This document shows, piece after piece, positions 1 through 64,000 of a stretch of 64,000 nucleotides of DNA. The notes under the pieces were generated by a model. It was not told the origin of the DNA and did no database searches. It saw nothing but the letters and a program-made list of their open reading frames with translations. Origin of the DNA: a phage. The stretch is taken from sequence record PX880102.1; one strand, 5' to 3'. The first letter of the stretch is position 1, and each line of letters begins with the position of its first letter. The translations under genes were made by a program, and so were the position numbers.

Positions 1-311
1 CGAGGAACAGCAGCCATCAGATAATTAAAATGGGCTTCATCGCTTAAACCTGATCCAATTAAATTCATAGCATATACAGCTGGCATGCATTCAGGAAATT
101 GTGATAATGCATTCTCAACCATGTATTTTGAATAATCTTTTTGAGCAATAGAGCATTTAGTTTTATTATTAATAGCTCCAATTATTTCAAAAAATTCATT
201 TTCAGCTTTTTCCTTAAAAGAATCAGCAGCAGATTGGACAGCTGTCCAATCTTTTGAATACCAAGCGACTTGATGCTCGTTTAATTGAATATCATCTTCA
301 AATAAGCTCAT
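1..311 (-). CDS. 62: clamp-loader small subunit gp62, 5' portion (gene runs off window start)
   Basis: Minus-strand ATG at 311 translates [26 protein letters not shown]..., recalled T4 gp62 N-terminus; lies 2 nt after gene 44 stop. Confidence 0.8.
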
Positions 312-312
312 A

Positions 313-1272
313 TCACTTCCACTGCATTTCGCATGCTAATTGAATGAAAAGATATGCTAAATGTAATTCCGTATTAGCCGCAATTCCGTGATACTGGTTA
401 TTTTCACCAACAATTTCATACATACGAATAATACTTTGCGGAGTTACGCGTGTATAGATTTCTTCGGCAAGTTTACCTACGAACCACGAATAATCAGCTG
501 CATATTTTGGCGCTAAAGCTCTAAGCTGTTTAACATCTTTATTTTTGAGAGATTCAAGAACATCATCAATAGCACCACGATCGTTAGTAACCAGTGATAA
601 AATACCAGCATCCAAAACACCTTTAGATGAATAACTATCGAGCTCACCAATAGTTTTACGAAAATCAGGAAAATTCTTTTTAACCAAAGCTGCTACAACT
701 TTCATATCAGCTATAGCAATTCCTTCATGCTTGCAGATTTCAGTCAATCGACGAATCATCTGCTTCATCATTTCAATTTTATCTTCATCGGTCGGTTGAC
801 CGAATGTAATAACTCGGCAGCGTGACTGAAGCGGTTTAATAATACCATCAATATTGTTAGCAGTAATAATAATACTACAGTTTGAACTATAAGCTTCCAT
901 AAAGGAACGAAGATGTCGCTGAGACTCTGCTAACCCTGAGCGGTCAAATTCATCAATAACAATTACTTTTTGACGACCATCAAATGAAGCTGCACTAGCA
1001 AAATTAGTCAAAGGACCGCGAACGAAATCAATTTTACAGTCTGATCCATTCACAAACATCATATCAGCATTTACATCATGACACAATGCTTTTGCTACAG
1101 TTGTTTTACCTGTTCCTGGAGAAGGAGAATGAAGAATAATATGTGGAATTTTACCTTTACTTGTAATAGATTTAAAGGTTTCTTTATCAAAGGCGGGAAG
1201 AATACATTCATCGATAGTAGATGGACGATATTTCTGTTCAAGAATGTGTTCTTTTTCATTTACAGTAATCAT
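313..1272 (-). CDS. 44: clamp-loader large subunit gp44 (AAA+ ATPase)
   Basis: 319 aa from ATG at 1272 (track start is upstream TTG); Walker A GTGKTT; RBS GAGGAA; matches recalled T4 gp44. Confidence 0.93.
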
Positions 1273-1302
1273 AATTTCCTCATTCAAGTTTTAGTGTAAA
1301 TT

Positions 1303-1320
1303 TAAGGGCCGAAGCCCTTT
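1303..1320 (-). promoter_or_regulatory. intercistronic RNA stem-loop (UUCG tetraloop on transcript) between genes 45 and 44
   Basis: AAGGGC-CGAA-GCCCTT palindrome; no U-run follows, so more likely a stabilising/processing hairpin than a terminator. Confidence 0.45.
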
Positions 1321-1321
1321 A

Positions 1322-2008
1322 TTAAAAATCGTGGGTAGAATCAGCTTCAAGAGCTACTACATAATTCGCGTGTTCACCTTCAAATTTAGCAGCACCCTGT
1401 TTACCTTTTGCCCAAAGCAGAAGTTTGTAATTTCCTGGTTGCATTTTCATATTTGCCATATTGATAATGAAATTAAATGTATTTTCACCATCATAATCAC
1501 CAAGAGTCAAAGAATATTTAACGCGGGTCAAAGCAGAATCTTCTACTTTATTAAAACCGTTAATTACGATTTTACCTTCTTTTACTGTGATAGCAATTGT
1601 ATCAATCTGCAGACCGCGAGATACACGCAACAGCTGCTGAAGGTCTTCAGCTTTAATTTCAGTAACAACAGATGCTACCGGGAATGGAATTGGTTTATTA
1701 GGAGCAACTACTGTGCTCGGATCGGCTGCTGGCCAAAAAATTGTTGAACGAGCATCAGCAATTTTAATATTTCCATCTTCTGACTGGGAAATTTCTGCAT
1801 CGTCATTAACTAGAGACAGAATACCGAGAAAACCGTTCAAATCGTAAATTGCTACATCAAAATCAATAGTGTCAGAAATATTTGCTTCCGCATAAGTTGT
1901 ACCATTAACTGCGCGAGTCATAATAAATTGACCAGATTTAAGCATAATGCCAGAGTTAATAGTAGCGAAATTTTTAAGCAGAGCAGTAGTATCTTTAGAC
2001 AGTTTCAT
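1322..2008 (-). CDS. 45: sliding clamp gp45
   Basis: 228 aa, ATG start, RBS GAAGGAAA; sequence matches recalled T4 gp45. Confidence 0.93.
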   Translation of the reverse strand: MKLSKDTTALLKNFATINSGIMLKSGQFIMTRAVNGTTYAEANISDTIDFDVAIYDLNGFLGILSLVNDDAEISQSEDGNIKIADARSTIFWPAADPSTVVAPNKPIPFPVASVVTEIKAEDLQQLLRVSRGLQIDTIAITVKEGKIVINGFNKVEDSALTRVKYSLTLGDYDGENTFNFIINMANMKMQPGNYKLLLWAKGKQGAAKFEGEHANYVVALEADSTHDF

Positions 2009-2035
2009 GTAATTTCCTTCAATTCAAATGAGATT

Positions 2036-2062
2036 TAATTTTATAACTAATTTAATAAAGCA
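2036..2062 (-). promoter_or_regulatory. MotA-dependent middle promoter upstream of gene 45
   Basis: MotA box TGCTTTA, 12-nt spacer, -10 TAAAAT on minus strand. Confidence 0.5.
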
Positions 2063-2063
2063 A

Positions 2064-2453
2064 TTAACGATTAAAATCGGCAGCAATTGTTTCCGCAACA
2101 ATTTGAGCAGCAACAATTAGACGTTCATCTGCATTGCCACAATAATCGTCTTCAAGGCGTTCACCACATGAAGTCATAATAAATTTAGCACCAGCATTTA
2201 AAGATTCTGTCGTATGTTTGCGCATTAGTTCAATCCATTTATTACTTACTTCACGATCGATAGCTTCATAATACGCATGACGAGCAGGTGCAGATTTAAT
2301 TTTGTTCTGAATAACTTCCATCGCGTTATCAGAAAGAGACAAAACCCATGCTCGACGAATTTTATTTTGGTTTTGTGGATTTGATTCAGAACGCACGTGT
2401 TTTGGCTGAATATCTTTTACATCAACAGTATAATTCACAGTAATTTTAGTCAT
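2064..2453 (-). CDS. rpbA: RNA polymerase-binding protein RpbA
   Basis: 129 aa, ATG start; position and length as T4 rpbA. Confidence 0.8.
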
Positions 2454-2462
2454 AATACACCT

Positions 2463-2651
2463 TTAGTCATAATAATCAGTAACAGTCCAAGCTTCATTTC
2501 TGTTGGACATTATTTTCGTATATTCTGCTTTAAATGCATTCTTAAGCATAGATTCAGTAACTATATGCTCTTCATTAGAAAAATTATTTCTCAGAATATA
2601 TCGTTTTATTTCAGGAATAGTTAATAGATGCTGTCCAGTTGAATATTCCAT
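2463..2651 (-). CDS. hypothetical protein (45.2-like)
   Basis: 62 aa ORF, ATG with GGAGGAAAAAC RBS. Confidence 0.7.
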   Translation of the reverse strand: MEYSTGQHLLTIPEIKRYILRNNFSNEEHIVTESMLKNAFKAEYTKIMSNRNEAWTVTDYYD

Positions 2652-2706
2652 GTTTTTCCTCCATAGAGATTATACTCTAATAAATTAAAGCATAATCTCT
2701 TATAAA

Positions 2707-4389
2707 TTAAACCATTACAGTAAATCGACCAACTTTCTTCATTTGAAGATGCTGACCATATTCTTGTGGGTCATGGTCTTTATGCGAAATTATAAAAACA
2801 TTAGTATTTTTCATTGAATTTATAATATTAGCTACACCTTTAATACCTTCGGAATCAAATGACCCATCAAACACTTCATCAAGAATTAATGTACTAATAC
2901 TAACACCAGATACGATAGAAGCAATATCACGCCAAGTAAATAAAAGAGCAATATCGATTCGTGCTTTTTCACCTTCACTAAATGAAGCATAACTAAAATC
3001 TTCACGACCGCGGGATTTAATTGTCTCATTAAATTCTTCATCTAATGTAAACACATAATCCGCTTCCATTATTTTAAGATAATGGTTAATCTGCTTATTA
3101 AATAATGGAATGTACTTTTTAATAATAGCACCTTTAATACCAGAATCTTTGAGCATATCAGTCAAAATTCCTCTGTGGTATTTTTCCATTACTAAATTAG
3201 TTTTTGTCTTAACAATTTTATCAAGTTCTTCTTGAAGCAGTGCTATTTCATCAGCATGGTCAATAAACTCAGATGATGCTTTTTCTATAGCTGCTTTAAC
3301 TTTTTTAGCTTTATCTACCGTCGTGATTAGAGATTGCTTTTTATTGCGAATATCATTTGCCAACGACTGTTGGGTTTTAATATTATCTCGGTATTCATCA
3401 ACAAGAACTTTTAAATTATCACGATGTGTTGAAAGCTGTTCAAACGAATGCGTACATTCAGAAACTTTATCTTTAATTTTAGAAACAACTTTATCACCGG
3501 AACTTAATTGTGACAAACAGGTTGGACATAATCCACCTTCGTGATACATATTAATGACTTTATTATACGAGTCAATTTTTGATTTAATTAAAAATGCTTC
3601 TTGACCGATTTTATTAAATGCATCAGTCGGGTCTTCATCCAAAACAATATTAACTAATCTTTCATTAGCTTCTTCTATTTCCGATTTTAGCGTTCTAGCT
3701 TCTTTTGCCAAATCATCATACATATTCTGTAGACGAGTAAGGTTATCACCAGTTAATTTTTTCTGGCGTTCAACGTTATCATTATATATTTTAATTTGTT
3801 GGATAATACTATCTTTTTTAACATCAAGCACTTGGTTTTGTGAATTTAATTCACGTATTAGTGCTTTATTAAGCTTATCCATTTCAGCTAATGTTCCTAC
3901 CTCGAGCAGGTCTTCCACAAGCTTTCTTCGTGCAGGGGTCGACAAACCCATGAAAGGGGTATACCCTGCTGTACCAAGGACAACAATCTGCTTGAAACTG
4001 GCATATGACATTCCGATAAGCTGTTCAAATTCTGCTTGGAAATCTTTACTGCTGGCAGATTCATTAAGACGTGTACCGTTAACGGTGATTTCGAAAACGT
4101 TTGGTTTTTGTCCTCTTTTGATATAGTACTTTTTCTCATCATATTCCATCCACAGTTCAACTAAAAGTTCTTTCTTATTTGTGCTGTTTATTAATTGACC
4201 TTTCTTTACATCACGAAATGGCTTGCCAAAAAGCCCAAATGTGATGGCTTCTAACATAGTAGACTTACCACCGCCATTTCGTCCAGTAATAAGAGTTTTT
4301 TGAACCTTATCTAATTGAATGTCAATAGGATTTCCACCTACTGACATTATATTTTGATACCTAACTCGGTTTAATTTAAAATTCTTCAC
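2707..4389 (-). CDS. 46: recombination endonuclease subunit gp46 (SbcC/Rad50-like ATPase)
   Basis: 560 aa; Walker A GRNGGGKST; long coiled coil; GTG start overlapping upstream stop (GTGA). Confidence 0.9.
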   Translation of the reverse strand: MKNFKLNRVRYQNIMSVGGNPIDIQLDKVQKTLITGRNGGGKSTMLEAITFGLFGKPFRDVKKGQLINSTNKKELLVELWMEYDEKKYYIKRGQKPNVFEITVNGTRLNESASSKDFQAEFEQLIGMSYASFKQIVVLGTAGYTPFMGLSTPARRKLVEDLLEVGTLAEMDKLNKALIRELNSQNQVLDVKKDSIIQQIKIYNDNVERQKKLTGDNLTRLQNMYDDLAKEARTLKSEIEEANERLVNIVLDEDPTDAFNKIGQEAFLIKSKIDSYNKVINMYHEGGLCPTCLSQLSSGDKVVSKIKDKVSECTHSFEQLSTHRDNLKVLVDEYRDNIKTQQSLANDIRNKKQSLITTVDKAKKVKAAIEKASSEFIDHADEIALLQEELDKIVKTKTNLVMEKYHRGILTDMLKDSGIKGAIIKKYIPLFNKQINHYLKIMEADYVFTLDEEFNETIKSRGREDFSYASFSEGEKARIDIALLFTWRDIASIVSGVSISTLILDEVFDGSFDSEGIKGVANIINSMKNTNVFIISHKDHDPQEYGQHLQMKKVGRFTVMV

Positions 4390-4601
4390 AAAAGATTCCT
4401 TTTAATGTATCTTTTAGACCATTCTATCATATCATCATAATCTAAAAAGTATTCATCAAATTCAGCCATGCAAACAACGCCTTGTGCTGTTTTTGATGTA
4501 ATATAAATTATTCCAACATATCTAGAATCTTCTTCGGTGTAATCAATATTTGCTATGAATTCATCGTTAATGTCAAATGTCGAAAACTTCACAGTATGCA
4601 T
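4386..4601 (-). CDS. hypothetical protein (46.1-like)
   Basis: Track ORF begins at ATT; in-frame ATG at 4601 with AAGG RBS gives 71 aa; start uncertain. Confidence 0.5.
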   Translation of the reverse strand: MHTVKFSTFDINDEFIANIDYTEEDSRYVGIIYITSKTAQGVVCMAEFDEYFLDYDDMIEWSKRYIKRNLL

Positions 4602-4836
4602 CCTTAATACAAGATACAGCCATATCTTGTAATGATTTAGGTGTATCATTATCTAAAATGTTGAAGTTAAAAGATACAGCCCAGTCAGTGCAGACCGTAA
4701 CCTTTTTAATACAATTATCTTCAACCTCTAGCGGTTCAAACCAATATTCAATAATTTCTTTATGCCCAATATCATCTTTTACTTCGCATTCAAAATGCTG
4801 ACTCATCATAACATTTTTAAATTCATCAAAAGTCAT
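4573..4836 (-). CDS. hypothetical protein (46.2-like)
   Basis: 87 aa; ATG overlaps gene 47 stop (ATGA). Confidence 0.6.
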   Translation of the reverse strand: MTFDEFKNVMMSQHFECEVKDDIGHKEIIEYWFEPLEVEDNCIKKVTVCTDWAVSFNFNILDNDTPKSLQDMAVSCIKDAYCEVFDI

Positions 4837-5852
4837 TGTGTTGCCTCTACATATAACTGATTTGCATATTGAATAAGTGCTTCACGGTCAGAATCAGTGA
4901 TGTCTGGAATTGCATTAATGTATTCTTCCATCAACGTCTGAAGCGATTGAACTTCAACTTCTTCACTGTCATCTGACTCGACAGAGTTATCAATCTTTGA
5001 CACAACTCGTAATGAATGCACAACTTTTTCTAGTTCAGATTCGAACTTCGTCAGATTTTTGTCTACTTCAGTTACTATAACACGTACTGATAGATTTGTA
5101 AAATCTTTATAGTCAATTTTTCCTTTAAATGGATAATGAATTCTACGATGCCAGGTAGTATTATTTGGAATAAATTCCATTCGTTCTGTTTCTGTATCAA
5201 ACATCCAGAACCCACGAGGGTCATTCTCGTCACCTGCAGTTAGTGTCCATGGTGTCCCAATATATCTGACGTTTGCAGCCTCAGAAATAGTATGGAAGTG
5301 ACCAGACCACACTTCTTTATAAGTCTTAAGGAAATCAGGTTCAAGACCGTGAGATTTCATTCCTTTATAAAAATAAAATCCATTCAGTTCCCAGTGACCA
5401 ACACAAAAAGAAGCAGATGAAGTTTTGATGTGCTCAAGAATTTCACCAGTATTTTCTTCGCACATCCAAGGAATTAAATCAATTAAACATCCGTCAAAAT
5501 CTACTGTAGTAGGCTTATCATATACTTTAACATTAGGATATTTAGCCAAAAGCTCAGTAGAGGCATTTGGAGTTAAAGTATTTTTAAAATGCATATCATG
5601 GTTTCCTACAACAGTATGTAGGGTAATACCAGCATCATCAAGCATTTGAACTATTTCACGAGCAAACTCCATAGTTTTATGCGTAATTGCTTTTCGCACA
5701 TCAAAAATATCGCCGTATTGAATCCAGGTAGTAATTCCATTTTTCTTAGAATATTCTATCGCTTGCTTAATTCCATCCAACTGAATGGATTGAACCCATT
5801 CATCATCGGCTTTAACGCCTAAATGCCAATCACCTAAATTTAAAATTTTCAT
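4833..5852 (-). CDS. 47: recombination endonuclease subunit gp47 (SbcD/Mre11-like phosphoesterase)
   Basis: 339 aa; metallophosphoesterase motifs (GDWH, GNHD); ATG start. Confidence 0.93.
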   Translation of the reverse strand: MKILNLGDWHLGVKADDEWVQSIQLDGIKQAIEYSKKNGITTWIQYGDIFDVRKAITHKTMEFAREIVQMLDDAGITLHTVVGNHDMHFKNTLTPNASTELLAKYPNVKVYDKPTTVDFDGCLIDLIPWMCEENTGEILEHIKTSSASFCVGHWELNGFYFYKGMKSHGLEPDFLKTYKEVWSGHFHTISEAANVRYIGTPWTLTAGDENDPRGFWMFDTETERMEFIPNNTTWHRRIHYPFKGKIDYKDFTNLSVRVIVTEVDKNLTKFESELEKVVHSLRVVSKIDNSVESDDSEEVEVQSLQTLMEEYINAIPDITDSDREALIQYANQLYVEATQ

Positions 5853-5989
5853 ATATCAAAAACCGTCATTGAAATGCAAAATAAAATTATTGAAATAAAT
5901 CCATCTGGAGTGCTAAAGAACCCAATCCAACATGCTCTAGTGAATAGATAAAATGCGAGAAAAAGTATCACATATCCAAGAAATATCAT
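5849..5989 (-). CDS. small hydrophobic peptide (46 aa), below ORF-track threshold
   Basis: Own translation MIFLGYVILFLAFYLFTRACWIGFFSTPDGFISIILFCISMTVFDI; stop overlaps gene 47 ATG (ATGA). Confidence 0.45.
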   Translation of the reverse strand: MIFLGYVILFLAFYLFTRACWIGFFSTPDGFISIILFCISMTVFDI

Positions 5990-6012
5990 TATATCAAACT
6001 CCGTATAAAGCT

Positions 6013-6030
6013 AAAGGGCCGAAGCCCTTT
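6013..6030 (-). terminator. UUCG-tetraloop hairpin at the a-gt stop codon
   Basis: AAAGGGC-CGAA-GCCCTTT palindrome overlapping TAA of a-gt. Confidence 0.5.
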
Positions 6031-7231
6031 ATTTTGTAATAATGTCAAACTGTTCTTTAAAGCAGAAGCTTGAATCTTGATGCTGATACAAAAATTCATA
6101 TGCTTTTTCTCGCTCACGGTCATAAAGAGCTCGGTCAGATGACAGTTCTTTAATACGTTCAAATGTTGATTCCATGTCATTTTCATCAAACCAAATGATA
6201 CCGCTATCATGCGAGGTCAAAGGAGTATTATCAACACGGAATTTTAAATTTTCGCCAGTAGATTTCCAAAATACCGGAATTGTTCCACATGCACCAAGCT
6301 CGAGATGAGTATATTCTAAAGAGCGCTGTAGATATTTTTTATCCAACTTACTCAGCTGATAACCAAAACCGGATTTACTCATACGTTCAAGCATTTCGCT
6401 ATTTACATAACGGTCAAGAATTTGCGTTGGCAAATTAGGAGCAATTTTAATTTGGTCTACTTGATGAAGACGATAATACTCGTATGGAATTCCTTTTTCA
6501 TTAATAGGAATGAACGCTGGAGAACGTTCCAGACCTTCCATAATAGTACTTAGCCCAACAGGTTTAAGATGTTTTTCGTGAAAATCAAACATCTGATAAA
6601 AACCTTTCCATGTAGTCGTACGACCAATCCAACGGTTGACATTCATGTTAATTTCAGAAACATCTTTCCAGTAGGTTGATCGAACCTTCGCAATATCCAT
6701 AGGAGGCTGAAAGTTGTATACAGTCGGTGCTTCTTCAATATCATCAAACAGAGAAACTGTTTCTGGATACCATTCTTTCATCAGAACTTTATTAAAATCG
6801 CCATTATCAGAATGACTAAAAATAACATCAGCTCGACGAACAGTTTCTTCTAATCCCAAATTTCGGCGCAAAGAAAGAGAAGAATGGTCATGTTGATAAA
6901 CTACAACACGAACCGAAGGTTTAATGTTATCAATAATTTTTTTATAGTTATTAATAGTGTCTTCTTCAACTGAAGTAGCAGGAACTGAATTGATAATTAG
7001 AATATCACAATCATTTACCAGCTTAAGTGTTTTATCGTATTCTTTTGCCAATAAAACCGGAATTGAAAATGATTTATAATCATGCGCACAGTTACGAGTA
7101 AATGATTTATCTTTAGCATAAACCAAAGTTACTTCATGACCATTTTTAATAAACCAATCACGTTGCTCAAGAGAAAATTTAGTTACACCACAACCTTCAA
7201 GACCTCGAGCCATAAAAATACATACTTTCAT
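6029..7231 (-). CDS. a-gt: DNA alpha-glucosyltransferase
   Basis: 400 aa; N-terminus CIFMARGLEGCGVTKFSLEQRDWF as recalled for T4 a-gt. Confidence 0.9.
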   Translation of the reverse strand: MKVCIFMARGLEGCGVTKFSLEQRDWFIKNGHEVTLVYAKDKSFTRNCAHDYKSFSIPVLLAKEYDKTLKLVNDCDILIINSVPATSVEEDTINNYKKIIDNIKPSVRVVVYQHDHSSLSLRRNLGLEETVRRADVIFSHSDNGDFNKVLMKEWYPETVSLFDDIEEAPTVYNFQPPMDIAKVRSTYWKDVSEINMNVNRWIGRTTTWKGFYQMFDFHEKHLKPVGLSTIMEGLERSPAFIPINEKGIPYEYYRLHQVDQIKIAPNLPTQILDRYVNSEMLERMSKSGFGYQLSKLDKKYLQRSLEYTHLELGACGTIPVFWKSTGENLKFRVDNTPLTSHDSGIIWFDENDMESTFERIKELSSDRALYDREREKAYEFLYQHQDSSFCFKEQFDIITK

Positions 7232-7255
7232 TTAATATCCTCATTGTTTTGGTTT

Positions 7256-7279
7256 ATTTTACCAAAAATTTATAAAGCA
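7256..7279 (-). promoter_or_regulatory. MotA-dependent middle promoter upstream of a-gt
   Basis: TGCTTTA box, 11-nt spacer, TAAAAT on minus strand. Confidence 0.45.
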
Positions 7280-7283
7280 ATAT

Positions 7284-7299
7284 AGGAGCCGAAGCTCCT
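7284..7299 (-). terminator. UUCG-tetraloop hairpin
   Basis: GGAGC-CGAA-GCTCC overlapping stop of the 57-aa ORF. Confidence 0.45.
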
Positions 7300-7471
7300 A
7301 TCCGCATAATACGCCATACAGAGGCTCATTAGAACTTTTAAATTTTATGCGCTTATATTTTATAGTTCCTTCTGCTTTAGCTTTATCATGAGACTCTTTA
7401 AAGAGTCTCATCATTTCCTCTTTAGAGGAACGAATTTTATTATAATCTATTTCAGAAGTCTGGGTGTTCAT
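7298..7471 (-). CDS. small basic protein (57 aa), below ORF-track threshold
   Basis: Own translation MNTQTSEIDYNKIRSSKEEMMRLFKESHDKAKAEG...; weak RBS; ends in hairpin. Confidence 0.4.
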   Translation of the reverse strand: MNTQTSEIDYNKIRSSKEEMMRLFKESHDKAKAEGTIKYKRIKFKSSNEPLYGVLCG

Positions 7472-7474
7472 CTT

Positions 7475-7678
7475 TCATAACTGCCACCATTTTTTAACTT
7501 GATAAGAATCAACCCACACTTTCATATTAGGGTCTGCTCTTACAATAGGAGGATTAACTTCTTTAATTGAACTATCATGGTATTCTTTTTCAGAAATTTT
7601 CACACAAAGATGACCATTCAAAGATTCAGTAAATCCTGCATTAATTTTAAGACGCTTGAATTTTACGTGTGTAAGCAT
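7475..7678 (-). CDS. hypothetical protein
   Basis: Track start is TTG; ATG at 7678 gives 67 aa. Confidence 0.5.
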   Translation of the reverse strand: MLTHVKFKRLKINAGFTESLNGHLCVKISEKEYHDSSIKEVNPPIVRADPNMKVWVDSYQVKKWWQL

Positions 7679-7964
7679 CAATCATATCCTCAATCTGCGA
7701 TCTAGTAGTCTTCCAAAGAATACTGATGAGTTCATCGTTATATGGCTGTTTTAGAATATCCCGACTTTTCTTGATAGCATATTCGTATTGAGCAAAATTA
7801 TTATTTTCAGCTGCAATCTGAGCGTGCTTATAAAGACGATTCAGTTCGCGTTTGTTTTTAGACAATAACTTATTTGCTTTTCTTTCTGCTTCAAGACGGT
7901 TCTTTTCTTCAATAGAAGAAATAAGCTTTTCCACTTCATCATTAATTTCGGGTTTATCAGTCAT
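7647..7964 (-). CDS. hypothetical coiled-coil protein
   Basis: 105 aa, ATG start. Confidence 0.6.
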   Translation of the reverse strand: MTDKPEINDEVEKLISSIEEKNRLEAERKANKLLSKNKRELNRLYKHAQIAAENNNFAQYEYAIKKSRDILKQPYNDELISILWKTTRSQIEDMIDAYTRKIQAS

Positions 7965-7965
7965 A

Positions 7966-8184
7966 TTATTTCTCTAATATAAAATAAAAATCATCATCTG
8001 TTAAATGATACCGATAGTTTAATTCTACACCATTAGATTTAAAAGCGGTATCATACGGATTTTCTGGATCAATATCAATGTCAAGAGCTAAAACTTCCCT
8101 GAGATACATTTTAAGTAAATAGGGAATAGCTTCAACTTCAGGTATTTCTTCCAAGAATCCGGAGAGGTTAATCGTTAGCCTCAT
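7966..8184 (-). CDS. hypothetical protein
   Basis: 72 aa, ATG start, 17-nt overlap with gene 55. Confidence 0.55.
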
Positions 8185-8725
8185 ATAAAAAATCCAAACT
8201 AGGAGAATCGTCTACAACACTTTTCTTTTCAGCCCCCGGTGTTCTATAGGTTGATTCTTCGTAATGCGTCATTTTATCGTAGATGTCTTGAATAAAAGTT
8301 TCATCTACTAACGCAACCATATCGTCGTCACGACTGTCATAGACATTGTGAACGAAGTAACTATATTTCTTTGCAACTTCCTTACGTTCTTTTTTAATAC
8401 GTTGGACGAATGCATTAAAACAAGCTTGAGTTATATACGCATGTGGGTTTTTATATTTCGTTTCATCAAAATTATGAAGCCCCTTAATAGAAGCTTCTAT
8501 ACCATCTGCAATCATTTCTTGTTTCCAAGACTGGGTGTATCCTGAAAAGTTGAAACGTTTAGATAAGCCTTCTGCAATAAGCATAATGGCTAATCCGATA
8601 GTATCATTTTGACGAACTACTTTATTTGGGTCTTTATTATTTGCTAATTCTGTTTTCCAATCAATAATAGCTTGTAAAAGCTCTTTATTGTTTACGTAAT
8701 TATATTTAGGCTTAGTTTCTGACAT
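8168..8725 (-). CDS. 55: late-transcription sigma factor gp55
   Basis: 185 aa from ATG at 8725 (track start is GTG 6 nt upstream); [23 protein letters not shown] as recalled for T4 gp55. Confidence 0.92.
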
Positions 8726-8757
8726 TTTCACCTCTTAGCTCAATTCATAGATCTATT

Positions 8758-8790
8758 ATATCATAATATTTGAAGATCTATCTTAAAGCA
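8758..8790 (-). promoter_or_regulatory. candidate MotA-dependent middle promoter upstream of gene 55
   Basis: TGCTTTA box followed by A/T-rich -10 candidates (TATTAT / GATATAAT). Confidence 0.4.
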
Positions 8791-8803
8791 TAGAGGATAT
8801 CAG

Positions 8804-9073
8804 TTATCTAAGTAAGCAGTATGCTTGGAACACTTTCTCCATCATCTTTTTAAATTCATGAATATCTATATAATGACTAGTTAAATCAGCATGATATAAA
8901 AAGTCTAAAAACTTTTCATGTGTGCTAACATATTCACTTTCATTTAATTCAGAAACATGACTTTCCCAATATCCAACACCAGTCTTATTTGGGAAAAATG
9001 AAATTTTCATGTATTGGTCAACATAGAAAATGCCATAATTTTCAATAGTAATAGAAATATTAATAAATTTCAT
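8804..9073 (-). CDS. hypothetical protein
   Basis: 89 aa, ATG start. Confidence 0.6.
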   Translation of the reverse strand: MKFINISITIENYGIFYVDQYMKISFFPNKTGVGYWESHVSELNESEYVSTHEKFLDFLYHADLTSHYIDIHEFKKMMEKVFQAYCLLR

Positions 9074-9291
9074 ACATTCATCAACTTAGCCGCTTCAAGA
9101 GCTGCATCTAGTGAATCAAATTGATCAACATATTCAATCAATTCGCCATAATTGGCATATAACCACCATTGGCTAAATTCATACTCAAGGATGAATCCGT
9201 TTCCTTCAATTTGAGTTAAACCAATGCCATTTGTATTTACTTCATATCCGGCAAGACGCAAATCGTTAATAAGAGCTTCGTTCATATTCAT
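9070..9291 (-). CDS. hypothetical protein
   Basis: 73 aa, ATG start, 4-nt overlap with neighbour. Confidence 0.6.
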   Translation of the reverse strand: MNMNEALINDLRLAGYEVNTNGIGLTQIEGNGFILEYEFSQWWLYANYGELIEYVDQFDSLDAALEAAKLMNV

Positions 9292-9614
9292 ACCTTAGCA
9301 ATTTTCAGGTCTGCAAATTTTTTCTTGCGTTGATTTTTCATGCGACGAATAGTTTTATCGGAAATTTCATGCTTTTGATAAGCTTTAGATTCTACACCAA
9401 AAACTTTAACATCAAATTCTGACAAGATATATTGAACCAACAATTCACGGACAGTATTGCGTCCAATCTTCTGATCATTCTGTTTCATCGTCTGATGAAG
9501 CTCTTTTTCCCATTTATCCAAAATTTGAGGAGTTACAATATCGTCTTTTTCTAGCAAAGAAACTACTTTATCATATGCATAAGAATTGATGGCGTTTTTA
9601 ATTTGAATAGTCAT
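9288..9614 (-). CDS. hypothetical protein
   Basis: 108 aa, ATG start. Confidence 0.6.
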   Translation of the reverse strand: MTIQIKNAINSYAYDKVVSLLEKDDIVTPQILDKWEKELHQTMKQNDQKIGRNTVRELLVQYILSEFDVKVFGVESKAYQKHEISDKTIRRMKNQRKKKFADLKIAKV

Positions 9615-9652
9615 ACATTATCCTCAATTACATTAAAATTTTATTATCCAAA

Positions 9653-9670
9653 AAAGGGCCGAAGCCCTTA
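9653..9670 (-). terminator. UUCG-tetraloop hairpin
   Basis: AAGGGC-CGAA-GCCCTT overlapping stop of downstream ORF. Confidence 0.45.
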
Positions 9671-9868
9671 GCTAAACTTTTTGGCACCCTTCCAGCCTTC
9701 GTACATCATTGCGGCTGATATTAATATTGCTCCTGAGCAACTTGAATATTTGTGATTCCAAAACCAGTTTAGAAAAACTTCGTCATCAATACCTTGGGCT
9801 ATCATATTTTCAAAGAACTGACGACGAGCTTCAGCAATTCGTTGCGATAATTTAGATTCAGGATTCAT
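9668..9868 (-). CDS. hypothetical protein
   Basis: 66 aa, ATG start. Confidence 0.55.
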   Translation of the reverse strand: MNPESKLSQRIAEARRQFFENMIAQGIDDEVFLNWFWNHKYSSCSGAILISAAMMYEGWKGAKKFS

Positions 9869-10000
9869 TTAAATTTTCCAGTTACCATTTTCATCAATAA
9901 ATTTAATCCAGTCATTTACTGACCACTTAGTCGTATCGCCTTTTGGAGCAACATTTAAAGTGTATAATCCTTGTTTAAAAAGCATGCGTTTGATATTCAT
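9869..10000 (-). CDS. hypothetical small protein
   Basis: Track start is TTG at 10084; ATG at 10000 with GAGGAAAAT RBS gives 43 aa. Confidence 0.4.
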   Translation of the reverse strand: MNIKRMLFKQGLYTLNVAPKGDTTKWSVNDWIKFIDENGNWKI

Positions 10001-10007
10001 ATTTTCC

Positions 10008-10301
10008 TCAGCTATAACGATAACACTCGTTTGATTTACGCTTAGCAACTCGTTGAGAAGTATTGTAATCAAAATCATCGTCAATGTAAACTGATTTTTT
10101 CAACTTTCTTACTTCACCGCGTAATTGACGATTTAACTCATCTTTAACTTCTGAATCAATGCCTTTCATTCTACGCCATTTATCTGAGCGAAAAATGTTT
10201 TCAACCATATCTTTATGACTTACACCATCAGGAGCTTTACGCTTTCCAAAATAGTCATAATCACGCACTTTTAAGTCTTTACGACGATACGTTTTACCCA
10301 T
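10008..10301 (-). CDS. hypothetical highly basic protein
   Basis: Track start is GTG; ATG at 10301 with AAGGAAA RBS gives 97 aa, Lys/Arg-rich. Confidence 0.5.
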   Translation of the reverse strand: MGKTYRRKDLKVRDYDYFGKRKAPDGVSHKDMVENIFRSDKWRRMKGIDSEVKDELNRQLRGEVRKLKKSVYIDDDFDYNTSQRVAKRKSNECYRYS

Positions 10302-10476
10302 GGAGTTTAATTTCCTTAGCAACTGAACTAAATACAGCACGATCACAAATCATCTGTTTATGTAACTTGAGTATAAGATAATAAACTTCAAAACCGTTTA
10401 CATAAGTAACACGAACAACATTACCATTAATGAGATAATACTGTCCCTTTTTAATTTCTTTATCAACCACAACCAT
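10294..10476 (-). CDS. hypothetical protein
   Basis: 60 aa, ATG with GAGGAA RBS; first gene after early promoter. Confidence 0.55.
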   Translation of the reverse strand: MVVVDKEIKKGQYYLINGNVVRVTYVNGFEVYYLILKLHKQMICDRAVFSSVAKEIKLHG

Positions 10477-10506
10477 ATCAATTCCTCAAAGGCAATTCAT
10501 GTGTTA

Positions 10507-10536
10507 ATAATACCACAGTTTGAGCTCGTTGTAAAC
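10507..10536 (-). promoter_or_regulatory. early (sigma70-type) promoter
   Basis: Minus strand TTTCACAAAGTTGTTTACA-N17-TGGTATTAT. Confidence 0.6.
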
Positions 10537-10617
10537 AACTTTGTGAAAATTATTTTAGGGAATGATAAGAAGGGAACGATAGCTTAGAATGGTAATATAC
10601 AGAATGTAAGAAAGAAA

Positions 10618-10630
10618 GGCCCAGAGGGCC
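10618..10630 (-). terminator. hairpin terminator after nrdH-like gene
   Basis: GGCCC-AGA-GGGCC followed by U-rich tract on transcript. Confidence 0.45.
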
Positions 10631-10634
10631 CGTC

Positions 10635-10958
10635 TTAGTCTTCTATGATATCTCTATCATATCCAAGTGAAATGAGAGTTTCTTTGAATTGTTTAATGTT
10701 CTTTTGTCTAGAATCATTAATGAAAATGACAGGATACCGAATATTAAGAGATGTGAATCCGGCGCGTTTGGCAAGAGATACAATCAATGGGCGATCGTAC
10801 TCAATCTTACCATTATTAGTAAGAACTTTATAGAAAGTAAAAGGAGCATTGAGCTCCTTTAGAAGTTTTGTAACTGATTGACATCCAGGACAACGACCTA
10901 CTTCATCTGGAATTCCATAGACTTCAATCTTATTCTTTAAGTTCGAGTTTTGTTCCAC
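10635..10958 (-). CDS. nrdH: glutaredoxin-like protein (NrdH-like)
   Basis: CPGC redox motif in KIEVYGIPDEVGRCPGCQ; track start is an upstream non-ATG; GTG at 10958 with AAGGAA RBS proposed; start uncertain. Confidence 0.6.
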   Translation of the reverse strand: MEQNSNLKNKIEVYGIPDEVGRCPGCQSVTKLLKELNAPFTFYKVLTNNGKIEYDRPLIVSLAKRAGFTSLNIRYPVIFINDSRQKNIKQFKETLISLGYDRDIIED

Positions 10959-11241
10959 GAGAAATAATTCCTTGATAAGCCCAGTATGGCGGGTTAACAG
11001 AATCCTCACCAGAGTTTTCTTCAGGAAAATAAACCTGGATAACGAAGCCGGATTCATCAAAGGTGAAATAAGTAGTAGGCAATTCACCTAACAAATCGGC
11101 ACGAGCATTAATTTCTTCGAGGTCTTGTTCACGTCCAGCCCAGAAGCTTGGGTTCAGACTACATTCATAGAAATAATAGTCATTACCGAACATATCAAAA
11201 CCATTCCAACTCTCTACTACATACCGCTCAAAACTAATCAT
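10930..11241 (-). CDS. hypothetical protein
   Basis: 103 aa, ATG start. Confidence 0.6.
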   Translation of the reverse strand: MISFERYVVESWNGFDMFGNDYYFYECSLNPSFWAGREQDLEEINARADLLGELPTTYFTFDESGFVIQVYFPEENSGEDSVNPPYWAYQGIISRGTKLELKE

Positions 11242-11243
11242 AA

Positions 11244-11459
11244 TTAAGCCTTTTTATCAAGAACAGCATTCAGCTTGTTAGTAATTTTATCCAGACGCTC
11301 ATTGAACTCACTAGAAGATAAGCCCTTTTCTGGAGAAATTAAACTAATAACGAAAAATACAACAATAAAAGGAATAAGGAAAATAGCTCCAACTGCCATA
11401 AACAGAAAGAATGTTACAGTTGTAAGAAAATCAGCTAAACCTTTACGAAATTTATACAT
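11244..11459 (-). CDS. hypothetical membrane protein
   Basis: 71 aa, ATG start, hydrophobic segment. Confidence 0.6.
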   Translation of the reverse strand: MYKFRKGLADFLTTVTFFLFMAVGAIFLIPFIVVFFVISLISPEKGLSSSEFNERLDKITNKLNAVLDKKA

Positions 11460-11574
11460 ATTTTACCCTTAATTGATTAACCAAGCATTGATAAGCACTA
11501 AACTATATTGCGAATAAAATTCTGGACCAAAATGAAAAATCATATCATTTATAGTATCAATAATGTAATTCAAT

Positions 11575-12045
11575 TTAATCATGTGTCCACACCCCATCGG
11601 TATTTGACCAAAGTCGCTGATTATCTGATCCTCGCCACAGCTTTTTAGTCGGAAGATTTTTTTCATACTTCCCATCAATAATAACATCAACATATTTAAG
11701 CATTTCTAGTTGTTTAATATCTTCAAACTTATATCCTGTCCACAACCAAATGCTTTTATTGGGATAAAGATTTTTTACTGTTTGAACCACAGAGTGAATC
11801 ACGTCTCTGTTATCAGGATAAAGAGGGTCACCCCCAGTTATAGTTAATCCTTCTATATAATCATTATTCAAACATTCAATTAATTGTTCTAGTGTTTCAC
11901 CAGTGAATGGAACACCATTTCTGGCATTCCATGTTGATTTATTATAACACCCTTCACATTTATGCAAACAACCTGTAACGAAAAGAACGACCCTGCAACC
12001 AGGGCCATTCACAAAATCGCAAGGATAAAATCTATCATAATTCAT
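11575..12045 (-). CDS. nrdG: anaerobic ribonucleotide reductase activating protein (radical SAM)
   Basis: 156 aa; CxxxCxxC cluster (GCLHKCEGCYN); ATG start. Confidence 0.9.
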   Translation of the reverse strand: MNYDRFYPCDFVNGPGCRVVLFVTGCLHKCEGCYNKSTWNARNGVPFTGETLEQLIECLNNDYIEGLTITGGDPLYPDNRDVIHSVVQTVKNLYPNKSIWLWTGYKFEDIKQLEMLKYVDVIIDGKYEKNLPTKKLWRGSDNQRLWSNTDGVWTHD

Positions 12046-13859
12046 TGGTGTTTAACCCTATGCATGATTTCTTTATTTTTACCGAGATTAAATCCGCGTT
12101 CGTTCGGATTTCCCAAATAACCGCATGTTCTTCTTATGGTATTCATCTTTTTAGGATCAGTTTCTCCACAAATAGAACAAACAAATCCGTTTTCAGTAGG
12201 AGTCATTTCATGGGTACTTCCGCATGTAAAACATTTATCTACTGGCATATTAACACCAAAATAATCTAAATGTTGTGCAGCATAATCCCACACGGCCTCA
12301 AGACCTTTTAAGTTATTTTTCATATCAGGAAGTTCAACATAAGAAATGTGACCACCTGTCGCAATGAAATGATATGGTGCTTCGCGAGAAATCTTTTCAA
12401 ACGGAGTAATATTTTCTTCTACTGAAACATGGAAACTGTTAGTGTACCAACCTTTATCGGTAACATCCTTTACACTTCCATATTTTTCGGTATCAAGTTT
12501 ACAGAAGCGATAACAAAGGTTTTCAGCAGGAGTAGAATACAAGCTAAAAGCAAACCCAGTTCTTTCAGTCCACTGCTTAAGACGAGCATTCATTTTAGTT
12601 AAAATTTCCTGTCCAATATCACGACCGACAAGAATATTCAATTCGTGAATACCAATGTATCCTAGAGACACTGAACTTCTGCCATTTTTAAATAACTCAA
12701 TTATGTCGTCATCAGGTTTAAGACGAACCCCGAATGCGCCTTCTTGGTAAAGAATAGGAGCAACAGTCGCTTTAACTCCTTTTAAGGAACTAATTCTACA
12801 CATCAAAGCTTCAAAACACAAATCCATTCGTTCATTGAATAATTCAACAAATTTCTGTTCATTGAATTGTGTTCCAATATAAGAATCTAACGCGATGCGA
12901 GGAAGATTCAGTGTTACAACGCCAAGATTATTACGTCCATCAAGAATTTCATTACCAGTCGAATCTTTCCATACGCTCAAGAAACTACGGCAACCCATTG
13001 GAGAAACAGGAATAGATGAGCCGGTGATAACTTTATTGTTCTTAGCTGAAATAATATCAGGATACATTCTTTTGCTTGCACACTCTAAAGCAAGCTGCTT
13101 AATATCATAGTTCGGATCGTCTTTATAAAGATTAACACCTTCTTCAACGAACATAACAAGCTTAGGGAAAATAGGAGTTATCCCATCACGACCAAGACCT
13201 TTAATACGATTTTTCAGAATTGCTTTCTGAATCATTCGTTCAGTCCAGTCAGTTCCTGTACCAAATGTAATTGTTACAAAAGGTGTTTGTCCGTTTGAGC
13301 TAAAGAGAGTATTTACTTCATATTCATAAGCTTGGAATGCATCGTATACATCTTTTTCTGTTTTAGATTGAGCATAATTCAACGCATCAGCGATTTGCCA
13401 TTTTTCTGCATCCTCAATATGTTTTGCATAGGTGCGTTTAACATAAGGAGAAAGTACTTTATCTACATTAGCAAAAGTCGTTCCGCCGTATTGATGGGAA
13501 GCAACCTGTGCAGTAATTTGTGCCATAATTGCAGTAGCAACACCGATTGATTTAGGAGTTTCAATCTGTGCATTACCAAGCTTAAATCCGTTCTCAAGCA
13601 TTCCTTTTAAATCTACTAAACAACAATTAGTAAATGGAAGAGCAGGGGAATAATCAATATCGTGGAAATGAATAATTCCGCTTTCATGCGCTTTCATAAT
13701 AAAAGACGGGACCATATTTTTGGCAATGTGTTTAGACACAATACCAGCCATAAGGTCCCGTTGAGTTGGAAAAACACGAGAATCTTTATTAGCATTCTCG
13801 TTTAAAAGGTCTTTATTAGTTTTATGAATCAATCCTTCAATTTCTTTTTCAATTGTCAT
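12042..13859 (-). CDS. nrdD: anaerobic ribonucleoside-triphosphate reductase
   Basis: 605 aa uninterrupted ORF; C-terminal glycyl-radical motif RRTCGYLG and Cys-rich zinc ribbon; 4-nt overlap with nrdG. Confidence 0.92.
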   Translation of the reverse strand: MTIEKEIEGLIHKTNKDLLNENANKDSRVFPTQRDLMAGIVSKHIAKNMVPSFIMKAHESGIIHFHDIDYSPALPFTNCCLVDLKGMLENGFKLGNAQIETPKSIGVATAIMAQITAQVASHQYGGTTFANVDKVLSPYVKRTYAKHIEDAEKWQIADALNYAQSKTEKDVYDAFQAYEYEVNTLFSSNGQTPFVTITFGTGTDWTERMIQKAILKNRIKGLGRDGITPIFPKLVMFVEEGVNLYKDDPNYDIKQLALECASKRMYPDIISAKNNKVITGSSIPVSPMGCRSFLSVWKDSTGNEILDGRNNLGVVTLNLPRIALDSYIGTQFNEQKFVELFNERMDLCFEALMCRISSLKGVKATVAPILYQEGAFGVRLKPDDDIIELFKNGRSSVSLGYIGIHELNILVGRDIGQEILTKMNARLKQWTERTGFAFSLYSTPAENLCYRFCKLDTEKYGSVKDVTDKGWYTNSFHVSVEENITPFEKISREAPYHFIATGGHISYVELPDMKNNLKGLEAVWDYAAQHLDYFGVNMPVDKCFTCGSTHEMTPTENGFVCSICGETDPKKMNTIRRTCGYLGNPNERGFNLGKNKEIMHRVKHQ

Positions 13860-14329
13860 TTTAAACTCTTTCTAAGCTGCTTCTTAAATGAAGCTATTAG
13901 TTGTGTTTTAGTGTCAGATTCATTATATTCAAATCCTCTTTGAAGCATCTCGGCCATCATTTCCTCTTTTCCTAAACGAGAAAATTCCTTTGATTTATCT
14001 CCAACAAAGTTAGGGTGAATATTATTTTGGGTGTAATCGGATTTTAAATAAGTAAGTAAATTTTCTAACCATTCAAGATAATCAACACCTTGTCCCTTTA
14101 AGCCAGAACGATTAAATTTATGCTTCATTTGACCTTCTGCGGCATTGCAGAGATTACAAAGCAATCCACGTACCTTTCCTGCTTTTGGTCCATTTAATTC
14201 ATGGTCATGGTCAAGGTGATTAGCTTGAACATCAGGATTTAGTTCTCGTTGGCAAATTAAGCATTTACCGTTTTGTGCATCATAAAATTTCTGTTTTTCT
14301 TCTTTATATAATTTGCCAGTCAATAACAT
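13856..14329 (-). CDS. 49: endonuclease VII (Holliday junction resolvase)
   Basis: 157 aa; Cys/His-rich N-terminus; ATG start. Confidence 0.9.
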   Translation of the reverse strand: MLLTGKLYKEEKQKFYDAQNGKCLICQRELNPDVQANHLDHDHELNGPKAGKVRGLLCNLCNAAEGQMKHKFNRSGLKGQGVDYLEWLENLLTYLKSDYTQNNIHPNFVGDKSKEFSRLGKEEMMAEMLQRGFEYNESDTKTQLIASFKKQLRKSLK

Positions 14330-14370
14330 AATAAACCCTTACCTTAAATAGATAAGGGTATTTATTATTT

Positions 14371-14856
14371 TCAAGTATTGTAAAACATTTGATGCAATCG
14401 CTTATATTGCCGAATCTTTTGGTCAGAAAAAGAAATTTGAGTTTCAAGCCATTCAATGTACTCTGCGGCAGCTTGCATCAGGTTACCTTCATAGCCATCG
14501 TTATTTTCTTGTGCAGCTAATTTAGCTAATGCGTATGAAATACGTTCACCTTGAAAATCAGCTTTAGGCTTCTGAACAGCTTGATTAGTTCTCTCTACAA
14601 CTTCTTCAATTTCGCCATTTTCTACTGATTCAGTATTCCATAAGCACCAATACGTAATTGGCTTATCGTAGATGTTAATAATCTTTCCATCAGAAAGTTC
14701 AATTTCAATAATTCCAGTATCAGGTTCTATATCATCTTCACATTCTTTTGCAAGTTCACGAACTTTAAAGACAGCACCTGCACTAAGTTCCGGCCAGTAA
14801 TTACATAGCCCTGTATCAGCACGATTAATTCTAAACCACTTATCTACTGTAATCAT
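14371..14856 (-). CDS. pin: PinA, inhibitor of host Lon protease
   Basis: 161 aa from ATG at 14856 with GGAG RBS (track start is TTG at 14874). Confidence 0.8.
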   Translation of the reverse strand: MITVDKWFRINRADTGLCNYWPELSAGAVFKVRELAKECEDDIEPDTGIIEIELSDGKIINIYDKPITYWCLWNTESVENGEIEEVVERTNQAVQKPKADFQGERISYALAKLAAQENNDGYEGNLMQAAAEYIEWLETQISFSDQKIRQYKRLHQMFYNT

Positions 14857-14896
14857 GTCCCATCTCCATATCAATTAAGTCATTTATCGTTGGTTC

Positions 14897-14926
14897 ATTA
14901 TATACTGTTTCTTCATCAGTGTAAAC
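14897..14926 (-). promoter_or_regulatory. early promoter upstream of pin
   Basis: Minus strand GTTTAC-N17-TATATAAT. Confidence 0.55.
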
Positions 14927-14978
14927 CGGTTCTTCCGGCTCTGGCTCTACAGTTTCCCATCTAGCCGCCCACCAGGGT

Positions 14979-15368
14979 TTAACCCCGAAGCTTATTAAGT
15001 TCTTCATAATCAATCCAGGATTCTAATCCTGATGGCAAATCAGATTCAATTTCCCAAAGAAGCTCTTCAATTTTCTGAAGACGATCTAGTTCTTCAGCTG
15101 GAATAGTAACCATTGATGGAGTTCTTGATACACTAATATCGTAAATCATATTTACCCCCAGTTTGACCATGCAATCACCGTATTTCCACTTAGAAATAGA
15201 CTTTTCACCATTAGAATAATAAACTTCGAGTTTAGCACGATTATTTTTAATTTGAATAACCTTGGCTGTCATCAAAGTTCCATACCCATAATAAACTGCA
15301 ACTTCATCACCTACATATACCGCGCTTCCGCGGTAATCATGGATATAATCAGTTCCTTCGAGCATCAT
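14979..15368 (-). CDS. hypothetical protein (49.x-like)
   Basis: 129 aa, ATG overlapping nrdC stop (ATGA). Confidence 0.6.
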   Translation of the reverse strand: MMLEGTDYIHDYRGSAVYVGDEVAVYYGYGTLMTAKVIQIKNNRAKLEVYYSNGEKSISKWKYGDCMVKLGVNMIYDISVSRTPSMVTIPAEELDRLQKIEELLWEIESDLPSGLESWIDYEELNKLRG

Positions 15369-15628
15369 TTAAAGTATTCCCGCAATTGGTCAAATCCACC
15401 AATATGACTTCCATCAGGAGCAAATACTTGAGGCATCGTCAAGCCAATTTGAGTATCACGACCCAGTTTAGTCAGAAGCTCAGCGATTTTCTCATCATCA
15501 AAAACACCTTTTTCCGGCATAATGTTGATAAATTCAAACGGCTGTTTCTTCACAGTCAAAAGACGTTTTGCATTATCGCAGTACACACATTTGTGGATGT
15601 TGCTATCATAACCATATACTTTAAACAT
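15365..15628 (-). CDS. nrdC: thioredoxin/glutaredoxin
   Basis: 87 aa, MFKVYGYDSNIHKCVYCDNAKRLL with CVYC active site, as recalled for T4 NrdC. Confidence 0.92.
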   Translation of the reverse strand: MFKVYGYDSNIHKCVYCDNAKRLLTVKKQPFEFINIMPEKGVFDDEKIAELLTKLGRDTQIGLTMPQVFAPDGSHIGGFDQLREYFK

Positions 15629-15629
15629 A

Positions 15630-15872
15630 TTATTCCTTAATTCCTAGTACTTGTTTAAAAGTCTCGTCGTAATCAAGACTTTGGCCCGTTTGTTCTTTAT
15701 GTTTGTACATAATATCACTTACTTCTGATAGCATATTTTTATATGAACGAGTTAAAGCAGATTTAAGCACGCTGTATCTATCAGGAAATTTACCATGTTC
15801 ATTATAATAAGCTATTGCTAATTCACGGACTGCCTTTTCAGCAGTCTCCATATATTCTTTACGCTTGGTCAT
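15630..15872 (-). CDS. hypothetical protein
   Basis: Track start is TTG at 16007 inside neighbour; ATG at 15872 gives 80 aa. Confidence 0.5.
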
Positions 15873-15873
15873 T

Positions 15874-16263
15874 TTAATCCAAAATATTATTAGGCATTGG
15901 TTGAACACTCGCAAGTTCTTTAAAGAACTCAGTAGAGTCAGGTAATTTAACCATTTCCGGAGCATGCTTGCTAAATTTGTGTTTACAATGACGGCATTTA
16001 TATTCAAGTTCCGGTTTACGCCAATTAATTAATTGAACCTGTTCAGTACCGCATTCAGGACAATTAGGAACGTTTTTAGAAGCCCTTTCGCGACGTTCAA
16101 CCATAGCCATAATAGCATCCCAGGCTGGAGGTTTAAAGTCTAAATCATCACAACCATGAATCTTTCCACGCATTTCCAGATCGTCTTCTTCACCAGCCAT
16201 AATAATTTTAATTAGACTGGAATTACTTGAAGCTGCAATATCTTCTAATAGACGCTTTTTCAT
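15874..16263 (-). CDS. hypothetical zinc-ribbon protein
   Basis: 129 aa, ATG start; CPECG...CRHCKH pair. Confidence 0.6.
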
Positions 16264-17189
16264 TTCAATACCTCAATAGCATTACGTAAACCATTTGCTT
16301 TCGCATTAAGAGCTTTTAACAATTTGGTGTGTTCGGCAATCTGGGCTTCAACTTCAATCAAACGAGCATTGAGATATTCACGTTCTTCGCTCAAGTTATC
16401 AATCTTTTCTACTTTAGGCTCTTTTACAACTGTCTTATATGTATTAGGGTTCTTCAGTTTAATTAGAATACGTGAACTGTATAACATTGAACCATTATCT
16501 TCGATTTCATCATACATTTCTACTACGTCCATGATTTTTAACATCATGCGGAGTTTATAAGACAACGAACGAATAGTTTTGTTGTGCTTATTAATTTCTT
16601 TAGAGTTCATGGTGCCAAGATTACGTGAGTAATAATAAGGAACCTGGATATTAATTAACACTGATGAACCACCTGGCTTGTGTGTTACTTCATCAGCAAT
16701 AACCCAATCCTTAACATGAACTGTATTTGTACGGTCATCACCAGCAGTAAATAGTTTGCGAGCATGCTTAAAAAGCATATTCACTTGGTCATTGAATTGA
16801 CAAGCAAATTTATCAGCAAATTTAGTTTCAGGAATGGTAGATAACCAATCAGCCAAGTGGGTCTTTTTAACATCGTTAACAATAGTAAATTCAACCAAAT
16901 CGGTTATAGATGTTGCAGATTTAATGAAGCTCGGCTTCATTAAGTTTTTAATGTTATCGCGAGCTACAGTAGAAGATAACATACGAGAACGTTTAAACCA
17001 TTCAAGCAAATTGCCTAACGAATGAGAATAAGCGTTTTGAGTATCTTTACAGATATGATTTTCCTGACCAACATATTGAAGGAAATCACGAAGAATATTA
17101 TTGATTACTGCTCTGTGTCCGATTTGATAATTACGGTGTTTAGTAATAAGACTGTCAAAATAATCAATATAATGTTTACGAGTTTTCAT
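16260..17189 (-). CDS. hypothetical protein with C-terminal coiled coil
   Basis: 309 aa, ATG start. Confidence 0.65.
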   Translation of the reverse strand: MKTRKHYIDYFDSLITKHRNYQIGHRAVINNILRDFLQYVGQENHICKDTQNAYSHSLGNLLEWFKRSRMLSSTVARDNIKNLMKPSFIKSATSITDLVEFTIVNDVKKTHLADWLSTIPETKFADKFACQFNDQVNMLFKHARKLFTAGDDRTNTVHVKDWVIADEVTHKPGGSSVLINIQVPYYYSRNLGTMNSKEINKHNKTIRSLSYKLRMMLKIMDVVEMYDEIEDNGSMLYSSRILIKLKNPNTYKTVVKEPKVEKIDNLSEEREYLNARLIEVEAQIAEHTKLLKALNAKANGLRNAIEVLK

Positions 17190-17241
17190 GTTCTTCTCAC
17201 TTGGTTAATGATTTATACTCCGAGCCATCCTTGGCTTTAAA

Positions 17242-18243
17242 TTACTTAATTAACTGTAAAGCTTGTTCAAGACGATCCAGGCGATTAACAGATTCTTCCC
17301 AAATCCTTTTAGCCTGCTCATATTCTTTCTGCGCTTTATTAGAAATTTCTAGAGCTTCTTTATAAGCTTTTTCTAGTGCAATAACTTCTGGACGAATTTC
17401 TATCGGTTCAGGTGAATCGTCAAGACATTCCATTAGTTCCTCAAGGGTAGTTTCTTCTTTAAGAGTATTCACAATTTCATCACATTTTTGCTGGTAAATT
17501 TCTTTATCAGTCGGTGAGTACGCACACTTTACTTCACGAAGACTAATTATAATTTTATATCCTTCCCATTCACACATATTTTTGAAAGGATATGTATGAA
17601 TACTTTTTACAGTTTCCATACAGCCCAAAGCCGTCTCTAATTGATGAGTTATAGTGCTAGCAATTGAGAAAAATTTATTAATGTTCTTTTGATTAGCTGC
17701 TGGTGTAAAAAATCCATAATTCACAAAAATAGCTACTTTATTTTTATCAAGCTCATATTCTTTTACGATAATCATATCAGAAGCCAAAGGATGAATTTGA
17801 CGATAATCGCCATAACATAATTTAGAAGCTGATTTTAGAATTTGTCCTTTGAAAAGTCTGAAATTACTAATCCAACGACGAGTAAAAATATTCTCAGGGT
17901 CTTCTTTAATATTAAGATGATAAGAATTAACATCACCGAACCAATTATATCCTACTACATCTTTAGTTCGTTTAATTTCTTTCCCAAATTTACCAAGAAT
18001 ATCCCTATTAACCAAATATGAAAGAAGACGAGACCCTTTAAAGGTTTTCTTAATGGCATCTTTATCTGTACGACTAGAAATTTCACGAACTTCATGAATA
18101 AATTTGCCGGAAGAAACAATACTTGCATCAGTATTATTGAGCCATTGATTGATAATAGAAAGAACGCTATTTTGGCCAAACATCGGTATAGCTTTATCAT
18201 CAATAACGCTATTGAATGATTTGATATATTCGTTACGAGTCAT
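17242..18243 (-). CDS. hypothetical protein with C-terminal coiled coil
   Basis: Track start lies inside the upstream promoter; ATG at 18243 with GAGGAG RBS gives 333 aa. Confidence 0.65.
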   Translation of the reverse strand: MTRNEYIKSFNSVIDDKAIPMFGQNSVLSIINQWLNNTDASIVSSGKFIHEVREISSRTDKDAIKKTFKGSRLLSYLVNRDILGKFGKEIKRTKDVVGYNWFGDVNSYHLNIKEDPENIFTRRWISNFRLFKGQILKSASKLCYGDYRQIHPLASDMIIVKEYELDKNKVAIFVNYGFFTPAANQKNINKFFSIASTITHQLETALGCMETVKSIHTYPFKNMCEWEGYKIIISLREVKCAYSPTDKEIYQQKCDEIVNTLKEETTLEELMECLDDSPEPIEIRPEVIALEKAYKEALEISNKAQKEYEQAKRIWEESVNRLDRLEQALQLIK

Positions 18244-18271
18244 AATAATCTCCTCAGTAGAAAGTAAAAAC

Positions 18272-18301
18272 ATTATACCACATCCTTGTGGCAAAGTAAA
18301 C
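18272..18301 (-). promoter_or_regulatory. early promoter
   Basis: Minus strand GTTTAC-N17-TGGTATAAT. Confidence 0.6.
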
Positions 18302-19320
18302 TAGTTCAGTGCATTTAGTGCATTGTTCAGTTTAGAACGTTGCTTCGTGAGATTTTTGACTTTTTCTTGAGCTTTTTCTAGCATCTTTTCAGCTTCTAGC
18401 ACTTCATTGGTCGCTTTAACGAGTTCATCATCTACTGCCTTGATAGACTTCTCAATCGCATCCGCGTGCCATTTTTCAACAGGTTTAAGACTCGGATTTT
18501 CAATAGGAAGAAAATTCACTTTATTGAATTTCCATGCATCTTTATTGCCTGAACTATACATCCAAAATTTAGGATCGTTTGATGAGTAATTAGATAAATT
18601 TAAGTTATCTTGCACTTCCTGCTTTTTCTCTTGCGGGACTTCGTCCTTTCTCAAAAAATCGTATTTAAATGAAACGATCATATCAAGTTCATATGTTGTT
18701 GTATGTTCCCAATTTCGCTCAAAACGAGGTAAAATCTTAGAATGAACAGCGGCAACAACATCCATATACTTAAATGCTTCTGTCAACTGCGATTTAAGGC
18801 ATTCGCAAATTGAAAGAGAATTTTTTGTATTAGGTTTAAAGCTAATTCGTGCAGTTCTGTTATTTTCTTTTAATGGTCTTACTTCCATCTGAAGAGTATA
18901 ACCATCAAATTTCAGGTTCTTTAAGTTAATGTCAGAACCTTTTAATCGACTAGCCGTTGACAAAATTTGCTTTAATTGTTTACGGAATAGAGCAATAAAT
19001 CTCCATTCAATACGATAATGATTTGGATTAAAAAATCCAGATGATAAATCGACCTTACTCTGACCAACGCCCTGAACAAATAGAGGATTTTTATAATCAA
19101 TAGTTTTACAGAAATCGGTGAGCTGCTCACGAGCCGTCATTTGTGTAATATACCCCGCTTTACTAAAATGACGTAACCATTCACTGCTATTCATATATTT
19201 AAAGTGAATATCACGATTAACTTTATCAGGATCTAAATTATTTTGGCACAAAAATGTCATAACATCACGAGTATAGCTGGCATTACGAACCATATCTTCA
19301 ATTTGAGAACGAGTTTTCAT
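18301..19320 (-). CDS. hypothetical protein with C-terminal coiled coil
   Basis: 339 aa, ATG start. Confidence 0.65.
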   Translation of the reverse strand: MKTRSQIEDMVRNASYTRDVMTFLCQNNLDPDKVNRDIHFKYMNSSEWLRHFSKAGYITQMTAREQLTDFCKTIDYKNPLFVQGVGQSKVDLSSGFFNPNHYRIEWRFIALFRKQLKQILSTASRLKGSDINLKNLKFDGYTLQMEVRPLKENNRTARISFKPNTKNSLSICECLKSQLTEAFKYMDVVAAVHSKILPRFERNWEHTTTYELDMIVSFKYDFLRKDEVPQEKKQEVQDNLNLSNYSSNDPKFWMYSSGNKDAWKFNKVNFLPIENPSLKPVEKWHADAIEKSIKAVDDELVKATNEVLEAEKMLEKAQEKVKNLTKQRSKLNNALNALN

Positions 19321-19328
19321 GGTGTTCC

Positions 19329-20216
19329 TTAAGATTTAAGTAAATCAACAATTTTAATTAATTTTTCACGTTCAGATTTAGCTTTACTACTCAATCCAGA
19401 TAGTCTGAAAATTTCATCGTCATATTGTTGAATAGAAATATTCAGCTCTTCAATTTGCTTATTAAAATAATCAATTTGCTCAGAATGTTTTTCATTACTG
19501 CGAACTGGTACAGGTTTTGTAGGCAATTTAGTTAAACTGGATTCATCCGGGCGATAAATTAAAATACAACTTGAACCAATCGGGCATTTAACACCAGACA
19601 CATATTCTAATGTTCCGGCTTCTTTTAAAACTTCAAAAGCTAAACAGAGATGATGCCCCATATTAACATAATCTGTAGAGCGAGCTCTGACATAATAATC
19701 ATCTCCGCGAATACTAAATTTAAAGCATTTAAGGTCTTCTGTATTATTGGTCTTAAAAATCATTTGTTTATCTAGACCTTTAGCTAATCGAGCGCCTAAT
19801 GCTAATAATCGTCGTTGATTTTCCCACAAATCTGCGATCATTTGGTCAAATGATAATTTCGGCATTAGTCGACCATAAAGATCATAGCCTTTATTATAAT
19901 TGCGAAGAATTTCACTCGCGTTAATACGAGACAATGCTCCAATTTTATTAAGGGCTTTCATAATGCGATTAGATAAACCCATTCCAGACCCGTTTGTTCG
20001 CTGCAAATGTTTTTCTAATCCAAATCCAATATCAACTTTAAACTTATCTAAAATTTCTGCATGAACATCTCTGTCAATAACATTCAAATCCAAAGTTGGG
20101 TTAAATCTATGAAAAAATTTATCTGGCTCTCCACGACGAAGTACAGTCCATTCATTCATTTTTTTATTAACTAAAGATTTAATTACTGTATTGACATTAT
20201 TAATTACTACTGACAT
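19329..20216 (-). CDS. hypothetical protein with C-terminal coiled coil
   Basis: Track start is GTG at 20252; ATG at 20216 with GAGGAAAAT RBS gives 295 aa. Confidence 0.6.
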   Translation of the reverse strand: MSVVINNVNTVIKSLVNKKMNEWTVLRRGEPDKFFHRFNPTLDLNVIDRDVHAEILDKFKVDIGFGLEKHLQRTNGSGMGLSNRIMKALNKIGALSRINASEILRNYNKGYDLYGRLMPKLSFDQMIADLWENQRRLLALGARLAKGLDKQMIFKTNNTEDLKCFKFSIRGDDYYVRARSTDYVNMGHHLCLAFEVLKEAGTLEYVSGVKCPIGSSCILIYRPDESSLTKLPTKPVPVRSNEKHSEQIDYFNKQIEELNISIQQYDDEIFRLSGLSSKAKSEREKLIKIVDLLKS

Positions 20217-20223
20217 ATTTTCC

Positions 20224-20631
20224 TCACTCAATTTCAATTTTACTAAATACACAGAATATGATGGAAAAGACTATATAAGCACCGCATACAGATTGAACTA
20301 ATACCATTCCAAAGAACCAAACAATATTATCAAACAATGTCTGTTTTACGTCGAAAGGACGTAAACTTACAGTAATATTATCGCCTTTTTCTATTGATGA
20401 ATAGATCTCTGGTGAAATATATTCGCTAAATCTATAACCGTCATTTAGTTCATATACGGCAATAAACGATAAACTAGACCCCTTTCCTTGTGTTCCTGTA
20501 ATGGTATTAACTACAGTAACATCATAATCTTTATAATGCATATAATCATTAATTGCGTAATAACCATATGCAACTACTACACATAAACAACATATCAATA
20601 AATTCAATCTTTTAATTATCAACCGTTTCAT
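20224..20631 (-). CDS. hypothetical membrane protein
   Basis: 135 aa, ATG start, N- and C-terminal hydrophobic segments. Confidence 0.6.
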   Translation of the reverse strand: MKRLIIKRLNLLICCLCVVVAYGYYAINDYMHYKDYDVTVVNTITGTQGKGSSLSFIAVYELNDGYRFSEYISPEIYSSIEKGDNITVSLRPFDVKQTLFDNIVWFFGMVLVQSVCGAYIVFSIIFCVFSKIEIE

Positions 20632-20660
20632 AATAATCTCAATTAAAAGGGCTTAAAACC

Positions 20661-20684
20661 ATTATACCATCCTTGGTATAAAGC
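20661..20684 (-). promoter_or_regulatory. MotA-dependent middle promoter
   Basis: Minus strand GCTTTATAC box, 12-nt spacer, TGGTATAAT. Confidence 0.5.
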
Positions 20685-20686
20685 GG

Positions 20687-21214
20687 TTATGCGAGTACCG
20701 TCTTTAACCGTTCTTCAAACTTCCGAAGAGTATTTTGGCGTTCAGCTCTTTGCTTTTTGTAAGTTTCAATACGCTCTGAAATGAGAGTGTATCGTTCATT
20801 TACTGATTCTTTCATAAAATCAGGAATTTCACGAGAAGCTTTAATCTCGTCAAATTTATCAATAACAGCTTGCTCTTCAGCAATTAAGTTATCATACATC
20901 AAAATATCTTTCTTGATGAACTCAATATCTTCTTGAGTTACACGAGATAACTTAGATGCTTTATCCTTTTTGTACTGTTCGTTAGTATCACGAGACCAGT
21001 GTAATGTACGATTTTTATTCGTATTCTTGTAAATTTCTACAATACCAATCTCATCAATAATAACGATCCAATTCCAACGGGATTTGTAAATTTGTCCTCC
21101 ATCAACCGTGATTTCACCTCCGATTGAGATGTCATTAAAGAACTTGCTTTGTGCTTCAGATTTAAATTTACCATCGTTGTAATTTACCAGGTTGAAAATA
21201 TCTTTAGCGTTCAT
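20687..21214 (-). CDS. hypothetical protein
   Basis: 175 aa, ATG with GGAGGAAC RBS. Confidence 0.65.
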   Translation of the reverse strand: MNAKDIFNLVNYNDGKFKSEAQSKFFNDISIGGEITVDGGQIYKSRWNWIVIIDEIGIVEIYKNTNKNRTLHWSRDTNEQYKKDKASKLSRVTQEDIEFIKKDILMYDNLIAEEQAVIDKFDEIKASREIPDFMKESVNERYTLISERIETYKKQRAERQNTLRKFEERLKTVLA

Positions 21215-21242
21215 TTTGTGTTCCTCCGTAGTTGATAGTTGT

Positions 21243-21272
21243 ATAGTACCACAGAGGAACAGTCTTGTAAAC
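21243..21272 (-). promoter_or_regulatory. early promoter (repeated promoter-leader module, copy 1)
   Basis: GTTTAC-N17-TGGTACTAT followed by conserved leader ACAACTATCAACT. Confidence 0.6.
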
Positions 21273-21274
21273 CA

Positions 21275-21577
21275 CTAAAAGAAACTTCTTTCACAATTTT
21301 TTCCACTGAACCAGGCGCTCACTGCTTTCTTAGTCTCAGGAGCGGTGTTATCCATAAACCATTCAAAGGCAGCCTTTTTATGATTCTGGAGGGCTTCTCG
21401 GGCTTTAATCTGCTCACGGTCTATTAACACTAACATATGAGCCTTTCTTGTCACCATGGGCTTCTTATGATTTTTTGAATACTCCCAATCATTTGTCCAT
21501 CGCATCGTTGTTGCGAATTGAAGTACAGCTTCTTTAATCTTAGTTTCGTAAATTTCACGAGCCTTTGAGTATAACAT
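21275..21577 (-). CDS. hypothetical protein
   Basis: ATG at 21577 preceded by GGAGG (100 aa); upstream in-frame ATG at 21589 possible. Confidence 0.55.
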   Translation of the reverse strand: MLYSKAREIYETKIKEAVLQFATTMRWTNDWEYSKNHKKPMVTRKAHMLVLIDREQIKAREALQNHKKAAFEWFMDNTAPETKKAVSAWFSGKNCERSFF

Positions 21578-21679
21578 CACTACCTCCATTTACCAGTTTA
21601 ATTCTAGTCATCTTTTTAATGGCAGTCCATATAATCTATTTCTGAACTGCCTTTTTTGTCTTAGAAGGCCTCTTATGAA

Positions 21680-22648
21680 TTATTTCAGAAGAGTAACCTC
21701 AGCGATTTCTTCCCAACCGTTTTTGTCGGTCATAATAAAGTCAGCAAGATAAAGAGCAGTACGCAGTGAAACATTGCGTAAACGATTAACATTGACTTTC
21801 ATCCATGATAGTGCTTTATAAGTTTCTTCATCAGAAAGACCGCGCTTTTGCATCATGTCAGTTGAAAGAATAACATCTTCAACCCTGACCATAATTTCTT
21901 CATTAGTGTGAACACCCAAATCCAAATAAACTGAGCGGGACACTAATGCTTGTAAATGTGGAGCAAGTTTAGTACCACGGTCTAATTCGCGGTCAATGTC
22001 AACGTTTGTGATAAAAACAATCGTTCCTTTAAATTCAAACTCACGCTCAATGCCTTTTTCTTCTAAGTAAGAAGACGCAGTGCTCCAGCAGACTTTACGG
22101 GTCTCTCCGGTGTCCAGAGCAGCTTTTAGAAGATTAAGAATGTCCATATCAGAGAAAACATCCACATCATCAATCAAAAGGACAGAATTCTCTTCACGAT
22201 TATTCCAAAGCTGCTCATAAAGACCAATACCAGAGATTTTACCATTAATGCTTTTATATTCAATGTATCCAATATCATTTGCTTTATTCAAAGCTTTATC
22301 TAAAGAATACGTTTTACCAATACCTGCTGCGCCAGAGATAATTAATGAACGAATATTTCCATTAATAATACCATTCGTCATCATTCCCATAACATTAAAT
22401 CTTTTATTAATGCGGGTTTTCATATCTTCATATGATTCTTTAACTTCTTCAACTTTTACACCATCATATGAAATATCTGATTTGTAAACCCAAACACCGC
22501 GACGCTTACCGTCAATTTCAACAAAAACTTTACCATCTCCTTGTGCATCTACCGGAGCATTATCTGGGAACCATTCGCCTAAGAGCTCAAAAGTTCCAGA
22601 GATTTCTTTACCGAAGTAGATACCCTTATTGATAGTTACAGTTTTCAT
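21680..22648 (-). CDS. P-loop AAA-type ATPase
   Basis: Track start is TTG; ATG at 22648 with GGAG RBS gives 322 aa; Walker A GAAGIGKT, Walker B LLIDDVD. Confidence 0.7.
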   Translation of the reverse strand: MKTVTINKGIYFGKEISGTFELLGEWFPDNAPVDAQGDGKVFVEIDGKRRGVWVYKSDISYDGVKVEEVKESYEDMKTRINKRFNVMGMMTNGIINGNIRSLIISGAAGIGKTYSLDKALNKANDIGYIEYKSINGKISGIGLYEQLWNNREENSVLLIDDVDVFSDMDILNLLKAALDTGETRKVCWSTASSYLEEKGIEREFEFKGTIVFITNVDIDRELDRGTKLAPHLQALVSRSVYLDLGVHTNEEIMVRVEDVILSTDMMQKRGLSDEETYKALSWMKVNVNRLRNVSLRTALYLADFIMTDKNGWEEIAEVTLLK

Positions 22649-22682
22649 TTTATTCTCCAAATCCGTATCAGTTGATAGTTGT

Positions 22683-22712
22683 ATAGTACCATAAAGCTTT
22701 ATGCTTGTAAAC
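22683..22712 (-). promoter_or_regulatory. early promoter (repeated promoter-leader module, copy 2)
   Basis: GTTTAC-N17-TGGTACTAT plus same leader as copy 1. Confidence 0.6.
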
Positions 22713-22742
22713 CGTTTTGTGAAAAAATTTTGAAATAAAAAA

Positions 22743-22760
22743 GGGAGCCCGAAGGCTCCC
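22743..22760 (-). terminator. intrinsic terminator (UUCG tetraloop)
   Basis: GGGAGCC-UUCG-GGCUCCC followed by U-run on minus transcript. Confidence 0.6.
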
Positions 22761-22762
22761 TA

Positions 22763-23776
22763 TCATTTATAATAACTTCGGTGGTTTTCAAGATAAACCC
22801 TCTCAAGGAAGTCATCCCAGAAACCCATATCTACTTTTTGCTGCATACCGTTCTTAGAAGCTTCAATGGATGCTGCTTCTACTTGATCGACCACATCTTC
22901 CAAAAACTCTTGAACTGTTTTAAACGGATGTTTACCCAACTTCACGTCGAGAATAAATGGAGCATCTTGAAGTGGATAAATCAAGTCGCCAGTTTTATAA
23001 ATTTCCAATAGTTGAAGTCCACCACGACAAGCATGACTCAAAGCTTTCCAGTCAATGCCCTCATTCGCTTCAGCCTTACGAGCACGTTCGCCGTATTCAG
23101 CATCAAGTTTATTCAAAGATTGCTTAAGCTCAATAAGAGAAAGCGTTGTCTGATATTTACGACCCAACACTGTGTAAAACGTCTGTGGGCCTGTTTTCTC
23201 ATGATTATGAAATACCCATTCACAGAATTCGTTCTCTGGAAGACGATGCTTAATATCTTCAATCTTAGTTCGACGTTGCTTAATGGAACCGTCTTCTTGA
23301 TAATCAACCCACTGATCAGGGATTTGATTAACTACTTTCAATACATCACGTAATGCGGCCAAACGAGAACCCTTGACGCCGTATTTAGAAGCTTGCTTGC
23401 GAACATATCCTAAATAGGATTTCATGTTAGTCGTATAAAAACGAGAACGGTTGTCTTGAATAAACTTCCATACATCAGGCAAATCAGATTTAACTACTAG
23501 TTCCGGTGGAGTGTGGAGCATATCCAATGCTACAGTTTCACCATCTGCTGCTAATTTAAAGAAATACTTAAGACTGTATAGTTCATGGTCAATATCATCT
23601 TTAGTGTTTTTAGATGATGTGTTGTTAGTGTTTTTACTCATATGCTCTTTAACATTTCCGATAAGAATATCACGAGCAGGAGGAACAAAGATTTCTTTAA
23701 AATCTACATCAGATTCTGGAGTAGAAGTTCCATAAAGATGACTACCAAAATAGCTTTTCATTACTGTTTTCATCAT
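22763..23776 (-). CDS. predicted nucleotidyltransferase-fold protein
   Basis: 337 aa; N-terminal GSHLYGTSTPESDVDF resembles Pol-beta-type NTase G[SG]...D.D motif. Confidence 0.6.
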   Translation of the reverse strand: MMKTVMKSYFGSHLYGTSTPESDVDFKEIFVPPARDILIGNVKEHMSKNTNNTSSKNTKDDIDHELYSLKYFFKLAADGETVALDMLHTPPELVVKSDLPDVWKFIQDNRSRFYTTNMKSYLGYVRKQASKYGVKGSRLAALRDVLKVVNQIPDQWVDYQEDGSIKQRRTKIEDIKHRLPENEFCEWVFHNHEKTGPQTFYTVLGRKYQTTLSLIELKQSLNKLDAEYGERARKAEANEGIDWKALSHACRGGLQLLEIYKTGDLIYPLQDAPFILDVKLGKHPFKTVQEFLEDVVDQVEAASIEASKNGMQQKVDMGFWDDFLERVYLENHRSYYK

Positions 23777-24234
23777 TCAGCCTTATATTCAATAACAGGA
23801 CATACTTTAGCTTTACGAGCTTTTAAAAATTCGACGATAATCGATTTCTTGGGTTGAATAGGAGGTAAACCTTTATACGCTCTATCAATATTTTCTACGT
23901 GTAAAGCATAATCCTTTTTCCATTTATAATCTTTATATTTTTCATGCAAATGTGCAGGAATAACAAATGAACCGATAATAAGTAAAACAACCAAAAGCGC
24001 AAGTATAAATGCCGATGGAAGAAGAGTCCATAAACTACCGAAAATAAGCCAACGTTGTAGGCTTTCTGCACAAATAATTGTTAGCCCTACAAGTATAGCA
24101 CATCCAAAAATAGAAACGAAAAATGTAGGAATGGCAATAGACCAAAAATATGCGCATAGTGTCTTAGGTCGTTGCCATTCATCGTTAAACAATTTGAATA
24201 ATTTATAATGCCAAGAGTTTTCATTAATAATCAT
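23773..24234 (-). CDS. hypothetical multi-pass membrane protein
   Basis: 153 aa, ATG start, several hydrophobic segments. Confidence 0.6.
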   Translation of the reverse strand: MIINENSWHYKLFKLFNDEWQRPKTLCAYFWSIAIPTFFVSIFGCAILVGLTIICAESLQRWLIFGSLWTLLPSAFILALLVVLLIIGSFVIPAHLHEKYKDYKWKKDYALHVENIDRAYKGLPPIQPKKSIIVEFLKARKAKVCPVIEYKAE

Positions 24235-24236
24235 AA

Positions 24237-24758
24237 TTATCCTTTCATTGAAGGCGTAACAGTTGTTAAATACTTAATCATAGCTTCAGCTTCTGATTTT
24301 GATAATGAAATTTCTCCATTGTTTTGACGAATAGAAATAAAATCCGGATGACGGTCACCACCAGCTTTTAAAACACACATATAAGTATCAACTTCATCTT
24401 CAATATTTGAAATGATTGAAGCAGTTCCACATGAATGCGGTTTTTGATAAATCAATGCAGCTTTTCTTCCGCCATTTGACTGTTCATAAACTTTTAATAC
24501 ATCAAACAAATCACTTCTTTTATCAATAGCTAAAATGTTATTTTCATCTTCAATGTTAAATCCTTCGGATACTTCATAAAGTGTCACCCATAAATCGCCA
24601 ATATCAATAACAGCGTTCACTTTTCCATGACTTTCAAGAGCATGACAAATTTTCTTGATTTCGTCATAACTCATTTTAATAATATCATCTCCTTGACTAA
24701 GAAAGATGTCATTTTTAAATTCAACACGAATTAAACCACTTCCACTTGAAATAAACAT
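24237..24758 (-). CDS. hypothetical protein (paralogue of next gene)
   Basis: 173 aa, ATG start; C-terminus resembles 24765..25322 product. Confidence 0.6.
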   Translation of the reverse strand: MFISSGSGLIRVEFKNDIFLSQGDDIIKMSYDEIKKICHALESHGKVNAVIDIGDLWVTLYEVSEGFNIEDENNILAIDKRSDLFDVLKVYEQSNGGRKAALIYQKPHSCGTASIISNIEDEVDTYMCVLKAGGDRHPDFISIRQNNGEISLSKSEAEAMIKYLTTVTPSMKG

Positions 24759-24764
24759 ATTTCC

Positions 24765-25322
24765 TCACTTTGAAATCATAGTTGGAATGACAGAATCAAG
24801 ATAAGTCTTTAGCGCAATAGCTTCGTCTTTGGTAAATGTGACAATATGCGATCGAAAATCATCAATTTGACGAATAGTTAAGACATCACCATCTTCATAG
24901 CATTTTGATACGTTTAAAACAGTTTCATCATTCTGATTGCAAGCGTTAGTAATAATAGCATTGCAATTTTTAAGCCATTTTAAACTATGTTTTCTTTCAT
25001 TAGAATAATAAAAATATTTAATCTTAGCTATAAAACTATCCCAATGGATAACTGATAAACACATTGACTCACTGTTAATATTAAATCCTGGGCATGAAGA
25101 ATAAAAATGAATTTTGTGCTCATCATTGATGCTTACTATTTTATCAGTATAAGGATATTCAATTTGGGTTAAATGAATGATTTCACTAGGCGTAAAATAT
25201 AGCATATCGTCTTCTTGCGTCAAACGATACATGTTATTTACTTTTTCTATAGCCAATTCGCCAAAAAGCGGACTAACTTCTAATACTAATCGTTTCATAT
25301 TGATTCTCTTCGACTCACTCAC
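24765..25322 (-). CDS. hypothetical protein (paralogue of previous gene)
   Basis: 185 aa with GTG start 9 nt after AGGAG, or ATG at 25298; start uncertain. Confidence 0.55.
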   Translation of the reverse strand: MSESKRINMKRLVLEVSPLFGELAIEKVNNMYRLTQEDDMLYFTPSEIIHLTQIEYPYTDKIVSINDEHKIHFYSSCPGFNINSESMCLSVIHWDSFIAKIKYFYYSNERKHSLKWLKNCNAIITNACNQNDETVLNVSKCYEDGDVLTIRQIDDFRSHIVTFTKDEAIALKTYLDSVIPTMISK

Positions 25323-25324
25323 AA

Positions 25325-25429
25325 TTACATACTCCTTTGAATAATATCAATAATGTTGTTCACCAGATTATAAGTAAACATTGGGTAATTATATTGAATC
25401 ATCACATACACAACAAACAAAACTTTCAT
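25325..25429 (-). CDS. small hydrophobic peptide (34 aa), below ORF-track threshold
   Basis: Own translation MKVLFVVYVMIQYNYPMFTYNLVNNIIDIIQRSM; RBS AAGGAGAAGAGA. Confidence 0.35.
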   Translation of the reverse strand: MKVLFVVYVMIQYNYPMFTYNLVNNIIDIIQRSM

Positions 25430-25457
25430 TCTCTTCTCCTTGGCAGTTGACAAGATT

Positions 25458-25487
25458 ACTATACCATAACCTTGCCAACTTGTAAAC
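25458..25487 (-). promoter_or_regulatory. early promoter
   Basis: Minus strand GTTTAC-N17-TGGTATAGT. Confidence 0.55.
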
Positions 25488-25489
25488 TA

Positions 25490-25663
25490 TTAAATGACGT
25501 TTTCAATAAAATTCTGAAGCTTTGTGTGAGCATCAACCATGATTTTCATTTCTTCCTTTGCGAAAGCTGTACCTCTTTCTCGAGCAGAATATTCATAGTC
25601 AGAAACTGCATTAGCATATTCTTCAATTAGCTTCATTAAAAACATCTGCTTTTCAGTTTTCAT
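25490..25663 (-). CDS. small protein (57 aa), below ORF-track threshold
   Basis: Own translation MKTEKQMFLMKLIEEYANAVSDYEYSARERG...; RBS GGTGGAATA; ATG overlaps upstream stop. Confidence 0.45.
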   Translation of the reverse strand: MKTEKQMFLMKLIEEYANAVSDYEYSARERGTAFAKEEMKIMVDAHTKLQNFIENVI

Positions 25664-25847
25664 TATTCCACCTAATCATTTCAAGGTATTGAACTAACTT
25701 AGCTTTGGATTTATCCAAATCCTTTTTAGCTGCTTCTATACCATCGTATGAGTATCCTTCACAATGCTCAACTGCCAATTGGTATGAATCTATTTCAACA
25801 TCACGTGCTAATTTAATGATTTTTTCAAACTGTTCACGTGTTAGCAT
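25653..25847 (-). CDS. hypothetical protein
   Basis: 64 aa, ATG start. Confidence 0.55.
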   Translation of the reverse strand: MLTREQFEKIIKLARDVEIDSYQLAVEHCEGYSYDGIEAAKKDLDKSKAKLVQYLEMIRWNNEN

Positions 25848-25849
25848 AC

Positions 25850-26053
25850 TTAAACTCTCGTATTATGATCGATAATTTCATCAAGAAACATATCTAAAGC
25901 TTCTAAAGCATTATCCACTTTAGTTTCAAAGTCTTTAATGCCTTTATTCGAAATACCCGATGAATACCAAGCAAAGTCAATCAGCTCTTCATCTGCTTTG
26001 CGAATTGAAGCCACTAATTCCTTGATTTTATCCGCTTGCTCTACACTAATCAT
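25850..26053 (-). CDS. hypothetical protein
   Basis: Track start is GTG; ATG at 26053 with GGTGGAATA RBS gives 67 aa; TAATG coupling. Confidence 0.5.
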   Translation of the reverse strand: MISVEQADKIKELVASIRKADEELIDFAWYSSGISNKGIKDFETKVDNALEALDMFLDEIIDHNTRV

Positions 26054-26241
26054 TATTCCACCACATATGAAAGAGAGAATATTGCACACGCCATATGAGT
26101 TGCAACTTCATCACACATATTATAACGTTTCTTGAGAAGTTCTACAAGTTCTTCACTGGTAACTTCATCCATGTCGACGAAAAAATCACCATTAATGATG
26201 ACGTAGATATTTCCTTCTTGATTAAGTGCTTCAATTTTCAT
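26053..26241 (-). CDS. hypothetical protein
   Basis: ATG at 26241 with GAGGAGAAC RBS gives 62 aa (track start sits inside promoter). Confidence 0.5.
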
Positions 26242-26269
26242 GATGTTCTCCTCTTTATCCGATGGTTGT

Positions 26270-26299
26270 ATAGTATCACAGCTCAAATGGAAAGTAAAC
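26270..26299 (-). promoter_or_regulatory. early promoter
   Basis: Minus strand GTTTAC-N17-TGATACTAT. Confidence 0.55.
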
Positions 26300-26310
26300 C
26301 GGTAAAATGA

Positions 26311-26332
26311 AAAAAGTCTCCCGAAGGAGACT
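26311..26332 (-). terminator. intrinsic terminator (UUCG tetraloop)
   Basis: AGUCUCC-UUCG-GGAGACU followed by UUUUU on minus transcript. Confidence 0.6.
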
Positions 26333-26336
26333 AACG

Positions 26337-26723
26337 TTATTCGAGGGAAAGAAGATATTTACTCTGATAAAACATTCCAGTAATATCATCTATCGTGCTT
26401 TGGATGGCTGGAGGCATTTCTTTATAAATGCTGTTAGATTGGTCTAGTATGCGATCAATCATTTTAATTGTGTTGGTAGGAAGTTTACTGGCATCTGGAA
26501 TAGAAGGCGTGTATTTTCTACCAGAATACCCCAAATATTGCTCGCCAAATTTATCAATCAAATCTGGTAACTCAGAGAAAATAAAATCATATGCCTTGTG
26601 TCTAGCATAACTTTTAGTTTCAAAATGTGCAGAATGAAAATAAGCTTGTGCAGCCATTAATAAACCTAAGTATTCATCTGCCTTTGAAGGTTTTCCACTT
26701 TGTGAAAAGTCGCTGAATTTCAT
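26337..26723 (-). CDS. hypothetical protein (rI-upstream ORF)
   Basis: 128 aa, ATG start. Confidence 0.6.
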
Positions 26724-27013
26724 TCAGTCTCCAATTTAATGTTCATAATTCTAGCGTATGATTGTGCCATCTCCGCGCCTCGTTCTATACATTCAAAATC
26801 AGAAGAGCACGGGTCATTTTTATAGGTCGTTCTCATAAAACTATAGAACTGTTCAGATGATTCTACACTTTTATTTTCAAAAAGCATATAAACGTGTCTA
26901 ATACCAGATTCCATAAATTTATCAAAATGAGGATCGACATTCGCTTCAATCGATGGAGATAAAACAAATGACAATCCTAGCATGGCAAATAGTGCCGTTG
27001 CTTTTAAGGCCAT
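26720..27013 (-). CDS. rI: lysis inhibition regulator rI (periplasmic antiholin)
   Basis: 97 aa; N-terminal signal-anchor MALKATALFAMLGLSFVLSPSIEA; matches recalled T4 RI. Confidence 0.85.
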   Translation of the reverse strand: MALKATALFAMLGLSFVLSPSIEANVDPHFDKFMESGIRHVYMLFENKSVESSEQFYSFMRTTYKNDPCSSDFECIERGAEMAQSYARIMNIKLETE

Positions 27014-27025
27014 AAAGGCCTCCTA

Positions 27026-27238
27026 TCATTTTTGTCCTGTATTTACTTTATGCCGATGCACGGCCTTAACTTTATCAAGGTATTTTTCAAAATTTCGCAA
27101 TCTAGTATAGTCTGCCGGAGATTGGTTGAGTGATACTTCTCGACGCAAAGCTGAAATGATATTTCCAACTTCCCTACGAATTTCATCTAATTGAAGCACA
27201 GTAAGATTGCGAAGTTGCTTTTCAGTTAATTGTAGCAT
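27026..27238 (-). CDS. hypothetical protein (rI.1-like)
   Basis: 70 aa, ATG start. Confidence 0.6.
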
Positions 27239-27280
27239 ATATACCCCTTTAGTTAGATAAACCTATTTATAACTTTTGCA

Positions 27281-27862
27281 CTAACCGAGCTTTTTAGTTA
27301 ATTCATTCCAATGTTTTCTACACAAAGAAACATAAATTTCATCACCAATACAGATTTGATTACCTTCTTTAACTGGTGTTCCATCTTCCATTAATCGAGC
27401 TGTCATAATCGCTTTTTTACCACAATGACAAACTGCCTTTAGTTCAATAAGTTTATCTGCAATCGCTAAAAGTTCTTTAGAACCTTCAAATAATTTTCCA
27501 GCGAAATCAGTCCTTAGCCCATAAGCCATAACAGGAACATTATATGTATCAACAATTCGGCTTAATTGATGCACCTGTTCAGTTTTTAAAAACTGAGCTT
27601 CATCTACAAATACGCAATGAATATCTTTTTGTGCTTCAGCCCATTTATAGAACTCAAAAATATCCATATCATCCGTAATAATATTCGCTTCCTGCTTAAT
27701 TCCAATACGAGAAACGACTTCACAGACAGAATCGCGAGTATCAATAGCAGGCTTAAGAACTAATACACTCATTCCACGTTCTTTATAATTATGTGCAGCA
27801 GTCAAAAGAGAAGCAGATTTTCCAGCATTCATTGCTGCATAAGTAAAAATTAAACTCGCCAT
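27281..27862 (-). CDS. tk: thymidine kinase
   Basis: 193 aa; P-loop MNAGKSASLL and C-terminal zinc knuckle, typical TK1 family. Confidence 0.92.
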   Translation of the reverse strand: MASLIFTYAAMNAGKSASLLTAAHNYKERGMSVLVLKPAIDTRDSVCEVVSRIGIKQEANIITDDMDIFEFYKWAEAQKDIHCVFVDEAQFLKTEQVHQLSRIVDTYNVPVMAYGLRTDFAGKLFEGSKELLAIADKLIELKAVCHCGKKAIMTARLMEDGTPVKEGNQICIGDEIYVSLCRKHWNELTKKLG

Positions 27863-27871
27863 ATCACCTTC

Positions 27872-28057
27872 TTAAAGCGTATTCACATAAGCTATTAATT
27901 CGTTTTCTTTCTTATCAAACCGATCAGCAAATTCTTCTTGCTGTTCGGGAGATAGCGGGCCGTATTCATCATAAAAGGTGTTTGCTTCTGTATGCTCATC
28001 TAGAAGTTCATGGATAAGCTCAAACAATTTATCTTTTTGTTCTTTACTCAGACTCAT
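27872..28057 (-). CDS. hypothetical acidic protein
   Basis: 61 aa, ATG start. Confidence 0.55.
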   Translation of the reverse strand: MSLSKEQKDKLFELIHELLDEHTEANTFYDEYGPLSPEQQEEFADRFDKKENELIAYVNTL

Positions 28058-28227
28058 ATATTAATTTCCAGGAGTTTTAAAATAATTCGCTTTTGCTTAA
28101 ATATTTCCATAGTTAAATGACCAGTATCTTTTTGACCGATTCCAATGGCAAAACCTTTATTGACAGCGAGTTCAATTAAATTATCAAGCTCACGTAACAC
28201 TTCATATTGTAACTCAGAACTATTCAT
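28054..28227 (-). CDS. small protein (56 aa), below ORF-track threshold
   Basis: Own translation MNSSELQYEVLRELDNLIELAVNKGFAIG...; ATGA overlaps at both ends. Confidence 0.45.
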   Translation of the reverse strand: MNSSELQYEVLRELDNLIELAVNKGFAIGIGQKDTGHLTMEIFKQKRIILKLLEINI

Positions 28228-28430
28228 TTTGGTTTACCTTCTTTAACGAAATCAGGATAAGGATAAAATCCTGAATAAAATCCTTCACCTTTATGATTGA
28301 TGCATCCTTTATTAGAACAATAGCACCAATAATCGAAATCACAAGCCATTTCATCATTACATAAAGCAAAAACAACTGGCCATTCACACTTTTCGCAGTG
28401 GGCATTTTTAAGAATACTAGTTTGGCTCAT
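28224..28430 (-). CDS. hypothetical Cys-rich protein
   Basis: Track start is TTG; ATG at 28430 (ATGA coupling) gives 68 aa with CEKCEW...CDFDYWCYC...GC. Confidence 0.5.
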   Translation of the reverse strand: MSQTSILKNAHCEKCEWPVVFALCNDEMACDFDYWCYCSNKGCINHKGEGFYSGFYPYPDFVKEGKPK

Positions 28431-28639
28431 AACCATGTAACCTTTAAGCAATATTCTTCTACATGTTGTTTACGACCTTTCTTATCAATAAAGGTATATT
28501 CAACGAATGTTCCAATATAGTCTTTATCTACATCATGTGGGCTATTAATTGGGCATTTAGTACGGCAAATGCGTTCCCATTGACGAATAATTTCCACTTT
28601 GTTTTTAGGATCAAACGGATGAGGGTAATGTACTTTCAT
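28427..28639 (-). CDS. hypothetical protein
   Basis: 70 aa, ATG start. Confidence 0.55.
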   Translation of the reverse strand: MKVHYPHPFDPKNKVEIIRQWERICRTKCPINSPHDVDKDYIGTFVEYTFIDKKGRKQHVEEYCLKVTWL

Positions 28640-29090
28640 AATCCACCACTATTAAATCAATATCAGGAGTAAACATGTCAATTAATTTAGAAACCTTATC
28701 CCAATCACCACCGGCAATACCGCAACCGATGCGTGGAATGTAAATTACTGGTTTAAACAAAAGGGTTTCTGCCTGTAGATTTAATTCTATCATACAGTTT
28801 ACTAAAGCACCATAATCAAGATTAGGACCCGGTTCGTATTGCGTATACAAATTATAGCACATACTAAATCCTGTAGGATTATGTTTAAAAACAATAGACA
28901 TATCGCCTAATTTATCACGAGAACCGTACTCGGTAGTGGTTTTATCTATTTCTAAAATTTTGGGATAGGCTCTTGCTAATTGACCTGCTACGCCAGAGCC
29001 CATTGTGTGGAAGCAATTGCACCCGTGCGCAATAATATTACCTTGAAGAAATAGGGCGACAATATCGCCCTTGATATATTTTACAATCAT
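28611..29090 (-). CDS. macro-domain-like protein (putative ADP-ribose binding/processing)
   Basis: 159 aa; HGCNCFHTMGSGVAGQL and PRIGCGIAGGDW resemble the two glycine-rich macro-domain motifs; by eye only. Confidence 0.55.
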   Translation of the reverse strand: MIVKYIKGDIVALFLQGNIIAHGCNCFHTMGSGVAGQLARAYPKILEIDKTTTEYGSRDKLGDMSIVFKHNPTGFSMCYNLYTQYEPGPNLDYGALVNCMIELNLQAETLLFKPVIYIPRIGCGIAGGDWDKVSKLIDMFTPDIDLIVVDYESTLPSSV

Positions 29091-29428
29091 CTAGTACTCA
29101 ATCCTCGATTATAAGAATCTACTAAACGGTCAACCATTGAATGACAAGCGGCTTTATCTTTCTCCTCCGCAACTGAACATTCTAAGGTATTCCACTTTTT
29201 AGCATATCGTTTTAACAATGTATCATTTTTGTATCTGCTTGATTTATCTCTTTCTCCGTCTTTATATGCATATATTAATTTCTGCGCAAATTCAGCTTGG
29301 CATGCTTTATTTTTCCCACAATAATCCGCGGCAGTACGGTTTACATACTCTCTAATTTCAGTATATGATGTATCTGCTAACGCAGAAAATGAAATTAATC
29401 CTATACATAAAACCAAAATTTTAGTCAT
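29087..29428 (-). CDS. small secreted/periplasmic protein (cleavable signal peptide)
   Basis: 113 aa; MTKILVLCIGLISFSALA signal peptide; four Cys in mature part. Confidence 0.6.
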   Translation of the reverse strand: MTKILVLCIGLISFSALADTSYTEIREYVNRTAADYCGKNKACQAEFAQKLIYAYKDGERDKSSRYKNDTLLKRYAKKWNTLECSVAEEKDKAACHSMVDRLVDSYNRGLSTR

Positions 29429-29966
29429 TTACTATTTCCAAAAGTTTATTATTTTTAAGGTAATTAGCCTTTTCTAGGACTTCAGAAGCATATTTAGAAC
29501 CTGCTTTAACATTCCATCCCGAATTATAAGAGGATATTGCTTTTCTTATATCGCCCTTATGTATATTTAACCAATAAGAAAGTTCAATGTACGCCCAGGA
29601 AGCTGAATTGGATCGTTTATTCAACATTCTTTTTATTTCAGCATCGGTCATATTATAACCAAGTTCCTTAACTCTTGCTCGCATAGTAGGCAAATAATTT
29701 TGGAACATTCCATAAGCGTGATGCTTTGGTTTAGATTTTAAATTAACTCCGCCAGAGCTTTCTTGCCATAAAATAGCAGCCATTATATGACCTAATCCGC
29801 TCTTGTGGATATTTTTATGTGTTTTATATTTTCCATCCTTAGAAAATTGTTCCCCGAATTGATACGCGTAACGCATGTTATCGAGTTGGACATTACTGAA
29901 AGTATGCTCGGAGCTATGTGCCATCATTGAAATGGCCAATAAACCAGCGAGTAGTGCTTTTCTCAT
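29421..29966 (-). CDS. secreted lytic-transglycosylase-like (SLT domain) protein
   Basis: 181 aa; signal peptide MRKALLAGLLAISMMAHSS; catalytic-type motif ILWQESSGG...AYGMFQ. Confidence 0.6.
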   Translation of the reverse strand: MRKALLAGLLAISMMAHSSEHTFSNVQLDNMRYAYQFGEQFSKDGKYKTHKNIHKSGLGHIMAAILWQESSGGVNLKSKPKHHAYGMFQNYLPTMRARVKELGYNMTDAEIKRMLNKRSNSASWAYIELSYWLNIHKGDIRKAISSYNSGWNVKAGSKYASEVLEKANYLKNNKLLEIVND

Positions 29967-29973
29967 GCTTACC

Positions 29974-30435
29974 TCATTGAGTTTTAATTACTGATTTAGA
30001 AGCCTTTCCTGGTAAACGACGACTGTTGATAATTGCCATCCTACATTGAAGTGACGGGTCTTTGAACTTCGCATTAGGTTTACAAACTGTAAATCCAAGC
30101 CAAAGATTTCCATCTGTGATTTCTAAACGCCCAGGACGATATTCAACCCCATCAATAAAATCCTCGTCAATATCAGGACGCGGAGGCATACTCAGGAATT
30201 CATTAACTTCTAAAACATGGTCTTTTATTTTGTGGAATAATTCAAAAACATATGTCTCATCAATCTCCCGTTGAATTGCACGATCAAGAAGATGCTGAGA
30301 ATATTTTAGATGAAACGATGAGACCCCTGCTGCTTTTGATGCCTCACGAATCTCATTGTTAATTTGACGAAACTCCGACTCAAAGTGACGACGAAGCTTA
30401 TTTCGACGGATAAAAACTTCTGTGTTGATAGTCAT
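29974..30435 (-). CDS. regB: endoribonuclease RegB
   Basis: 153 aa; MTINTEVFIRRNKLRRHFESEFRQINNEIREA as recalled for T4 RegB. Confidence 0.9.
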   Translation of the reverse strand: MTINTEVFIRRNKLRRHFESEFRQINNEIREASKAAGVSSFHLKYSQHLLDRAIQREIDETYVFELFHKIKDHVLEVNEFLSMPPRPDIDEDFIDGVEYRPGRLEITDGNLWLGFTVCKPNAKFKDPSLQCRMAIINSRRLPGKASKSVIKTQ

Positions 30436-30462
30436 GTTATTCTCCTCTTAACTGATAGAAAA

Positions 30463-30492
30463 ATTATACCACAGTCAAGAGGAAAAGTAAAC
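30463..30492 (-). promoter_or_regulatory. early promoter of regB
   Basis: Minus strand GTTTAC-N17-TGGTATAAT. Confidence 0.6.
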
Positions 30493-30494
30493 AA

Positions 30495-30773
30495 TTATTC
30501 TTTAAATCTAATCAATTTATTCATAGACTTCGAAACTTCTGCACGGACCTCATGTAGGTTTTTAAGCTGTTCAAGACGTTGCTCATAGTAAGCAATTTCA
30601 TCTTCTTCAAGACAGTCCTGTGAATCTTCTTTAAGATAACGCGCATAGTCCTGGAAAGCTTTACGGACTACTTCTTGGAAGTCATCAAGACTTTGAATTT
30701 TCTTAGGAGCAACAGATACACGACGAGGGGCAGTATAATACTCATAACCAAACCCTGCGCTTAATTGAGCCAT
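30495..30773 (-). CDS. hypothetical protein (vs.3-like)
   Basis: Track start is GTG; ATG at 30773 (TAATG coupling) gives 92 aa. Confidence 0.55.
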
Positions 30774-31039
30774 TAATATTTTTCCTCTGGTTGGAACACA
30801 GCACGACAAGCCCACATACTGGCTTCTTTGAGTTTCGTTTTAGCAATAGTTAACTGATCGAGGCTTTCAGCATAATTCTTCGCGAATTCACAGTCTTCAC
30901 AATTATCTAGTGCTTCCCAAAATTCATCGTATAAAGCGTCAAAGATAAGTCCTAAACGAACTTCAGCATCTTTGATAGCATTCACTTTACCAATTTTCTC
31001 TTCAGTATGTGGCTTATAACCTTTAATATCTTCAATCAT
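30773..31039 (-). CDS. acb2: anti-CBASS cyclic-oligonucleotide sponge Acb2-like (vs.4-like)
   Basis: ATG at 31039 with GAGGAAG RBS gives 88 aa; position relative to regB as T4 vs.4; identity from position and recollection; start uncertain (track TTG at 31075). Confidence 0.6.
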
Positions 31040-31253
31040 ATTTGACTTCCTCACCAGTACATAAATCATATTCAACTAAACGAATAGGTTCATGAATGCC
31101 ATATCCTTGAACAGAAATTTCTGTCGTAGGATAAATTCCATCAATATCACCCATGGTCCACGCTTCATTAAATTGCTGTTCGCCTGAATTACTAAACCAT
31201 TCGGCGAAAGCATTTAACACATCTTTAGAACCTTCAATAATTATCTTTGCCAT
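31032..31253 (-). CDS. hypothetical acidic protein (vs.5-like)
   Basis: 73 aa, ATG start, TAATG coupling. Confidence 0.6.
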   Translation of the reverse strand: MAKIIIEGSKDVLNAFAEWFSNSGEQQFNEAWTMGDIDGIYPTTEISVQGYGIHEPIRLVEYDLCTGEEVKYD

Positions 31254-31615
31254 TACAAGCTCTCAGTAAAGGTACGAGCGATAACGTCGCGCTGCTGTTC
31301 CGGAGTCAGAGAGTTAAAGCGAACTGCATAACCGGATACACGGATGGTCAGCTGCGGATATTTTTCCGGATGCTTAACTGCATCTTCAAGAGTTTCACGA
31401 CGCAGAACGTTAACGTTCAGGTGTTGACCACCTTCAATTTTAACTGTAGGTTGTTGCTCAATTTCAATTTCACGGGCATGCAAACCGTAGAAAATTTCTG
31501 GGTCTACAAAAGAGTCCTCTTTAAAGGTTTTAGAGACAATAATTCGTGCTTGAATACCATCTTCAAAATAAATAGTACCTTTATGTGTGCCTTCAAGAAT
31601 TTGATATGCTTTCAT
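31253..31615 (-). CDS. autonomous glycyl-radical cofactor (GrcA/YfiD-like, T4 Y06I-type)
   Basis: 120 aa; C-terminal [60 protein letters not shown] with RVSGY glycyl-radical motif, as recalled for E. coli GrcA. Confidence 0.8.
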
Positions 31616-31621
31616 ATAACC

Positions 31622-31951
31622 TCAATTAGAAAATAAATTTATCCAAGACTGTTCTTTAATTAAAAATGGCTCAGAATCATATGCCATTAAACTTTGGGTG
31701 ATTAGTCCTTTAAAAGGTCCATCAATAAATTCCATGGTAAAATATGGAATTTTATTCATTAATCTTGCATTAGGAGCAGTACACAAAACTCTGCATCCTT
31801 TGAATACACCTTTTTGTAATTTGTATTGCTTAGGATAAAATTCGCTCAAGACGTTGTTATTTGCCAAAATTTCAAAATGATTCACCAATTTATTTTTAAT
31901 AGTTTTTGGCGAAAAATAAAGATATTCGAAAAGCTGTGTGTCTGTCATCAT
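31622..31951 (-). CDS. hypothetical protein (vs.7-like)
   Basis: ATG at 31951 (ATGA coupling) gives 109 aa; alternative ATG at 32002. Confidence 0.5.
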   Translation of the reverse strand: MMTDTQLFEYLYFSPKTIKNKLVNHFEILANNNVLSEFYPKQYKLQKGVFKGCRVLCTAPNARLMNKIPYFTMEFIDGPFKGLITQSLMAYDSEPFLIKEQSWINLFSN

Positions 31952-32535
31952 TGCATTCCGATTACGAAAAACTGCGGACGAGTAATACCACCAATGCAAC
32001 ATTTACTATTACAGCAGTGTTGCACAGTTTCAATATGAATATCATAAATTTTATCCATATCAGGAGATTTAACAGGCTCATCGATTATATACAAAATTCG
32101 CGAAAGCGATAAACCTCTGAACTTGCTTCCTTTATTACCGATAAAACTACGGACAGAATCAGTAAATAAGCGGAATCGAATATCATCACTAGAATAACGA
32201 GAAAATTCTTTTTTAATGTGGCCCGCAGAAATTTTAGCGTAAGCTGAAGTATTAGAAAGAACAATAACTGTTCCACCATCATACAGCCAATTAGCAGCAA
32301 AGTTAGTCACAGCAGTTGATTTACCGGATTGACGTCCACCATCTAGTCGAAGTGTGCAATACTGTTTGAGTAAGTCTTCAAATGGTAGGATATAATCGTT
32401 TTTACAAATTTCTTCTACTCTAGCATCAGAATGGTATGTAAAAGCATTCATCAGGGATAGATAAGGACCAGTTAAAAATGTTCTCATTTTATTCTCTCTA
32501 AATTTGGGCCATTCCATGGCGCATGAATTGTCCAT
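31948..32535 (-). CDS. P-loop NTPase-like protein (vs.8-like)
   Basis: Walker A GGRQSGKST; ATG at 32535 (195 aa) or 32487 (179 aa). Confidence 0.6.
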   Translation of the reverse strand: MDNSCAMEWPKFRENKMRTFLTGPYLSLMNAFTYHSDARVEEICKNDYILPFEDLLKQYCTLRLDGGRQSGKSTAVTNFAANWLYDGGTVIVLSNTSAYAKISAGHIKKEFSRYSSDDIRFRLFTDSVRSFIGNKGSKFRGLSLSRILYIIDEPVKSPDMDKIYDIHIETVQHCCNSKCCIGGITRPQFFVIGMQ

Positions 32536-32640
32536 TTCTGTATTTACCCATTACCGCACTTGGGCTCGACCTTATTACAGGTTGGCGGGAATCCCTCATA
32601 GAATCGTGAGGTCCAGCTTGTTCCCATATTTCTTATTTGC

Positions 32641-33114
32641 TTATTTGAATGATTTGACGTACTGAATAGAGCCTTTACTATTCACGAAAGCGATTTTACC
32701 ATTTTTGTTATACATTGTAGCAGTACGCTGATAACCATAAGTTTGTTTACCAGATTGATAACCAACTAATGCAAAATTATCTTCGCCCATTTTATTCTGT
32801 TTGGCGCGGATACGTTCATGACCGTGCGCCATAAGAACCTTAGCATCGCCAGTTGAAATTGATCTACGAGTTTTTTCATCTTCAACTGTATTAACAAAGT
32901 CGTCAAATGAATCAAATTTAGCATGAGATTTATTATACAGTTTTCCATCTACTGCATAATTATATCCCTGTACATCCATCTCAACTTCTGTACCATCATC
33001 CAATACAGCAGTAATTTTTTGACCTTTTTTAAATTTCAAAAGATCAGTAAAAGATTCAGCAATAATTTGAGAATTAATAGCTGCTTCAGTGATAAATTCT
33101 TGATATGTTTTCAT
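32641..33114 (-). CDS. internal-protein-like virion protein with capsid targeting sequence (IP-A)
   Basis: 157 aa; N-terminus MKTYQEFITEA matches T4 IP capsid-targeting sequence MKTYQEFIAEA; ATG start. Confidence 0.7.
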   Translation of the reverse strand: MKTYQEFITEAAINSQIIAESFTDLLKFKKGQKITAVLDDGTEVEMDVQGYNYAVDGKLYNKSHAKFDSFDDFVNTVEDEKTRRSISTGDAKVLMAHGHERIRAKQNKMGEDNFALVGYQSGKQTYGYQRTATMYNKNGKIAFVNSKGSIQYVKSFK

Positions 33115-33123
33115 ATATTTCCT

Positions 33124-33540
33124 TTAAATGTAAATATTTTTGCCGTAGTATTTATACCAGTGTGGCTTCATTAAAATTTTTTCATTGAGTCGTTGTTGAC
33201 TCAATTTAATAGCTGATTTGCATGGGTTATAATCATTTTTCCATTCTGCTGAAATATCGCTGATGTCAGGAACTTCAGTATCTTTTATACTGAACCCACG
33301 TTTTAAGCATTCCGTTATAATGTCTGATTGACGCTTTCGCAAAAATTCTAACTTATCGTAAAAGAACGTAACATGACCAGAACCTAAAATAAACTCGGAA
33401 GATATTTTAAAATCTTTAACCCGTTTACCATTTGCCACATGTTTACGAACTATACCAAAAACACGTGGCAATTCACGGTATTCTGCGATTAAATGTTGAT
33501 CAGCAAGTTCAGATACTAAAGTCAAATTAATACGAGTCAT
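33124..33540 (-). CDS. denV: endonuclease V (pyrimidine-dimer DNA glycosylase)
   Basis: 138 aa; [17 protein letters not shown]...WYKYYGK matches recalled T4 DenV. Confidence 0.92.
33149..33156 (-). promoter_or_regulatory. late promoter box upstream of IP-A
   Basis: Exact TATAAATA on minus strand 35 nt upstream of IP-A ATG, inside denV coding sequence. Confidence 0.5.
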
Positions 33541-33565
33541 TTTATCCCTCCAAGTAATTGTGAAT

Positions 33566-33595
33566 ATACTATCACAATTCTAGGAGAAAGTAAAC
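33566..33595 (-). promoter_or_regulatory. early promoter of denV
   Basis: Minus strand GTTTAC-N17-TGATAGTAT. Confidence 0.55.
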
Positions 33596-33599
33596 AACT

Positions 33600-34130
<531 letters not shown>

Positions 34131-34571
34131 TTAAAAGAGGCTGTTCATTATTCGGTAAAGTGAAGGACCCATCACATATTGCCACTGAGTACGAGGAATA
34201 AGGGCAAAAGCATCCATCTCTGGAATCATAACACCATCTTTATTTTCAAAATAAGACTCGCAATGGCAATTTCTAAACATCTCATGCTCTACTGGAATCG
34301 TATAATAAAATAACTGTAAGTCTTTATTACTAGAATATTTAAATACACCTAGGTCTTCTAGAAGGTCTGGATTATAATTGTTAAAACCAGTCTCTTCTGA
34401 GCATTCTCTTTTTGCAGCTTCCAGTGCATTCAAATCAGAACTTTCTACACGCCCCTTTGGAATATCCCAGCGATGTGCCATCATTCCAGGTTTACGAGAA
34501 CCAGTAACTCGTCCCATAAATAAATCTTTATCTTCTGTCATAAAGATAATACCAGCTGATAATGTTTTCAT
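34131..34571 (-). CDS. nudE: Nudix hydrolase NudE
   Basis: ATG at 34571 with AGGAAA RBS and ATGA coupling (146 aa); Nudix box GRVESSDLNALEAAKRECSEETGF. Confidence 0.85.
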   Translation of the reverse strand: MKTLSAGIIFMTEDKDLFMGRVTGSRKPGMMAHRWDIPKGRVESSDLNALEAAKRECSEETGFNNYNPDLLEDLGVFKYSSNKDLQLFYYTIPVEHEMFRNCHCESYFENKDGVMIPEMDAFALIPRTQWQYVMGPSLYRIMNSLF

Positions 34572-35056
34572 TTTAATTTCCTGCATTCAGTGATAAAATT
34601 ATTTAAATTTTGAGTATATTTCTTTTCATCAAAAATCTTTTGTTGTCTGCGCATCCGCCATGGCATTTCAATGAACATGTACCATATTCCTGATAATATT
34701 GATGCTGTAAAAATATTAACAAGTATGGTTAAAAGAATCCAATCTCCTATTCTGTCCATTGGATTTTTTATAAAAAAGTAAAATACGAATGATGACACAG
34801 GAAGACTAATGATATACCACAGAATCATAATCTTATCTGTGAACCATTCAGCATTCGTTAACTTAGCACGACCATTATGAATACACACGAATTTATCATC
34901 TGTTACCATAGATGGCTTAACTGCTTGATATCCCATTCTAAACTCCCTAATTAATCGTTTCTTTGTATCTTCAGAACAGCCACTCCAGTCAACTCCATCA
35001 ACTGAAATGCCATCGTCCCCATCATCTAAATCATACCAGCGAGTTTTTAAAATCAT
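34568..35056 (-). CDS. small membrane protein, paralogue family member 1 (e.2-like)
   Basis: 162 aa, ATG start; TM segments plus basic tail ending CRKLK. Confidence 0.6.
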   Translation of the reverse strand: MILKTRWYDLDDGDDGISVDGVDWSGCSEDTKKRLIREFRMGYQAVKPSMVTDDKFVCIHNGRAKLTNAEWFTDKIMILWYIISLPVSSFVFYFFIKNPMDRIGDWILLTILVNIFTASILSGIWYMFIEMPWRMRRQQKIFDEKKYTQNLNNFITECRKLK

Positions 35057-35427
35057 TTAATTTTCCTACAATCACTCACAAACTCTTTCATTGATTCATT
35101 TTCAATATAAGACATGTAGTTATTATATTCTTTTAATTGTATTTTGTAATCCTTTTTTCTTTGCCAATTTATTTTAAAATTATCATAATGAAAATATAAA
35201 ATAATACCAAAGAATGAAAATAATGAAATTGCTATAGTATAATGAAGTTCACTCCAAACTTCTATTATATCTACTATACCGCTGACGTTACTGCGGATGT
35301 TTAAAATAAAACAGTCAATTAGCAATCCAATAAGACTACCCGCAAGAGCTGCAAATACTGACACAGCAAGAATTAATAGTGCCTCGGGAAACGAATATTT
35401 GACTTTATTTAGTTTTGGCTTTTGCAT
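35053..35427 (-). CDS. small membrane protein, paralogue family member 2 (e.3-like)
   Basis: 124 aa, ATG start; two TM segments; tail ending CRKIK. Confidence 0.6.
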   Translation of the reverse strand: MQKPKLNKVKYSFPEALLILAVSVFAALAGSLIGLLIDCFILNIRSNVSGIVDIIEVWSELHYTIAISLFSFFGIILYFHYDNFKINWQRKKDYKIQLKEYNNYMSYIENESMKEFVSDCRKIK

Positions 35428-35801
35428 CGTGATTCCTTAACAAATTTCATAATTTCATCAAATTCATACGCAGCAAGTTTAAGCTGATGTTCTTTTTTAA
35501 TCTTTTTGCACCGGGCTTTCCAATCACGTACACGTTTACGATAGTGTCTTCCTTGATACCAGTATCCTACCCAATTCACAGGTACTAATAAAAGCGGAAC
35601 TACCAATGGAAGAATTAGTGTTGCTCCAAATATTACACCAGATTCAATATCAGTCATAACGTCTATAACCATTCCAGCAATTAGCAAAATCACAAATGAT
35701 ACAGCTACCACAGGACCTATTAACACATCAGTAGAAATTAGCTGACGCTTTGGTTCATACTTCACTGGTTTACTTGGAAGGTATAGTGATGGCTTTGACA
35801 T
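35409..35801 (-). CDS. small membrane protein, paralogue family member 3 (e.4-like)
   Basis: Track start is TTG; ATG at 35801 gives 130 aa; tail ending RCKSQN. Confidence 0.55.
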   Translation of the reverse strand: MSKPSLYLPSKPVKYEPKRQLISTDVLIGPVVAVSFVILLIAGMVIDVMTDIESGVIFGATLILPLVVPLLLVPVNWVGYWYQGRHYRKRVRDWKARCKKIKKEHQLKLAAYEFDEIMKFVKESRCKSQN

Positions 35802-36384
35802 ATTCTCTACATTCCTTAACAAATTTTTCTAATAATAAATCGCTTTCAAAATTAGGATTTTCCACGAATTTATCAAAAAGATCATCAACAATAGTTAAGA
35901 TATTCTTTTTACTAAGAATACGTTTATTTTCATATTTTGTTTCAGAATCAACTATAAGAGTAAAGAAATATTTCTTTCCCTGAAATTTTACCGTAGTATC
36001 AATATAGAACAAATTTGACTTTTGTAAATTACGTTTAAACCATGCATCACTTAAACTATAAACGCCAAGATAATCATAATCGTCATTTAAATAACAAACT
36101 GTCCATTCAGGAGAAATGAAATCAGTAAATTCAACATCAAAATCACACGTCAATGAATGAATTGATTCAATACTGTTAATGAGTATTCCAGGACGTATTA
36201 AAGACTTTTTACCTCTAGAAAATCTTCCGGAAAGGCTTTCATCAGTTTCATATGAAGACCCCCAATAGTAATTACGTCCTTCTGCCATGCGTTTAAGAGC
36301 ATTTAGTAATTGGTCTGGAACATCAACCTGTCTTTGGAACTCTTCAAACATTGAATTGAAATCACTTTGCATTTTCATTTTCAT
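35770..36384 (-). CDS. hypothetical protein (e.5-like)
   Basis: 204 aa, ATG start. Confidence 0.6.
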   Translation of the reverse strand: MKMKMQSDFNSMFEEFQRQVDVPDQLLNALKRMAEGRNYYWGSSYETDESLSGRFSRGKKSLIRPGILINSIESIHSLTCDFDVEFTDFISPEWTVCYLNDDYDYLGVYSLSDAWFKRNLQKSNLFYIDTTVKFQGKKYFFTLIVDSETKYENKRILSKKNILTIVDDLFDKFVENPNFESDLLLEKFVKECREYVKAITIPSK

Positions 36385-36403
36385 TCCTATTTACTCCAAG
36401 TAT

Positions 36404-36421
36404 AAGGGGCCGAAGCCCCTT
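36404..36421 (-). terminator. UUCG-tetraloop hairpin
   Basis: AAGGGGC-CGAA-GCCCCTT palindrome between e.6-like and e.5-like genes. Confidence 0.5.
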
Positions 36422-36425
36422 ATCA

Positions 36426-37019
36426 TTATTTCAGAGAATTAATGTATTCCTGAACATCGGCAGAGGTAGTTTCAACCCCAGAAATATTACCGTTAAAGGT
36501 TTCAACTCGAGCAAGGGTATCTTCAATATCAACCTTAGTCAGTGCTGCAATTTCAACTACATCATCGGCAGTACTAATTCCAAGGGCATTTGCTGCACGA
36601 GTTTCACGGATATATTCCAATTTAACCGCAAGTTCTTGACGAGCATCATCTAACTCAACTACTTTCTTGGCGATTTCAATTCGCATTTCAGCATAACCGT
36701 CAGCTTTAGTAGTCAACTGCTCAGCTGTTCGACGATATAGTAAACCGAGTTTAGCATGCATTGTTACATCTTGACCCTCGGAAAGAAGTTTACGAATTTC
36801 ACGCTCTTTTGATTCGGCTTGTCGATTCTTTTCGACAATAAGTTCACGAATACGTTTTTCTTCATTAATAGATTTAACAGAAGCAGTTTTTAGATCTTTA
36901 ATTTTATCAAGCAGTTTTGCTGCTGCAGCAGTATACTGTTCTTCAACAGATAGATTTTTAGCCATAGCAGAACCAAGTTTAGTGCGAATAAATTCAACAA
37001 TTTTCTTCAGTGTGTTCAT
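36426..37019 (-). CDS. hypothetical coiled-coil protein (e.6-like)
   Basis: 197 aa, ATG start; long predicted helices. Confidence 0.6.
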
Positions 37020-37061
37020 AGTATTTCCTTAGGTTGATTAAAAATAAAATCTGTGGAAGAA

Positions 37062-37592
37062 TTATATCATACTATTTAAGAGATGTAAACTATTTTTAAT
37101 TTTACAAATTCGTTCAGCTTCTTCAACGGCGGCGGCGATGATGCTTTTAGCTATAGGAGTACTAATACTAGTAGCTTTTACACTTAACACGATTTCTTTA
37201 TCTTTACTAGGCCAACCCCATGATTTTTCACCATGAGTGCCTTTAATTACAGCAGACACCTCAAGTGAGCATCCACTGTCACATGTTTTTACATTAACAA
37301 CCCAAGGGTCACTTTTCTCAACCGATTTCTCAGCCGGTTTATCCCAGTAAATATTAAGAATACGTGGGACATCAAATTTAGCAGGGCAAATCTTAACTGT
37401 AAGACCTTCGCTTTCTAGCCAATTAATAAGAGGGCGTTCATACATGCGGCGATGTGGGCTTTGGACTCGACAAGCCTTGTGCCCATTGCTTGCGGCTTCA
37501 CTAAGCTGTTCTAATACCTGTTTTTGCATTATTGATAAGATATCATCAAAAGATTTTTCGGAAGTTTCATTCAGTTCGGTATAAAGAGACAT
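37062..37592 (-). CDS. hypothetical protein (e.7-like)
   Basis: Track start is TTG; ATG at 37592 with GAGGAAAA RBS gives 176 aa. Confidence 0.6.
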   Translation of the reverse strand: MSLYTELNETSEKSFDDILSIMQKQVLEQLSEAASNGHKACRVQSPHRRMYERPLINWLESEGLTVKICPAKFDVPRILNIYWDKPAEKSVEKSDPWVVNVKTCDSGCSLEVSAVIKGTHGEKSWGWPSKDKEIVLSVKATSISTPIAKSIIAAAVEEAERICKIKNSLHLLNSMI

Positions 37593-37648
37593 AACGGTTT
37601 TCCTCAAATTGTAGGCTCATAATATCTCAATCATGAGCCTATGTAAAC

Positions 37649-37912
37649 TTATTTCATATTATTGAAATATTCTTCTGCGATTTCGTCGTTATCGTGGTAA
37701 ACTTTAGAAGACAGTTTAACATAACCTTCTGCTGTGAACATGTTAATCACAACCTTTACAGTATACCACTGTCCGTCTTCATTACCCATTACTGCGTAAG
37801 TTTCAAACATCGGATGGTCAGGACCGATAACTTTAATATCATTCACTGTACGACCGAAATCTTCTGAAACGCATTTCATAAAGAAGTTGAACAGTTCGCC
37901 GTAATTATCCAT
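37649..37912 (-). CDS. hypothetical protein (e.8-like)
   Basis: Track ORF begins inside the promoter; ATG at 37912 with GGAGAA RBS gives 87 aa. Confidence 0.55.
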   Translation of the reverse strand: MDNYGELFNFFMKCVSEDFGRTVNDIKVIGPDHPMFETYAVMGNEDGQWYTVKVVINMFTAEGYVKLSSKVYHDNDEIAEEYFNNMK

Positions 37913-37956
37913 TTCATTCTCCAAGTTGTTTTTCTGTATCAGTAGTTGATAGTTGT

Positions 37957-37986
37957 ATAGTACCATGGACGAACAGGGATGTAAAC
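37957..37986 (-). promoter_or_regulatory. early promoter (repeated promoter-leader module, copy 3)
   Basis: GTTTAC-N17-TGGTACTAT with same ACAACTATCAACT leader as 21243 and 22683 copies. Confidence 0.6.
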
Positions 37987-38122
37987 CGTTTTGTGAAAAA
38001 TTTTTTAAAAAGTTTTAGGGAATTCTAGGGCAGGGATGGGCAATTAAAGGATAGGATAATATATTATAAAGGGTAGAAACTAAATGATGCCTAGAGAGGC
38101 CTGGAAAGGCCTAGATACCAAA

Positions 38123-38148
38123 AAGCCCCAACCTTTTGGTCGGGGCTA
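38123..38148 (-). terminator. intrinsic terminator downstream of IP-B
   Basis: AGCCCCGACC-AAAA-GGUUGGGGCU followed by UUUUU on minus transcript. Confidence 0.65.
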
Positions 38149-38154
38149 AGAATG

Positions 38155-38628
38155 TTATTTGATTTGTTTAGCAGACCAAATGCGGTCTTTAATAATTTTT
38201 TGAATGTCTTCAACATACTCAAGAGAGTGAACATGTGGATTATCTTTGAAACTATAAGCACGGGCTAACTTTTGGCCTTCGGTTTTGATTACTAAAAGCT
38301 CTTTAAGGATAGCTTCATATTTAGAGATAATTCCTTTAACGATATTTTTTTCTTGTGCAGCTTTAGGATCTGCTTTAGGAGCAGGTTTACCCGAAGCCTT
38401 TGCAAAAGCAGCGCCAGTAGCAACTAGACTTTTCCAGGCCATACTAACCGCATTTCCCGTAAATCCTTCTGCTTTCATGTCGCGAGCAAATTGGAATCGT
38501 GATTCGTCAGAAGCATCTTTATAGGAATATTTACCCGCTGCAATGGCTGCTTTTGCGACAGCTTGAATTTCGGTGCTAGATGCTTCATTTAACACCGCTT
38601 CATTTAAAAATTGAGTATATGATTTCAT
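38155..38628 (-). CDS. internal-protein-like virion protein with capsid targeting sequence (IP-B)
   Basis: 157 aa; N-terminus MKSYTQFLNEAVLNEA resembles IP capsid-targeting sequence; Ala/Lys-rich; RBS AGGAAA. Confidence 0.65.
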   Translation of the reverse strand: MKSYTQFLNEAVLNEASSTEIQAVAKAAIAAGKYSYKDASDESRFQFARDMKAEGFTGNAVSMAWKSLVATGAAFAKASGKPAPKADPKAAQEKNIVKGIISKYEAILKELLVIKTEGQKLARAYSFKDNPHVHSLEYVEDIQKIIKDRIWSAKQIK

Positions 38629-38668
38629 CTTATTTCCTGTTTTAATTCGTGGATTTAATATACTACTA

Positions 38669-38676
38669 TATTTATA
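38669..38676 (-). promoter_or_regulatory. late promoter box upstream of IP-B
   Basis: Exact TATAAATA on minus strand about 40 nt upstream of IP-B ATG. Confidence 0.55.
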
Positions 38677-38680
38677 CTAA

Positions 38681-38706
38681 AAAGCCCCAACCTTTCGGTC
38701 GGGGCT
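38681..38706 (-). terminator. intrinsic terminator ending the tRNA/stable-RNA transcription unit
   Basis: AGCCCCGACC-GAAA-GGUUGGGGCU followed by UUUUU; near-identical to 38123..38148 hairpin. Confidence 0.65.
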
Positions 38707-39010
38707 AAGCCTTGCGGCAACCTTGTCGGGGTTCCACCTGCTAAGGCAAGTGTTTGTACGAAACGCCGGGATTCGAACCCGGTTATTAAGCAGTTGACGC
38801 TACTCAATATTTTTAAAAGGCCATATCTCGACCATATCCGAACGTTCCGTCAAAAACGCTACTCGGCTTACGGCAAAGATATTTCCTCGAATCGATAATT
38901 CTGTGCGCCGTTTCTGCTGTGATGTAAGAGGGCATCAATAAACGCAAGGATTATTAACGCAATTCCTTACTCAGGGAACATCAGTCCGACAACTTACCGG
39001 TAGCGACCCG
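38707..39010 (-). ncRNA. structured non-coding region after tRNA cluster (possible stable-RNA genes)
   Basis: No credible ORF; tRNA-like T-arm CCGGGTTCGAATCCCGG at about 38764..38781; repeated GAGTAGCGT motifs; position matches T4 species 1/2 RNAs by recollection. Confidence 0.35.
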
Positions 39011-39015
39011 GTTTC

Positions 39016-39366
39016 TTAATATTCTTTTAAAGCATAAATCTGTTTACGGCGTTCACGCCATAAATCAATTGCTTCATACGCGGATTCAACATTTCGAATT
39101 GGACGGCATTTATATAAAGATTTGTGATTTTGATATTGCGTAGATAACGGAATTTTATCTAAAAGGTCTTTACGTTCAAAGTATTCGTAACCATCTAAGC
39201 CAAATGAACGATTTTTGAGAAATTGCCAATGACCAAATTCGTTTTGAATATAAATATAATCCGCGTGTTGATAAAGTAAATTAATTTCACGAAATGAGAT
39301 ATGTTTTTCATATTCATTGAAGTAAAATGTTAAATCATGAACTACTAAATAAACATTACCTTTCAT
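39016..39366 (-). CDS. hypothetical protein encoded inside the tRNA cluster
   Basis: 116 aa, ATG with GAGGA RBS starting 17 nt after tRNA-Arg 3' end. Confidence 0.55.
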   Translation of the reverse strand: MKGNVYLVVHDLTFYFNEYEKHISFREINLLYQHADYIYIQNEFGHWQFLKNRSFGLDGYEYFERKDLLDKIPLSTQYQNHKSLYKCRPIRNVESAYEAIDLWRERRKQIYALKEY

Positions 39367-39382
39367 ATTTTCCTCACTTAAT

Positions 39383-39458
39383 TGGTCGAGGCAGTAGGGA
39401 TCGAACCTACGACCTAGGACTTAGAAGGTCCTTGCTCTTCCTTCTGAGCTATGCCCCG
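39383..39458 (-). tRNA. tRNA-Arg (anticodon UCU)
   Basis: Hand-folded cloverleaf; anticodon loop CUUCUAA; T-loop GGTTCGATC; encoded CCA. Confidence 0.85.
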
Positions 39459-39462
39459 TAAT

Positions 39463-39538
39463 TGGGGTGACCGATGGGAGTCGAACCCATGACTACGAGA
39501 ATCACAATCTCGAGTTCTACCAACTGAACTACGGCCAC
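39463..39538 (-). tRNA. tRNA-His (anticodon GUG)
   Basis: Hand-folded cloverleaf; anticodon loop UUGUGAU; discriminator C; CCA encoded; no G at -1. Confidence 0.75.
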
Positions 39539-39652
39539 ATTAATACCTACTCCAACAATCAAGATGTCTTCACACGAAATTAAGAGAAGAGTGATCAGTT
39601 CAACCCCTATAATCGCGTCAAGTAGATATTATTGTGACAGTTGTCACAAATT

Positions 39653-39727
39653 TGGCGGACGTGATAGGATTCGAACCTATAACCAATCGCTTAACAGGCG
39701 ATCGCTCTGCCATTGAGCTACACATCC
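39653..39727 (-). tRNA. tRNA-Asn (anticodon GUU)
   Basis: Hand-folded cloverleaf; anticodon stem ATCGC/GCGAT, loop CUGUUAA; CCA encoded. Confidence 0.8.
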
Positions 39728-39731
39728 AAAT

Positions 39732-39818
39732 TGGTGGGGAGTGATGGAGTCGAACCACCCGAGTCGCAATGACAATGGATTTACAGTCCACACCGCTACC
39801 TCTACGGGATAACTCCCC
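39732..39818 (-). tRNA. tRNA-Tyr (anticodon GUA), class II
   Basis: 87 nt; anticodon loop CUGUAAA; long variable arm; acceptor GGGGAGT/ACTCCCC; D-arm pairing not fully resolved by hand. Confidence 0.7.
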
Positions 39819-39831
39819 TTAATTCTTAATT

Positions 39832-39906
39832 TGGTGGCCCTGGGTGGAATTGAACCACCATCTGGCGATTATGAGTCGCTTGCTTGAACCTTCCAGCTAC
39901 AGGGCC
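39832..39906 (-). tRNA. tRNA-Ile (anticodon CAU, presumably lysidine-modified) or tRNA-Met
   Basis: Anticodon loop CUCAUAA; T4 tRNA-Ile is known to carry a CAU-derived anticodon; CCA encoded. Confidence 0.75.
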
Positions 39907-39907
39907 T

Positions 39908-39983
39908 TGGTGCTGATTGACGGAATCGAACCGCCGACCTTCTCATTACAAGTGAGTTGCTCTACCTACTGAGCTAAATCAGC
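39908..39983 (-). tRNA. tRNA-Thr (anticodon UGU)
   Basis: Anticodon loop CUUGUAA; T-loop GGTTCGATT; CCA encoded. Confidence 0.85.
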
Positions 39984-39988
39984 AAAAC

Positions 39989-40078
39989 TGGCGGAGGCGA
40001 TAGGATTTGAACCTATGAGTCGCCGGAGCGACTGCCGGTTTTCAAGACCGGTGCATTAAACCACTCTGCCACGCCTCC
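39989..40078 (-). tRNA. tRNA-Ser (anticodon UGA), class II
   Basis: 90 nt; anticodon loop CUUGAAA; long variable arm; 2-nt spacer to tRNA-Pro as in the T4 Pro-Ser dimeric precursor. Confidence 0.85.
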
Positions 40079-40080
40079 AG

Positions 40081-40154
40081 TCTCCATACAAGGATTTGAA
40101 CCTTGGACCTCCTGATCCCAAATCAGGCGCTCTACCAAACTGAGCTACACGGAG
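40081..40154 (-). tRNA. tRNA-Pro (anticodon UGG)
   Basis: Anticodon loop UUUGGGA; CCA not encoded (as recalled for T4 tRNA-Pro). Confidence 0.85.
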
Positions 40155-40164
40155 TAAATTAAAT

Positions 40165-40238
<74 letters not shown>

Positions 40239-40243
40239 AAATT

Positions 40244-40330
40244 TGGTGCGAGAAGTGGGACTCGAACCCACAAGGAAATCATTCCGCAGCATTTTAAGTG
40301 CTGTGCCTTTACCAATTTGACCATTCTCGC
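40244..40330 (-). tRNA. tRNA-Leu (anticodon UAA), class II
   Basis: 87 nt; anticodon loop CUUAAAA; long variable arm; CCA encoded. Confidence 0.85.
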
Positions 40331-40336
40331 GCTATA

Positions 40337-40945
40337 TTATTTATTACGTGAAAAAGACTGTTCTATCAATTCTGGACACTTTCGTTCTATCCATTTTCTA
40401 GCTTTTTGTGGGCTTATACCTATTATTTTAGCAGCTTTACTAACCCATCCAAATTTAGAATAATCGATTTTAACTAATTCTTCGTAAATTTCATCAGTTA
40501 AAATCTTTTCATTAATATTTACCAGTAAATGATATAATTTATTATCATTAGCAATTTTAATGAATCTTTTATAGTTTCCGCCTTTACTTAAACCTAATGA
40601 AGTAATTGCAGATGATATAGTAGCCGAATTTAATAACGCGTTTAAAATTTCTTCATCACTAACATTATAACGCTTTTTATTATTTTTAATATTTTTACCA
40701 GCAAAAGTATCAGTTTGCGAATGGCAGTTTGGACATAATAATCTTAAATTAGATTTAAGATGATTTTTGTTATTTCCATCAATATGGTCTAATTGCAGAA
40801 CAATATGCTTATTTTGCCATTTTGAAATTTTACAAATTGCACACTCATATGGAAAAATATTTTCTTTTATTATTTTGTCTTTCAGCTTTCCTGTACTAAA
40901 ATTTGGATGTTTTCCTTCAAAAATTTCAGCTAATTTAGTATCCAT
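40337..40945 (-). CDS. HNH-family endonuclease (free-standing homing-endonuclease-like)
   Basis: ATG at 40945 gives 202 aa (track start is TTG at 40969); motif HIVLQLDHIDGNNKNHLKSNLRLLCPNCH plus upstream CAIC; stop 6 nt before tRNA-Leu. Confidence 0.8.
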   Translation of the reverse strand: MDTKLAEIFEGKHPNFSTGKLKDKIIKENIFPYECAICKISKWQNKHIVLQLDHIDGNNKNHLKSNLRLLCPNCHSQTDTFAGKNIKNNKKRYNVSDEEILNALLNSATISSAITSLGLSKGGNYKRFIKIANDNKLYHLLVNINEKILTDEIYEELVKIDYSKFGWVSKAAKIIGISPQKARKWIERKCPELIEQSFSRNK

Positions 40946-41055
40946 AATATAATTCCCAATTATTAACAAAGGCTCTTAAGCAAGAACCCTTGATGATAGA
41001 GGGTATTAATCAGTGCGATATGAGTTAATAATAACAAATAATTCTTAAAGCATAT

Positions 41056-41343
41056 TTACCATTTATGATAATACATATTTACGATGCATTCAAGACCCAA
41101 AGGATTCTTGAAAATATCATATTCAAGAGGACCTTTTTCTGTTTCAATAAAGAAATCAAAATTTACTGTATTAAATTTACGGTCTTCCTTTACTAATTTA
41201 ACTTGAGAAGATGAACGGTCAATGTAAACCTTTTCAACTTCAAAATATGTTAAAATGCCATAATCATCAATCAAGGCTTTAGCTGCTTCTTGATCATATT
41301 TATATCCATTTTCAATGGATGATACTTTCGCATAAAGAATCAT
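41056..41343 (-). CDS. hypothetical protein
   Basis: ATG at 41343 gives 95 aa (track start is TTG). Confidence 0.5.
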   Translation of the reverse strand: MILYAKVSSIENGYKYDQEAAKALIDDYGILTYFEVEKVYIDRSSSQVKLVKEDRKFNTVNFDFFIETEKGPLEYDIFKNPLGLECIVNMYYHKW

Positions 41344-41345
41344 TA

Positions 41346-41726
41346 TCAACCTTCATCAACAATAGTGTGCGTATTGGCATTAACTATTTGCCACCAATCA
41401 AAGCGATTAGAACCATACATCGGTTTGTTTTCATTTTCTTTGATAATATCACGGAGTTCATCTTCGGTAGCGGCTTTCGCTATTAAATCAGCATATCCAC
41501 CACGAGGATAATAATTATCACCTGCAAAAAGTAAAAAGTTTGGTTTAATGTTATTGAACTCTTCAAGAGTAATAACTTTTCCTGACGGTTGAACAATCTC
41601 TACATATTTATATCCCAATTTTTGGGCAGCATCTACTGCTTCAAGCAAAGTATCATGAGCCCATCCAATTTGACAGCCTGGCTTTTCAGATGGATTAGCC
41701 TGATAATCCGCATACACTTTATACAT
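41346..41726 (-). CDS. hypothetical protein
   Basis: ATG at 41726 with AGGTGA RBS gives 126 aa (track start is GTG at 41735). Confidence 0.55.
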   Translation of the reverse strand: MYKVYADYQANPSEKPGCQIGWAHDTLLEAVDAAQKLGYKYVEIVQPSGKVITLEEFNNIKPNFLLFAGDNYYPRGGYADLIAKAATEDELRDIIKENENKPMYGSNRFDWWQIVNANTHTIVDEG

Positions 41727-41727
41727 T

Positions 41728-41913
41728 CTATTCACCTTTAGAAATTTTATCCATAACGATAGCGATTAAACCAATTAAAAATGCTACTACAAGTGAAAAC
41801 ACATTTTCTGCTGTAGTCAATAATCCGCATATAAATCCAACAAACATTGAAAAACTAAAAGCAGAAGCAGAAATTGCAATAGCAACATTTCGAATTAATT
41901 CACAACGTTTCAT
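41728..41913 (-). CDS. small membrane protein
   Basis: 61 aa, ATG with GAGGAGAAT RBS; two hydrophobic segments. Confidence 0.6.
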   Translation of the reverse strand: MKRCELIRNVAIAISASAFSFSMFVGFICGLLTTAENVFSLVVAFLIGLIAIVMDKISKGE

Positions 41914-41941
41914 TTTATTCTCCTCGGTAATTGATAGGGTA

Positions 41942-41971
41942 ATAGTATCACAACTAAAACCCTATGTAAAC
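41942..41971 (-). promoter_or_regulatory. early promoter
   Basis: Minus strand TTTCACAAAGTTGTTTACA-N17-TGATACTAT. Confidence 0.6.
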
Positions 41972-41989
41972 AACTTTGTGAAATATTTA

Positions 41990-42277
41990 TTACAAAAGAT
42001 TTTTAGCAATAATCTTGAGATGTGCCGCAGAAATGTGTTTAGCTTTAAACAACGCAGTTTCTTCAGCAGGAGAGATAATGATTGTAGCACCATCCTTTTT
42101 AGCAGACCACCCATCACCTAGGTAAACAGTACCTTTGATTTCTTCGCCATCAACCAAGCTAATCATTGGTTTACCTTCTCGTCCTTTATTTGCTTTAATA
42201 ACTTCAGAAGTAAGAGTAGCTTCAGTAATAGTAGAAACCGGGGTAGTTGTAGAAGTAAACTCTTTGAAAGTTTTCAT
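41990..42277 (-). CDS. ipI: internal protein I (IPI; anti-restriction, virion-packaged)
   Basis: 95 aa (T4 IPI precursor length); N-terminal CTS-like MKTFKEFTS; position beside 57B; RBS AGGAAAA. Confidence 0.8.
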   Translation of the reverse strand: MKTFKEFTSTTTPVSTITEATLTSEVIKANKGREGKPMISLVDGEEIKGTVYLGDGWSAKKDGATIIISPAEETALFKAKHISAAHLKIIAKNLL

Positions 42278-42307
42278 TTTATTTTCCTAATTAATTTTGA
42301 TGAGATA

Positions 42308-42337
42308 ATAGTATCACTACCTCATCAGCATGTAAAC
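42308..42337 (-). promoter_or_regulatory. early promoter of ipI
   Basis: Minus strand TTTCACAAAGTTGTTTACA-N17-TGATACTAT. Confidence 0.6.
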
Positions 42338-42349
42338 AACTTTGTGAAA

Positions 42350-43046
<697 letters not shown>

Positions 43047-43047
<1 letters not shown>

Positions 43048-43772
43048 TATAGTACCTTTAGTGTATTTTTAATTTTAGAAAAAAGTTCTTCAAGAGAACC
43101 ATCGTTTGTAATTACTAAATCGCCATCACGAATTGGCAATCCAGCTTCTGTAATATGAGTATCATTGGATTTTTGACCAGGACGAACTACATGAATTACT
43201 GTAGCACCCATCGCCCTAGCCGCATCCATTTCATGATCTTGACGAGTATCAGGAACGATATAATAATCATAACCTGAGTTAAATTTATCAAGATAATCTA
43301 AAGCAAATAATTTTACCCAATACATGCGGTCGAAGTTATTAACAATCAAATCCGTACCTAGGGCTTGCATCAGACGACGGACTGACCATTGATCTTCAAT
43401 ATTATTTATAACGTCAATAATCTTGTTAAATGCTACGGAATTAACTGATTCTTGTCCTTCGTCATCAAAAACAAACACGCCTTTAATTGGGCTTTTACTA
43501 TTAAGATAGCAAAATGCTTGTTCCATAATCGTGATTACTTCTGATTTAGTCAGATTTAAATTAGTCTCACGATCATAGTCAATTCCTTCAAACTCTTTAC
43601 GAGTTAAGCAAGGATAGTCAGTATTTGCTGCAAATACACCCCATGCATAAGCCAATGCATCTTTAATAGGACCAGCAAGTTGATATTTAACTGCAGAATA
43701 ATTTTCCATGATAAAATCTGCAGTAGTATCTTTTCCACTACGCTTTACACCACTTAAAAAGATTAGTTTCAT
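43047..43772 (-). CDS. 1: deoxynucleoside monophosphate kinase gp1
   Basis: 241 aa; P-loop GVKRSGKDT; TAATG coupling with 57A. Confidence 0.92.
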
Positions 43773-43821
43773 ATGTTTCTCCTCAAATTTAGTTAAGATT
43801 ATAACACATGAAACTGAAGCA

Positions 43822-44352
43822 TTAAACTTCTGCTATAATTTTGCCATCTTTTTCTACTTGAAAATACGTATAAGGAATCGTTGCTGTGCATACTAAGGCT
43901 GGGTCTGAATCTTCCGTGTAGCTAAATTCTACTTCAGAGAGGTCAGAAACCCAAGGCTTATAAAAATTTATTGACATCACAATTTCAGTTTTACTATTAT
44001 CTAAAATGTAAAGCGTAATGTATTCAGGACCTGTTTTTTGGGCAGTATTTTCGCCTGTAAGATAGTTACTAGTTCCTAGCATCCATTCATACATTCCTAT
44101 CCACGACTTAAGCTCTTCATCAACTATAAATCTCACGATGAGTGGATCGTACTCAAATGTAACTCCTGGACGTTGTGCTCTGCCTAGTCCAAACGGCCCA
44201 GTCACGGTATCAGTAACAGGTATTCTAATTCCCGGAATAGGAACTGACTGAGCATTTAAAGTAAAAGCAGATGTAGTATTACTATGTGGTATTGATACTA
44301 CAAAGTTAGTTGTATTTGCTTGGTTAAAAATTTGTTGCAGTGCTTGCGACAT
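43822..44352 (-). CDS. 3: tail completion / tube terminator protein gp3
   Basis: 176 aa, ATG start; length and position as T4 gp3. Confidence 0.88.
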   Translation of the reverse strand: MSQALQQIFNQANTTNFVVSIPHSNTTSAFTLNAQSVPIPGIRIPVTDTVTGPFGLGRAQRPGVTFEYDPLIVRFIVDEELKSWIGMYEWMLGTSNYLTGENTAQKTGPEYITLYILDNSKTEIVMSINFYKPWVSDLSEVEFSYTEDSDPALVCTATIPYTYFQVEKDGKIIAEV

Positions 44353-44458
44353 ATATTCCTCATAATGCTTTATAAATGTTGGTGGTATAATGGGTCTAAG
44401 TCCCTTCCATTCAATTCAAATTAGAACAAACAATAGAAAAGAATGGAAGATAATAGAA

Positions 44459-45283
44459 TTAGATATTTGACCAGACTTTGTTTGCAGAGAAACGTTTTCC
44501 TTTTGAAACGAACTGCTGAAGTGGCATTAACACAACGTTCGCCCAGTCTTTCGGGGCGATTTCAACAAGGCTACCCATAATATTACCGGGTATATATGCC
44601 TTAATCATTTGGTCTGCACCCCTAAATCCTTTCACTTGACTCCAATCAATTTTTAATTTCGTTTTATTAGTAATAGTAGGTGTATTTGAATATTGCTTTA
44701 AAAGCTCTTCTAGAAATTGCTGACGAGCTTTAGGTGGAATATAGTGCAAGTTCAATCCGTACATTAAATTATGTTTACCTAAACCAAGATAAATTATCAA
44801 AGGAAATTTATCCCAGTAAGGAAGAGTTTCCTTGTGTTTAGCATCATAAGCAAAAGCATATATTCGTCCCGGCTGCGGGCGAACAACTTTATGTCCTTTT
44901 ACTTGCTTAATAGTTTCAGCAAACCACTTTCTGGTTTTATTATTAATTGCTGCACCTTCATTACGAATTTTATCACGCAATGTTTGTCTGAATGAATTTA
45001 TCATAAGCAGTTGTCTTTCTTGCTTATTGAGTTTATTCATTGGTTTTGATTCAAGCTTTTGAATCTTTTCAGCCGTTTTAATTCCCGAAGCATATTTTGA
45101 CATTGCCGAAGTAAACGTAGAGTATTTGATTCCTCTTTCTTCAGCAAATTGCTTTCCTGTCATTCCTTTTGCTTTGGCCTTTTTATATTCAAGACCTATC
45201 TGAATCCATTTCTTTTCGTTTAATGATTGCTTAACCTTTGGAACTTGGGGAGTGCTTTCATTAATTATTTGAAAAATAGCCAT
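44459..45283 (-). CDS. 2: DNA end-protector protein gp2
   Basis: 274 aa, ATG start; length and position as T4 gp2. Confidence 0.88.
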
Positions 45284-45735
45284 TATGCCCCCTTAAAGCC
45301 AAGAGCTCGTAATCCATCTTCTGTTAGAATTCTAAATTTTATTCCACGCTTTTCAGCTAAAGCTTGCGCTGCTTTCCATTTGTCAGTATTAACGGAATAT
45401 GTATAAATTTCATTCATAAATCTTTTCTTCGCTGCAGTTGTTAGATGTGCTGGTTTAACTGGCGGTTGTGTTTCTTTTTTAGGTTTTATTTCAATAAAAA
45501 ATTCTTGTCCAGAAGAATCTTTCATCCAAATATCCATGAAGTATCTACGTTTTTTCCCTTCTGCATTACAAAAATAAGGAATTACTGCTGTTTCACTACC
45601 CCATGCAATAATTTCTGGATTTTTATCTAACCATTCAAAAAAGAATTTTTCCCAATTTGATCTATACGTAATTTTTTTAGGGTCACCTCTATATTTTGAT
45701 ATATTTTTAGGAACCCATTTTCCAGAATATGCCAT
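45283..45735 (-). CDS. 4: head completion protein gp4
   Basis: 150 aa, ATG with GGAGAA RBS; TAATG coupling with gene 2. Confidence 0.88.
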
Positions 45736-45746
45736 TGGATTCTCCT

Positions 45747-45754
45747 TATAAATA
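45747..45754 (+). promoter_or_regulatory. late promoter of gene 53
   Basis: Exact TATAAATA on plus strand about 30 nt upstream of gene 53 ATG. Confidence 0.65.
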
Positions 45755-45761
45755 GATAATA

Positions 45762-45769
45762 TATTTATA
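45762..45769 (-). promoter_or_regulatory. late promoter of gene 4 (divergent from gene 53 promoter)
   Basis: Exact TATAAATA on minus strand 27 nt upstream of gene 4 ATG. Confidence 0.65.
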
Positions 45770-45782
45770 AACAGGAGGGCCC

Positions 45783-46373
45783 ATGCTCTTTACATTTTTT
45801 GATCCGATTGAATATGCGGCCAAAACGGTGAATAAAAACGCGCCGACTATTCCTATGACAGATATTTTTAGAAACTATAAAGACTATTTCAAACGTGCTC
45901 TTGCGGGATACCGCTTACGTACTTATTATATTAAAGGTTCACCACGCCCGGAAGAATTAGCAAATGCTATATATGGAAATCCGCAGTTGTATTGGGTTTT
46001 ATTGATGTGTAATGATAATTATGATCCGTATTATGGATGGATTACTTCGCAAGAAGCTGCTTATCAAGCATCTATACAAAAATACAAAAACGTAGGTGGA
46101 GACCAAATAGTATATCACGTGAACGAGAACGGTGAAAAATTTTATAATTTAGTATCATATGATGATAATCCATATGTTTGGTATGACAAAGGCGATAAAG
46201 CTAGAAAATATCCTCAATATGAAGGAGCACTTGCTGCGGTCGATACGTATGAAGCTGCTGTTCTTGAAAATGAAAAACTTCGTCAAATAAAAATAATAGC
46301 AAAATCAGACATCAATTCATTTATGAACGACCTTATACGTATAATGGAGAAATCTTATGGAAATGATAAGTAA
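45783..46373 (+). CDS. 53: baseplate wedge protein gp53
   Basis: 196 aa, ATG with AGGAGGG RBS. Confidence 0.9.
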   Translation: MLFTFFDPIEYAAKTVNKNAPTIPMTDIFRNYKDYFKRALAGYRLRTYYIKGSPRPEELANAIYGNPQLYWVLLMCNDNYDPYYGWITSQEAAYQASIQKYKNVGGDQIVYHVNENGEKFYNLVSYDDNPYVWYDKGDKARKYPQYEGALAAVDTYEAAVLENEKLRQIKIIAKSDINSFMNDLIRIMEKSYGNDK

Positions 46374-48084
46374 TAACCTTAATTGGTTTGTTGGTGTTGT
46401 TGAAGATAGAATGGACCCATTAAAATTAGGTCGTGTTCGTGTTCGTGTAGTTGGTCTGCATCCACCACAAAGAGCACAAGGTGATGTAATGGGTATTCCA
46501 ACTGAAAAATTACCATGGATGTCAGTTATTCAACCTATAACTTCTGCAGCAATGTCTGGAATTGGAGGTTCTGTTACTGGACCGGTAGAAGGAACTAGAG
46601 TTTATGGTCATTTTTTAGACAAATGGAAAACTAACGGAATTGTCCTTGGCACGTATGGTGGAATAGTTCGCGAAAAGCCTAATAGACTTGAAGGATTTTC
46701 TGACCCAACTGGACAGTATCCTAGACGTCTAGGAAATGATACTAACGTATTAAACCAAGGCGGAGAAGTAGGATATGATTCGTCTTCTAATATTATCCAA
46801 GATAGTAATCTAGACACTGCAATAAATCCCGATGATAGACCACTATCAGAAATTCCAACTGATGATAATCCAAATATGTCAATGGCTGAAATGCTTCGCC
46901 GTGATGAAGGATTAAGACTAAAAGTTTATTGGGATACTGAAGGATATCCGACAATTGGCATTGGTCATCTTATCATGAAGCAGCCAGTTCGTGATATGAC
47001 CCAAATTAATAAAGTTTTATCAAAACAGGTTGGTCGTGAAATTACCGGAAATCCGGGTTCTATTACAATGGAAGAAGCAGTAACTTTATTTGAACGTGAT
47101 TTGGCTGATATGCAACGTGACATTAAATCACATTCTAAAGTAGGACCAGTCTGGCAAGCTGTCAACCGTTCTCGTCAAATGGCGTTAGAAAATATGGCAT
47201 TTCAGATGGGTGTTGGCGGTGTAGCTAAATTTAACACAATGTTAACTGCTATGCTAGCCGGAGATTGGGAAAAAGCATATAAAGCCGGTCGTGATTCATT
47301 ATGGTATCAACAAACAAAAGGCCGTGCATCCCGTGTTACCATGATTATTCTTACGGGAAATTTGGAATCATATGGTGTTGAAGTGAAAACACCAGCTAGG
47401 TCTTTATCTGCAATGGCTGCTACTGTAGCTAAATCTTCTGACCCTGCTGATCCTCCTATTCCAAATGACTCGAGAATTTTATTCAAAGAACCAGTTTCTT
47501 CATATAAAGGTGAATATCCTTATGTGCATACAATGGAAACTGAAAGCGGACATATTCAGGAATTTGATGATACCCCTGGGCAAGAACGATACAGATTAGT
47601 TCATCCGACAGGAACTTATGAAGAAGTATCACCGTCAGGAAGAAGAACAAGAAAAACTGTTGATAATTTGTATGATATAACAAATGCTGATGGTAATTTT
47701 TTGGTAGCCGGTGATAAAAAGACTAACGTCGGTGGATCAGAAATTTATTACAACATGGATAATCGTCTTCACCAAATAGATGGAAGCAATACAATATTTG
47801 TACGTGGCGATGAAACTAAGACGGTTGAAGGTAATGGAACTATCCTAGTCAAAGGTAATGTTACTATTGTAGTTGAAGGCAATGCTGACATTACAGTTAA
47901 AGGAGATGCTACCACTTTAGTTGAAGGAAATCAGACTAATACAGTAAATGGAAATCTTTCTTGGAAAGTTGCTGGGACAGTTGATTGGGACGTTGGTGGT
48001 GATTGGACGGAAAAAATGGCATCTATGAGTTCTATTTCATCTGGTCAATACACAATTGATGGATCGAGGATTGACATTGGCTAA
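46357..48084 (+). CDS. 5: baseplate central spike / tail lysozyme gp5
   Basis: 575 aa; MEMISNNLNWFVGVVED; internal lysozyme domain paralogous to e; C-terminal VxGxxxxx beta-helix repeats. Confidence 0.95.
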   Translation: MEMISNNLNWFVGVVEDRMDPLKLGRVRVRVVGLHPPQRAQGDVMGIPTEKLPWMSVIQPITSAAMSGIGGSVTGPVEGTRVYGHFLDKWKTNGIVLGTYGGIVREKPNRLEGFSDPTGQYPRRLGNDTNVLNQGGEVGYDSSSNIIQDSNLDTAINPDDRPLSEIPTDDNPNMSMAEMLRRDEGLRLKVYWDTEGYPTIGIGHLIMKQPVRDMTQINKVLSKQVGREITGNPGSITMEEAVTLFERDLADMQRDIKSHSKVGPVWQAVNRSRQMALENMAFQMGVGGVAKFNTMLTAMLAGDWEKAYKAGRDSLWYQQTKGRASRVTMIILTGNLESYGVEVKTPARSLSAMAATVAKSSDPADPPIPNDSRILFKEPVSSYKGEYPYVHTMETESGHIQEFDDTPGQERYRLVHPTGTYEEVSPSGRRTRKTVDNLYDITNADGNFLVAGDKKTNVGGSEIYYNMDNRLHQIDGSNTIFVRGDETKTVEGNGTILVKGNVTIVVEGNADITVKGDATTLVEGNQTNTVNGNLSWKVAGTVDWDVGGDWTEKMASMSSISSGQYTIDGSRIDIG

Positions 48085-48118
48085 TATACTTCCAATGAGC
48101 GCTGATTTAGGAGAATCC

Positions 48119-48613
48119 ATGGAAGGTTCTTCTATCGACGTCACCTTTACCGCTCAATTAGAAACAGGTGAAACGTTAGTATCTATAAATATAACTAGTT
48201 ACGAAGAAACTCCTGGGGTTTTAGTAGAAGAAAATCGTTTATATGGAACGTATGAATCTGTATTTGGATTTGGAAATGATGCGTTGAAATATCGTTTAGA
48301 TAATGAATTTAAAACTGCTGCTTCATGGGAAGACCTTCCAACTGATTCTAATACTCAGTTATATTTATGGAAAGCTCCTCAAAACCTCCAGAAGACATTC
48401 ACTTACGAAGTAACATTAATATATGACTATCAAGAACAAGGTGAATCTGGAGGTTCTGGCAGTAATTCTAGGTCATCTTCTGACACTACTGAACCAACTA
48501 ATCCTCCAGCTCCAATAAGAAAAACTCTTGTTAAAAATTATACAAAAACTATAGTTGGAAATTGGAGTCGTTGGGCCAATAAATTGAGAAGCTACGTGTA
48601 TGAGAGGCCATAA
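48119..48613 (+). CDS. hypothetical protein gp5.1-like
   Basis: ATG at 48119 with AGGAGAA RBS gives 164 aa (track start is TTG inside gene 5). Confidence 0.6.
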   Translation: MEGSSIDVTFTAQLETGETLVSINITSYEETPGVLVEENRLYGTYESVFGFGNDALKYRLDNEFKTAASWEDLPTDSNTQLYLWKAPQNLQKTFTYEVTLIYDYQEQGESGGSGSNSRSSSDTTEPTNPPAPIRKTLVKNYTKTIVGNWSRWANKLRSYVYERP

Positions 48614-48907
48614 ATGTCAGGATTAAGTTATGATAAGTGTGTTACTGCCGGCCATGAAGCATGGCCTCCAACAGTTGTGAATGCTACACAAAGTAAAGTA
48701 TTCACTGGAGGAATTGCTGTTCTCGTAGCAGGCGATCCAATTACAGAACATACAGAAATTAAAAAGCCATATGAAACACATGGCGGAGTGACACAACCTA
48801 GAACTTCTAAGGTATATGTCACTGGAAAGAAAGCTGTTCAAATGGCTGATTCAATATCATGCGGTGATACAGTGGCTCAGGCATCATCTAAAGTATTCAT
48901 TAAATAG
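48614..48907 (+). CDS. 5.4: PAAR-repeat spike-tip protein gp5.4
   Basis: 97 aa; PAAR-like Cys/His pattern; directly after 5.1. Confidence 0.8.
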
Positions 48908-48915
48908 GATTTAAA

Positions 48916-50898
48916 ATGGCAAATACCCCTGTAAATTATCAATTAACAAGAACAGCAAATGCTATTCCCGAGATATTCGTCGGGGGTACATTTGCTGAAA
49001 TAAAACAAAACCTCATTGAATGGCTTAATGGCCAAAATGAATTTTTGGATTATGATTTTGAAGGCTCAAGATTAAACGTTCTGTGCGACCTTTTGGCTTA
49101 TAATACATTATACATTCAGCAGTTTGGTAATGCTGCCTTGTACGAAAGCTTTATGCGTACTGCTAATTTGCGTAGTTCAGTAGTTCAAGCTGCACAAGAT
49201 AATGGATATTTACCTACTTCAAAATCAGCTGCTCAAACTGAAATTATGCTAACTTGCACAGACGCATTGAATAGAAATTACATTACTATTCCTCGTGGTA
49301 CTCGCTTTTTAGCATATGCAAAAGATACTTCCGTTAATCCTTACAACTTTGTATCTACCGAAGATGTTATTGCTATTCGCGATAAAAATAACCAATATTT
49401 TCCGCGTTTAAAATTAGCCCAGGGACGTATAGTAAGAACTGAAATCATTTACGATAAATTAACACCTATTATCATTTATGACAAAAATATAGATAGAAAC
49501 CAAGTTAAACTATACGTTGATGGAGCAGAATGGATTAACTGGACAAGAAAGTCAATGGTTCATGCTGGTTCTACATCAACAATTTACTACATGCGTGAAA
49601 CTATTGATGGAAATACTGAGTTTTATTTTGGTGAAGGTGAGATTTCTGTTAATGCGGCAGAAGGAGCATTGACTGCTAATTATATTGGAGGTCTTAAGCC
49701 TACCCAGAACTCTACGATTGTTATTGAGTACATCAGTACTAACGGTGCAGATGCGAATGGCGCAGTCGGATTTTCATACGCAGATACATTGACAAATATA
49801 ACTGTCATCAATATTAATGAAAATCCAAACGATGACCCAGATTTTGTTGGGGCGGATGGCGGCGGCGATCCAGAAGATATTGAACGTATTCGCGAATTGG
49901 GTACTATTAAACGCGAAACCCAGCAACGCTGCGTAACTGCGACTGACTATGATACATTCGTTTCAGAGAGATTTGGTTCTATTATTCAAGCAGTTCAGAC
50001 TTTCACTGATTCTACTAAACCTGGTTATGCATTTATTGCTGCTAAACCTAAATCAGGTCTGTATTTAACTACCGTACAGCGCGAAGATATTAAAAATTAT
50101 CTCAAAGACTATAATTTAGCTCCTATTACACCATCAATTATTTCTCCTAATTATCTTTTTATTAAGACTAATTTAAAAGTCACATATGCTTTAAATAAGC
50201 TACAAGAATCTGAGCAGTGGCTCGAAGGTCAAATAATTGATAAAATTGATCGTTATTATACCGAAGATGTAGAAATTTTTAACTCATCTTTCGCTAAATC
50301 TAAGATGTTGACATATGTAGATGATGCAGATCATTCTATCATTGGTTCATCAGCGACAATTCAAATTGTTCGTGAAGTACAAAACTTCTATAAAACACCT
50401 GAAGCAGGTATTAAATACAATAATCAAATAAAAGATCGTTCTATGGAATCTAATACGTTTTCATTTAATTCTGGACGAAAGGTTGTAAATCCTGATACTG
50501 GTTTAGAAGAAGATGTATTATATGACGTTCGCATAGTATCAACAGACCGAGATTCTAAAGGAATTGGTAAAGTTATTATTGGTCCATTTGCTTCTGGCGA
50601 TGTTACAGAAAATGAAAACATTCAGTCATATTCAGGCAACGATTTTAACAAATTAGCAAATTCTGGTGGACGCGACAAATACTATGTTATCGGTGAAATA
50701 AATTATCCAGCTGATGTGATTTATTGGAATATCGCTAAAATTAATTTAACATCTGAAAAATTTGAAGTTCAGACTATTGAATTATATTCTGACCCAACCG
50801 ATGATGTTATCTTTACTCGCGATGGTTCGCTGATTGTATTTGAAAATGACTTACGTCCACAATACTTAACTATCGATTTGGAGCCTATATCACAATGA
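48916..50898 (+). CDS. 6: baseplate wedge protein gp6
   Basis: 660 aa, ATG start. Confidence 0.93.
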   Translation: MANTPVNYQLTRTANAIPEIFVGGTFAEIKQNLIEWLNGQNEFLDYDFEGSRLNVLCDLLAYNTLYIQQFGNAALYESFMRTANLRSSVVQAAQDNGYLPTSKSAAQTEIMLTCTDALNRNYITIPRGTRFLAYAKDTSVNPYNFVSTEDVIAIRDKNNQYFPRLKLAQGRIVRTEIIYDKLTPIIIYDKNIDRNQVKLYVDGAEWINWTRKSMVHAGSTSTIYYMRETIDGNTEFYFGEGEISVNAAEGALTANYIGGLKPTQNSTIVIEYISTNGADANGAVGFSYADTLTNITVININENPNDDPDFVGADGGGDPEDIERIRELGTIKRETQQRCVTATDYDTFVSERFGSIIQAVQTFTDSTKPGYAFIAAKPKSGLYLTTVQREDIKNYLKDYNLAPITPSIISPNYLFIKTNLKVTYALNKLQESEQWLEGQIIDKIDRYYTEDVEIFNSSFAKSKMLTYVDDADHSIIGSSATIQIVREVQNFYKTPEAGIKYNNQIKDRSMESNTFSFNSGRKVVNPDTGLEEDVLYDVRIVSTDRDSKGIGKVIIGPFASGDVTENENIQSYSGNDFNKLANSGGRDKYYVIGEINYPADVIYWNIAKINLTSEKFEVQTIELYSDPTDDVIFTRDGSLIVFENDLRPQYLTIDLEPISQ

Positions 50899-53800
50899 CA
50901 GTAAAAGCACCTTCAGTCACTAGTCTCAGAATTTCCAAGTTATCCGCAAATCAGGTGCAAGTACGCTGGGATGACGTTGGTGCTAATTTCTACTATTTTG
51001 TAGAAATCGCTGAGACAAAAACAGACTCGGGGGAAAATCTCCCGAGTGATCAATACCGTTGGATTAACTTAGGATATACTGCAAATAACAGCTTCTTTTT
51101 TGATGATGCTGACCCATTGACATCATATGTTATTAGAGTAGCTACAGCTGCACAAGATTTTGAGCAGTCTGATTGGATTTATACCGAAGAGTTTGAAACT
51201 TTTGCTACAAATGCTTATACATTTCAAAACATGATTGAAATGCAATTAGCCAATAAATTCATTCAGGAAAAATTTACTCTTAATAATTCTAACTATGTTA
51301 ATTTTAATAATGACACTATAATGGCTGCATTGATGAATGAATCATTTCAATTCAGCCCATCATACGTTGATGTTTCATCAATAAGTAATTTTATTATTGG
51401 TGAAAATGAATATCATGAAATACAAGGTTCTATTCAGCAAGTATGTAAGGATATTAACCGAGTTTATTTGATGGAATCAGAAGGGATTTTATACCTTTTT
51501 GAGCGCTATCAACCTGTAGTTAAAGTATCCAATGATAAAGGACAAACTTGGAAAGCTGTAAAGCTCTTCAATGACCGTGTAGGATATCCTTTATCTAAGA
51601 CAGTATATTACCAATCTGCGAACACAACATACGTTCTAGGATACGACAAGATTTTCTATGGCCGCAAATCGACTGATGTTAGATGGTCAGCTGATGATGT
51701 CAGATTTAGTTCTCAGGATATAACATTCGCTAAACTTGGCGATCAATTACATTTAGGATTTGATGTAGAAATTTTTGCCACTTACGCGACTTTACCAGCG
51801 AATGTATATCGCATTGCAGAAGCTATTACTTGCACCGATGATTACATTTACGTTGTCGCCAGAGACAAAGTTAGATACATAAAAACGAGTAATGCACCTA
51901 TAGATTCTGATCCATTATCTCCAACATATTCGGAAAGGCTTTTTGAACCTGATACTATGACTATAACTGGAAATCCTAAGGCAGTATGCTATAAAATGGA
52001 TTCTATCGGTGATAAAGTTTTTGCTCTTATTATTGGTGAAGTTGAAACATTAAATGCTAATCCTAGAACATCAAAAATAATTGATTCTGCTGATAAAGGA
52101 ATATATGTTTTAAATCATGACACAAAAACATGGAAAAGAGTTTTTGGCAACACTGAAGAAGAAAGAAGACGTATTCAACCAGGGTATGCGAATATGTCAA
52201 CTGACGGTAAATTAGTTTCGCTATCTTCGAGTAATTTTAAATTTTTAAATGATAATATTGTTAATGACCCTGAAACTGCATCAAAATACCAGTTAATCGG
52301 TGCCGTTAAATATGAATTTCCTCGTGAATGGTTAGCTGATAAGCATTATCATATGATGGCATTTATAGCAGATGAAAAATCTGATTGGGAAACTTTTACG
52401 CCTCAGCCAATGAAATACTATGCAGAACCATTCTTTAATTGGTCTAAAAAATCTAACACACGATGTTGGATAAACAACTCTGATAGAGTTGTAGTAGTTT
52501 ATGCTGATTTAAAATACACTAAAGTTATTGAAAATTTTCCAGAAACATCTCCAGACAGATTAGTTCATGAATACTGGGATGACGGCGATTGCACTATAGT
52601 AATGCCAAATGTTAAATTCACTGGATTTAAAAAATATGCATCTGGGATGCTTTTTTATAAAGCCTCCGGTGAAATTATTTCTTACTATGATTTTAATTAT
52701 CGTGTTAGAGATACAGTAGAAATTATTTGGAAGCCAACTGGAGTATTTTTAAAGGCATTTTTACAAAACCAAGAACATGAAACTCCTTGGTCGCCTGAAG
52801 AAGAGCGTGGATTAGCTGACCCTGATTTAAGACCATTAATTGGCACAATGATGCCTGATTCTTATTTGTTGCAGGATTCGAATTTTGAAGCATTTTGCGA
52901 AGCATATATTCAATATCTTTCTGATGGATATGGAACTCAGTATAACAATTTACGAAATTTAATTCGTAACAAATATCCACGAGAAGAGCATGCATGGGAA
53001 TATTTGTGGTCAGAGATATATAAAAGAAACATTTATTTAAATGCTGACAAACGTGATGCTGTCGCAAGATTTTTCGAATCACGCAGCTATGATTTTTATT
53101 CTACTAAAGGAATTGAAGCATCATACAAATTTCTTTTTAAAGTTCTTTATAATGAAGAAGTTGAAATTGAAATCGAATCTGGGGCTGGTACTGAATATGA
53201 TATAATTGTTCAATCTGATTCTTTGACCGAAGACTTAGTAGGACAAACGATTTATACAGCTACAGGAAGATGTAATGTTACTTATATAGAAAGAAGCTAT
53301 TCTAATGGTAAATTGCAATGGACCGTAACTATTCATAATCTTTTGGGAAGATTAATTGCTGGTCAAGAAGTTAAAGCAGAAAGACTTCCTAGTTTTGAAG
53401 GCGAAATTATTCGTGGAGTTAAAGGAAAGGATTTGCTTCAAAATAATATAGACTATATTAATAGAAGTCGATCATATTATGTAATGAAAATTAAATCCAA
53501 TTTGCCTTCTTCCCGCTGGAAATCTGACGTTATTCGTTTTGTTCATCCAGTAGGATTTGGATTTATAGCAATTACCCTTTTAACGATGTTTATTAATGTT
53601 GGTTTAACTCTTAAACATACAGAGACTATAATTAATAAATACAAAAACTACAAATGGGATTCTGGATTGCCTACTGAATATGCTGATAGAGTAGCTAAAT
53701 TGACTCCGACTGGTGAAATTGAGCATGATTCGGTAACAGGCGAAGCAATTTATGAGCCTGGCCCAATGGCTGGTGTAGAATATCCTCTTCCTGATGACTA

Positions 53801-53993
53801 TAATGCTGAAAATAACAATTCAATATTTCAAGGTCAATTGCCGTCTGAACGACGCAAATTAATGAGTCCTCTATTTGACGCATCTGGAACAACATTTGCG
53901 CAATTTAGAGATTTAGTTAATAAACGTCTAAAAGATAATATAGGAAATCCAAGAGACCCTGAAAATCCAACACAGGTTAAAATAGATGAATGA
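50895..53993 (+). CDS. 7: baseplate wedge protein gp7
   Basis: 1032 aa; ATGA overlap with gene 6. Confidence 0.93.
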   Translation: MTVKAPSVTSLRISKLSANQVQVRWDDVGANFYYFVEIAETKTDSGENLPSDQYRWINLGYTANNSFFFDDADPLTSYVIRVATAAQDFEQSDWIYTEEFETFATNAYTFQNMIEMQLANKFIQEKFTLNNSNYVNFNNDTIMAALMNESFQFSPSYVDVSSISNFIIGENEYHEIQGSIQQVCKDINRVYLMESEGILYLFERYQPVVKVSNDKGQTWKAVKLFNDRVGYPLSKTVYYQSANTTYVLGYDKIFYGRKSTDVRWSADDVRFSSQDITFAKLGDQLHLGFDVEIFATYATLPANVYRIAEAITCTDDYIYVVARDKVRYIKTSNAPIDSDPLSPTYSERLFEPDTMTITGNPKAVCYKMDSIGDKVFALIIGEVETLNANPRTSKIIDSADKGIYVLNHDTKTWKRVFGNTEEERRRIQPGYANMSTDGKLVSLSSSNFKFLNDNIVNDPETASKYQLIGAVKYEFPREWLADKHYHMMAFIADEKSDWETFTPQPMKYYAEPFFNWSKKSNTRCWINNSDRVVVVYADLKYTKVIENFPETSPDRLVHEYWDDGDCTIVMPNVKFTGFKKYASGMLFYKASGEIISYYDFNYRVRDTVEIIWKPTGVFLKAFLQNQEHETPWSPEEERGLADPDLRPLIGTMMPDSYLLQDSNFEAFCEAYIQYLSDGYGTQYNNLRNLIRNKYPREEHAWEYLWSEIYKRNIYLNADKRDAVARFFESRSYDFYSTKGIEASYKFLFKVLYNEEVEIEIESGAGTEYDIIVQSDSLTEDLVGQTIYTATGRCNVTYIERSYSNGKLQWTVTIHNLLGRLIAGQEVKAERLPSFEGEIIRGVKGKDLLQNNIDYINRSRSYYVMKIKSNLPSSRWKSDVIRFVHPVGFGFIAITLLTMFINVGLTLKHTETIINKYKNYKWDSGLPTEYADRVAKLTPTGEIEHDSVTGEAIYEPGPMAGVEYPLPDDYNAENNNSIFQGQLPSERRKLMSPLFDASGTTFAQFRDLVNKRLKDNIGNPRDPENPTQVKIDE

Positions 53994-54990
53994 TTCAAGT
54001 GTTATCTATCGTGCGATAGTTACTTCAAAATTTAGAACAGAAAAAATGTTGAATTTTTATAATTCAATTGGAAGTGGTCCGGATAAAAACACTATCTTTA
54101 TCACATTTGGAAGATCAGAACCGTGGTCATCAAATGAAAATGAGGTGGGCTTTGCTCCACCTTATCCAACTGATTCTGTATTAGGTGTAACTGACATGTG
54201 GACTCATATGATGGGAACTGTAAAGGTTCTTCCATCTATGCTTGATGCAGTTATTCCTCGTAGAGATTGGGGAGATACTAGATATCCGGATCCATACACA
54301 TTTAGAATTAACGATATTGTAGTGTGTAACTCAGCTCCTTACAATGCTACTGAATCAGGCGCAGGCTGGTTAGTATATCGCTGTTTAGATGTTCCTGATA
54401 CCGGAACGTGTTCAATAGCATCTTTAACTAATAAGGATGAATGTCTTAAGTTAGGTGGAAAATGGACTCCTTCTGTTAGGTCAATGACTCCTCCTGAAGG
54501 TCGAGGAGACGCTGAAGGAACAATCGAACCCGGCGACGGTTATGTTTGGGAATATCTTTTTGAGATTCCGCCTGATGTATCTATAAATAGATGCACGAAT
54601 GAATATATCGTAGTTCCTTGGCCTGAGGAATTAAAAGAAGACCCGGCTAGATGGGGGTATGAAGATAATCTCACTTGGCAACAAGATGATTTTGGATTAA
54701 TTTACCGTGTTAAGGCAAATACTATCCGTTTTAAAGCATATTTAGATTCAGTTTACTTTCCTGATGCTGCATTACCAGGAAATAAAGGATTTAGACAAAT
54801 ATCAATAATCACCAATCCTCTTGAAGCTAAAGTTCATCCAAATGACCCAAACGTTAAAGCTGAAAAGGATTATTATGATCCGGAAGATTTAATGAGGCAT
54901 TCGGGCGAAATGATTTATATGGAAAATAGGCCACCTATTATCATGGCAATGGATCAAACAGAAGAAATCAATATTCTGTTTACATTTTAA
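53986..54990 (+). CDS. 8: baseplate wedge protein gp8
   Basis: 334 aa; 8-nt overlap with gene 7. Confidence 0.93.
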   Translation: MNDSSVIYRAIVTSKFRTEKMLNFYNSIGSGPDKNTIFITFGRSEPWSSNENEVGFAPPYPTDSVLGVTDMWTHMMGTVKVLPSMLDAVIPRRDWGDTRYPDPYTFRINDIVVCNSAPYNATESGAGWLVYRCLDVPDTGTCSIASLTNKDECLKLGGKWTPSVRSMTPPEGRGDAEGTIEPGDGYVWEYLFEIPPDVSINRCTNEYIVVPWPEELKEDPARWGYEDNLTWQQDDFGLIYRVKANTIRFKAYLDSVYFPDAALPGNKGFRQISIITNPLEAKVHPNDPNVKAEKDYYDPEDLMRHSGEMIYMENRPPIIMAMDQTEEINILFTF

Positions 54991-54995
54991 ATTAA

Positions 54996-55018
54996 GGGAG
55001 CCCATGGGCTCCCTTTTT
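54996..55018 (+). terminator. intrinsic terminator after gene 8
   Basis: GGGAGCC-CAUG-GGCUCCC followed by UUUUU on plus transcript. Confidence 0.65.
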
Positions 55019-55021
55019 CTT

Positions 55022-55029
55022 TATAAATA
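55022..55029 (+). promoter_or_regulatory. late promoter of gene 9
   Basis: Exact TATAAATA on plus strand 25 nt upstream of gene 9 ATG. Confidence 0.65.
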
Positions 55030-55053
55030 CTATAAACTCATAAGGAAACCGCT

Positions 55054-55920
55054 ATGTTCATTCAAGAACCAAAGAAATTGATTGATACCGGCGAAATTGG
55101 TAACGCTTCTACTGGTGATATCTTATTCGACGGTGGTAATAAAATTAATAGTGATTTTAACGCAATTTATAATGCGTTTGGCGATCAGCGTAAAATGGCA
55201 GTAGCAAATGGCACTGGAGCAGATGGCCAAATTATTCATGCTACTGGATATTATCAAAAACACTCTATTGCAGAGTACGCAACTCCAGTAAAAGTTGGCA
55301 CTAGGCATGATATTGATACCTCTACTGTAGGTGTTAAAGTTATCATTGAAAGAGGCGAACTTGGTGACTGCGTTGAATTTATTAACTCAAATGGATCTAT
55401 ATCAGTTACTAATCCTTTAACGATTCAAGCGATTGATTCAATAAAAGGTGTTTCAGGTAATTTAGTAGTAACTAGTCCATATAGTAAAGTAACTTTACGC
55501 TGTATTTCATCTGATAATTCTACGTCTGTTTGGAATTATTCTATTGAAAGTATGTTTGGACAAAAGGAATCACCAGCTGAAGGTACATGGAATATTTCTA
55601 CATCCGGGTCAGTTGATATTCCACTATTTCATCGTACTGAATACAATATGGCTAAATTGCTAGTTACATGCCAATCGGTAGATGGAAGAAAAATTAAAAC
55701 AGCAGAAATAAATATTCTTGTAGATACCGTTAATTCAAAGGTCATTTCTTCTGAATATGCTGTCATGCGGGTCGGCAATGAAACCGAAGAAGATGAAATC
55801 GCTAATATTGCATTTAGTATTAAAGAAAATTATGTAACAGCGACTGTAAGTTCTTCTACTGTTGGCATGAGAGCAGCAGTTAAAGTTATCGCTACGCAGA
55901 AAATCGGGGTGGCTCAATAA
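55054..55920 (+). CDS. 9: baseplate wedge protein gp9 (long-tail-fiber socket)
   Basis: 288 aa, ATG with AAGGAAAC RBS. Confidence 0.92.
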   Translation: MFIQEPKKLIDTGEIGNASTGDILFDGGNKINSDFNAIYNAFGDQRKMAVANGTGADGQIIHATGYYQKHSIAEYATPVKVGTRHDIDTSTVGVKVIIERGELGDCVEFINSNGSISVTNPLTIQAIDSIKGVSGNLVVTSPYSKVTLRCISSDNSTSVWNYSIESMFGQKESPAEGTWNISTSGSVDIPLFHRTEYNMAKLLVTCQSVDGRKIKTAEINILVDTVNSKVISSEYAVMRVGNETEEDEIANIAFSIKENYVTATVSSSTVGMRAAVKVIATQKIGVAQ

Positions 55921-57725
55921 TGAAACAAAATATTAATATCGGTAATGTTGTAGATGATGGTACCGGTGACTACCTGCGTAAAGGTGGTATAAAAATAAAT
56001 GAAAACTTTGATGAACTTTATTATGAGCTTGGTGATGGGAATGTTCCATATTCAGCCGGTGCCTGGAAAACTTATAATGCTTCATCTGGGCAAACACTAA
56101 CGGCAGAATGGGGAAAATCATACGCTATTAATACTTCGTCTGGGAGAGTAACACTACAACTTCCTAAAGGAACTGTTAATGATTACAACAAGGTAATTAG
56201 AGCTAGAGACGTATTCGCTACATGGAACATCAATCCAGTTACGCTAGTAGCTGCTTCTGGCGATACGATTAAAGGGTCGTCATCGTCAGTTGAAATTAAT
56301 ATTCAATTTAGTGATTTAGAGCTCGTTTATTGCGCTCCAGGACGCTGGGAGTATGTCAAAAATAAGCAAATTGATAAAATTATTAGTTCAGATATTAGTA
56401 ATGTAGCTCGCAAAGAATTTTTAGTTGAAGTTCAAGGACAAACTGACTTTTTAGATGTTTTCAATGGAACTAGTTATAATGTCAATAACATCAGAGTAAA
56501 ACATCGTGGTAACGAATTGTATTACGGCGATGTATTTAGCGAAAACAGTGACTTTGGCTCTCCGGGCGAAAATGAAGGCGAATTAGTTCCTCTTGATGGA
56601 TTTAATATTCGATTAAGACAGCCTTGTAATATTGGTGACACTGTTCAAATTGAAACATTTATGGATGGTGTATCACAATGGAGAAGTTCATATACAAGAC
56701 GCCAAATAAAAGTACTGGATTCAAAACTAACATCAAAGACTTCTTTAGAAGGAAGCATTTATGTTACTGATTTATCGGCGATGAAATCAATTCCATTTTC
56801 TGCATTTGGATTAATTCCTGGTGAACCAATTAATCCGAACTCTCTTGAGGTTCGTTTTAATGGAATTTTGCAGCAGCAGGCTGGAACAGCTGGATATCCT
56901 CTGTTTTTGTGTGAAGGCGCTAATTCAGATACGCAAGAAGGATGTATATCTCTTGGTGGCGAATGGAAAGAATCAAACACCGATTATTCTATAGAATATG
57001 AAGACGGAAAACCTATCAGTCTTTTATTTGATAGAAAATTTGAATCCGGTGACATTATCGTTATAACATGGTTCAATAATGATTTAGGAACTCTTTTAGA
57101 AAAAGATGACATCATTGAATTGACTGATGATCGTTATGTTAGTAAAGGATCATCTACTGAAGTTACTGGTGATGTGGCCTTAACAGATTTTGATAAAATC
57201 GGTTGGCCAAATGTTGAAAAAGTTGATTCTTATACTAGAACGTATAATTCAATATCATCTATTTTCGACAGCATTTATCCTGTTGGTTCAATTTATGAAA
57301 ATGCTATAAACCCAAATAATCCGGTGACTTATATGGGATTTGGTTCATGGAAATTATTTGGTAAAGGACAAGTTTTAGTAGGATGGAATGATGATGTTAC
57401 GGATCCAAACTTTGCTTTAAACAATAATGATTTAGATTCTAGCGGAAATCCTTCACATACGGCAGGTGGAACGGTTGGAACAACATCAGTAACGCTTGAA
57501 AACGCAAATCTTCCTGCAACTAAAACCGACGAAAGAGTTTTAATTGAAGACGAAAATGGATCGGTTATTATTGGAGGTTGCCAATATGACCCAGATGAAA
57601 CTGGTCCTATATATACAAAATATCGTGAAGATTACGCAACAACAAACTCTTCACATACTCCTCCTGCTAATATTAGTAATATTCAACCGTCTATTACTGT
57701 ATACCGTTGGATAAGGATTGCATAA
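55920..57725 (+). CDS. 10: baseplate wedge/pin protein gp10
   Basis: 601 aa; TAATG coupling with gene 9. Confidence 0.92.
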
Positions 57726-58384
57726 TGAGTTTACTTAATAATAAAGCGGGAGTTATTTCCCGCTTAGCAGATTTTCTTGGTTTTAGAACTAAGAAAAATG
57801 ATATTTCGGTTATGAATAATCAGCCAGTAGGTGCTGTAACAATTTCACAAATAGCAAAAGGGTTTTATGACCCAAATGTAGAATCTGCTATTAATGATGT
57901 TAGAAATATGGCAGAGCAACAGGTTGGAGCTGTATTAGTTAATATAAGTGGCGTATCTCCTACTGGCGTGCAGCAAACAGACTATTGGTCATTTGAAGGA
58001 ACTGTTACTGATACTTCAGCCAAACCAGGTGACCCAGTTATTGTTAACATGTTTGGTATTCCAGTTAAAGCTACTAATGGAATGACTTCAATCGAATTCA
58101 CGAGTGCCGTTAGAACAGCTCTACAGGAAATGGTTGCAAAATTTATTGCAATTGATTCATTTGAAGACCATCCTACTATAGGAAATAAAATACAAGTTAA
58201 GTATTTAGATAACCAAGAACATATCTTAGAACAATACTCTGATAAAGGAATTACTTTCAAACAGGAAATAATTTCTCCTTCTAAACCTGGGTATGGAACT
58301 TGGCAATTATTAGGTGCGCAAACTGTTACGCTAGATAGTCACACCCAACCTACAGTATTTTATTATTTTGAGAGAATAGCATGA
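57725..58384 (+). CDS. 11: baseplate pin protein gp11 (short-tail-fiber attachment)
   Basis: 219 aa from ATG at 57725 ([20 protein letters not shown]; track start is upstream non-ATG). Confidence 0.92.
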
Positions 58385-59931
58385 GTAACAATACATATCA
58401 GCACGTATCAAATGAATCAAAATACGTTAAATTCGATCCTACTGGATCGAATTTTCCTGACACTGTCACGACAGTGCAGTCTGCATTATCAAAAATAAGT
58501 AATATCGGCGTAAATGGTATTCCTGATGCAACTATGGAAGTTAAAGGAATAGCAATGATTGCGTCAGAGCAAGAGGTTTTAGATGGAACTAATAATTCTA
58601 AAATCGTTACACCCGCTACATTAGCAACAAGATTATTGTATCCAAATGCTACTGAAACTAAATATGGTTTAACGCGCTATTCAACAAATGAAGAAACTTT
58701 AGAAGGCTCAGATAATAATTCGTCGATAACTCCACAAAAATTGAAATACCATACTGACGATGTATTCCAAAACAGGTATTCATCTGAATCATCAAATGGA
58801 GTTATTAAAATATCATCTACACCTGCGGCTTTGGCTGGTGTAGATGATACTACGGCAATGACTCCATTAAAAACCCAAAAACTTGCAATAAAATTAATTT
58901 CACAAATAGCTCCTTCAGAAGACACAGCATCAGAATCTGTTAGAGGTGTAGTTCAGTTATCAACTGTCGCTCAAACTCGTCAAGGAACTCTTCGCGAAGG
59001 ATATGCAATTTCTCCGTATACCTTTATGAATTCTGTTGCAACACAAGAATATAAGGGTGTTATACGTTTAGGAACACAATCGGAAATTAACAGTAATTTA
59101 GGAGATGTTGCAGTAACAGGCGAAACATTAAATGGTCGAGGAGCTACTGGTTCTATGCGCGGTGTAGTAAAATTAACGACGCAAGCCGGTATTGCCCCCG
59201 AAGGTGATGGCTCTGGAGCATTAGCATGGAACGCAGATGTAATTAATACTCGCGGTGGACAAACTATTAACGGTTCTTTAAATTTAGACCATCTTACAGC
59301 AAATGGAATTTGGTCACGCGGCGGTATGTGGAAAAATGGCGATCAACCTGTTGCCACTGAAAGATATGCGTCTGAAAGGGTTCCAGTTGGAACTATTATG
59401 ATGTTTGCGGGTGATTCTGCACCTCCAGGTTGGATTATGTGCCATGGTGGAACCGTGTCAGGAGATCAATATCCTGATTATAGAAACACAGTTGGAACAA
59501 GATTTGGTGGTGATTGGAATAACCCTGGCATTCCTGATATGCGAGGTCTTTTCGTCAGAGGAGCTGGCACAGGAGGTCATATTTTAAATCAACGAGGACA
59601 AGATGGTTATGGAAAGGATAGACTTGGCGTAGGATGTGACGGAATGCATGTTGGCGGTGTTCAAGCACAACAAATGTCATACCATAAACATGCTGGTGGC
59701 TGGGGAGAATACCAAAGACATGAAGCTCCATTTGGCGCGTCCGTTTATCAAGGATATCTTGGAACTAGAAAATATGCCGACTGGGATAACGCTTCATACT
59801 TCACTAATGATGGATTTGAATTAGGTGGACCGAGAGATGCCCTTGGTACACTTAATCGTGAAGGATTAATTGGTTATGAAACTAGACCATGGAATATATC
59901 ATTAAACTATATTATTAAAATTCATTACTAA
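58381..59931 (+). CDS. 12: short tail fiber protein gp12
   Basis: 516 aa; ATGA overlap with gene 11. Confidence 0.92.
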
Positions 59932-59940
59932 GGATTACAA

Positions 59941-61398
59941 ATGATTGAATTAAAAGAGTTACCTTTTGTTGATAGCGTTCCTGGCGAAGGTCAGGAACGT
60001 ATTTCATGGATTAAAAATGGTGAAGAAATATTAGGAGCTAGTACTAAGTATGGAAACGATGGGTCAATGAATAGACCAACTGTTTCCGTGTTTAAAAACG
60101 TCGAGGTTCTCGACGAAAATGTAGGAATTCTTAAAACTGCCATTGAAACATCTCAGGAAGATATTAAAACTATTCAAGGCATTTTAGATGTATCAGGAGA
60201 TATAGAAGCGCTATCACAGATCAGCGTTAATAAAAATGATATATCAAGTTTAAAGACGCTCACAAGTGAACATACTGATATATTAAATGGTACAAATACT
60301 ACGGTTGATAATATTCTTTCTGATATTGGTCCATTTAATTCGCAAGCAAATTCAGTTTATAGAACGATTAGAAATGATTTGTTATGGATTAAAAGGGAAT
60401 TAGGACAATATGCTGGACAAGATATTAATGGTCTTCCTGTTGTAGGAAATACCAGCACGGGAATGAAGCATCGTATTATTAATAATACAGATGCTATAAC
60501 TTCCCAAGGAATACGTCTAAGTGATTTAGAAGAAAAATTTATTGAATCTGATGTAGGTTCGCTTACAATCGAAGTAGGAAATCTTAGACAGGAATTAGGA
60601 CAAAGACCACCTTCATTTAGTGAAAGTATATATTCACGTGTGCATAATTTAGATCAATCTCAAATTAATCTTAGTTCCGAAATTAAATCTATCAAAACTT
60701 CTATTGGATATCCAGGAAATACTTCAATAATCACAGATGTTAACACTAATACACGAGAAATTTCAGCTTTAACTGATGAGCTAAATAAAAGCGGAGGTGT
60801 TAAACAGCGATTAACTGTCATTGAAACATCAATTGGCTCAGATGATATTCCTTCTAGTATTAAAGGTAAAATTAAAGATAATACAACATCTATTGAGTTT
60901 TTAAATGGAATTGTTGGTGAAAACACTTCATCTGGACTACGAGCAAACGTTTCATGGCTAAATCAAATCGTTGGAACTGATTCTAGTGGAGGTCAGCCTT
61001 CTCCTCCTGGGTCTCTTTTAAATAGGGTTTCAACTATTGAAACTTCTGTTAATAGACTTAACAATGATGTTCAAAACTTGCAAGTTGAAATTGGTAATAA
61101 CACTACTGGAATTAAAGGACAGGTTGTAACATTAAATAAATTAGTAAATGGAACAAATCCAAATGGTTCAACGGTAGAAGAGCGTGGATTAACTAATTCA
61201 ATAAAAGCTAATGAAACTAACATTTCTTCTATTAATCAAGAAATGCGTAGTATTAAAAGTAATGTATCTTCATTACAGGCGGATGTTCAGACTTTACAGG
61301 AAGCAGGTTATATTCCTGAAGCTCCAAAAGATGGTCAAGCTTACGTTCGTAAAGACGGCGAATGGGTATTACTTTCTACCTTTTTATCACCAGCATAA
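59941..61398 (+). CDS. wac: fibritin (whisker antigen control, Wac)
   Basis: 485 aa; heptad-repeat coiled coil; C-terminal foldon [27 protein letters not shown]. Confidence 0.95.
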
Positions 61399-61401
61399 CA
61401 T

Positions 61402-61417
61402 GGGGCCGCAAGGCCCC
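61402..61417 (+). promoter_or_regulatory. GNRA-tetraloop RNA hairpin between wac and gene 13
   Basis: GGGGCC-GCAA-GGCCCC; weak U tract, so terminator or stabiliser. Confidence 0.45.
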
Positions 61418-61430
61418 AAAGGATTTTTAA

Positions 61431-63132
<1,702 letters not shown>

Positions 63133-63173
63133 TAAATATTATAAACTAATTAAAGCCCAGATTAGGAGAAATC

Positions 63174-63992
63174 ATGTTTGGTTATTTTTATAATTCGTCT
63201 TTTAGACGATATGCTACCTTGATGGGCGATTTGTTTTCAAATATCCAAATCAAACGTCAGTTAGAATCTGGTGATAAGTTTATACGTGTTCCTATTACGT
63301 ATGCATCAAAGGAACACTTTATGATGAAATTGAATAAATGGACATCGATAAATTCACAAGAAGATGTAGCTAAAGTTGAAACTATTCTACCTCGTATAAA
63401 TTTACATTTAGTTGATTTTAGCTATAATGCTCCATTTAAAACAAACATTTTAAATCAGAATTTACTGCAAAAAGGTGCAACTTCTGTAGTATCGCAGTAT
63501 AATCCATCTCCTATTAAAATGATTTATGAATTGAGTATCTTTACTCGCTACGAAGATGATATGTTTCAAATAGTTGAACAGATTCTTCCATATTTTCAAC
63601 CTCATTTTAATACAACTATGTACGAACAGTTCGGAAATGATATTCCATTTAAAAGGGATATTAAAATTGTACTGATGTCTGCTGCTATAGATGAAGCTAT
63701 AGATGGAGATAATTTATCTCGTCGTAGAATTGAATGGTCACTAACATTTGAAGTAAATGGATGGATGTATCCTCCAGTAGATGATGCAGAAGGATTAATT
63801 CGTACTACTTATACAGATTTTCACGCCAATACAAGAGATTTGCCTGATGGCGAAGGTGTTTTTGAATCTGTCGATAGCGAAGTTGTTCCTCGAGATATTA
63901 ACCCAGAAGACTGGGATGGAACAGTAAAACAAACTTTCACCAGCAATGTAAATAGACCAACACCGCCAGAACCTCCTGGCCCAAGAACATAG
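63174..63992 (+). CDS. 15: tail sheath stabiliser / tail terminator gp15
   Basis: 272 aa, ATG with AGGAGAAATC RBS. Confidence 0.92.
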   Translation: MFGYFYNSSFRRYATLMGDLFSNIQIKRQLESGDKFIRVPITYASKEHFMMKLNKWTSINSQEDVAKVETILPRINLHLVDFSYNAPFKTNILNQNLLQKGATSVVSQYNPSPIKMIYELSIFTRYEDDMFQIVEQILPYFQPHFNTTMYEQFGNDIPFKRDIKIVLMSAAIDEAIDGDNLSRRRIEWSLTFEVNGWMYPPVDDAEGLIRTTYTDFHANTRDLPDGEGVFESVDSEVVPRDINPEDWDGTVKQTFTSNVNRPTPPEPPGPRT

Positions 63993-64000
63993 AGGTTATT

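Follow-up and report, generated by a model that had tools for sequence, protein, structure and literature searches.

A 22-nucleotide sequence that recurs at three loci in a 64-kb stretch of phage DNA (64,000 nucleotides of sequence record PX880102.1, hereafter the window) most probably represents the cores of sigma-70 immediate-early promoters for nrdC.8, nrdC.10 and e.8, members of a T4 promoter sub-family subject to PeSL-type exchange. A probability of about 0.85 is assigned to this reading. Judged by its sequence, the window is a Tequatrovirus (T4-like) genome: it is 95-98% identical to many Tequatrovirus genomes and, apart from the customary cassette differences, keeps the T4 gene order from gene 44/62 across the nrdC, tk, e and tRNA regions to the baseplate region. 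The genes near all three repeats, whose names follow from comparison with annotated relatives and T4, lie on the minus strand, and the elements described below are read on that strand unless the plus strand is named. An Rfam scan of the whole window returned 10 tRNAs only, with no match at the promoter modules.

The repeat, AGTTGATAGTTGTATAGTACCA, has exactly three copies in the window, at 21230-21251 (copy 1), 22670-22691 (copy 2) and 37944-37965 (copy 3). No further site with three or fewer mismatches is present in the 64-kb window, and the number expected by chance is 0 (100 dinucleotide-preserving shuffles). With three exact copies against none expected, the identical repeat that an initial annotation of this DNA had reported at three loci is borne out, with some adjustment of its coordinates; the start given for copy 1, 21221, was 9 nt too far left, and those of the other two copies were off by one. 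A -35 element had also been placed next to each copy, and GTAAAC, the reverse complement of GTTTAC, is indeed found on the plus strand at 21267-21272, 22707-22712 and 37981-37986. The upstream block said to accompany two of the three copies proves to be TTTCACAAAACGGTTTAC, common to copies 2 and 3 only, at 93% identity over 30 nt; the block GTAAACCGTTTTGTGAAA (plus strand) is also common to copies 2 and 3. The further claim that other early promoters in the window have different leaders needs narrowing, being true only in part: P26299 has ACAACCATCGGAT and several more carry the CTATCAA core.

Each site, in minus-strand orientation, consists of GTTTAC, a 15-nt spacer, TGG, TACTAT and then ACAACTATCAACT, an arrangement that can be summarised as GTTTAC-spacer-TGGTACTAT. 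The 22-mer itself comprises a TGG extended -10, the -10 hexamer TACTAT, an ACAACT discriminator and ATCAACT, which would span +1 to +7. An independent consensus scan called all three sites as TTTACA-N17-TACTAT with TG upstream, and all three copies have the features by which T4 Pe promoters are recognised (-35 GTTTAC(A), 17-nt spacing, TGn and -10 TAnnnT). Copies 2 and 3 possess an UP element, (A)AAATTTTTTCACAAAACG, that is 87-95% identical to the T4 e.8, motA and frd.3 UP blocks, whereas the UP region of copy 1 is weaker, a moderately A/T-rich stretch that doubles as nrdC.9 coding sequence. An SD sequence, GGAGG or GGAG, lies 6-7 nt ahead of the ATG in all three copies.

The downstream region of T4 Pe26.4 starts at map unit 27,044 (PMC6024815), which corresponds to the A that occupies position 16 of T4's identical 22-mer ahead of imm.1. 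The same rule, a start 7 nt after the -10, also reproduces map unit 41,225 for Pe40.4 (PMC6024815). By analogy with the Pe26.4 start, transcription in the window would begin at 21236, 22676 and 37950 on the minus strand, giving 5' UTRs of 22, 28 and 38 nt for copies 1, 2 and 3, respectively, whose sequences part ways after +7. The initial annotation had described much of the 22-mer as leader. Because the T4-based starts leave only 7 of the 22 bases transcribed (+1 to +7), the 22-mer is ruled out as a transcribed leader motif, and the supposed leader would consist mostly of untranscribed discriminator.

On sequence grounds, the three copies are part of a standard T4 early-promoter sub-family and are not special to this window. 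T4 has six exact copies of the 22-mer, at nrdC.8 (53922), nrdC.10 (55363), e.8 (70675), imm.1, motA and ndd.6, together with near-copies (3-5 mismatches) at frd.3, cef, denV, ndd.4, mobD.5 and trna.4. Some 40 strong T4 early promoters include two related sub-families, TACTAT-ACAACTATCAACT and TACTAT-TACCCTATCAA, and a looser +1 consensus, CTATCAACTACTGAGGAG, is common to many other T4 early promoters. Among sampled IMG/VR and GenBank relatives, the exact 22-mer stands ahead of at least nine different ORF starts. Earlier work characterises T4 early promoters by UP, -35, TGn and -10 elements plus further stretches of consensus (PMC2988021). The T4 Pe promoters of nrdC.8, nrdC.10 and e.8, taken as reference whether mapped or merely predicted, share this organisation with the window and are identical to its copies in 22-mer, -35, spacing and position; copies 1 and 3 depart from T4 only by a few spacer and leader substitutions, none of substance. 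Identity to T4 suggests that the three sites are active as promoters in the present phage. Promoters of this kind, with UP (copies 2 and 3), -35, TGn and -10 elements, enable T4 to take over the host RNA polymerase as infection begins.

The three copies differ in their history among relatives. Copy 2 is a real cassette-insertion hot-spot, at which relatives carry one to three extra ORFs with junctions inside the module. Its 22-mer, with the -10 at 22688-22683, is the central part of the early promoter of nrdC.10 and sits within a context of 146 nt identical to T4. The -35 GTTTAC and an A/T-rich UP block, AAAATTTTTTCACAAAACG, occupy 22707-22741. Directly upstream of the UP element, after nrdC.11 and 29 nt from the -35, is an intrinsic terminator hairpin, AGGGAGCCTTCGGGCTCCCT, followed by a T-run (22742-22761); the G4498 and G29 annotations mark it as a terminator, and it is the stem-loop part of the copy 2 composite module. 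On the other side, TTGGAGAATAAAATGAAAACT (22640-22660) contains the SD, the ATG (22648-22646) and two nrdC.10 codons, and overlapping alignment ends fall at 22640 and 22660. The gene that copy 2 would drive is an nrdC.10 homolog of 322 aa (21680-22648) with weak AAA/STAND NTPase similarity (Pfam). The product of nrdC.11 matches the Pfam RlaP nucleotidyltransferase.

In vB_SsoM_113, G29 and AV121, two small ORFs and a second early promoter lie between the copy 2 promoter and nrdC.10. The vB_SsoM_113 cassette is flanked by a direct repeat, TTGG(A/G)GAATAAAATGAAAACT, that covers the SD, ATG and two codons, and TTGGAGAATAAAATGAAAACT is the homology patch doubled there, one on each side of the two-ORF cassette. 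In G29 the left junction of the cassette falls directly after ACAACTATCAA. Both G29 and AV121 contain an additional 486-bp ORF flanked by repeats of the T-tract, UP element and -35. The two-ORF cassette is found in roughly one quarter of 547 matching records and all three ORFs in 10, while a few records (e.g. SV76 and N2) match solely the part of the query with the 486-bp ORF. The cassette ORFs are small, and one is a DUF4031 protein. The terminator-promoter module ahead of the G29 cassette is in essence the T4 gene-32-terminator/frd.3-promoter module (~110 bp), which resides at an unlinked locus, and the second promoter of this cassette is of the T4 frd.2 type.

Copy 1 provides no evidence of a role in recombination. 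Its 22-mer is the core of the nrdC.8 early promoter and identical to that of the T4 nrdC.8 promoter, with TGG at 21251-21249, the -10 TACTAT at 21248-21243 and the discriminator ACAACT, followed by the start proposed above; read from the sequence, the -35 hexamer GTTTAC occupies 21267-21272. The nrdC.8 homolog that it would drive encodes 175 aa (20687-21214) and has no Pfam match. The stop codon of nrdC.9 (Pfam DUF7203) lies at 21275-21277, 2 nt upstream of the -35, and because of this proximity copy 1 is without a terminator and its upstream region is coding, being the 3' end of the nrdC.9 ORF. With a 401-nt query centred on copy 1, 653 of 656 matching genomes are colinear across the promoter. 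The match is unbroken at 95% identity or more in about 500 records, and some 154 Mosigvirus-like records (~82% identity) likewise span the promoter. The coding upstream half and conserved neighbours are perhaps the cause of this inertness. Because copy 1 shares the core yet is not a junction, an identical module is not by itself enough to create a hot-spot.

Copy 3, by its sequence, is orthologous to the T4 e.8 promoter. Its 22-mer forms the e.8 early promoter core (-10 at 37962-37957), with the SD GGAG at 37922-37919 and the ATG at 37912-37910; the -35 GTTTAC and the UP block AAAAAATTTTTCACAAAACG, 93% identical to that of copy 2, span 37981-38009. The e.8 homolog that it would drive (37649-37912) encodes 87 aa and has no Pfam match. 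A terminator hairpin, AGCCCCGACCAAAAGGTTGGGGCT, with a T-run occupies 38124-38147, upstream of the module and 138 nt from its -35; a second copy of the hairpin stands beyond a 157-aa ORF, at 38683-38706. T4, G29, FL44, G10400 and RB7 all retain the module intact, together with a conserved block of 110 nt upstream of it. The module itself is spared by the nearby breaks in synteny, which fall at the terminator hairpin (38117-38149) and, downstream, at the following promoter (37597-37601). Partial megablast matches gave the appearance of a copy 3 breakpoint in about 20% of genomes; this was a word-size artefact, as the alignments of G10400 and RB7 are intact. AV121 is without the -35-to-SD core of the e.8 promoter owing to a 73-bp deletion that is unique among 516 records; this singleton could be an assembly error and is not counted as evidence of mobility.

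PeSLs have been defined, with the PST/T4 consensus TTTACW-N17-TAYWAT, in earlier work (Arbiol 2010, PMC2839356; Comeau 2014, PMC4122927). All three copies resemble PeSLs in having a strong early promoter that fits this consensus and has an SD and start codon at its 3' end, and in their hyperplastic location upstream of small ORFs; compared with T4 and further relatives, many replacements are seen in the nrdC-mobD and e-tRNA-IP regions. Copy 2 shows a further likeness in its cassette indels, whose crossovers fall either in the AT-rich region or in the stretch from the -10 to the ATG, and the ndd.4-ndd.6 promoters (Comeau 2014 Fig. 6A, PMC4122927) belong to the same sequence family. The stem-loop component is uneven: copy 1 has a 14-bp hairpin, copy 2 an adjacent terminator, and copy 3 is marginal, its terminator being 138 nt away and not contiguous. 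The copies differ from PeSLs in that indels at the module occur at only one of the three, copy 2. No crossover among the three copies that removes the intervening genes is seen in the relatives compared. The likeness to PeSLs is drawn at the level of sequence.

Breakpoints across the wider region tend in the same direction. Between 18000 and 42900, 11 of 35 alignment breakpoints fall inside early-promoter modules, which make up 6.3% of the 24.9 kb (binomial 6e-6), an enrichment confounded by the fact that viable recombinants break between genes and promoters are intergenic, and by the relatedness of the genomes, whose breakpoints are not independent. The PeSL-like cassette proposed in the initial annotation is partly supported, a reading that is largely right but uneven: the sites are T-even PeSL-type early promoters and copy 2 is a hot-spot, whereas copy 1 is colinear and the copy 3 module conserved. 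The absence of breakpoints at the repeats in every relative had been named as the outcome that would speak against the proposal, and the copy 2 cassette junctions do lie inside the module. The picture of repeats flanking an ATPase/NTase block survives for one half; copies 1 and 2 bracket nrdC.9 and the ATPase-like nrdC.10, and the NTase gene nrdC.11 lies upstream of copy 2, outside the bracketed segment.

The closest competitor to PeSL-type exchange holds that the repeats are merely strong early promoters whose identity stems from selection only, convergent or purifying, with no shuffling of genes. This account is unlikely, yet it must be taken seriously. The parts of the 22-mer all map to contacted elements (TGn, -10, discriminator and initial transcribed bases), and Mosigvirus and Dhakavirus orthologs retain the CTATCAACTAC core around +1 even with a different spacer and discriminator. 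The lack of any breakpoint at copy 1 across ~650 genomes and the conservation of copy 3 together with e.8 are likewise consistent with promoters that stay in place. Selection for polymerase binding does not, however, predict that segments outside the contacts should be shared at unlinked loci. The nrdC.10 and frd.3 promoters are 91% identical in the UP element and 100% in the 15-nt spacer, with leaders that are 25% identical, whereas imm.1 and ndd.6 have leaders that are 100% identical and spacers that are 26% identical. The nrdC.8 and ndd.4 promoters agree in spacer (86%) and leader (90%) and differ in UP (41%), and the ndd.4 promoter of one IMG/VR genome matches the nrdC.8 module base for base from the -35 to the SD, both included. 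T4 gene 32 and the G29 cassette have a terminator hairpin in common, and the copy 2 cassette indels have junctions inside the module and module repeats at their flanks. Neither spacers nor terminator hairpins are contacted by the polymerase, and their recurrence at unlinked loci is therefore better explained by descent from a common source through ectopic exchange, the crossovers falling in the invariant cores.

An element that acts at the RNA level in the 5' UTR, either a RegB/S1 site or an operator for a translational repressor, could in principle account for the identity in place of promoter function. The strong RegB/S1 site has the consensus GGAGRAYARAA and is cut GG*AG (PMC3014915). GGAG is present in the SD of all three leaders; copy 2 (GGAGAATAAAA) matches the consensus exactly, copy 3 (GGAGAATGAAA) with one mismatch and copy 1 (GGAGGAACACA) poorly, and a longer leader, ACTGATACGGATTTGGAGAATAAAATG, is common to many family members. 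RegB cleavage of the leaders may be expected from these matches, most clearly for copy 2, and RegB-sensitive GGAG leaders at copies 2 and 3 would shut their mRNAs off after the early period. As the source of the 22-mer's identity, however, such an element is improbable: 7 nt of the repeat are transcribed if the starts are as in T4 Pe26.4, the leaders, of unequal length, diverge right after +7, the RegB motif is not part of the 22-mer and is poor at copy 1, and the transcripts from the copies' own starts are predicted to be unstructured.

Promoter cores under selection and PeSL-type exchange, the preferred reading, would together account for both the constancy of the repeat and the mosaic around it. 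Core identity would reflect selection on polymerase contacts and shared ancestry via ectopic homologous recombination, acting jointly. The core is invariant because every base appears to sit in a polymerase-contacted element under selection, and occasional crossovers within modules would follow because patches of near-identity (20-110 bp) are dispersed in hyperplastic regions and T4 recombination is efficient. Such crossovers would insert, delete and swap small ORF cassettes between modules, which is the published PeSL mechanism. The pathway is probably general homologous recombination and not a site-specific system, because the crossover points vary within the module. Recognition of the repeats by a dedicated site-specific recombinase or homing system, as integron-like attachment sites, is very hard to credit: cassettes are inserted precisely at modules and a helper protein was raised as a possibility by Arbiol 2010 (PMC2839356), but the crossovers vary among SD-ATG, just after +11 and the UP/-35 region, as fits short-patch homologous recombination, the cassettes come without an associated recombinase (their ORFs are small, one being DUF4031), and copy 1 is not used.

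Copy 1 is also the site of a possible translational gate. An inverted repeat around its -10 and start site (21219-21261, minus strand) would form a 14-bp hairpin, identified by fold statistics, whose 5' arm (21261-21248) consists of the spacer plus TGGT and whose 3' arm (21232-21219) is the leader with the SD GGAGG (21227-21223). The predicted energy is -22.4 kcal/mol, with a z score of -4.4 (0/200 shuffles) and a second estimate of z -4.67. The hairpin is possible in read-through RNA only, with the -10 and start site in the loop; the transcript from copy 1's own start is predicted to be unstructured. Conservation is here a matter of fold statistics per ortholog, not of covariation, and the arm offsets differ in Bp7 and HX01. 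The T4 nrdC.8 ortholog keeps an SD-pairing hairpin (z -4.38). In Dhakavirus Bp7 the ortholog forms its hairpin from other arms (CTCCAGTAG/CTACTGGAG), in which the SD is once more included (z -4.32); in Mosigvirus HX01 the hairpin around the -10 is weaker (z -1.85) and leaves the SD out. Hairpins of this kind occur at seven of the window's 13 strong early promoters; at regB and denV, too, the SD is paired. Folding of the copy 2 and copy 3 leaders yields no significant structure (z +0.8 to +1.1 and about 0, with -0.1 for copy 3), and leader RNA structure at these two copies is therefore ruled out.

These fold models tentatively suggest that the nrdC.8, regB and denV promoter hairpins form a conserved translational gate, by which protein would be made from each gene's own immediate-early transcript only, although the balance of probability lies against it. 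Read-through RNA from upstream promoters would hide the SD and the RegB GGAG in the hairpin. The T4 genes e, soc, 49 and I-TevI each have a promoter within a hairpin that masks the SD when transcription starts farther upstream (PMC3014915). Copy 1 is alike in that its start site is in the loop and its 5' arm, present in read-through RNA only, pairs with the SD. The embedded promoter is a late gp55 promoter in those genes (PMC3014915) and an early sigma-70 promoter at copy 1, and a restriction of translation to the immediate-early transcript would be another logic. Copies 2 and 3 are without an SD-sequestering hairpin of the e/soc/49/I-TevI type. No description of an SD-gating hairpin at early promoters was found in the reviews consulted.

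The finding itself is already known, as T4 early promoters and PeSLs have been published (PMC2839356, PMC4122927), and nothing in it departs from known biology. The SD-sequestering hairpin at several early promoters is the sole item possibly worth follow-up; if true, it would be an early-promoter counterpart of the late-promoter switches at e, soc, 49 and I-TevI. For annotation, the repeats can be entered as the early promoters of nrdC.8, nrdC.10 and e.8, with probable minus-strand starts at 21236, 22676 and 37950, and little beyond that. Across hundreds of sequenced Tequatrovirus genomes, they add a further clean example of a point already in the literature, that composite modules of terminator and promoter serve as joints for accessory-gene swaps in T4-type phages.

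The e.7 position holds a 181-aa ORF (37062-37607) that has no Pfam match and is unrelated to the content of T4, G29, AV121, or FL44 at that place. The replaced segment (37037-37600) carries an early-promoter module at each edge, with -35 hexamers at 37090 and 37648, and homology stops 6-10 nt inside the ORF. At the nrdC.10 locus, the G29 cassette (L028, 5140-6375) has at its edges the two types of promoter that also flank frd.3 in T4 (146100-146950). One edge consists of the gene-32 terminator and the frd.3 promoter, and the other is an frd.2-type TACCCTATCAA promoter. The ORFs between the two promoter types differ between the G29 cassette and the T4 frd.3 locus.

Inverted repeats around the -10 hexamer are significant at several further early promoters (z -2.9 to -5.7), bracketing it at 25431-25487, 30437-30492, 33540-33595, 37607-37648, and 42277-42337. 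In the promoters of regB (30492) and denV (33595), the GGAG Shine-Dalgarno sequence is paired by the -35/-10 spacer, as in the nrdC.8 promoter.

FL44 (L030, 4163-4882) harbors an additional 720-bp ORF in the nrdC.9/nrdC.10 interval, with the window breakpoint at 21664/21699. Because this site lies at the 3' end of nrdC.10, where there is no promoter, the insertion is an indel unrelated to the promoter modules. AV121 (OR352951, 20505-20580) lacks exactly 73 bp of the e.8 promoter, namely the core from the -35 element to the Shine-Dalgarno sequence, which leaves the ATG directly fused to the UP element. Since this loss is unique to AV121 (1 of 516 matching records), it must reflect a deletion confined to this phage (a singleton) or else a fault in the assembly.

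Between the e.8 promoter and a terminator hairpin lies a 110-nt non-coding block (38010-38123) that is kept in T4, G29, AV121, FL44, G10400, and RB7. It matches nothing in Rfam and contains no obvious ORF. The tRNA cluster (39383-40330) encodes 10 tRNAs (Arg, His, Asn, Tyr, Met, Thr, Ser, Pro, Gly, and Leu) compared with eight in T4, and it lacks segB, tRNA-Ile, and tRNA-Gln. The match to T4 rnaC/rnaD falls at 38674-39016; Rfam contains no family for these RNAs.

Upstream of e.8, a terminator hairpin occurs twice as a 36-nt direct repeat (38115-38150 and 38674-38709; 94% identity), and the two copies, together spanning 38115-38709, enclose a minus-strand ORF of 157 aa (38155-38628) that has no Pfam match. 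At the same place, T4 carries just one hairpin and lacks any ORF. The 157-aa ORF looks like a cassette gained or lost through terminator-terminator recombination.

What the first reader, a model, noticed from the sequence alone, without database searches (positions are those of the whole stretch)
28611..29090. Macro-domain-like protein in the tk-vs region
The 159-aa product contains HGCNCFHTMGSGVAGQL and PRIGCGIAGGDW, which resemble the two glycine-rich ADP-ribose-binding motifs of macro domains. Macro domains reverse or bind ADP-ribosylation; in a phage this could counter ADP-ribosylating defences (for example DarT-type DNA ADP-ribosylation) or process ADP-ribose-derived immune signals. The assignment is by eye only.
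Basis: inference. Interest (0 to 1): 0.55.

Follow-up and report, generated by a model that had tools for sequence, protein, structure and literature searches.

The report
Phage T4-type tk.4 macrodomain gene
This is the well-known tk.4 gene of a T4-like phage, a small macrodomain enzyme whose T4 counterpart was recently shown to protect the phage from a bacterial defence that ADP-ribosylates DNA, so the finding is correct but not new.

Summary
Window 28611-29090 (minus strand) is an intact 159-aa ORF between tk.3 and vs in a Tequatrovirus genome, so it is gene tk.4. It is a real macrodomain:
- Pfam Macro matches at E=3.7e-8, above the gathering score.
- The AlphaFold model has pLDDT 94.

A T4 tk.4 knockout becomes sensitive to DarTG2, and the gene was named adfM (bioRxiv 10.1101/2025.11.20.689424). 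The A1pp/macro assignment dates from 2006.

Three nuances came out of this work:
- **Divergent allele.** The window copy is only 58% identical to T4/T2 Tk.4. It sits in flanks that are 97-100% identical to T4 and is under purifying selection (dN/dS 0.06-0.14). It has not been tested experimentally.
- **Not a captured DarG.** The family is a stand-alone macrodomain with no toxin partner. It has an invariant Gln84 where DarG and TARG1 have the catalytic Lys, as in Streptomyces SCO6735, which cleaves thymidine-linked ADP-ribose.
- **Not close to PhiKZ "AdfM".** That protein is Lys-type and only about 22% identical.

Verdict: already known, low interest.

The parts
28611..29090 (-). tk.4 coding sequence (159 aa), a stand-alone macrodomain protein and positional orthologue of T4 tk.4/adfM
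   Evidence: ORF. Pfam Macro match. 58% identity to T4 Tk.4 at E=8e-71. T4 gene order tk.3-tk.4-vs.
28977..29027 (-). Loop-1 motif H22-G-C-N25-C-F-H-T-M-G-S-G-V-A-G-Q-L. It is the first ADP-ribose-binding glycine-rich loop and includes the conserved His and Asn.
   Evidence: H22, G23, N25, C26, G33 and A35 are invariant in 47 homologues. N25 aligns with PhiKZ AdfM N23, the active-site Asn described in PMC13309987. H22 and T29 align with Poa1p H23 and S30.
28839..28853 (-). N80-L-Y-T-Q84 strand end. Q84 occupies the position of the catalytic Lys of TARG1 (K84) and DarG (K80).
   Evidence: The profile-to-TARG1 alignment places q84 opposite K84, and MAFFT agrees. Q84 is invariant in 47 phage/metagenome homologues and in 80/80 bacterial homologues, and was not part of the search pattern. 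In SCO6735, Gln85 is at the same position and Q85A abolishes activity (PMC9411070).
28701..28736 (-). Loop-2 motif P119-R-I-G-C-G-I-A-G-G-D-W130, the second, diphosphate-binding glycine-rich loop. A126 stands where TARG1 has D125.
   Evidence: Read directly from the sequence. It aligns with SCO6735 HLPRIGCGLAGGTW and BT1257 HMPRIGCGLAGGKW. T4 has PRIGAGIGKGNW.
28632..29033 (-). Divergent allele cassette: the tk.4 body is 43-78% identical in nucleotides to T4, inside flanks that are 92-100% identical
   Evidence: Sliding 60-nt identity profile against T4. Window versus T4: dS 1.9, dN 0.39.
29087..29428 (-). vs (valyl-tRNA synthetase modifier), the upstream gene. Its stop overlaps the tk.4 start (ATGA), which suggests co-transcription and translational coupling.
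   Evidence: ORF coordinates. Annotation transfer.
28427..28639 (-). tk.3 homologue, the downstream gene. Its start overlaps the 3' end of tk.4 by 29 nt.
30463..30491 (-). Sigma-70-type promoter-like site (TTTACT-17-TATAAT with TG) upstream of regB. It is a possible early promoter for a regB-vs.1-vs-tk.4 transcript. This is a consensus match only.
   Evidence: The number of such sites in the region does not exceed the shuffled expectation, so the evidence is weak.
29053..29071 (-). GC-rich hairpin GGGCGAT-ATT-GTCGCCC within codons 7-13 of tk.4, conserved in both allele classes and in a Dhakavirus copy
   Evidence: Its significance is unknown, and it overlaps the conserved peptide KGDIVAL.

Best explanation
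The ORF is gene tk.4 of a T4-like phage (Tequatrovirus). It encodes a stand-alone macrodomain of the ALC1-like (TARG1/DarG/SCO6735/Poa1p) class.

Most likely function: an anti-DarT factor (AdfM). The host DarTG2 defence releases the DarT2 toxin, which ADP-ribosylates thymidines in single-stranded phage DNA. Tk.4 would bind the ADP-ribose through its two glycine-rich loops and hydrolyse the thymidine-ribose bond. This would restore a replicable template and release free ADP-ribose.

Most likely chemistry: SCO6735-type rather than DarG/TARG1-type. An invariant Gln84, with H22 and N25, positions the distal ribose and a water molecule. There is no Lys nucleophile and no Lys/Asp dyad.

The window carries a divergent allele, 58% identical to the T4/T2 protein, brought in by recombination.

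What is shown and what is inferred:
- Shown here: macrodomain identity, class, conserved active-site residues, orthologous position and purifying selection.
- Shown in the literature for the T4 allele only: the anti-DarTG2 phenotype.
- Inferred: that this allele has the same activity, and the hydrolytic mechanism itself. No Tk.4 biochemistry has been published.
For: **Macrodomain identity and class**
- Pfam Macro above the gathering score.
- AF2 model with pLDDT 94.2.
- Foldseek top hits are TARG1, BT1257, Poa1p and DarG at E 7e-10 to 9e-8.
- DarG profiles match the N-terminal macro part: NCBIfam E=6.5e-7 and PADLOC E=3.4e-7.

**Orthology to T4 tk.4**
- Same position between tk.3 and vs, and 58% identity at E=8e-71.

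**Published function of relatives**
- T4 tk.4 is the only HIDEN-SEQ hit on DarTG2, and the knockout is sensitised (bioRxiv 10.1101/2025.11.20.689424).
- T2 and T4 lacking adfN remain DarTG2-resistant (PMC11825919). T2 carries the T4-type tk.4.
- SCO6735 has Gln at the catalytic position and the same PRIGCGLAGGxW loop. It cleaves dT-ADPr DNA and protects from DarT, and Q85A is dead (PMC9411070).

**Evidence that this allele is functional**
- Q84 is invariant in the family.
- The window allele keeps all 16 invariant family residues and lies closer to the family consensus than the T4 allele does.
- dN/dS is 0.06-0.14 within the allele class.
Against: - No experiment exists for this allele class. 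All three tested or classical phages (T4, T2, T6) carry the other, 155-aa allele.
- For T4 Tk.4 the evidence is genetic only. The authors themselves say enzymatic removal 'seems likely'.
- The protein lacks the Lys that is catalytic in DarG, TARG1 and PhiKZ AdfM.
- It lacks the lysine-rich mobile loop (K89, K94) that SCO6735 is proposed to use for DNA binding. The window has Q84-YEPGPNLDY.
- It resembles Poa1p, an ADP-ribose-1''-phosphate phosphatase, about as closely as it resembles DarG.
- The Q84-to-SCO6735 Q85 correspondence is transitive, via TARG1 K84. A direct alignment of that segment to 5E3B was not obtained.
Confidence: 0.7

Rival explanations
1. Small-molecule ADP-ribose metabolite processing. 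The protein would act mainly as an ADP-ribose-1''-phosphate phosphatase (Poa1p-like) or an O-acetyl-ADP-ribose deacetylase. It would clear by-products of RNA repair or sirtuin reactions, or soluble ADPr-derived signals, and would not act on DNA.
For: - RefSeq and PHROG name it 'phosphatase' with an 'A1pp phosphatase motif'.
- H22 and T29 align with Poa1p H23 and S30, the residues mutated in PDB entries 6LFS and 6LFT.
- There is a weak NCBIfam OAADPr-deacetylase hit at E=0.0058.
Against: - The only in vivo phenotype known for the orthologue is DarTG2 sensitivity.
- The OAADPr-deacetylase model scores 16.5 bits against a cutoff of 291.
- The 'phosphatase' label is inherited from the old A1pp domain name, not from an assay.
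- Such activities are common side-activities of macrodomains (established knowledge) and would not exclude DNA de-ADP-ribosylation.
Confidence: 0.1
2. Same fold, different target. The window-type allele would have diverged in specificity from the T4-type allele. It might counter other DarT2 variants or another host ADP-ribosyltransferase acting on DNA, RNA or protein. The two alleles would then be kept in Tequatrovirus populations by varying host defences.
For: - There are two deep allele classes of similar frequency: 313 records at 90% identity or more to the window type, and 224 at 90% or more to the T4 type.
- Recombination boundaries are sharp, and phage F1 carries a chimeric copy.
- Loop 2 differs: GCGIAGGDW against GAGIGKGNW.
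- Allele-specific activity is documented for AdfA and AdfB (PMC11481870; PMC11825919) and for Alt in T4 against Bas37.
Against: - All invariant active-site residues are shared by both alleles.
- A hydrolase that acts on the product (dT-ADPr) need not track toxin sequence. PhiKZ AdfM counters DarT2 proteins that are only about 20% identical to each other.
- Mosaic replacement of small cassettes is common throughout this window, so dimorphism alone is not evidence of selection for new specificity.
Confidence: 0.12
3. Non-catalytic action. The protein would neutralise DarT2 by binding it directly (interaction-inhibition), or would simply bind or sequester ADP-ribosylated sites, without hydrolysis.
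For: - Catalytically dead SCO6735 Q85A still inhibits DarT efficiently by interaction (PMC9411070).
- ICP1 AdfB works by binding DarT.
- Tk.4 lacks the Lys nucleophile of DarG and TARG1.
Against: - Invariance of H22, N25, Q84 and both glycine loops across phages and across bacteria that have no DarT neighbour argues for a conserved enzymatic site, not a toxin-binding surface.
- There is no DarG-like C-terminal DarT-binding domain.
Confidence: 0.05
4. Housekeeping of the phage's own ADP-ribosylation. The protein would reverse or limit modifications made by the phage transferases Alt, ModA and ModB.
For: T4-type phages encode three ADP-ribosyltransferases (PMC8120803), so a phage-encoded eraser would be a plausible partner.
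Against: - Alt and Mod modify arginine. Macrodomains of this class are known for Asp/Glu-, nucleic-acid- and phosphate-linked ADPr, not Arg-ADPr (established knowledge).
- tk.4 is not linked to alt or mod genes in the genome.
- tk.4 is dispensable on E. coli K-12 without DarTG2.
Confidence: 0.03

Closest known systems
T4 Tk.4 / AdfM (anti-DarT factor Macrodomain; NP_049723; bioRxiv 10.1101/2025.11.20.689424)
   Same: - Same locus between tk.3 and vs.
- Same size class (155 against 159 aa).
- 58% identity at E=8e-71.
- Identical N-terminal 36 residues apart from 4 changes.
- Same invariant H22, N25 and Q84.
   Different: - The central and C-terminal parts are diverged: dN 0.39, dS saturated.
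- Loop 2 is GCGIAGGDW against GAGIGKGNW.
- The window copy has a 4-residue C-terminal extension that overlaps tk.3.
- The window allele is nearer the family consensus.
- The DarTG2 phenotype has been shown only for the T4 allele.
Streptomyces coelicolor SCO6735 (PDB 5E3B; PMC9411070)
   Same: - Stand-alone ALC1-like macrodomain with no cognate DarT.
- Gln at the TARG1-K84 position.
- No Asp125 equivalent.
- Near-identical loop 2: PRIGCGLAGGTW against PRIGCGIAGGDW.
- Profile E=1.3e-15.
- SCO6735 hydrolyses thymidine-linked ADPr on DNA.
   Different: - It is bacterial and SOS-regulated.
- It has a longer mobile loop with K89 and K94 for DNA binding, which Tk.4 lacks.
- Sequence identity is low, and only local alignments were obtained.
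DarG antitoxin macrodomain (M. tuberculosis 5M3I, T. aquaticus 5M31; NCBIfam NF048014)
   Same: - The same substrate is expected (dT-ADPr made by DarT2).
- The conserved active-site Asn is shared.
   Different: - Tk.4 has Gln, not the catalytic Lys80.
- It has no C-terminal DarT-binding domain.
- It has no adjacent darT.
- The NCBIfam score is 28.9 bits against a cutoff of 250.
- Bacterial relatives of Tk.4 have no conserved toxin neighbour.
PhiKZ gp104 'AdfM' (chimallivirus anti-DarT2 macrodomain; PMC13309987)
   Same: - It is a phage-encoded stand-alone macrodomain of about 160 aa that counters DarTG2.
- Asn23 aligns with N25.
   Different: - It is only about 22% identical, with pairwise BLASTP E=0.001.
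- It is Lys-type (K78), like DarG.
- It is imported into the phage nucleus and expressed late.
- Its biochemistry has been shown, whereas for Tk.4 it has not.
Bacteroides thetaiotaomicron BT1257 (PDB 2FG1/2AFC) and yeast Poa1p (6LFQ)
   Same: - The H-x-C-N motif is shared by both. The Gln and PRIGCGLAGGxW motifs are shared with BT1257.
   Different: - BT1257 has no known function.
- Poa1p is characterised as an ADP-ribose-1''-phosphate phosphatase, not a DNA de-ADP-ribosylase.

Membership tests
Macro domain (Pfam PF01661) | Profile HMM match at or above the curated gathering score | tested here: met
   33.8 bits against 22, E=3.7e-8, covering profile positions 2-117 of 118
Macro domain (Pfam PF01661) | Three-layer alpha/beta/alpha macro fold | tested here: met
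   [not shown]
Macro domain (Pfam PF01661) | ADP-ribose binding | not testable with these tools
   Both glycine-rich loops are present and conserved, but binding needs an assay.
ALC1-like (TARG1/DarG/SCO6735/Poa1p) macrodomain class | Closest sequence and structure neighbours belong to this class and not to the MacroD, PARG or macroH2A classes | tested here: met
   [not shown]
DarG antitoxin (NCBIfam NF048014 equivalog) | Full-length match above the curated cutoff, including the C-terminal DarT-binding domain | tested here: not met
   28.9 bits against a cutoff of 250. Only profile positions 2-142 of 338 are matched, and the protein is 159 aa.
DarG antitoxin (NCBIfam NF048014 equivalog) | Catalytic lysine (Taq DarG K80 = TARG1 K84) | tested here: not met
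   Gln84 is at this position. It is invariant in the family.
DarG antitoxin (NCBIfam NF048014 equivalog) | Operon with a darT toxin gene | tested here: not met
   The neighbours in the window are vs and tk.3. In 80 bacterial loci no neighbour family recurs in more than 8 loci.
T4 Tk.4 / AdfM orthologous group | Positional orthology (between tk.3 and vs) and significant full-length similarity | tested here: met
T4 Tk.4 / AdfM orthologous group | Required for phage growth on a DarTG2-expressing host | not testable with these tools
   Shown for T4 only. T2 and T6 share the T4 allele. No data exist for the window-type allele.
SCO6735-type (Gln) DNA de-ADP-ribosylase | Gln at the TARG1-K84 position and absence of the Asp125 equivalent | tested here: met
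   Q84 and A126 by alignment to TARG1. SCO6735 Gln85 is stated to be equivalent to TARG1 K84. The correspondence is transitive, not a direct alignment.
SCO6735-type (Gln) DNA de-ADP-ribosylase | Lys-bearing extended mobile loop after the Gln (K89, K94), proposed to bind DNA | tested here: not met
   The window sequence after Q84 is YEPGPNLDY, with no lysines.
SCO6735-type (Gln) DNA de-ADP-ribosylase | Hydrolysis of thymidine-linked ADP-ribose on ssDNA | not testable with these tools
   Needs an in vitro assay.
Poa1p-like ADP-ribose-1''-phosphate phosphatase | Equivalents of Poa1p His23 and Ser30, the residues mutated in PDB 6LFS and 6LFT | tested here: inconclusive
   H22 aligns with H23, and T29 aligns with S30. 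T29 is variable in bacterial homologues: T 43, A 14, N 5 and others. The Poa1p paper is not in the library.

The most novel reading that the evidence does not exclude
The two deeply diverged tk.4 alleles that circulate in Tequatrovirus would be functionally distinct counter-defence variants kept by balancing selection. One is the window type (159 aa, consensus-like loop 2). The other is the T4/T2/T6 type (155 aa, derived loop 2). They might cover different DarT2 families or a different nucleic-acid ADP-ribosylating defence. In addition, the Tk.4 family would represent an independent, Gln-based recruitment of a housekeeping bacterial macrodomain, not a captured DarG antitoxin. Its catalytic mechanism would differ from both DarG and PhiKZ AdfM.
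Probability: 0.15. Interest if true: 0.5.

Novelty: already known. Interest (0 to 1): 0.22.

Why it matters
The gene illustrates a now-established theme: phages carry ADP-ribose erasers to undo DNA ADP-ribosylation by DarTG toxin-antitoxin defences. For this window the practical value is annotation. The ORF should be called tk.4/adfM-like macrodomain rather than 'phosphatase' or 'hypothetical protein', as many GenBank records have it.

The modest added value lies in three observations:
- The experimentally characterised T4 allele is the derived one, and roughly half of sequenced Tequatrovirus genomes carry an untested allele only 58% identical to it.
- The family has a Gln, not a Lys, at the catalytic position, so its chemistry is probably SCO6735-like and not DarG-like, which is the comparison made in the preprint.
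- The two phage proteins both named 'AdfM' (T4 Tk.4 and PhiKZ gp104) belong to different macrodomain subfamilies.

These points are useful for anyone doing biochemistry on AdfM or predicting DarTG2 sensitivity of therapeutic T4-like phages.

Tried and rejected
- It was rerun without that row.
- **No direct 5E3B alignment at Gln85.** I tried to get a direct residue alignment of the Q84 region to SCO6735 (5E3B) by querying PDB with the C-terminal 89 residues. Only the loop-2 segment aligned. The Q84-Q85 equivalence therefore rests on the TARG1 bridge.
- **Poa1p paper unavailable.** I searched for the Poa1p structural paper to check its catalytic residues, but it is not in the library.
- **CmdTAC paper not informative.** I checked the CmdTAC mRNA ADP-ribosyltransferase paper for a role of tk.4 or macrodomains. 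It contains only unrelated reference-list mentions.
- **MAFFT offset.** In the small alignment MAFFT offsets the PhiKZ 'PTK78' motif by two columns from 'YTQ84'. I relied on motif and numbering correspondence instead.
- **No DarT-like partner found.** I looked for a conserved DarT-like partner next to 80 bacterial homologues and found none. No DarT profile was available in the sandbox, so the test was for any recurrent neighbour, not for DarT specifically.
- **Promoter scan not enriched.** The scan gave no enrichment over shuffles (13 sites against 17.2 expected). The proposed early promoter is only a consensus match.
- **'Decaying gene' idea rejected.** I considered and rejected the idea that the allele is decaying. 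The ORF is intact, all invariant residues are kept, and dN/dS is 0.06-0.14.

Full report
**1. Observation**

An ATG-initiated ORF of 159 codons lies at 28611..29090 on the minus strand. Its product contains both quoted motifs: HGCNCFHTMGSGVAGQL at residues 22-38 and PRIGCGIAGGDW at residues 119-130.

The gene is flanked by thymidine kinase (27281-27862) and, upstream on the coding strand, by the vs homologue (29087-29428). The vs stop codon overlaps the ORF's start (ATGA). The 3' end of the ORF overlaps the next gene, tk.3 (28427-28639), by 29 nt.

The region is 98.7% identical to Shigella phage CM8 and to hundreds of other Tequatrovirus genomes. The whole window is collinear with T4 positions 30,595-96,193. 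In T4 nomenclature the gene is tk.4.

**2. Is it a macrodomain?**

Yes.

Sequence evidence:
- Pfam Macro (PF01661) matches residues 22-136 across nearly the full model at 33.8 bits (gathering score 22) and E=3.7e-8.
- PHROG 335 matches at E=2.6e-71.
- DarG models from NCBIfam and PADLOC match the protein at about E=5e-7, over the macro part only.
- PDB sequence relatives are all macrodomains: BT1257, Poa1p, SCO6735, DarG and TARG1.

Structural evidence:
- An AlphaFold2 model built on a 47-sequence alignment has pLDDT 94.2 and pTM 0.88.
- Foldseek against PDB gives TARG1, BT1257, Poa1p and DarG as the top hits, with E 7e-10 to 9e-8 and TM 0.7-0.8.

The protein therefore belongs to the ALC1-like (TARG1/DarG/SCO6735/Poa1p) class.

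**3. What is already known**

- tk.4 orthologues were matched to the A1pp (macro) domain in 2006 (PMC1524935).
- T4 RefSeq annotates the gene as 'phosphatase; contains A1pp phosphatase motif'.
- GenBank records variously call this exact allele 'macro domain protein', 'Appr-1-p processing protein', 'phosphatase' or 'hypothetical protein'.
- Macro domains occur in about 41% of myoviruses (PMC9503650).
- A November 2025 preprint (bioRxiv 10.1101/2025.11.20.689424) found tk.4 as the single significant transposon-sequencing hit when a T4 mutant library infected a DarTG2-expressing host. It showed that a clean tk.4 knockout sensitises T4 to DarTG2, and it named the gene adfM. The authors infer, but do not show, enzymatic removal of ADP-ribose from DNA.
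- Earlier work had shown that T2 and T4 remain DarTG2-resistant without AdfN and AdfA, and it predicted a further factor (PMC11825919).

**4. The window copy is a different allele from the one tested**

The window protein is only 58% identical to T4 Tk.4 (155 aa). A 60-nt sliding comparison with T4 gives the following identities:

| Segment | Nucleotide identity to T4 |
|---|---|
| tk | 97-100% |
| tk.3 | 92-98% |
| vs, vs.1, regB | 93-100%, apart from one 60-nt window at 85% that contains a 6-nt indel |
| tk.4 body (about 28632-29033) | 43-78% |

Synonymous divergence between the two alleles is saturated, with dS about 1.9 and dN 0.39. This is an allelic replacement by recombination and not in-place drift.

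Further points on the two allele classes:
- Phage vB_EcoM_F1 carries a chimera, with T4-type residues 15-19 on a window-type body. This shows intragenic exchange between the classes.
- The two classes are about equally common in the phage collection. 313 records are at least 90% identical to the window type, and 224 are at least 90% identical to the T4 type.
- T2 (100% identical to T4) and T6 (155 aa) carry the T4 type. Every phage with a published DarTG2 phenotype therefore has the other allele.
- The window type is not degenerate. It retains all 16 family-invariant residues.
- It is consistently closer to distant family members than the T4 allele is, at 40-46% against 32-43%.
- Within its class dN/dS is 0.06-0.14.
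- Its loop 2 (GCGIAGGDW) matches the family consensus and the loops of SCO6735 and BT1257, whereas the T4 loop (GAGIGKGNW) is the unusual one.

**5. Mechanism**

I used the human TARG1 sequence as a reference, after verifying it as exact against PDB 2LGR. The alignment shows the following:
- The family-invariant Gln84 sits opposite TARG1 Lys84, the catalytic residue. TARG1 K84 is equivalent to DarG Lys80.
- Ala126 sits opposite TARG1 Asp125.
- Gln84 is invariant in 47 phage and metagenome homologues.
- It is also invariant in 80 of 80 bacterial homologues. Position 84 was not part of the pattern used to retrieve those loci, so this is an independent result.

The same Lys-to-Gln replacement defines Streptomyces SCO6735. 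There, Gln85 is stated to be equivalent to TARG1 K84 and DarG K80, and Q85A abolishes activity. That enzyme efficiently removes thymidine-linked ADP-ribose from DNA and protects cells from DarT. A water-mediated mechanism was proposed for it (PMC9411070). SCO6735 also shares the loop PRIGCGLAGGTW.

N25 aligns with the active-site Asn of DarG (N22) and of PhiKZ AdfM (N23). H22 aligns with Poa1p H23 and TARG1 H32.

My best reading is a glycohydrolase that binds ADP-ribose with the two glycine-rich loops and uses Gln84, N25 and H22 to position the distal ribose and a water molecule. It would cleave thymidine-ADP-ribose made by DarT2 on single-stranded phage DNA.

Two cautions apply:
- Tk.4 lacks the lysine-bearing mobile loop that SCO6735 is proposed to use for DNA binding.
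- No Tk.4 biochemistry exists.

**6. Membership versus working like**

The protein works like a DarG macrodomain but is not a DarG, for four reasons:
- The NCBIfam equivalog scores 28.9 bits against a cutoff of 250 and covers only positions 2-142 of 338.
- There is no C-terminal DarT-binding domain.
- The catalytic Lys is absent.
- There is no darT neighbour.

Its bacterial relatives are 33-44% identical and occur in Rhodobacterales, Desulfobacterales, Planctomycetota, Bacteroidota and other groups. 75 of 80 are stand-alone ORFs of 199 aa or less. No neighbouring gene family recurs in more than 8 of 80 loci, and those 8 reflect local Rhodobacterales synteny. The family therefore looks like a recruited housekeeping-type macrodomain and not a captured antitoxin.

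The other phage protein named AdfM is PhiKZ gp104, which has been shown biochemically to remove dT-ADPr (PMC13309987). It is only about 22% identical to the window protein and is Lys-type (N23, K78). The two 'AdfM' proteins are thus separate recruitments from within the macrodomain superfamily.

**7. Rival explanations**

- **Small-molecule processing.** A role as an ADP-ribose-1''-phosphate phosphatase or OAADPr deacetylase is suggested by the historical 'phosphatase' label and by the similarity to Poa1p. It has no in vivo support and would be compatible with a side-activity.
- **Changed specificity.** A change of specificity between the allele classes cannot be excluded, given the precedent of allele-specific AdfA, AdfB and Alt. 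However, the active site is conserved, and a product-directed hydrolase need not track toxin sequence.
- **Non-catalytic toxin binding.** This is possible by analogy with SCO6735 Q85A. It does not explain the strict conservation of active-site residues in bacteria that lack DarT.
- **Reversal of the phage's own Alt/Mod arginine ADP-ribosylation.** This is unlikely on chemical grounds.

**8. Verdict**

The finding is real and correctly interpreted, but it is ordinary. It is a known gene of a model-phage family, with a known domain assignment and a recently published function for its orthologue.

What is not yet in the literature I could search:
- the allele dimorphism;
- the derived state of the T4 allele;
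- the Gln-type, SCO6735-like active site;
- the lack of close relationship to PhiKZ AdfM.

These are refinements, not surprises. Novelty: already known. Interest: low.

Noticed in passing
window 27863-28425: The tk.1/tk.2 slot between tk and tk.3 has no nucleotide match to T4. It holds three small ORFs (27872-28057, 28054-28227, 28224-28451) where T4 has two. It is a second replaced cassette directly next to the divergent tk.4 allele.
   Followed up: partly
window 29053-29071 and 29075-29115 (minus strand): A GC-rich hairpin, GGGCGAT-ATT-GTCGCCC, lies in codons 7-13 of tk.4. It is conserved in both allele classes and in a Dhakavirus copy whose neighbouring codons have diverged. A second predicted hairpin pairs the tk.4 start codon region with upstream sequence in the end of vs. 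It could bear on translational coupling or mRNA processing.
   Followed up: partly
L090 (phage vB_EcoM_F1 tk.4) and L001 2912-3391 (phage teqskov tk.4): The F1 tk.4 is a chimera, with T4-type residues 15-19 (AEGKN) on a window-type body. The teqskov copy carries G31D in the near-invariant first glycine of the GxG loop, which might impair ADP-ribose binding.
   Followed up: no
window 39383-40330: The tRNA cluster has ten genes: Arg, His, Asn, Tyr, Met/Ile(CAT), Thr, Ser, Pro, Gly and Leu. His, Asn and Tyr are not in T4. T4's tRNA-Gln and the segB homing endonuclease gene are absent, and 40334-40949 has no T4 match.
   Followed up: partly
window 32641-33114 (minus strand): This 157-aa ORF begins MKTYQEFITEA, the N-terminal motif shared by T4 internal head proteins. 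It lies between denV and vs.8 in a segment with no T4 match. T4's ipII and ipIII are absent from their usual place between denV and e. It is probably an alternative internal protein and so possibly an anti-defence cargo (compare on Bas37).
   Followed up: no
window 7222-7247, 12045, 13321-13324, 23778-24739, 48610-48615: Compared with T4, the homing-endonuclease genes mobB, mobC, I-TevII (the nrdD intron) and segC are missing. The mobD slot is replaced by 962 nt of unrelated sequence.
   Followed up: no
window 34131-34586 (minus strand): The nudE homologue is present. T4 annotates it as a Nudix hydrolase active on ADP-ribose. It could dispose of the free ADP-ribose released by Tk.4, although no linkage was tested.
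   Followed up: no
window 59181-59778: A 598-nt stretch inside the gene 12 (short tail fibre) region has no T4 match, and the surrounding baseplate and fibre block is only 88-90% identical. This looks like a host-range-related mosaic.
   Followed up: no

Follow-up and report, generated by a model that had tools for sequence, protein, structure and literature searches.

In phage T4, two internal-protein genes lie between e and denV in the order e-ipIII-ipII-denV-vs.8, and in T2 and RB7 the same interval reads e-ip4-vs.8, without denV. Shuffling of this locus by way of the leaders of its genes was reportedly described by Repoila and co-workers in 1994, and a study by Arbiol and co-workers from 2010 is said to be among those of cassette shuffling in the hyperplastic regions of T4-like phages. 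The PeSL concept and shuffling in these regions have been presented (PMC4122927; Comeau et al., 2014), and shuffling at internal-protein loci is also covered in a paper reporting that the T4 targeting sequence suffices for the packaging of foreign proteins (PMC3012670).

The functions of several internal proteins have been established. Ip1, Ip2 and Ip3 inhibit one GmrSD each, a different one in every case (PMC12373910). IPIII is required on ECOR17, and Bas37_0260, a targeting-sequence protein encoded at the ipI locus, inhibits McrBC. One paper on these proteins speaks of "at least 10" internal proteins, a count that it credits to Repoila et al. 1994 (PMC12373910).

Here we analyse a 157-aa ORF in a segment of a T4-like (Tequatrovirus) genome. 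The whole stretch of DNA that was analysed, 64,000 nucleotides of record PX880102.1, is called the window below.

Identity and conservation of the ORF

The protein encoded by the ORF starts with MKTYQEFITEAAINS. It matches Pfam DUF7412 (PF24183) with residues 1-157 on profile positions 1-158 (E 1.3e-95, 318 bits against a cut-off of 27), the only Pfam match found, and PHROG 3155, "internal virion protein", with an E of 1e-101. Copies in BYEP02 and slur03 are 100% identical to it in tblastn. The ipIV products of T2 and PP01 and the SA20RB protein labelled "Ip4 internal head protein" are 99.4% identical, and UniProt Q38388, "Ip4 [Enterobacteria phage K3]", is 98% identical. Depositors have labelled the RB7 and RB68 genes "Ip4" and the Sf21 gene "similar to phage T2 Ip4". 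Based on the family matches and the near identity to these named proteins, the ORF is the already named T-even internal protein Ip4/IpIV and not a new one.

Searches with tblastn found ip4 in 471 phage records. Orthologues at 60-80% identity are present in about 160 records, mostly of Klebsiella phages and some of other genera, and homologues are known from Escherichia, Klebsiella, Proteus and Serratia phages. Between the window and T2, ip4 has a single amino-acid change at a pS of 0.24 (24% synonymous divergence), which corresponds to a dN/dS of 0.009; the ratio is 0.07-0.17 where Klebsiella and Proteus phages are compared. Judged by these ratios, ip4 is clearly a real, functional gene under strong purifying selection. 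Overlapping plus-strand ORFs (e.g. 32923..33174) were set aside as spurious, all of the conservation lying in the minus-strand frame.

Beyond its N-terminus, Ip4 does not resemble the internal proteins of T4 encoded at this locus. Only residues 1-13 align with T4 IPIII. An apparent 31% match to T4 IPII is due to the targeting sequence, and once the N-termini are taken off, the best alignment gives an E of 0.5, which is no significant similarity. Nor was homology detected to the characterised inhibitors IPI_T4 (PF11634), Ip2 and Ip3, the targeting sequence alone aligning with IPIII, and Ip4 is not similar to the other targeting-sequence-like ORF in the window. Searching PDB sequences with a profile returned nothing below an E of 0.5. 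Among viral proteins, the sole significant structural neighbour of the Ip4 model is Q38388, the K3 Ip4; there was no informative fold match, and no similarity in fold or sequence to any known inhibitor. Among 1.8 billion representative proteins, a profile search added three distant DUF7412 members only, plus fragments. One of the three is encoded on a 2.8-kb contig, where its neighbours are uninformative. The literature searched holds no mention of DUF7412. An enzyme active site involving the conserved residues H64 and H99 was considered for Ip4 and dropped because the distant members do not retain these histidines.

The first-pass annotation, which was made from the sequence alone, had described a T4-like targeting sequence on a body unlike IPII and IPIII and had proposed a different injected protein. 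The likeness of the N-terminus to that of the T4 proteins (10 of 11 residues identical) and the dissimilarity of the body agree with our comparisons, and neither orthology to IPII or IPIII over the whole length nor the T4 gene order was found. The protein is thus distinct from IPII and IPIII, as proposed, but it had not gone unrecognised: Ip4 was named in K3 and annotated in T2, PP01, RB7, RB68 and Sf21.

Arrangement of the e to vs.8 locus

On the minus strand of the window, e is followed by a 59-nt spacer, denV, a 9-nt gap, ip4 and the vs.8 homologue (Table 1). The order e-denV-ip4-vs.8 is shared by BW-1, Sf21, IME339, RB68 and others, and about 167 records span the denV-ip4 junction. Other phages arrange the interval differently. 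In Bas41 and teqhal, an additional gene of 105 aa, ipX, is inserted (e-denV-ipX-ip4-vs.8), and one IMG/VR contig (L005) reads e-ipX-ip4-vs.8. In Klebsiella and Proteus phages, ip4 abuts e. UGKSEcP2 has the order e-ipII-denV-vs.8; a clean deletion has taken out ip4, and denV reads through. On comparison of these sequences, the e to vs.8 interval is a polymorphic internal-protein locus, and ip4 is one of its cassettes.

Table 1. Coordinates of ip4, its neighbours and associated sequence elements in the window
Feature	Position	Strand	Description and basis
ip4 (ipIV), precursor of internal head protein Ip4	32641..33114	-	157-aa ORF; PF24183, PHROG 3155
Capsid targeting sequence MKTYQEFITE	33085..33114	-	Residues 1-10; ends in gp21 motif I-T-E/A; match to T4 IPII/IPIII
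Possible second gp21 cleavage motif I-A-E/S	33055..33063	-	Residues 18-20; motif scan, family alignment
Internal-protein cassette leader AAAAATATTTACATTTAAAGGAAATAT	33115..33141	-	Contains Shine-Dalgarno AAGGA; conserved in other cassettes
3' boundary of the ip4 cassette	32626..32640	-	15-nt spacer; by-eye comparison of window, T4 and T2
vs.8 homologue	31948..32487	-	179-aa form starting MRTFLTG; PHROG 1488; synteny with T4/RB7 vs.8 and BW-1
denV, endonuclease V / pyrimidine-dimer glycosylase	33124..33540	-	138 aa; Pfam Pyr_excise; PHROG 1183 (E 3e-62); synteny with T4 and BW-1
Exact T4 late-promoter octamer TATAAATA	33149..33156	-	In denV W-Y-K-Y codons (Tyr-Lys-Tyr), 34 nt before the ip4 ATG
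e-denV spacer	33541..33599	-	59 nt; GTTTAC...TAGTAT early-promoter-like element overlapping a stem-loop (PeSL-type)
e	33600..34094	-	
Two tandem TATAAATA late promoters upstream of e	34108..34128	-	Candidate source of e-denV-ip4 read-through

This arrangement matches what the first-pass annotation had described. It had placed T4 ipII and ipIII between denV and e, which is correct (vs.8-denV-ipII-ipIII-e), had put the ORF on the vs.8 side of denV with 59 nt between denV and e, and had set this gene order against that of T4. Its description of internal-protein loci as hyperplastic fits the gene content between e and vs.8, which varies among T4, T2, RB7, Bas41 and UGKSEcP2.

The ip4 cassette is joined closely to its upstream neighbour. 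The 5' part of its leader also forms the last codons of denV, K-N-I-Y-I-stop, where T4 denV has K-A-I-Y-A-stop, and the denV stop codon (33124..33126) overlaps the ip4 Shine-Dalgarno sequence. The denV gene lies immediately upstream of ip4, and the two are probably co-transcribed. Each cassette opens with a common module, (A)AAATATTTA(CATTT)AAAGGAAAC-AT-ATGAAAACATATCAAGAATTTAT, which consists of a leader of ~50 nt and the targeting sequence and which precedes ipII and ipIII in T4, ip4 in T2 and RB7 and ipX in Bas41. The leader of ip4 in the window is identical to that of T4 ipII. At the other end of the cassette, the sequence becomes homologous to the T4 denV-vs.8 junction (GGGAACAA...) again at 32625, as placed by eye. 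The stem-loop in the e-denV spacer has a predicted RNA folding energy of -18.3 kcal/mol (z -3.8), and the same element follows e in T4 (before ipIII) and in T2 (before ip4). The window shows cleanly how the leader of an internal-protein cassette can become joined to the 3' terminus of the gene next to it.

Several observations concern the neighbouring genes and other phages. The vs.8-homologue ORF extends over 31948..32535 (-), but its upstream part is out of frame with the gene as annotated in T4, and the start is therefore likely to be MRTFLTG at 32487. The homologue contains a P-loop-like GGRQSGKS motif and matches a terminase large-subunit PHROG weakly (E 5.5e-6). Its annotation is inconsistent, since public names vary between "terminase large subunit", "endoribonuclease" and hypothetical. 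In Escherichia phage UGKSEcP2 (L009 1481..2032), denV is annotated as 183 aa. The ip4 deletion in this phage is bounded by the leader (..TTTACATT) and the final codons of ip4 (..TCATTCAAATAA) and removed the denV stop codon, and denV therefore reads on into the vs.8 leader. The 105-aa ipX cassette (MKTYQEFIAESAAGQRVEGG...), which stands before ip4 in some phages (Bas41, L011, 1607..1924; L005, 2667..2984; L016, 707..1024), belongs to PHROG 3966, "unknown function", has no Pfam match and is annotated as an internal head protein in some records only. In Klebsiella T4-like phages (H67/H122), an ip3-like gene (about 87% to T4 IPIII) and an ip4-like gene are found at similar coordinates, about 35.8-36.4 kb, in related genomes, which suggests that in this genus, too, the two alternate as cassettes at a single site.

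The octamer within denV

The reverse complement of 33149..33156, in the 3' end of denV, is TATAAATA, the exact octamer noted in the first-pass annotation. Its further proposal, that the octamer drives late expression of ip4, fared less well, and we consider it unlikely that the octamer is a selected, dedicated late promoter for this gene. The octamer has the right orientation and precedes the ATG by 34 nt, a spacing like that of the octamers before e, before ORF 38155..38628 and before the ORF downstream of the octamer at 27264..27271. In addition, T4 denV, which has no internal-protein gene behind it, reads TACAAATA at the equivalent codons. However, the window contains 14 copies of TATAAATA against 11.2 +/- 3.3 in shuffled sequences. 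At such a chance level the octamer alone is uninformative, and only its position before a start codon is suggestive. In a sample of 15 phages with an internal-protein gene behind denV, the junction carries TATAAATA in six, TATAAGTA in another six and TACAAGTA in the other three, with all differences being synonymous. BW-1 and Sf21 are, like the window phage, TATAAATA phages, and RB68 and G29 are TATAAGTA phages. Given the window's own codon usage, Tyr-Lys is expected to be written TAT-AAA 62% of the time, so that the octamer is the default spelling of Tyr-Lys-Tyr. UGKSEcP2 retains TATAAATA even though its ip4 is deleted. Conversely, where ip4 is the gene right behind e (T2, RB7, Klebsiella and Proteus phages), no exact octamer was found within 120 nt. 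As ip4 is expressed there without it, expression of the gene in general does not depend on the octamer. These comparisons detect no selection on the octamer, which is probably incidental.

A T4 late promoter needs little more than the octamer box, and the octamer may therefore act as a late promoter in the window phage. In general, ip4 would be transcribed from upstream, with the tandem boxes before e and the early-type promoter before denV as candidates. A search of the minus strand from e to ip4 revealed no intrinsic terminator.

Targeting sequence and predicted processing

The first 11 residues of Ip4, MKTYQEFITEA, differ at one position from MKTYQEFIAEA of T4 IPII and IPIII; without the last residue, 9 of 10 are identical. 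In an alignment of 14 family members, M1, K2, F7 and E10 are invariant, and so is E20, even in members that are 60-70% identical. The distant DUF7412 members retain a targeting-sequence-like start, MNFxxFLNES. In the T4 IPIII record X04567, residues -10 to -1 are annotated as a removed signal. The sequence I-T-E10/A in Ip4 conforms to the gp21 site, (I/L)-x-E followed by a small residue, and cleavage at this position is predicted. At the second motif, the residue preceding the invariant glutamate by two positions (P3) is always I, L or M across the family alignment, and the residue following it (P1') is always S or A. Residues 10-20 have low confidence in the structural model and are taken as a flexible linker. 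The predicted mature protein has 137-147 residues, about 15.5-16.5 kDa, and is basic, with a pI of about 9.2-9.3.

Other ORFs in the window touch on the same subject. A T4-type IPI, a GmrSD inhibitor (PF11634, E 2e-53), is encoded at 41990..42277 (-); together with Ip4, it indicates that the window phage carries at least two internal proteins. A third targeting-sequence-like ORF lies at 38155..38628 (-), between e.8 and the tRNA cluster. Its product begins MKSYTQFLNE/AVLNE/ASS and has 157 aa and a pI of 9.5, and an exact TATAAATA is located 40 nt upstream, at 38669..38676 (-). This ORF belongs to PHROG 2280, "unknown function", has no Pfam match and occurs in 512 phage records, in which the annotations sampled all read "hypothetical protein". 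Possibly, its product is an internal (injected) protein that has gone unrecognised. Between this ORF and ipI, by the tRNA region, an HNH endonuclease ORF (40337..40969, -; PHROG 14736, E 6e-124) probably encodes a homing endonuclease.

Discussion

Combining the sequence comparisons with what has been reported for other internal proteins, we think it likely that Ip4 is a packaged, trimmed and injected anti-defence protein that comes from a shuffled e to vs.8 cassette. The targeting sequence would take the precursor into the prohead scaffolding core, and the prohead protease gp21 would cut it after I-T-E10 and possibly again after I-A-E20. The basic mature protein would stay with the DNA in the head, be injected at infection and neutralise a host "first-response" defence, for which a modification-dependent (type IV) restriction enzyme is the most probable candidate. 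Cassettes would be swapped by recombination at the module of ~50-nt leader and targeting sequence and at PeSL-type promoter/stem-loop elements. Such recombination would explain the order e-denV-ip4-vs.8 in the window where T4 has e-ipIII-ipII-denV-vs.8.

Each of the four internal proteins whose function is known specifically inhibits a type IV restriction enzyme, and an anti-defence role is therefore the best guess for Ip4, plausibly with a specificity of its own. The conservation of Ip4 is unusually strong for an arms-race protein, which counts against this role, and our literature search found no direct or proteomic support for Ip4 in virions or for its injection. Silas et al. assayed "ip4-10", of which ip4 is equated with Ip4 of the window by shared nomenclature only, against active GmrSD variants and saw no reproducible inhibition (PMC12373910, Supplementary Fig. 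9). A more tentative proposal, to which we give somewhat less than an even chance, is that Ip4 is injected and inhibits a host defence outside the GmrSD variants screened so far. If this is true, its conservation (dN/dS about 0.01 within Tequatrovirus) and its spread over phages of Escherichia, Klebsiella, Proteus and Serratia would suggest that the target is conserved and widespread and does not diversify rapidly.

The same conservation would also suit a packaged and injected protein that serves as a general structural or DNA-associated core component, for instance in charge neutralisation, DNA packing or as an aid to ejection. The basic pI of the mature protein, the single amino-acid change relative to T2, the position of ip4 right after e in several genera and the failure to find a GmrSD target for ip4-10 are all in line with such a role. 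However, nature dispenses with the gene, which is absent from T4 as well as from UGKSEcP2, and the inhibitors among the internal proteins are specific ones; we regard a structural role as improbable. Much less probable still is that the N-terminal similarity is left over from cassette recombination, Ip4 being a late or early protein of the cytoplasm that is never packaged. The leader and targeting-sequence module is also a recombination joint, so the N-terminus could have been carried along passively. The invariance of M1, K2, F7, E10 and E20 in divergent members, the similar start retained by the distant DUF7412 members and the ability of the T4 targeting sequence to package foreign proteins by itself (PMC3012670) all argue against such passive carriage. 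In practical terms, Ip4 is of interest beside Ip1, Ip2, Ip3 and Bas37_0260, each of which has been paired with a type IV restriction enzyme.

Comparison with the known systems places Ip4 among the T-even internal proteins. Like Ip4, T4 IPI* (PF11634, a GmrSD inhibitor) is small and has a targeting sequence and an (I/L)-x-E maturation site about 10-20 residues in, that of Ip4 being recognised from its sequence motif, and a presumed injected anti-restriction role is common to both. The two proteins differ in locus and share no similarity in sequence or fold. T4 IPII and IPIII are basic proteins from the same e to vs.8 locus, with the same leader, Shine-Dalgarno sequence and targeting-sequence module, and packaging and gp21 processing are expected for them and for Ip4 alike. 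They differ from Ip4 in length, in lying on the opposite side of denV and in their mature parts, for which no homology was detected; Ip2 and Ip3, unlike Ip4, have known GmrSD targets.

With respect to PeSL- and leader-mediated shuffling in T4-like phages, the window has the expected stem-loop and early promoter after e and the module at cassette boundaries. It is one more instance of this process and nothing different in kind. Gene, name, protein family and locus polymorphism have all been recorded before, and the arrangement is present in well over a hundred sequenced phages. The closest counterparts are Ip4/IpIV of K3 and T2 (Q38388; NC_054931 YP_010073775), which are the same protein, with 98-99.4% identity over all 157 residues. 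They also share with ip4 of the window the targeting sequence and vs.8 as the downstream neighbour. In T2 and RB7, ip4 comes directly after e, on the leader that T4 uses for ipIII and without denV, whereas in the window denV stands between e and ip4.

Follow-up and report, generated by a model that had tools for sequence, protein, structure and literature searches.

Profile alignment points to tandem paralogy of e.3 and e.4, and a terminal motif links them with e.2 and soluble e.5, in an accessory gene array upstream of nudE in a T4-like phage

The genes considered here lie on the minus strand of a 64,000-nucleotide stretch of sequence record PX880102.1, referred to below as the window, whose source genome is a Tequatrovirus (T4-like). 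Three consecutive open reading frames, delimited exactly by an earlier sequence-only reading, correspond to the T4 genes e.2, e.3 and e.4 (Table 1), and all three products match their families over the full length (E 1e-61 to 1e-76) and are 80-100% identical to numerous homologues from Tequatrovirus. The e.4 product matches phrog_2604 over residues 1-130 (E 1.6e-69), with PF26873 (Phage_T4_Y06O) on all close homologues; e.3 matches phrog_2330 over residues 1-122 (E 3.3e-61), with homologues named e.3 in PP01 and RB69; and e.2 matches phrog_2203 over residues 1-160 (E 2.2e-76), with PF26896 (Phage_T4_Y06M) on all homologues. We take T4 e.2 and e.4 to be the UniProt entries Y06M and Y06O, and e.3 is presumably Y06N. 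The window copy of e.2 is intact at 162 aa, whereas e.2 of the reference T4 is frameshifted (102 aa). The gene order e.6-e.5-e.4-e.3-e.2-nudE-e is the same in many Tequatrovirus homologues. Because the genes are on the minus strand and are transcribed in the order e.5>e.4>e.3>e.2>nudE, the trio lies upstream of nudE, and its initial placement downstream of that gene was wrong. The short overlaps described between the three reading frames are present, with 4 nt (ATGA) at the e.3/e.2 junction and 19 nt at e.4/e.3; e.5 and e.4 overlap by 32 nt, and e.2 and nudE by 4 or 19 nt depending on which nudE start is chosen.

Table 1. Coordinates in the window of the e.5-e.2 genes, their predicted transmembrane (TM) helices, the terminal motif codons and the direct repeat around e.4
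Feature	Position	Strand	Description	Family
e.2	34568..35056	-	162 aa; soluble N-terminal domain of ~75 aa; basic tail, end LNNFITECRKLK	phrog_2203, PF26896
e.2 TM1	34769-34831	-	residues 76-96	
e.2 TM2	34670-34744	-	residues 105-129	
e.2 motif codons	34580..34606	-	residues 151-159, LNNFITECR	
e.3	35053..35427	-	124 aa; basic N-peptide; 45-aa tail, end MKEFVSDCRKIK	phrog_2330
e.3 TM1	35299-35382	-	residues 16-43	
e.3 TM2	35191-35247	-	residues 61-79	
e.3 motif codons	35065..35091	-	residues 113-121, MKEFVSDCR	
e.4	35409..35801	-	130 aa; conserved N-peptide MSKPSLYLPSKP; basic helical 50-aa tail, end IMKFVKESRCKSQN	phrog_2604, PF26873
e.4 TM1	35661-35729	-	residues 25-47	
e.4 TM2	35562-35639	-	residues 55-80	
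e.4 motif codons	35427..35453	-	residues 117-125, IMKFVKESR; Ser for Cys, Cys at +2	
e.5	35770..36384	-	204 aa; soluble, no TM helix; LEKFVKECR 17 residues before C-terminus; first gene of translationally overlapping block	PF26876 Phage_T4_Y06P
e.5 motif codons	35806..35832	-	residues 185-193, LEKFVKECR	
16-nt perfect direct repeat, copy 1	35432..35447		mRNA sense AAATTTGTTAAGGAAT; K-F-V-K-E codons of e.4	
16-nt direct repeat, copy 2	35811..35826		K-F-V-K-E codons of e.5; spacing 379 nt; copies 1 and 2 bracket e.4	

The membrane architecture proposed for the trio from sequence is borne out in its main elements, with two hydrophobic helices in each protein (KD19 maxima 2.0-2.7; helices in the AF2 models) and a basic tail that is present in all three and predicted to be cytoplasmic. 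The N-terminus and C-tail of each protein are rich in K/R, and the loop, predicted to be periplasmic and 7-17 residues long, is short and acidic or neutral, so that an N-in/C-in arrangement is predicted. By the positive-inside rule, e.2, e.3 and e.4 are thus predicted to be small helical-hairpin inner-membrane proteins with both the N-terminus and a long basic C-tail in the cytoplasm, and this predicted layout and the tandem position are common to all three. Confidence in the AF2 models is low to moderate, and the family alignments are shallow (Neff ~2): the model of e.4 (pLDDT 65) is a plain helical hairpin, too simple for a fold search to be meaningful, with a helix at residues 111-124, and that of e.2 (pLDDT 52) was too poor for such a search.

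The three proteins had been described as a tandem paralogue family, and profile comparison upholds this for e.3 and e.4 but not, as it was worded, for e.2, which aligns through terminal residues only. Families were compared by pairwise hhalign with two kinds of null in place of deep iterative hmmsearch, in which reversed two-TM decoys entered at iteration 4 with E ~1e-11 and the resulting merged sets were dropped. Comparisons of e.3 with e.4 gave probabilities of 92.5-94.9% and E-values of 4e-8 to 5e-7 over 44-63 columns that cover TM2 and the tail, with scores of 43.7-49.7 (92.5% at 43.7) that exceed all nulls (reversed targets, maximum 30, n=55; unrelated families, maximum 23.1, n=133). Similarity beyond composition was thereby found, most clearly in the best run (94.9%, E 4.4e-8, 63 columns), and full-length BLASTP between the two gave E 0.008. 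On these alignments, e.3 and e.4 are judged to be genuine tandem paralogues, with homology that extends through TM2 and the entire cytoplasmic tail. Databases keep e.2-e.4 as three or four unrelated families of unassigned function, and hold no record of the e.3/e.4 homology or of a motif common with e.5. When 1.84 billion representatives were searched exhaustively with the e.4 profile, six matches were returned, all of them T4-like e.4 proteins, fragments or chimeras, and the search reached no other families and no bacteria.

The position of e.2 is less straightforward. Only its terminal 13-15 residues align with e.3 (hhalign 36-67%), with no similarity found by hhalign outside the terminal motif, and the local score, 29.4, falls just short of the maximum of 30 for reversed targets; between e.2 and e.4 nothing was detectable (hhalign 0.1-0.6%; BLASTP E 0.16). 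Compared with e.3 and e.4, e.2 also has an additional 75-residue N-terminal domain. Links made by the motif only reached hhalign scores of 34.6 for e.2 with the family e5_F22, 28.7 for e5_F28 with e.3 and 27.6 for F58s with e.3. The terminal module ties e.2 and e.3 equally well to non-membrane e.5, and the motif alone therefore defines no membrane-protein family. One quite plausible reading, to which we give slightly less than an even chance, is that e.2 is no paralogue but an unrelated hairpin with an N-domain, of mosaic origin, in which the terminal module alone was gained by recombination. Consistent with this reading are the brevity of the e.2-e.3 alignment and the near-zero e.2-e.4 probabilities, the separation of the families by PHROGs and Pfam, and the arrangement in VR5-, L036- and L038-type genomes, where the e.2 relatives adjoin nudE, apart from e.4/e.3. 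It must nevertheless be set against the predicted N-in/C-in two-TM architecture with basic tail and motif, and the operon, that e.2 shares with e.3 and e.4; moreover, the missing similarity is weak evidence because TM hairpins quickly lose sequence signal.

Similar Cys-containing endings had been noticed on the three membrane proteins, and this C-terminal motif is real and non-random, with e.4 carrying a Cys>Ser variant. As a mark of the trio it is present where it was described, but it is not limited to the trio, for the soluble protein e.5 has it too. Among the six-frame open reading frames of the 64-kb window, the strict pattern [FW][IV]xxC[RK] has three matches, located in the e.5, e.3 and e.2 tails, against a shuffle expectation in that window of 0.16 for the strict motif in the last 22 aa, and in the complete T4 genome (168,903 bp) it occurs only in the same three proteins. 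The e.4 counterpart is FVKESR, with a Cys two residues beyond the substituted position. A survey of 34 loci and 19 families placed the motif in e.5 and about 15 further small-protein families, both two-TM and soluble, from other Tevenvirinae genera. In every Tevenvirinae lineage sampled, the motif families are found downstream of the conserved gene e.6, a co-occurrence that holds by construction because all loci were gathered through e.6.

In its general form, h-x-x-F-[I/V]-x-x-C-[R/K], the motif describes an amphipathic helix at the C-terminal end, and the hydrophobic moment at 100 degrees exceeds that at 160 degrees in most motif families. Among the 19 family representatives, F is found in 18/19, I/V/L in 19/19, C in 14/19 (otherwise I/M/V) and R/K in 19/19; because Cys gives way to I/V/M/S in 5/19 families, Cys-specific chemistry is not universal. 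K-E (AAG GAR) is the most frequent pair at the two x positions of the motif families, and acidic residues are frequent at motif positions -4, -2 and +3. We define FIxxCR-tail proteins as those with h-x-x-[FW]-[IVL]-x-x-[C/IVMS]-[RK] within about 25 residues of the C-terminus and encoded in the e.6-proximal variable region, a definition that takes in e.5, e.3 and e.2 by the strict form and e.4 by the variant form.

The motif codons vary (F TTT/TTC, I ATT/ATC/ATA, C TGT/TGC, R AGA/AGG/CGN), and the Cys codon lies anywhere between 5 and 83 nt ahead of the following ATG across the motif families. This free codon use and spacing indicate a protein motif rather than a ribosome-binding artefact, in which the tail likeness would be a by-product of translational coupling, with the SD, spacer and start of the next gene read in the upstream frame. 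Signals of this kind are indeed present, as the tails of e.3 and e.2 (TGY AGG AAA WTW AAA TGA, with AGGAAA and the ATGA overlap) hold the next SD, e.5 and e.4 have AAG GAA 5-10 nt ahead of the next ATG, and the leading x-x pair is itself AAG GAR. The conserved residues are, however, freely synonymous (Arg occurs as AGA/AGG/CGT/CGC/CGA/CGG), the x-x pair is frequently not SD-like, and the motif is also present where a gap separates its gene from the next one (+29 in F60s and +6 in F32s). Other coupled junctions are numerous in the window and the T4 genome, yet none has the motif, and a search of Rfam was empty. On these comparisons the coupling explanation appears largely refuted, and we regard it as extremely improbable. 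Similarity that lies atop overlapping start signals, then, need not be a coupling artefact.

The motif might also be kept as a DNA-level recombination linker for the gain, loss and swapping of cassettes, an in-frame analogue of the promoter-early stem-loops (PeSLs) with no protein function. Shuffling by PeSLs is well described for T4-type phages (PMC2839356, PMC4122927), and the e.5-e.2 region resembles such systems in its repeated short element at gene boundaries, in its hyperplasticity with gene gain and loss, in the perfect 16-nt direct repeat that flanks e.4 and in a stem-loop between e.6 and e.5; gene number ranges from 1 to 4 across lineages, and deletions and fusions are found in nature. 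PeSLs, however, are intergenic, non-coding and conserved as DNA, whereas the e.5-e.2 element is coding, lies in overlapping genes and is conserved across families and genera in its amino acids but not in its nucleotides. The overlapping e.5-e.2 block has no intergenic space and none of the intergenic promoter/stem-loop cassettes, its nearest hairpin being confined to the e.6/e.5 gap, and one characterised natural chimera was joined at a 7-nt microhomology inside TM1 and not at the motif. We therefore consider the linker reading very unlikely.

The array itself is highly plastic. The number of two-TM genes is 1-4 per lineage, and natural variants include chimeras, fusions, TM deletions and frameshifts; its genes are also often deleted. 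For the UFV05 chimera, an origin by homologous recombination of paralogues was considered and rejected, as the junction is a 7-nt microhomology, and the chimera is therefore uninformative on e.4/e.2 homology. Within the proteins, the predicted cytoplasmic N-peptide and tail are the most conserved parts, and TM1 and the periplasmic loop are variable. Values of dN/dS are 0.13-0.29 for e.2 and e.4 and 0-0.07 for e.5 and e.6, apart from one comparison, that of e.2 with its 98.8%-identical counterpart in L009, where 0.71 was obtained from very few substitutions. These ratios suggest that e.2 and e.4 are under purifying but relaxed selection, and, with every dN/dS value below 1, they give no indication of positive diversifying selection. 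Genes e.2-e.6 are dispensable in the laboratory, being scored 'Not Fit' in the CRISPRi-ART supplement (PMC11879866).

Ever since the T4 genome was determined, e.2-e.6 have been listed as 'conserved hypothetical', and mislabelling of their GenBank homologues is widespread. Many of these homologues are labelled sulfurtransferase; no rhodanese, TusA or other such domain was found with Pfam and NCBIfam at E <= 1. Searches of Pfam, NCBIfam, PADLOC, PDB sequences and Rfam gave nothing informative, and no function for e.2-e.5 was found in the literature searched.

The sequence-only reading had cast the trio as diversifying membrane effectors, acting in superinfection exclusion or in blocking a membrane-bound host defence. 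This is an unlikely explanation in our estimation, though several observations fit it: these are small, predicted inner-membrane proteins whose genes lie in an accessory region with many counter-defence genes (tk.4/AdfM, 57B/Acb1), they evolve faster than their neighbours by the dN/dS values above, their copy number is variable, and the absent laboratory phenotype is compatible with a conditional role. Imm is a small protein with two hydrophobic helices, and Imm, Sp, rI and rIII are, like the trio, small, non-essential, envelope-associated T4 accessory proteins. However, no homology of the trio to Imm, Sp, rI, rIII or other T4 membrane proteins, Ac among them, was detected (hhalign scores <= 21; Imm/Sp probability <= 6%), and none of the five proteins matched a PADLOC family. 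Imm, Sp, rI and rIII lack the tail motif. The conserved portions of e.3 and e.4 are the predicted cytoplasmic tails. Conservation is lowest in the 7-17-residue periplasmic loop, and the N-peptide and tail, both predicted to be cytoplasmic, are invariant; this distribution speaks against a mechanism facing the periplasm but not against one directed at a cytoplasmic or membrane-proximal target. Envelope exclusion would, in addition, leave the tail motif on soluble proteins unexplained, and dN/dS values that never reach 1 offer no support for diversification by positive selection.

Rather than a set of exclusion proteins, the locus may be a plastic array of membrane and soluble accessory proteins, in which e.3 and e.4 are paralogues and a shared tail helix docks on a common partner; taken as a whole, we hold this best explanation to be about evenly balanced between right and wrong. 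The tail helix would serve e.2-e.5-type accessory proteins as a shared docking module, through which they could all attach to the same partner on or close to the cytoplasmic side of the inner membrane. Candidates for such a partner are a host protein, a conserved phage protein (e.5 or e.6) or the proteins themselves, binding each other. Location or specificity could then be set by the variable part of each protein, namely the TM hairpin, the e.2 N-domain or the globular body of e.5. The role is most likely conditional, because the phage can do without these genes in laboratory E. coli, and host takeover or counter-defence would be the most likely settings. It is equally conceivable that the helix serves intramolecular contacts or self-association, or that it lies on the membrane surface.

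The last of these options can be stated more specifically, as MinD and FtsA have C-terminal membrane-targeting helices: the terminal helix might likewise tether e.5-like soluble proteins and lie on the bilayer in the two-TM proteins. Its helical amphipathicity, C-terminal position and basic flanks, and its presence in soluble and membrane proteins alike, are consistent with such a role. Yet membrane-targeting helices tolerate wide variation, whereas F, I/V and R/K are near invariant here across unrelated families, and the acidic residues at -4, -2 and +3 would be unfavourable for anionic lipid. Together these points make membrane targeting improbable.

A bolder form of the docking proposal, which we offer as tentative and rather doubtful, is that the F-I-x-x-C-R helix is a portable address tag by which some 19 otherwise unrelated, putative early accessory families converge on one hub, either an inner-membrane host factor or invariant e.5/e.6. 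If so, a single interaction would organise an exchangeable set of effectors encoded in the e.6-proximal variable region, and such effectors could be found in sequence data by their motif. As a shared docking tag of any kind, the motif would make one class of accessory effectors easy to recognise throughout Tevenvirinae; if it is not a docking tag, an ordinary plastic array of small membrane proteins remains. The paralogy of e.3 and e.4, a strongly conserved tail helix that unites them with e.2, e.5 and more than 12 other families, and the absence of the motif from the rest of the T4 genome provide a concrete experimental handle on phage dark matter.

As a helix-forming module of about 10 residues carried on unrelated bodies, the tail resembles the helices of MinD and FtsA and also the capsid-targeting sequence of T4 internal proteins, with which it has a superficial E-F-I-x-E resemblance. 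That sequence, MKTYQEFIAE, is N-terminal, has no C-R pair and belongs to late-packaged proteins, whereas I-x-E is found in just about half of the motif families. A gp21 prohead protease site or a relation to capsid targeting, suggested by I-x-E, was rejected as unsupported, given that E stands at +3 in only 9/19 families and that the proteins concerned are membrane or presumed early proteins. The capsid-targeting sequence itself is present in the window, on the internal protein encoded at 32641-33114.

The three ORFs that the sequence-only reading had singled out as tandem paralogous small membrane proteins are present at exactly the coordinates it gave, but they lie on the minus strand; the window belongs to a T4-like phage genome (Tequatrovirus). 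The stretch 34000-36500 matches 514 phage records, and identity is 97% with, among others, Yersinia phage PYps32T and Escherichia phage BW-1. Transcription runs in the order e.6 > e.5 > e.4 > e.3 > e.2 > nudE > e (lysozyme), so e.2-e.4 are transcribed before nudE and lie upstream of it, not downstream as had been proposed. Consecutive genes overlap by 32 nt (e.5/e.4), 19 nt (e.4/e.3), 4 nt (e.3/e.2, ATGA) and 4 or 19 nt (e.2/nudE). The opposite strand carries only short ORFs, and Rfam gave no match over 33000-38000. A stable hairpin with a UUCG tetraloop (AAGGGGCTTCGGCCCCTT) and no T-run occupies 36402-36423, inside the 41-nt e.6/e.5 gap, and possibly acts in RNA stability or processing at the start of the overlapping e.5-nudE block. 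Preceding it in transcription, e.6 (36426-37019) is conserved far better than any other gene nearby (54-100% identity and 197-201 aa in 34 of 34 loci; dN/dS 0-0.07), matches nothing in Pfam, NCBIfam or the PDB, and is always directly followed by a motif-bearing e.5-like protein.

Genes under study and the repeat bracketing e.4
Feature	Coordinates	Strand	Remarks
e.2	34568..35056	minus	162 aa; T4 gene by synteny and annotation
e.3	35053..35427	minus	124 aa; T4 gene by synteny and annotation
e.4	35409..35801	minus	130 aa; T4 gene by synteny and annotation
Direct repeat	35432-35447 and 35811-35826		perfect, 16 nt; brackets e.4

In each protein an acidic or neutral loop of 7-17 residues separates two strongly hydrophobic helices, and both the N-terminus and the C-tail are K/R-rich (9-16 K+R per tail); this charge pattern predicts an N-in/C-in hairpin whose ends are both cytoplasmic. 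An AF2 model of the e.4 family (pLDDT 65) places helices at 24-49 and 54-108, the latter being TM2 continuing straight into the tail, and sets the terminal motif inside a separate helix at 111-124. The e.2 protein carries an extra soluble N-terminal domain of ~75 residues and is poorly modelled (pLDDT 52). The claimed architecture of hydrophobic helices and basic tail is thus borne out by hydrophobicity, K+R counts and, for e.4, AF2; together with the coordinates, this confirms the observational part of the sequence-only reading.

The claim of a paralogous trio held for one pair. PHROGs (phrog_2203, 2330, 2604) and Pfam (Phage_T4_Y06M, Y06O) list separate families, and single-sequence BLASTP is marginal, aligning e.3 with e.4 over their full length (22% identity, E 0.008) and e.2 with e.3 over the last 15 residues only (E 0.006); e.2 versus e.4 gave E 0.16. 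Profiles were therefore built from ORF families clustered across divergent loci (RB69, VR5, RZ, Klebsiella phage Mexia and 34 IMG/VR loci gathered through their conserved e.6) and compared by hhalign. One null came from reversing the target alignments (mean 14.5, max 30, n=55), the other from unrelated families of the same loci (mean 11.1, max 23.1, n=133). For e.3 and e.4 the score was 43.7 (92.5%, E 5e-7, 44 columns), rising with independent cross-genus alignments to 49.7 (94.9%, E 4.4e-8), above both nulls, over 63 columns comprising TM2 and the whole tail. Judged by these profiles, their similarity is one of homology rather than composition, and the two are tandem paralogues. The e.2 profile aligned with e.3 only over the last 13-15 residues (score 29.4; 67.5%, E 5e-5 in a second run) and showed no similarity to e.4 (0.1-0.6%). 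Predicted topology and the terminal module are common to e.2 and the other two; no relationship of its hairpin or N-domain to theirs was detectable, and a mosaic origin of e.2 is the rival to shared descent. A deep iterative search intended to merge families was discarded when reversed 2-TM decoys entered it.

The similar Cys-containing tail is real and is not confined to membrane proteins, as soluble e.5, immediately upstream of e.4, ends in ...LEKFVKECREYVK.... Variants of this ending close consecutive genes downstream of e.6 in RB69, VR5, RZ, Mexia and all other sampled lineages; besides one to four 2-TM proteins, these genes encode soluble proteins, some e.5-like and others small. Across 19 independent family representatives, numbering from the F of h-x-x-F-[IV]-x-x-C-[RK], position -3 is hydrophobic (L/I 11/19), 0 is F in 18 and W in the other, +1 is always I/V/L, +4 is C in 14 and otherwise I/M/V, and +5 is always R/K. 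The hydrophobic spacing (i, i+3, i+4, i+7) and hydrophobic moment agree with residues lining a single face of an alpha-helix. Examples of motif-only similarity that hhalign scored above the unrelated-family null are e.2 with family e5_F22 (34.6), family e5_F28 with e.3 (28.7) and family F58s with e.3 (27.6). When the ORFs of all six frames in the 64-kb window are considered, strict [FW][IV]xxC[RK] occurs three times, in e.5, e.3 and e.2; the complete T4 genome likewise has three occurrences, in the same genes. The T4 capsid-targeting sequence MKTYQEFITE opens an internal protein-like ORF at 32641-33114; the superficial likeness of its E-F-I-x-E core to the motif's FIxE was judged coincidental.

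The motif overlaps the ribosome-binding site of the next gene (tail codons TGY AGG AAA WTW AAA TGA in e.3 and e.2; AAG GAA a few nucleotides 5' of ATG in e.5 and e.4), and we therefore first suspected a by-product of translational coupling. That explanation is refuted: synonymous codons vary freely at every conserved residue (six for Arg), the Cys codon lies 5 to 83 nt from the next ATG, families with a non-overlapping downstream gene keep the motif, and the genome's other coupled junctions lack it. Together these sequence comparisons indicate that constraint acts on the amino acids. A rival account would make the motif a recombination linker. The nearest published 'repeated junction element' is the PeSL cassette of T4-type hyperplastic regions, which is intergenic and conserved as DNA (PMC2839356, PMC4122927), unlike the motif, which is neither. 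A DNA-level role is confined to the 16-nt direct repeat, a plausible substrate for e.4 gain or loss.

The invariant columns of e.4 are its N-peptide (MSKPSLYLPSKP...) and whole tail, with TM1 and loop variable, and across genera the motif F and C are invariant in e.3 and F-I-x-x-C-R in e.2. Against close relatives dN/dS is 0.13-0.29 for e.2 and e.4, except for e.2 versus the 98.8% identical locus L009 (0.71, very few substitutions), and 0-0.07 for e.5 and e.6; these ratios indicate relaxed purifying rather than positive selection. Among natural variants, reference T4 has an e.2 disrupted by a frameshift (NC_000866 67491-67960, locus L040 7492-7961; annotated 102 aa), which leaves the remainder with its FITECRKLK tail in other frames; e.2 is intact in the window. 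Yersinia phage fPS-2 and a recent record of T4 likewise match e.2 in two pieces. Phage vB_EcoM-UFV05 (L045 3001-3321) replaces e.4, e.3 and e.2 with an in-frame e.4(1-31)::e.2(88-162) chimera joined at a 7-nt microhomology, TCCTGTG, and another natural in-frame rearrangement, the deletion of both TM helices, leaves an e.4 of 69 aa (P0195). Shigella phage vB_SsoM_113 (L001 4398-5372) has an A-run shorter by one base (GAAAAATTTG > GAAAATTTG) immediately ahead of the e.5 motif, giving a single 324-aa e.5-e.4 CDS without that motif; this may be genuine variation or a sequencing error in the homopolymer. Lineages carry 1 to 4 2-TM motif genes.

The literature searched assigns no function to e.2-e.5, and no match came from NCBIfam, PADLOC, the PDB or a local copy of Pfam-A. 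CRISPRi-ART knockdown of e.2-e.6 left fitness in laboratory E. coli unaffected (PMC11879866, supplementary file 15). GenBank labels on e.3/e.4 homologues ('sulfurtransferase', 'DNA primase', 'terminase small subunit', 'site-specific RNA endonuclease', 'host specificity protein', 'putative phosphoserine phosphatase') were unsupported in Pfam and NCBIfam scans of the window proteins. In our model e.4, e.3 and e.2 would be inner-membrane hairpin anchors and e.5 and others soluble bodies, each displaying the conserved amphipathic helix in the cytoplasm as a common docking module for one partner (host-encoded, e.5/e.6, or these proteins binding one another), with a conditional function in host takeover or counter-defence. 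A membrane-surface helix is a rival reading of the motif; docking fits best because F, I/V and R/K are near-invariant across otherwise unrelated bodies. We offer docking to one partner tentatively, and hold the structural and evolutionary statements, taken together, with high confidence. Envelope-level exclusion by e.2-e.4 is a rival function, akin to the superinfection exclusion or inhibition of membrane-bound host defence suggested earlier; no similarity was found to T4 Imm, Sp, rI, rIII, Ac, 55.8, nrdC.7 or other T4 membrane proteins. The sequence-only interpretation as a whole is partly supported: e.3 and e.4 are true paralogues, e.2 is tied to them only by a motif also found on non-membrane proteins, and the suggested function is conjectural.

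As e.2-e.4 were already known as hypothetical ORFs, the novelty is modest; what is new is the e.3/e.4 relationship and a cluster-specific FIxxCR tail of about 19 families, unrecorded in Pfam, PHROGs and the literature searched. An exhaustive profile search found the e.4 family limited to T4-like phages. A second terminal motif, W-[VIF]-x-S-S-x-x-Cys-stop (GAWVSSSAMC, GGWVSSSSEC, TSWVSSSYEC, KIWYPSSC, GFWFNSSMSC), marks tandem arrays of small soluble proteins (94 unique ORFs, <=5 per genome), sited at 3231-4026 in locus L002, 3191-4212 in L005 and about 6000-7700 in L012-L027, with none in the window or T4. These arrays lie directly downstream of e.3/e.4-like genes in RB69-, RZ- and VR5-like and other non-Tequatrovirus phages, and constitute a second terminal-motif family in the same variable region.
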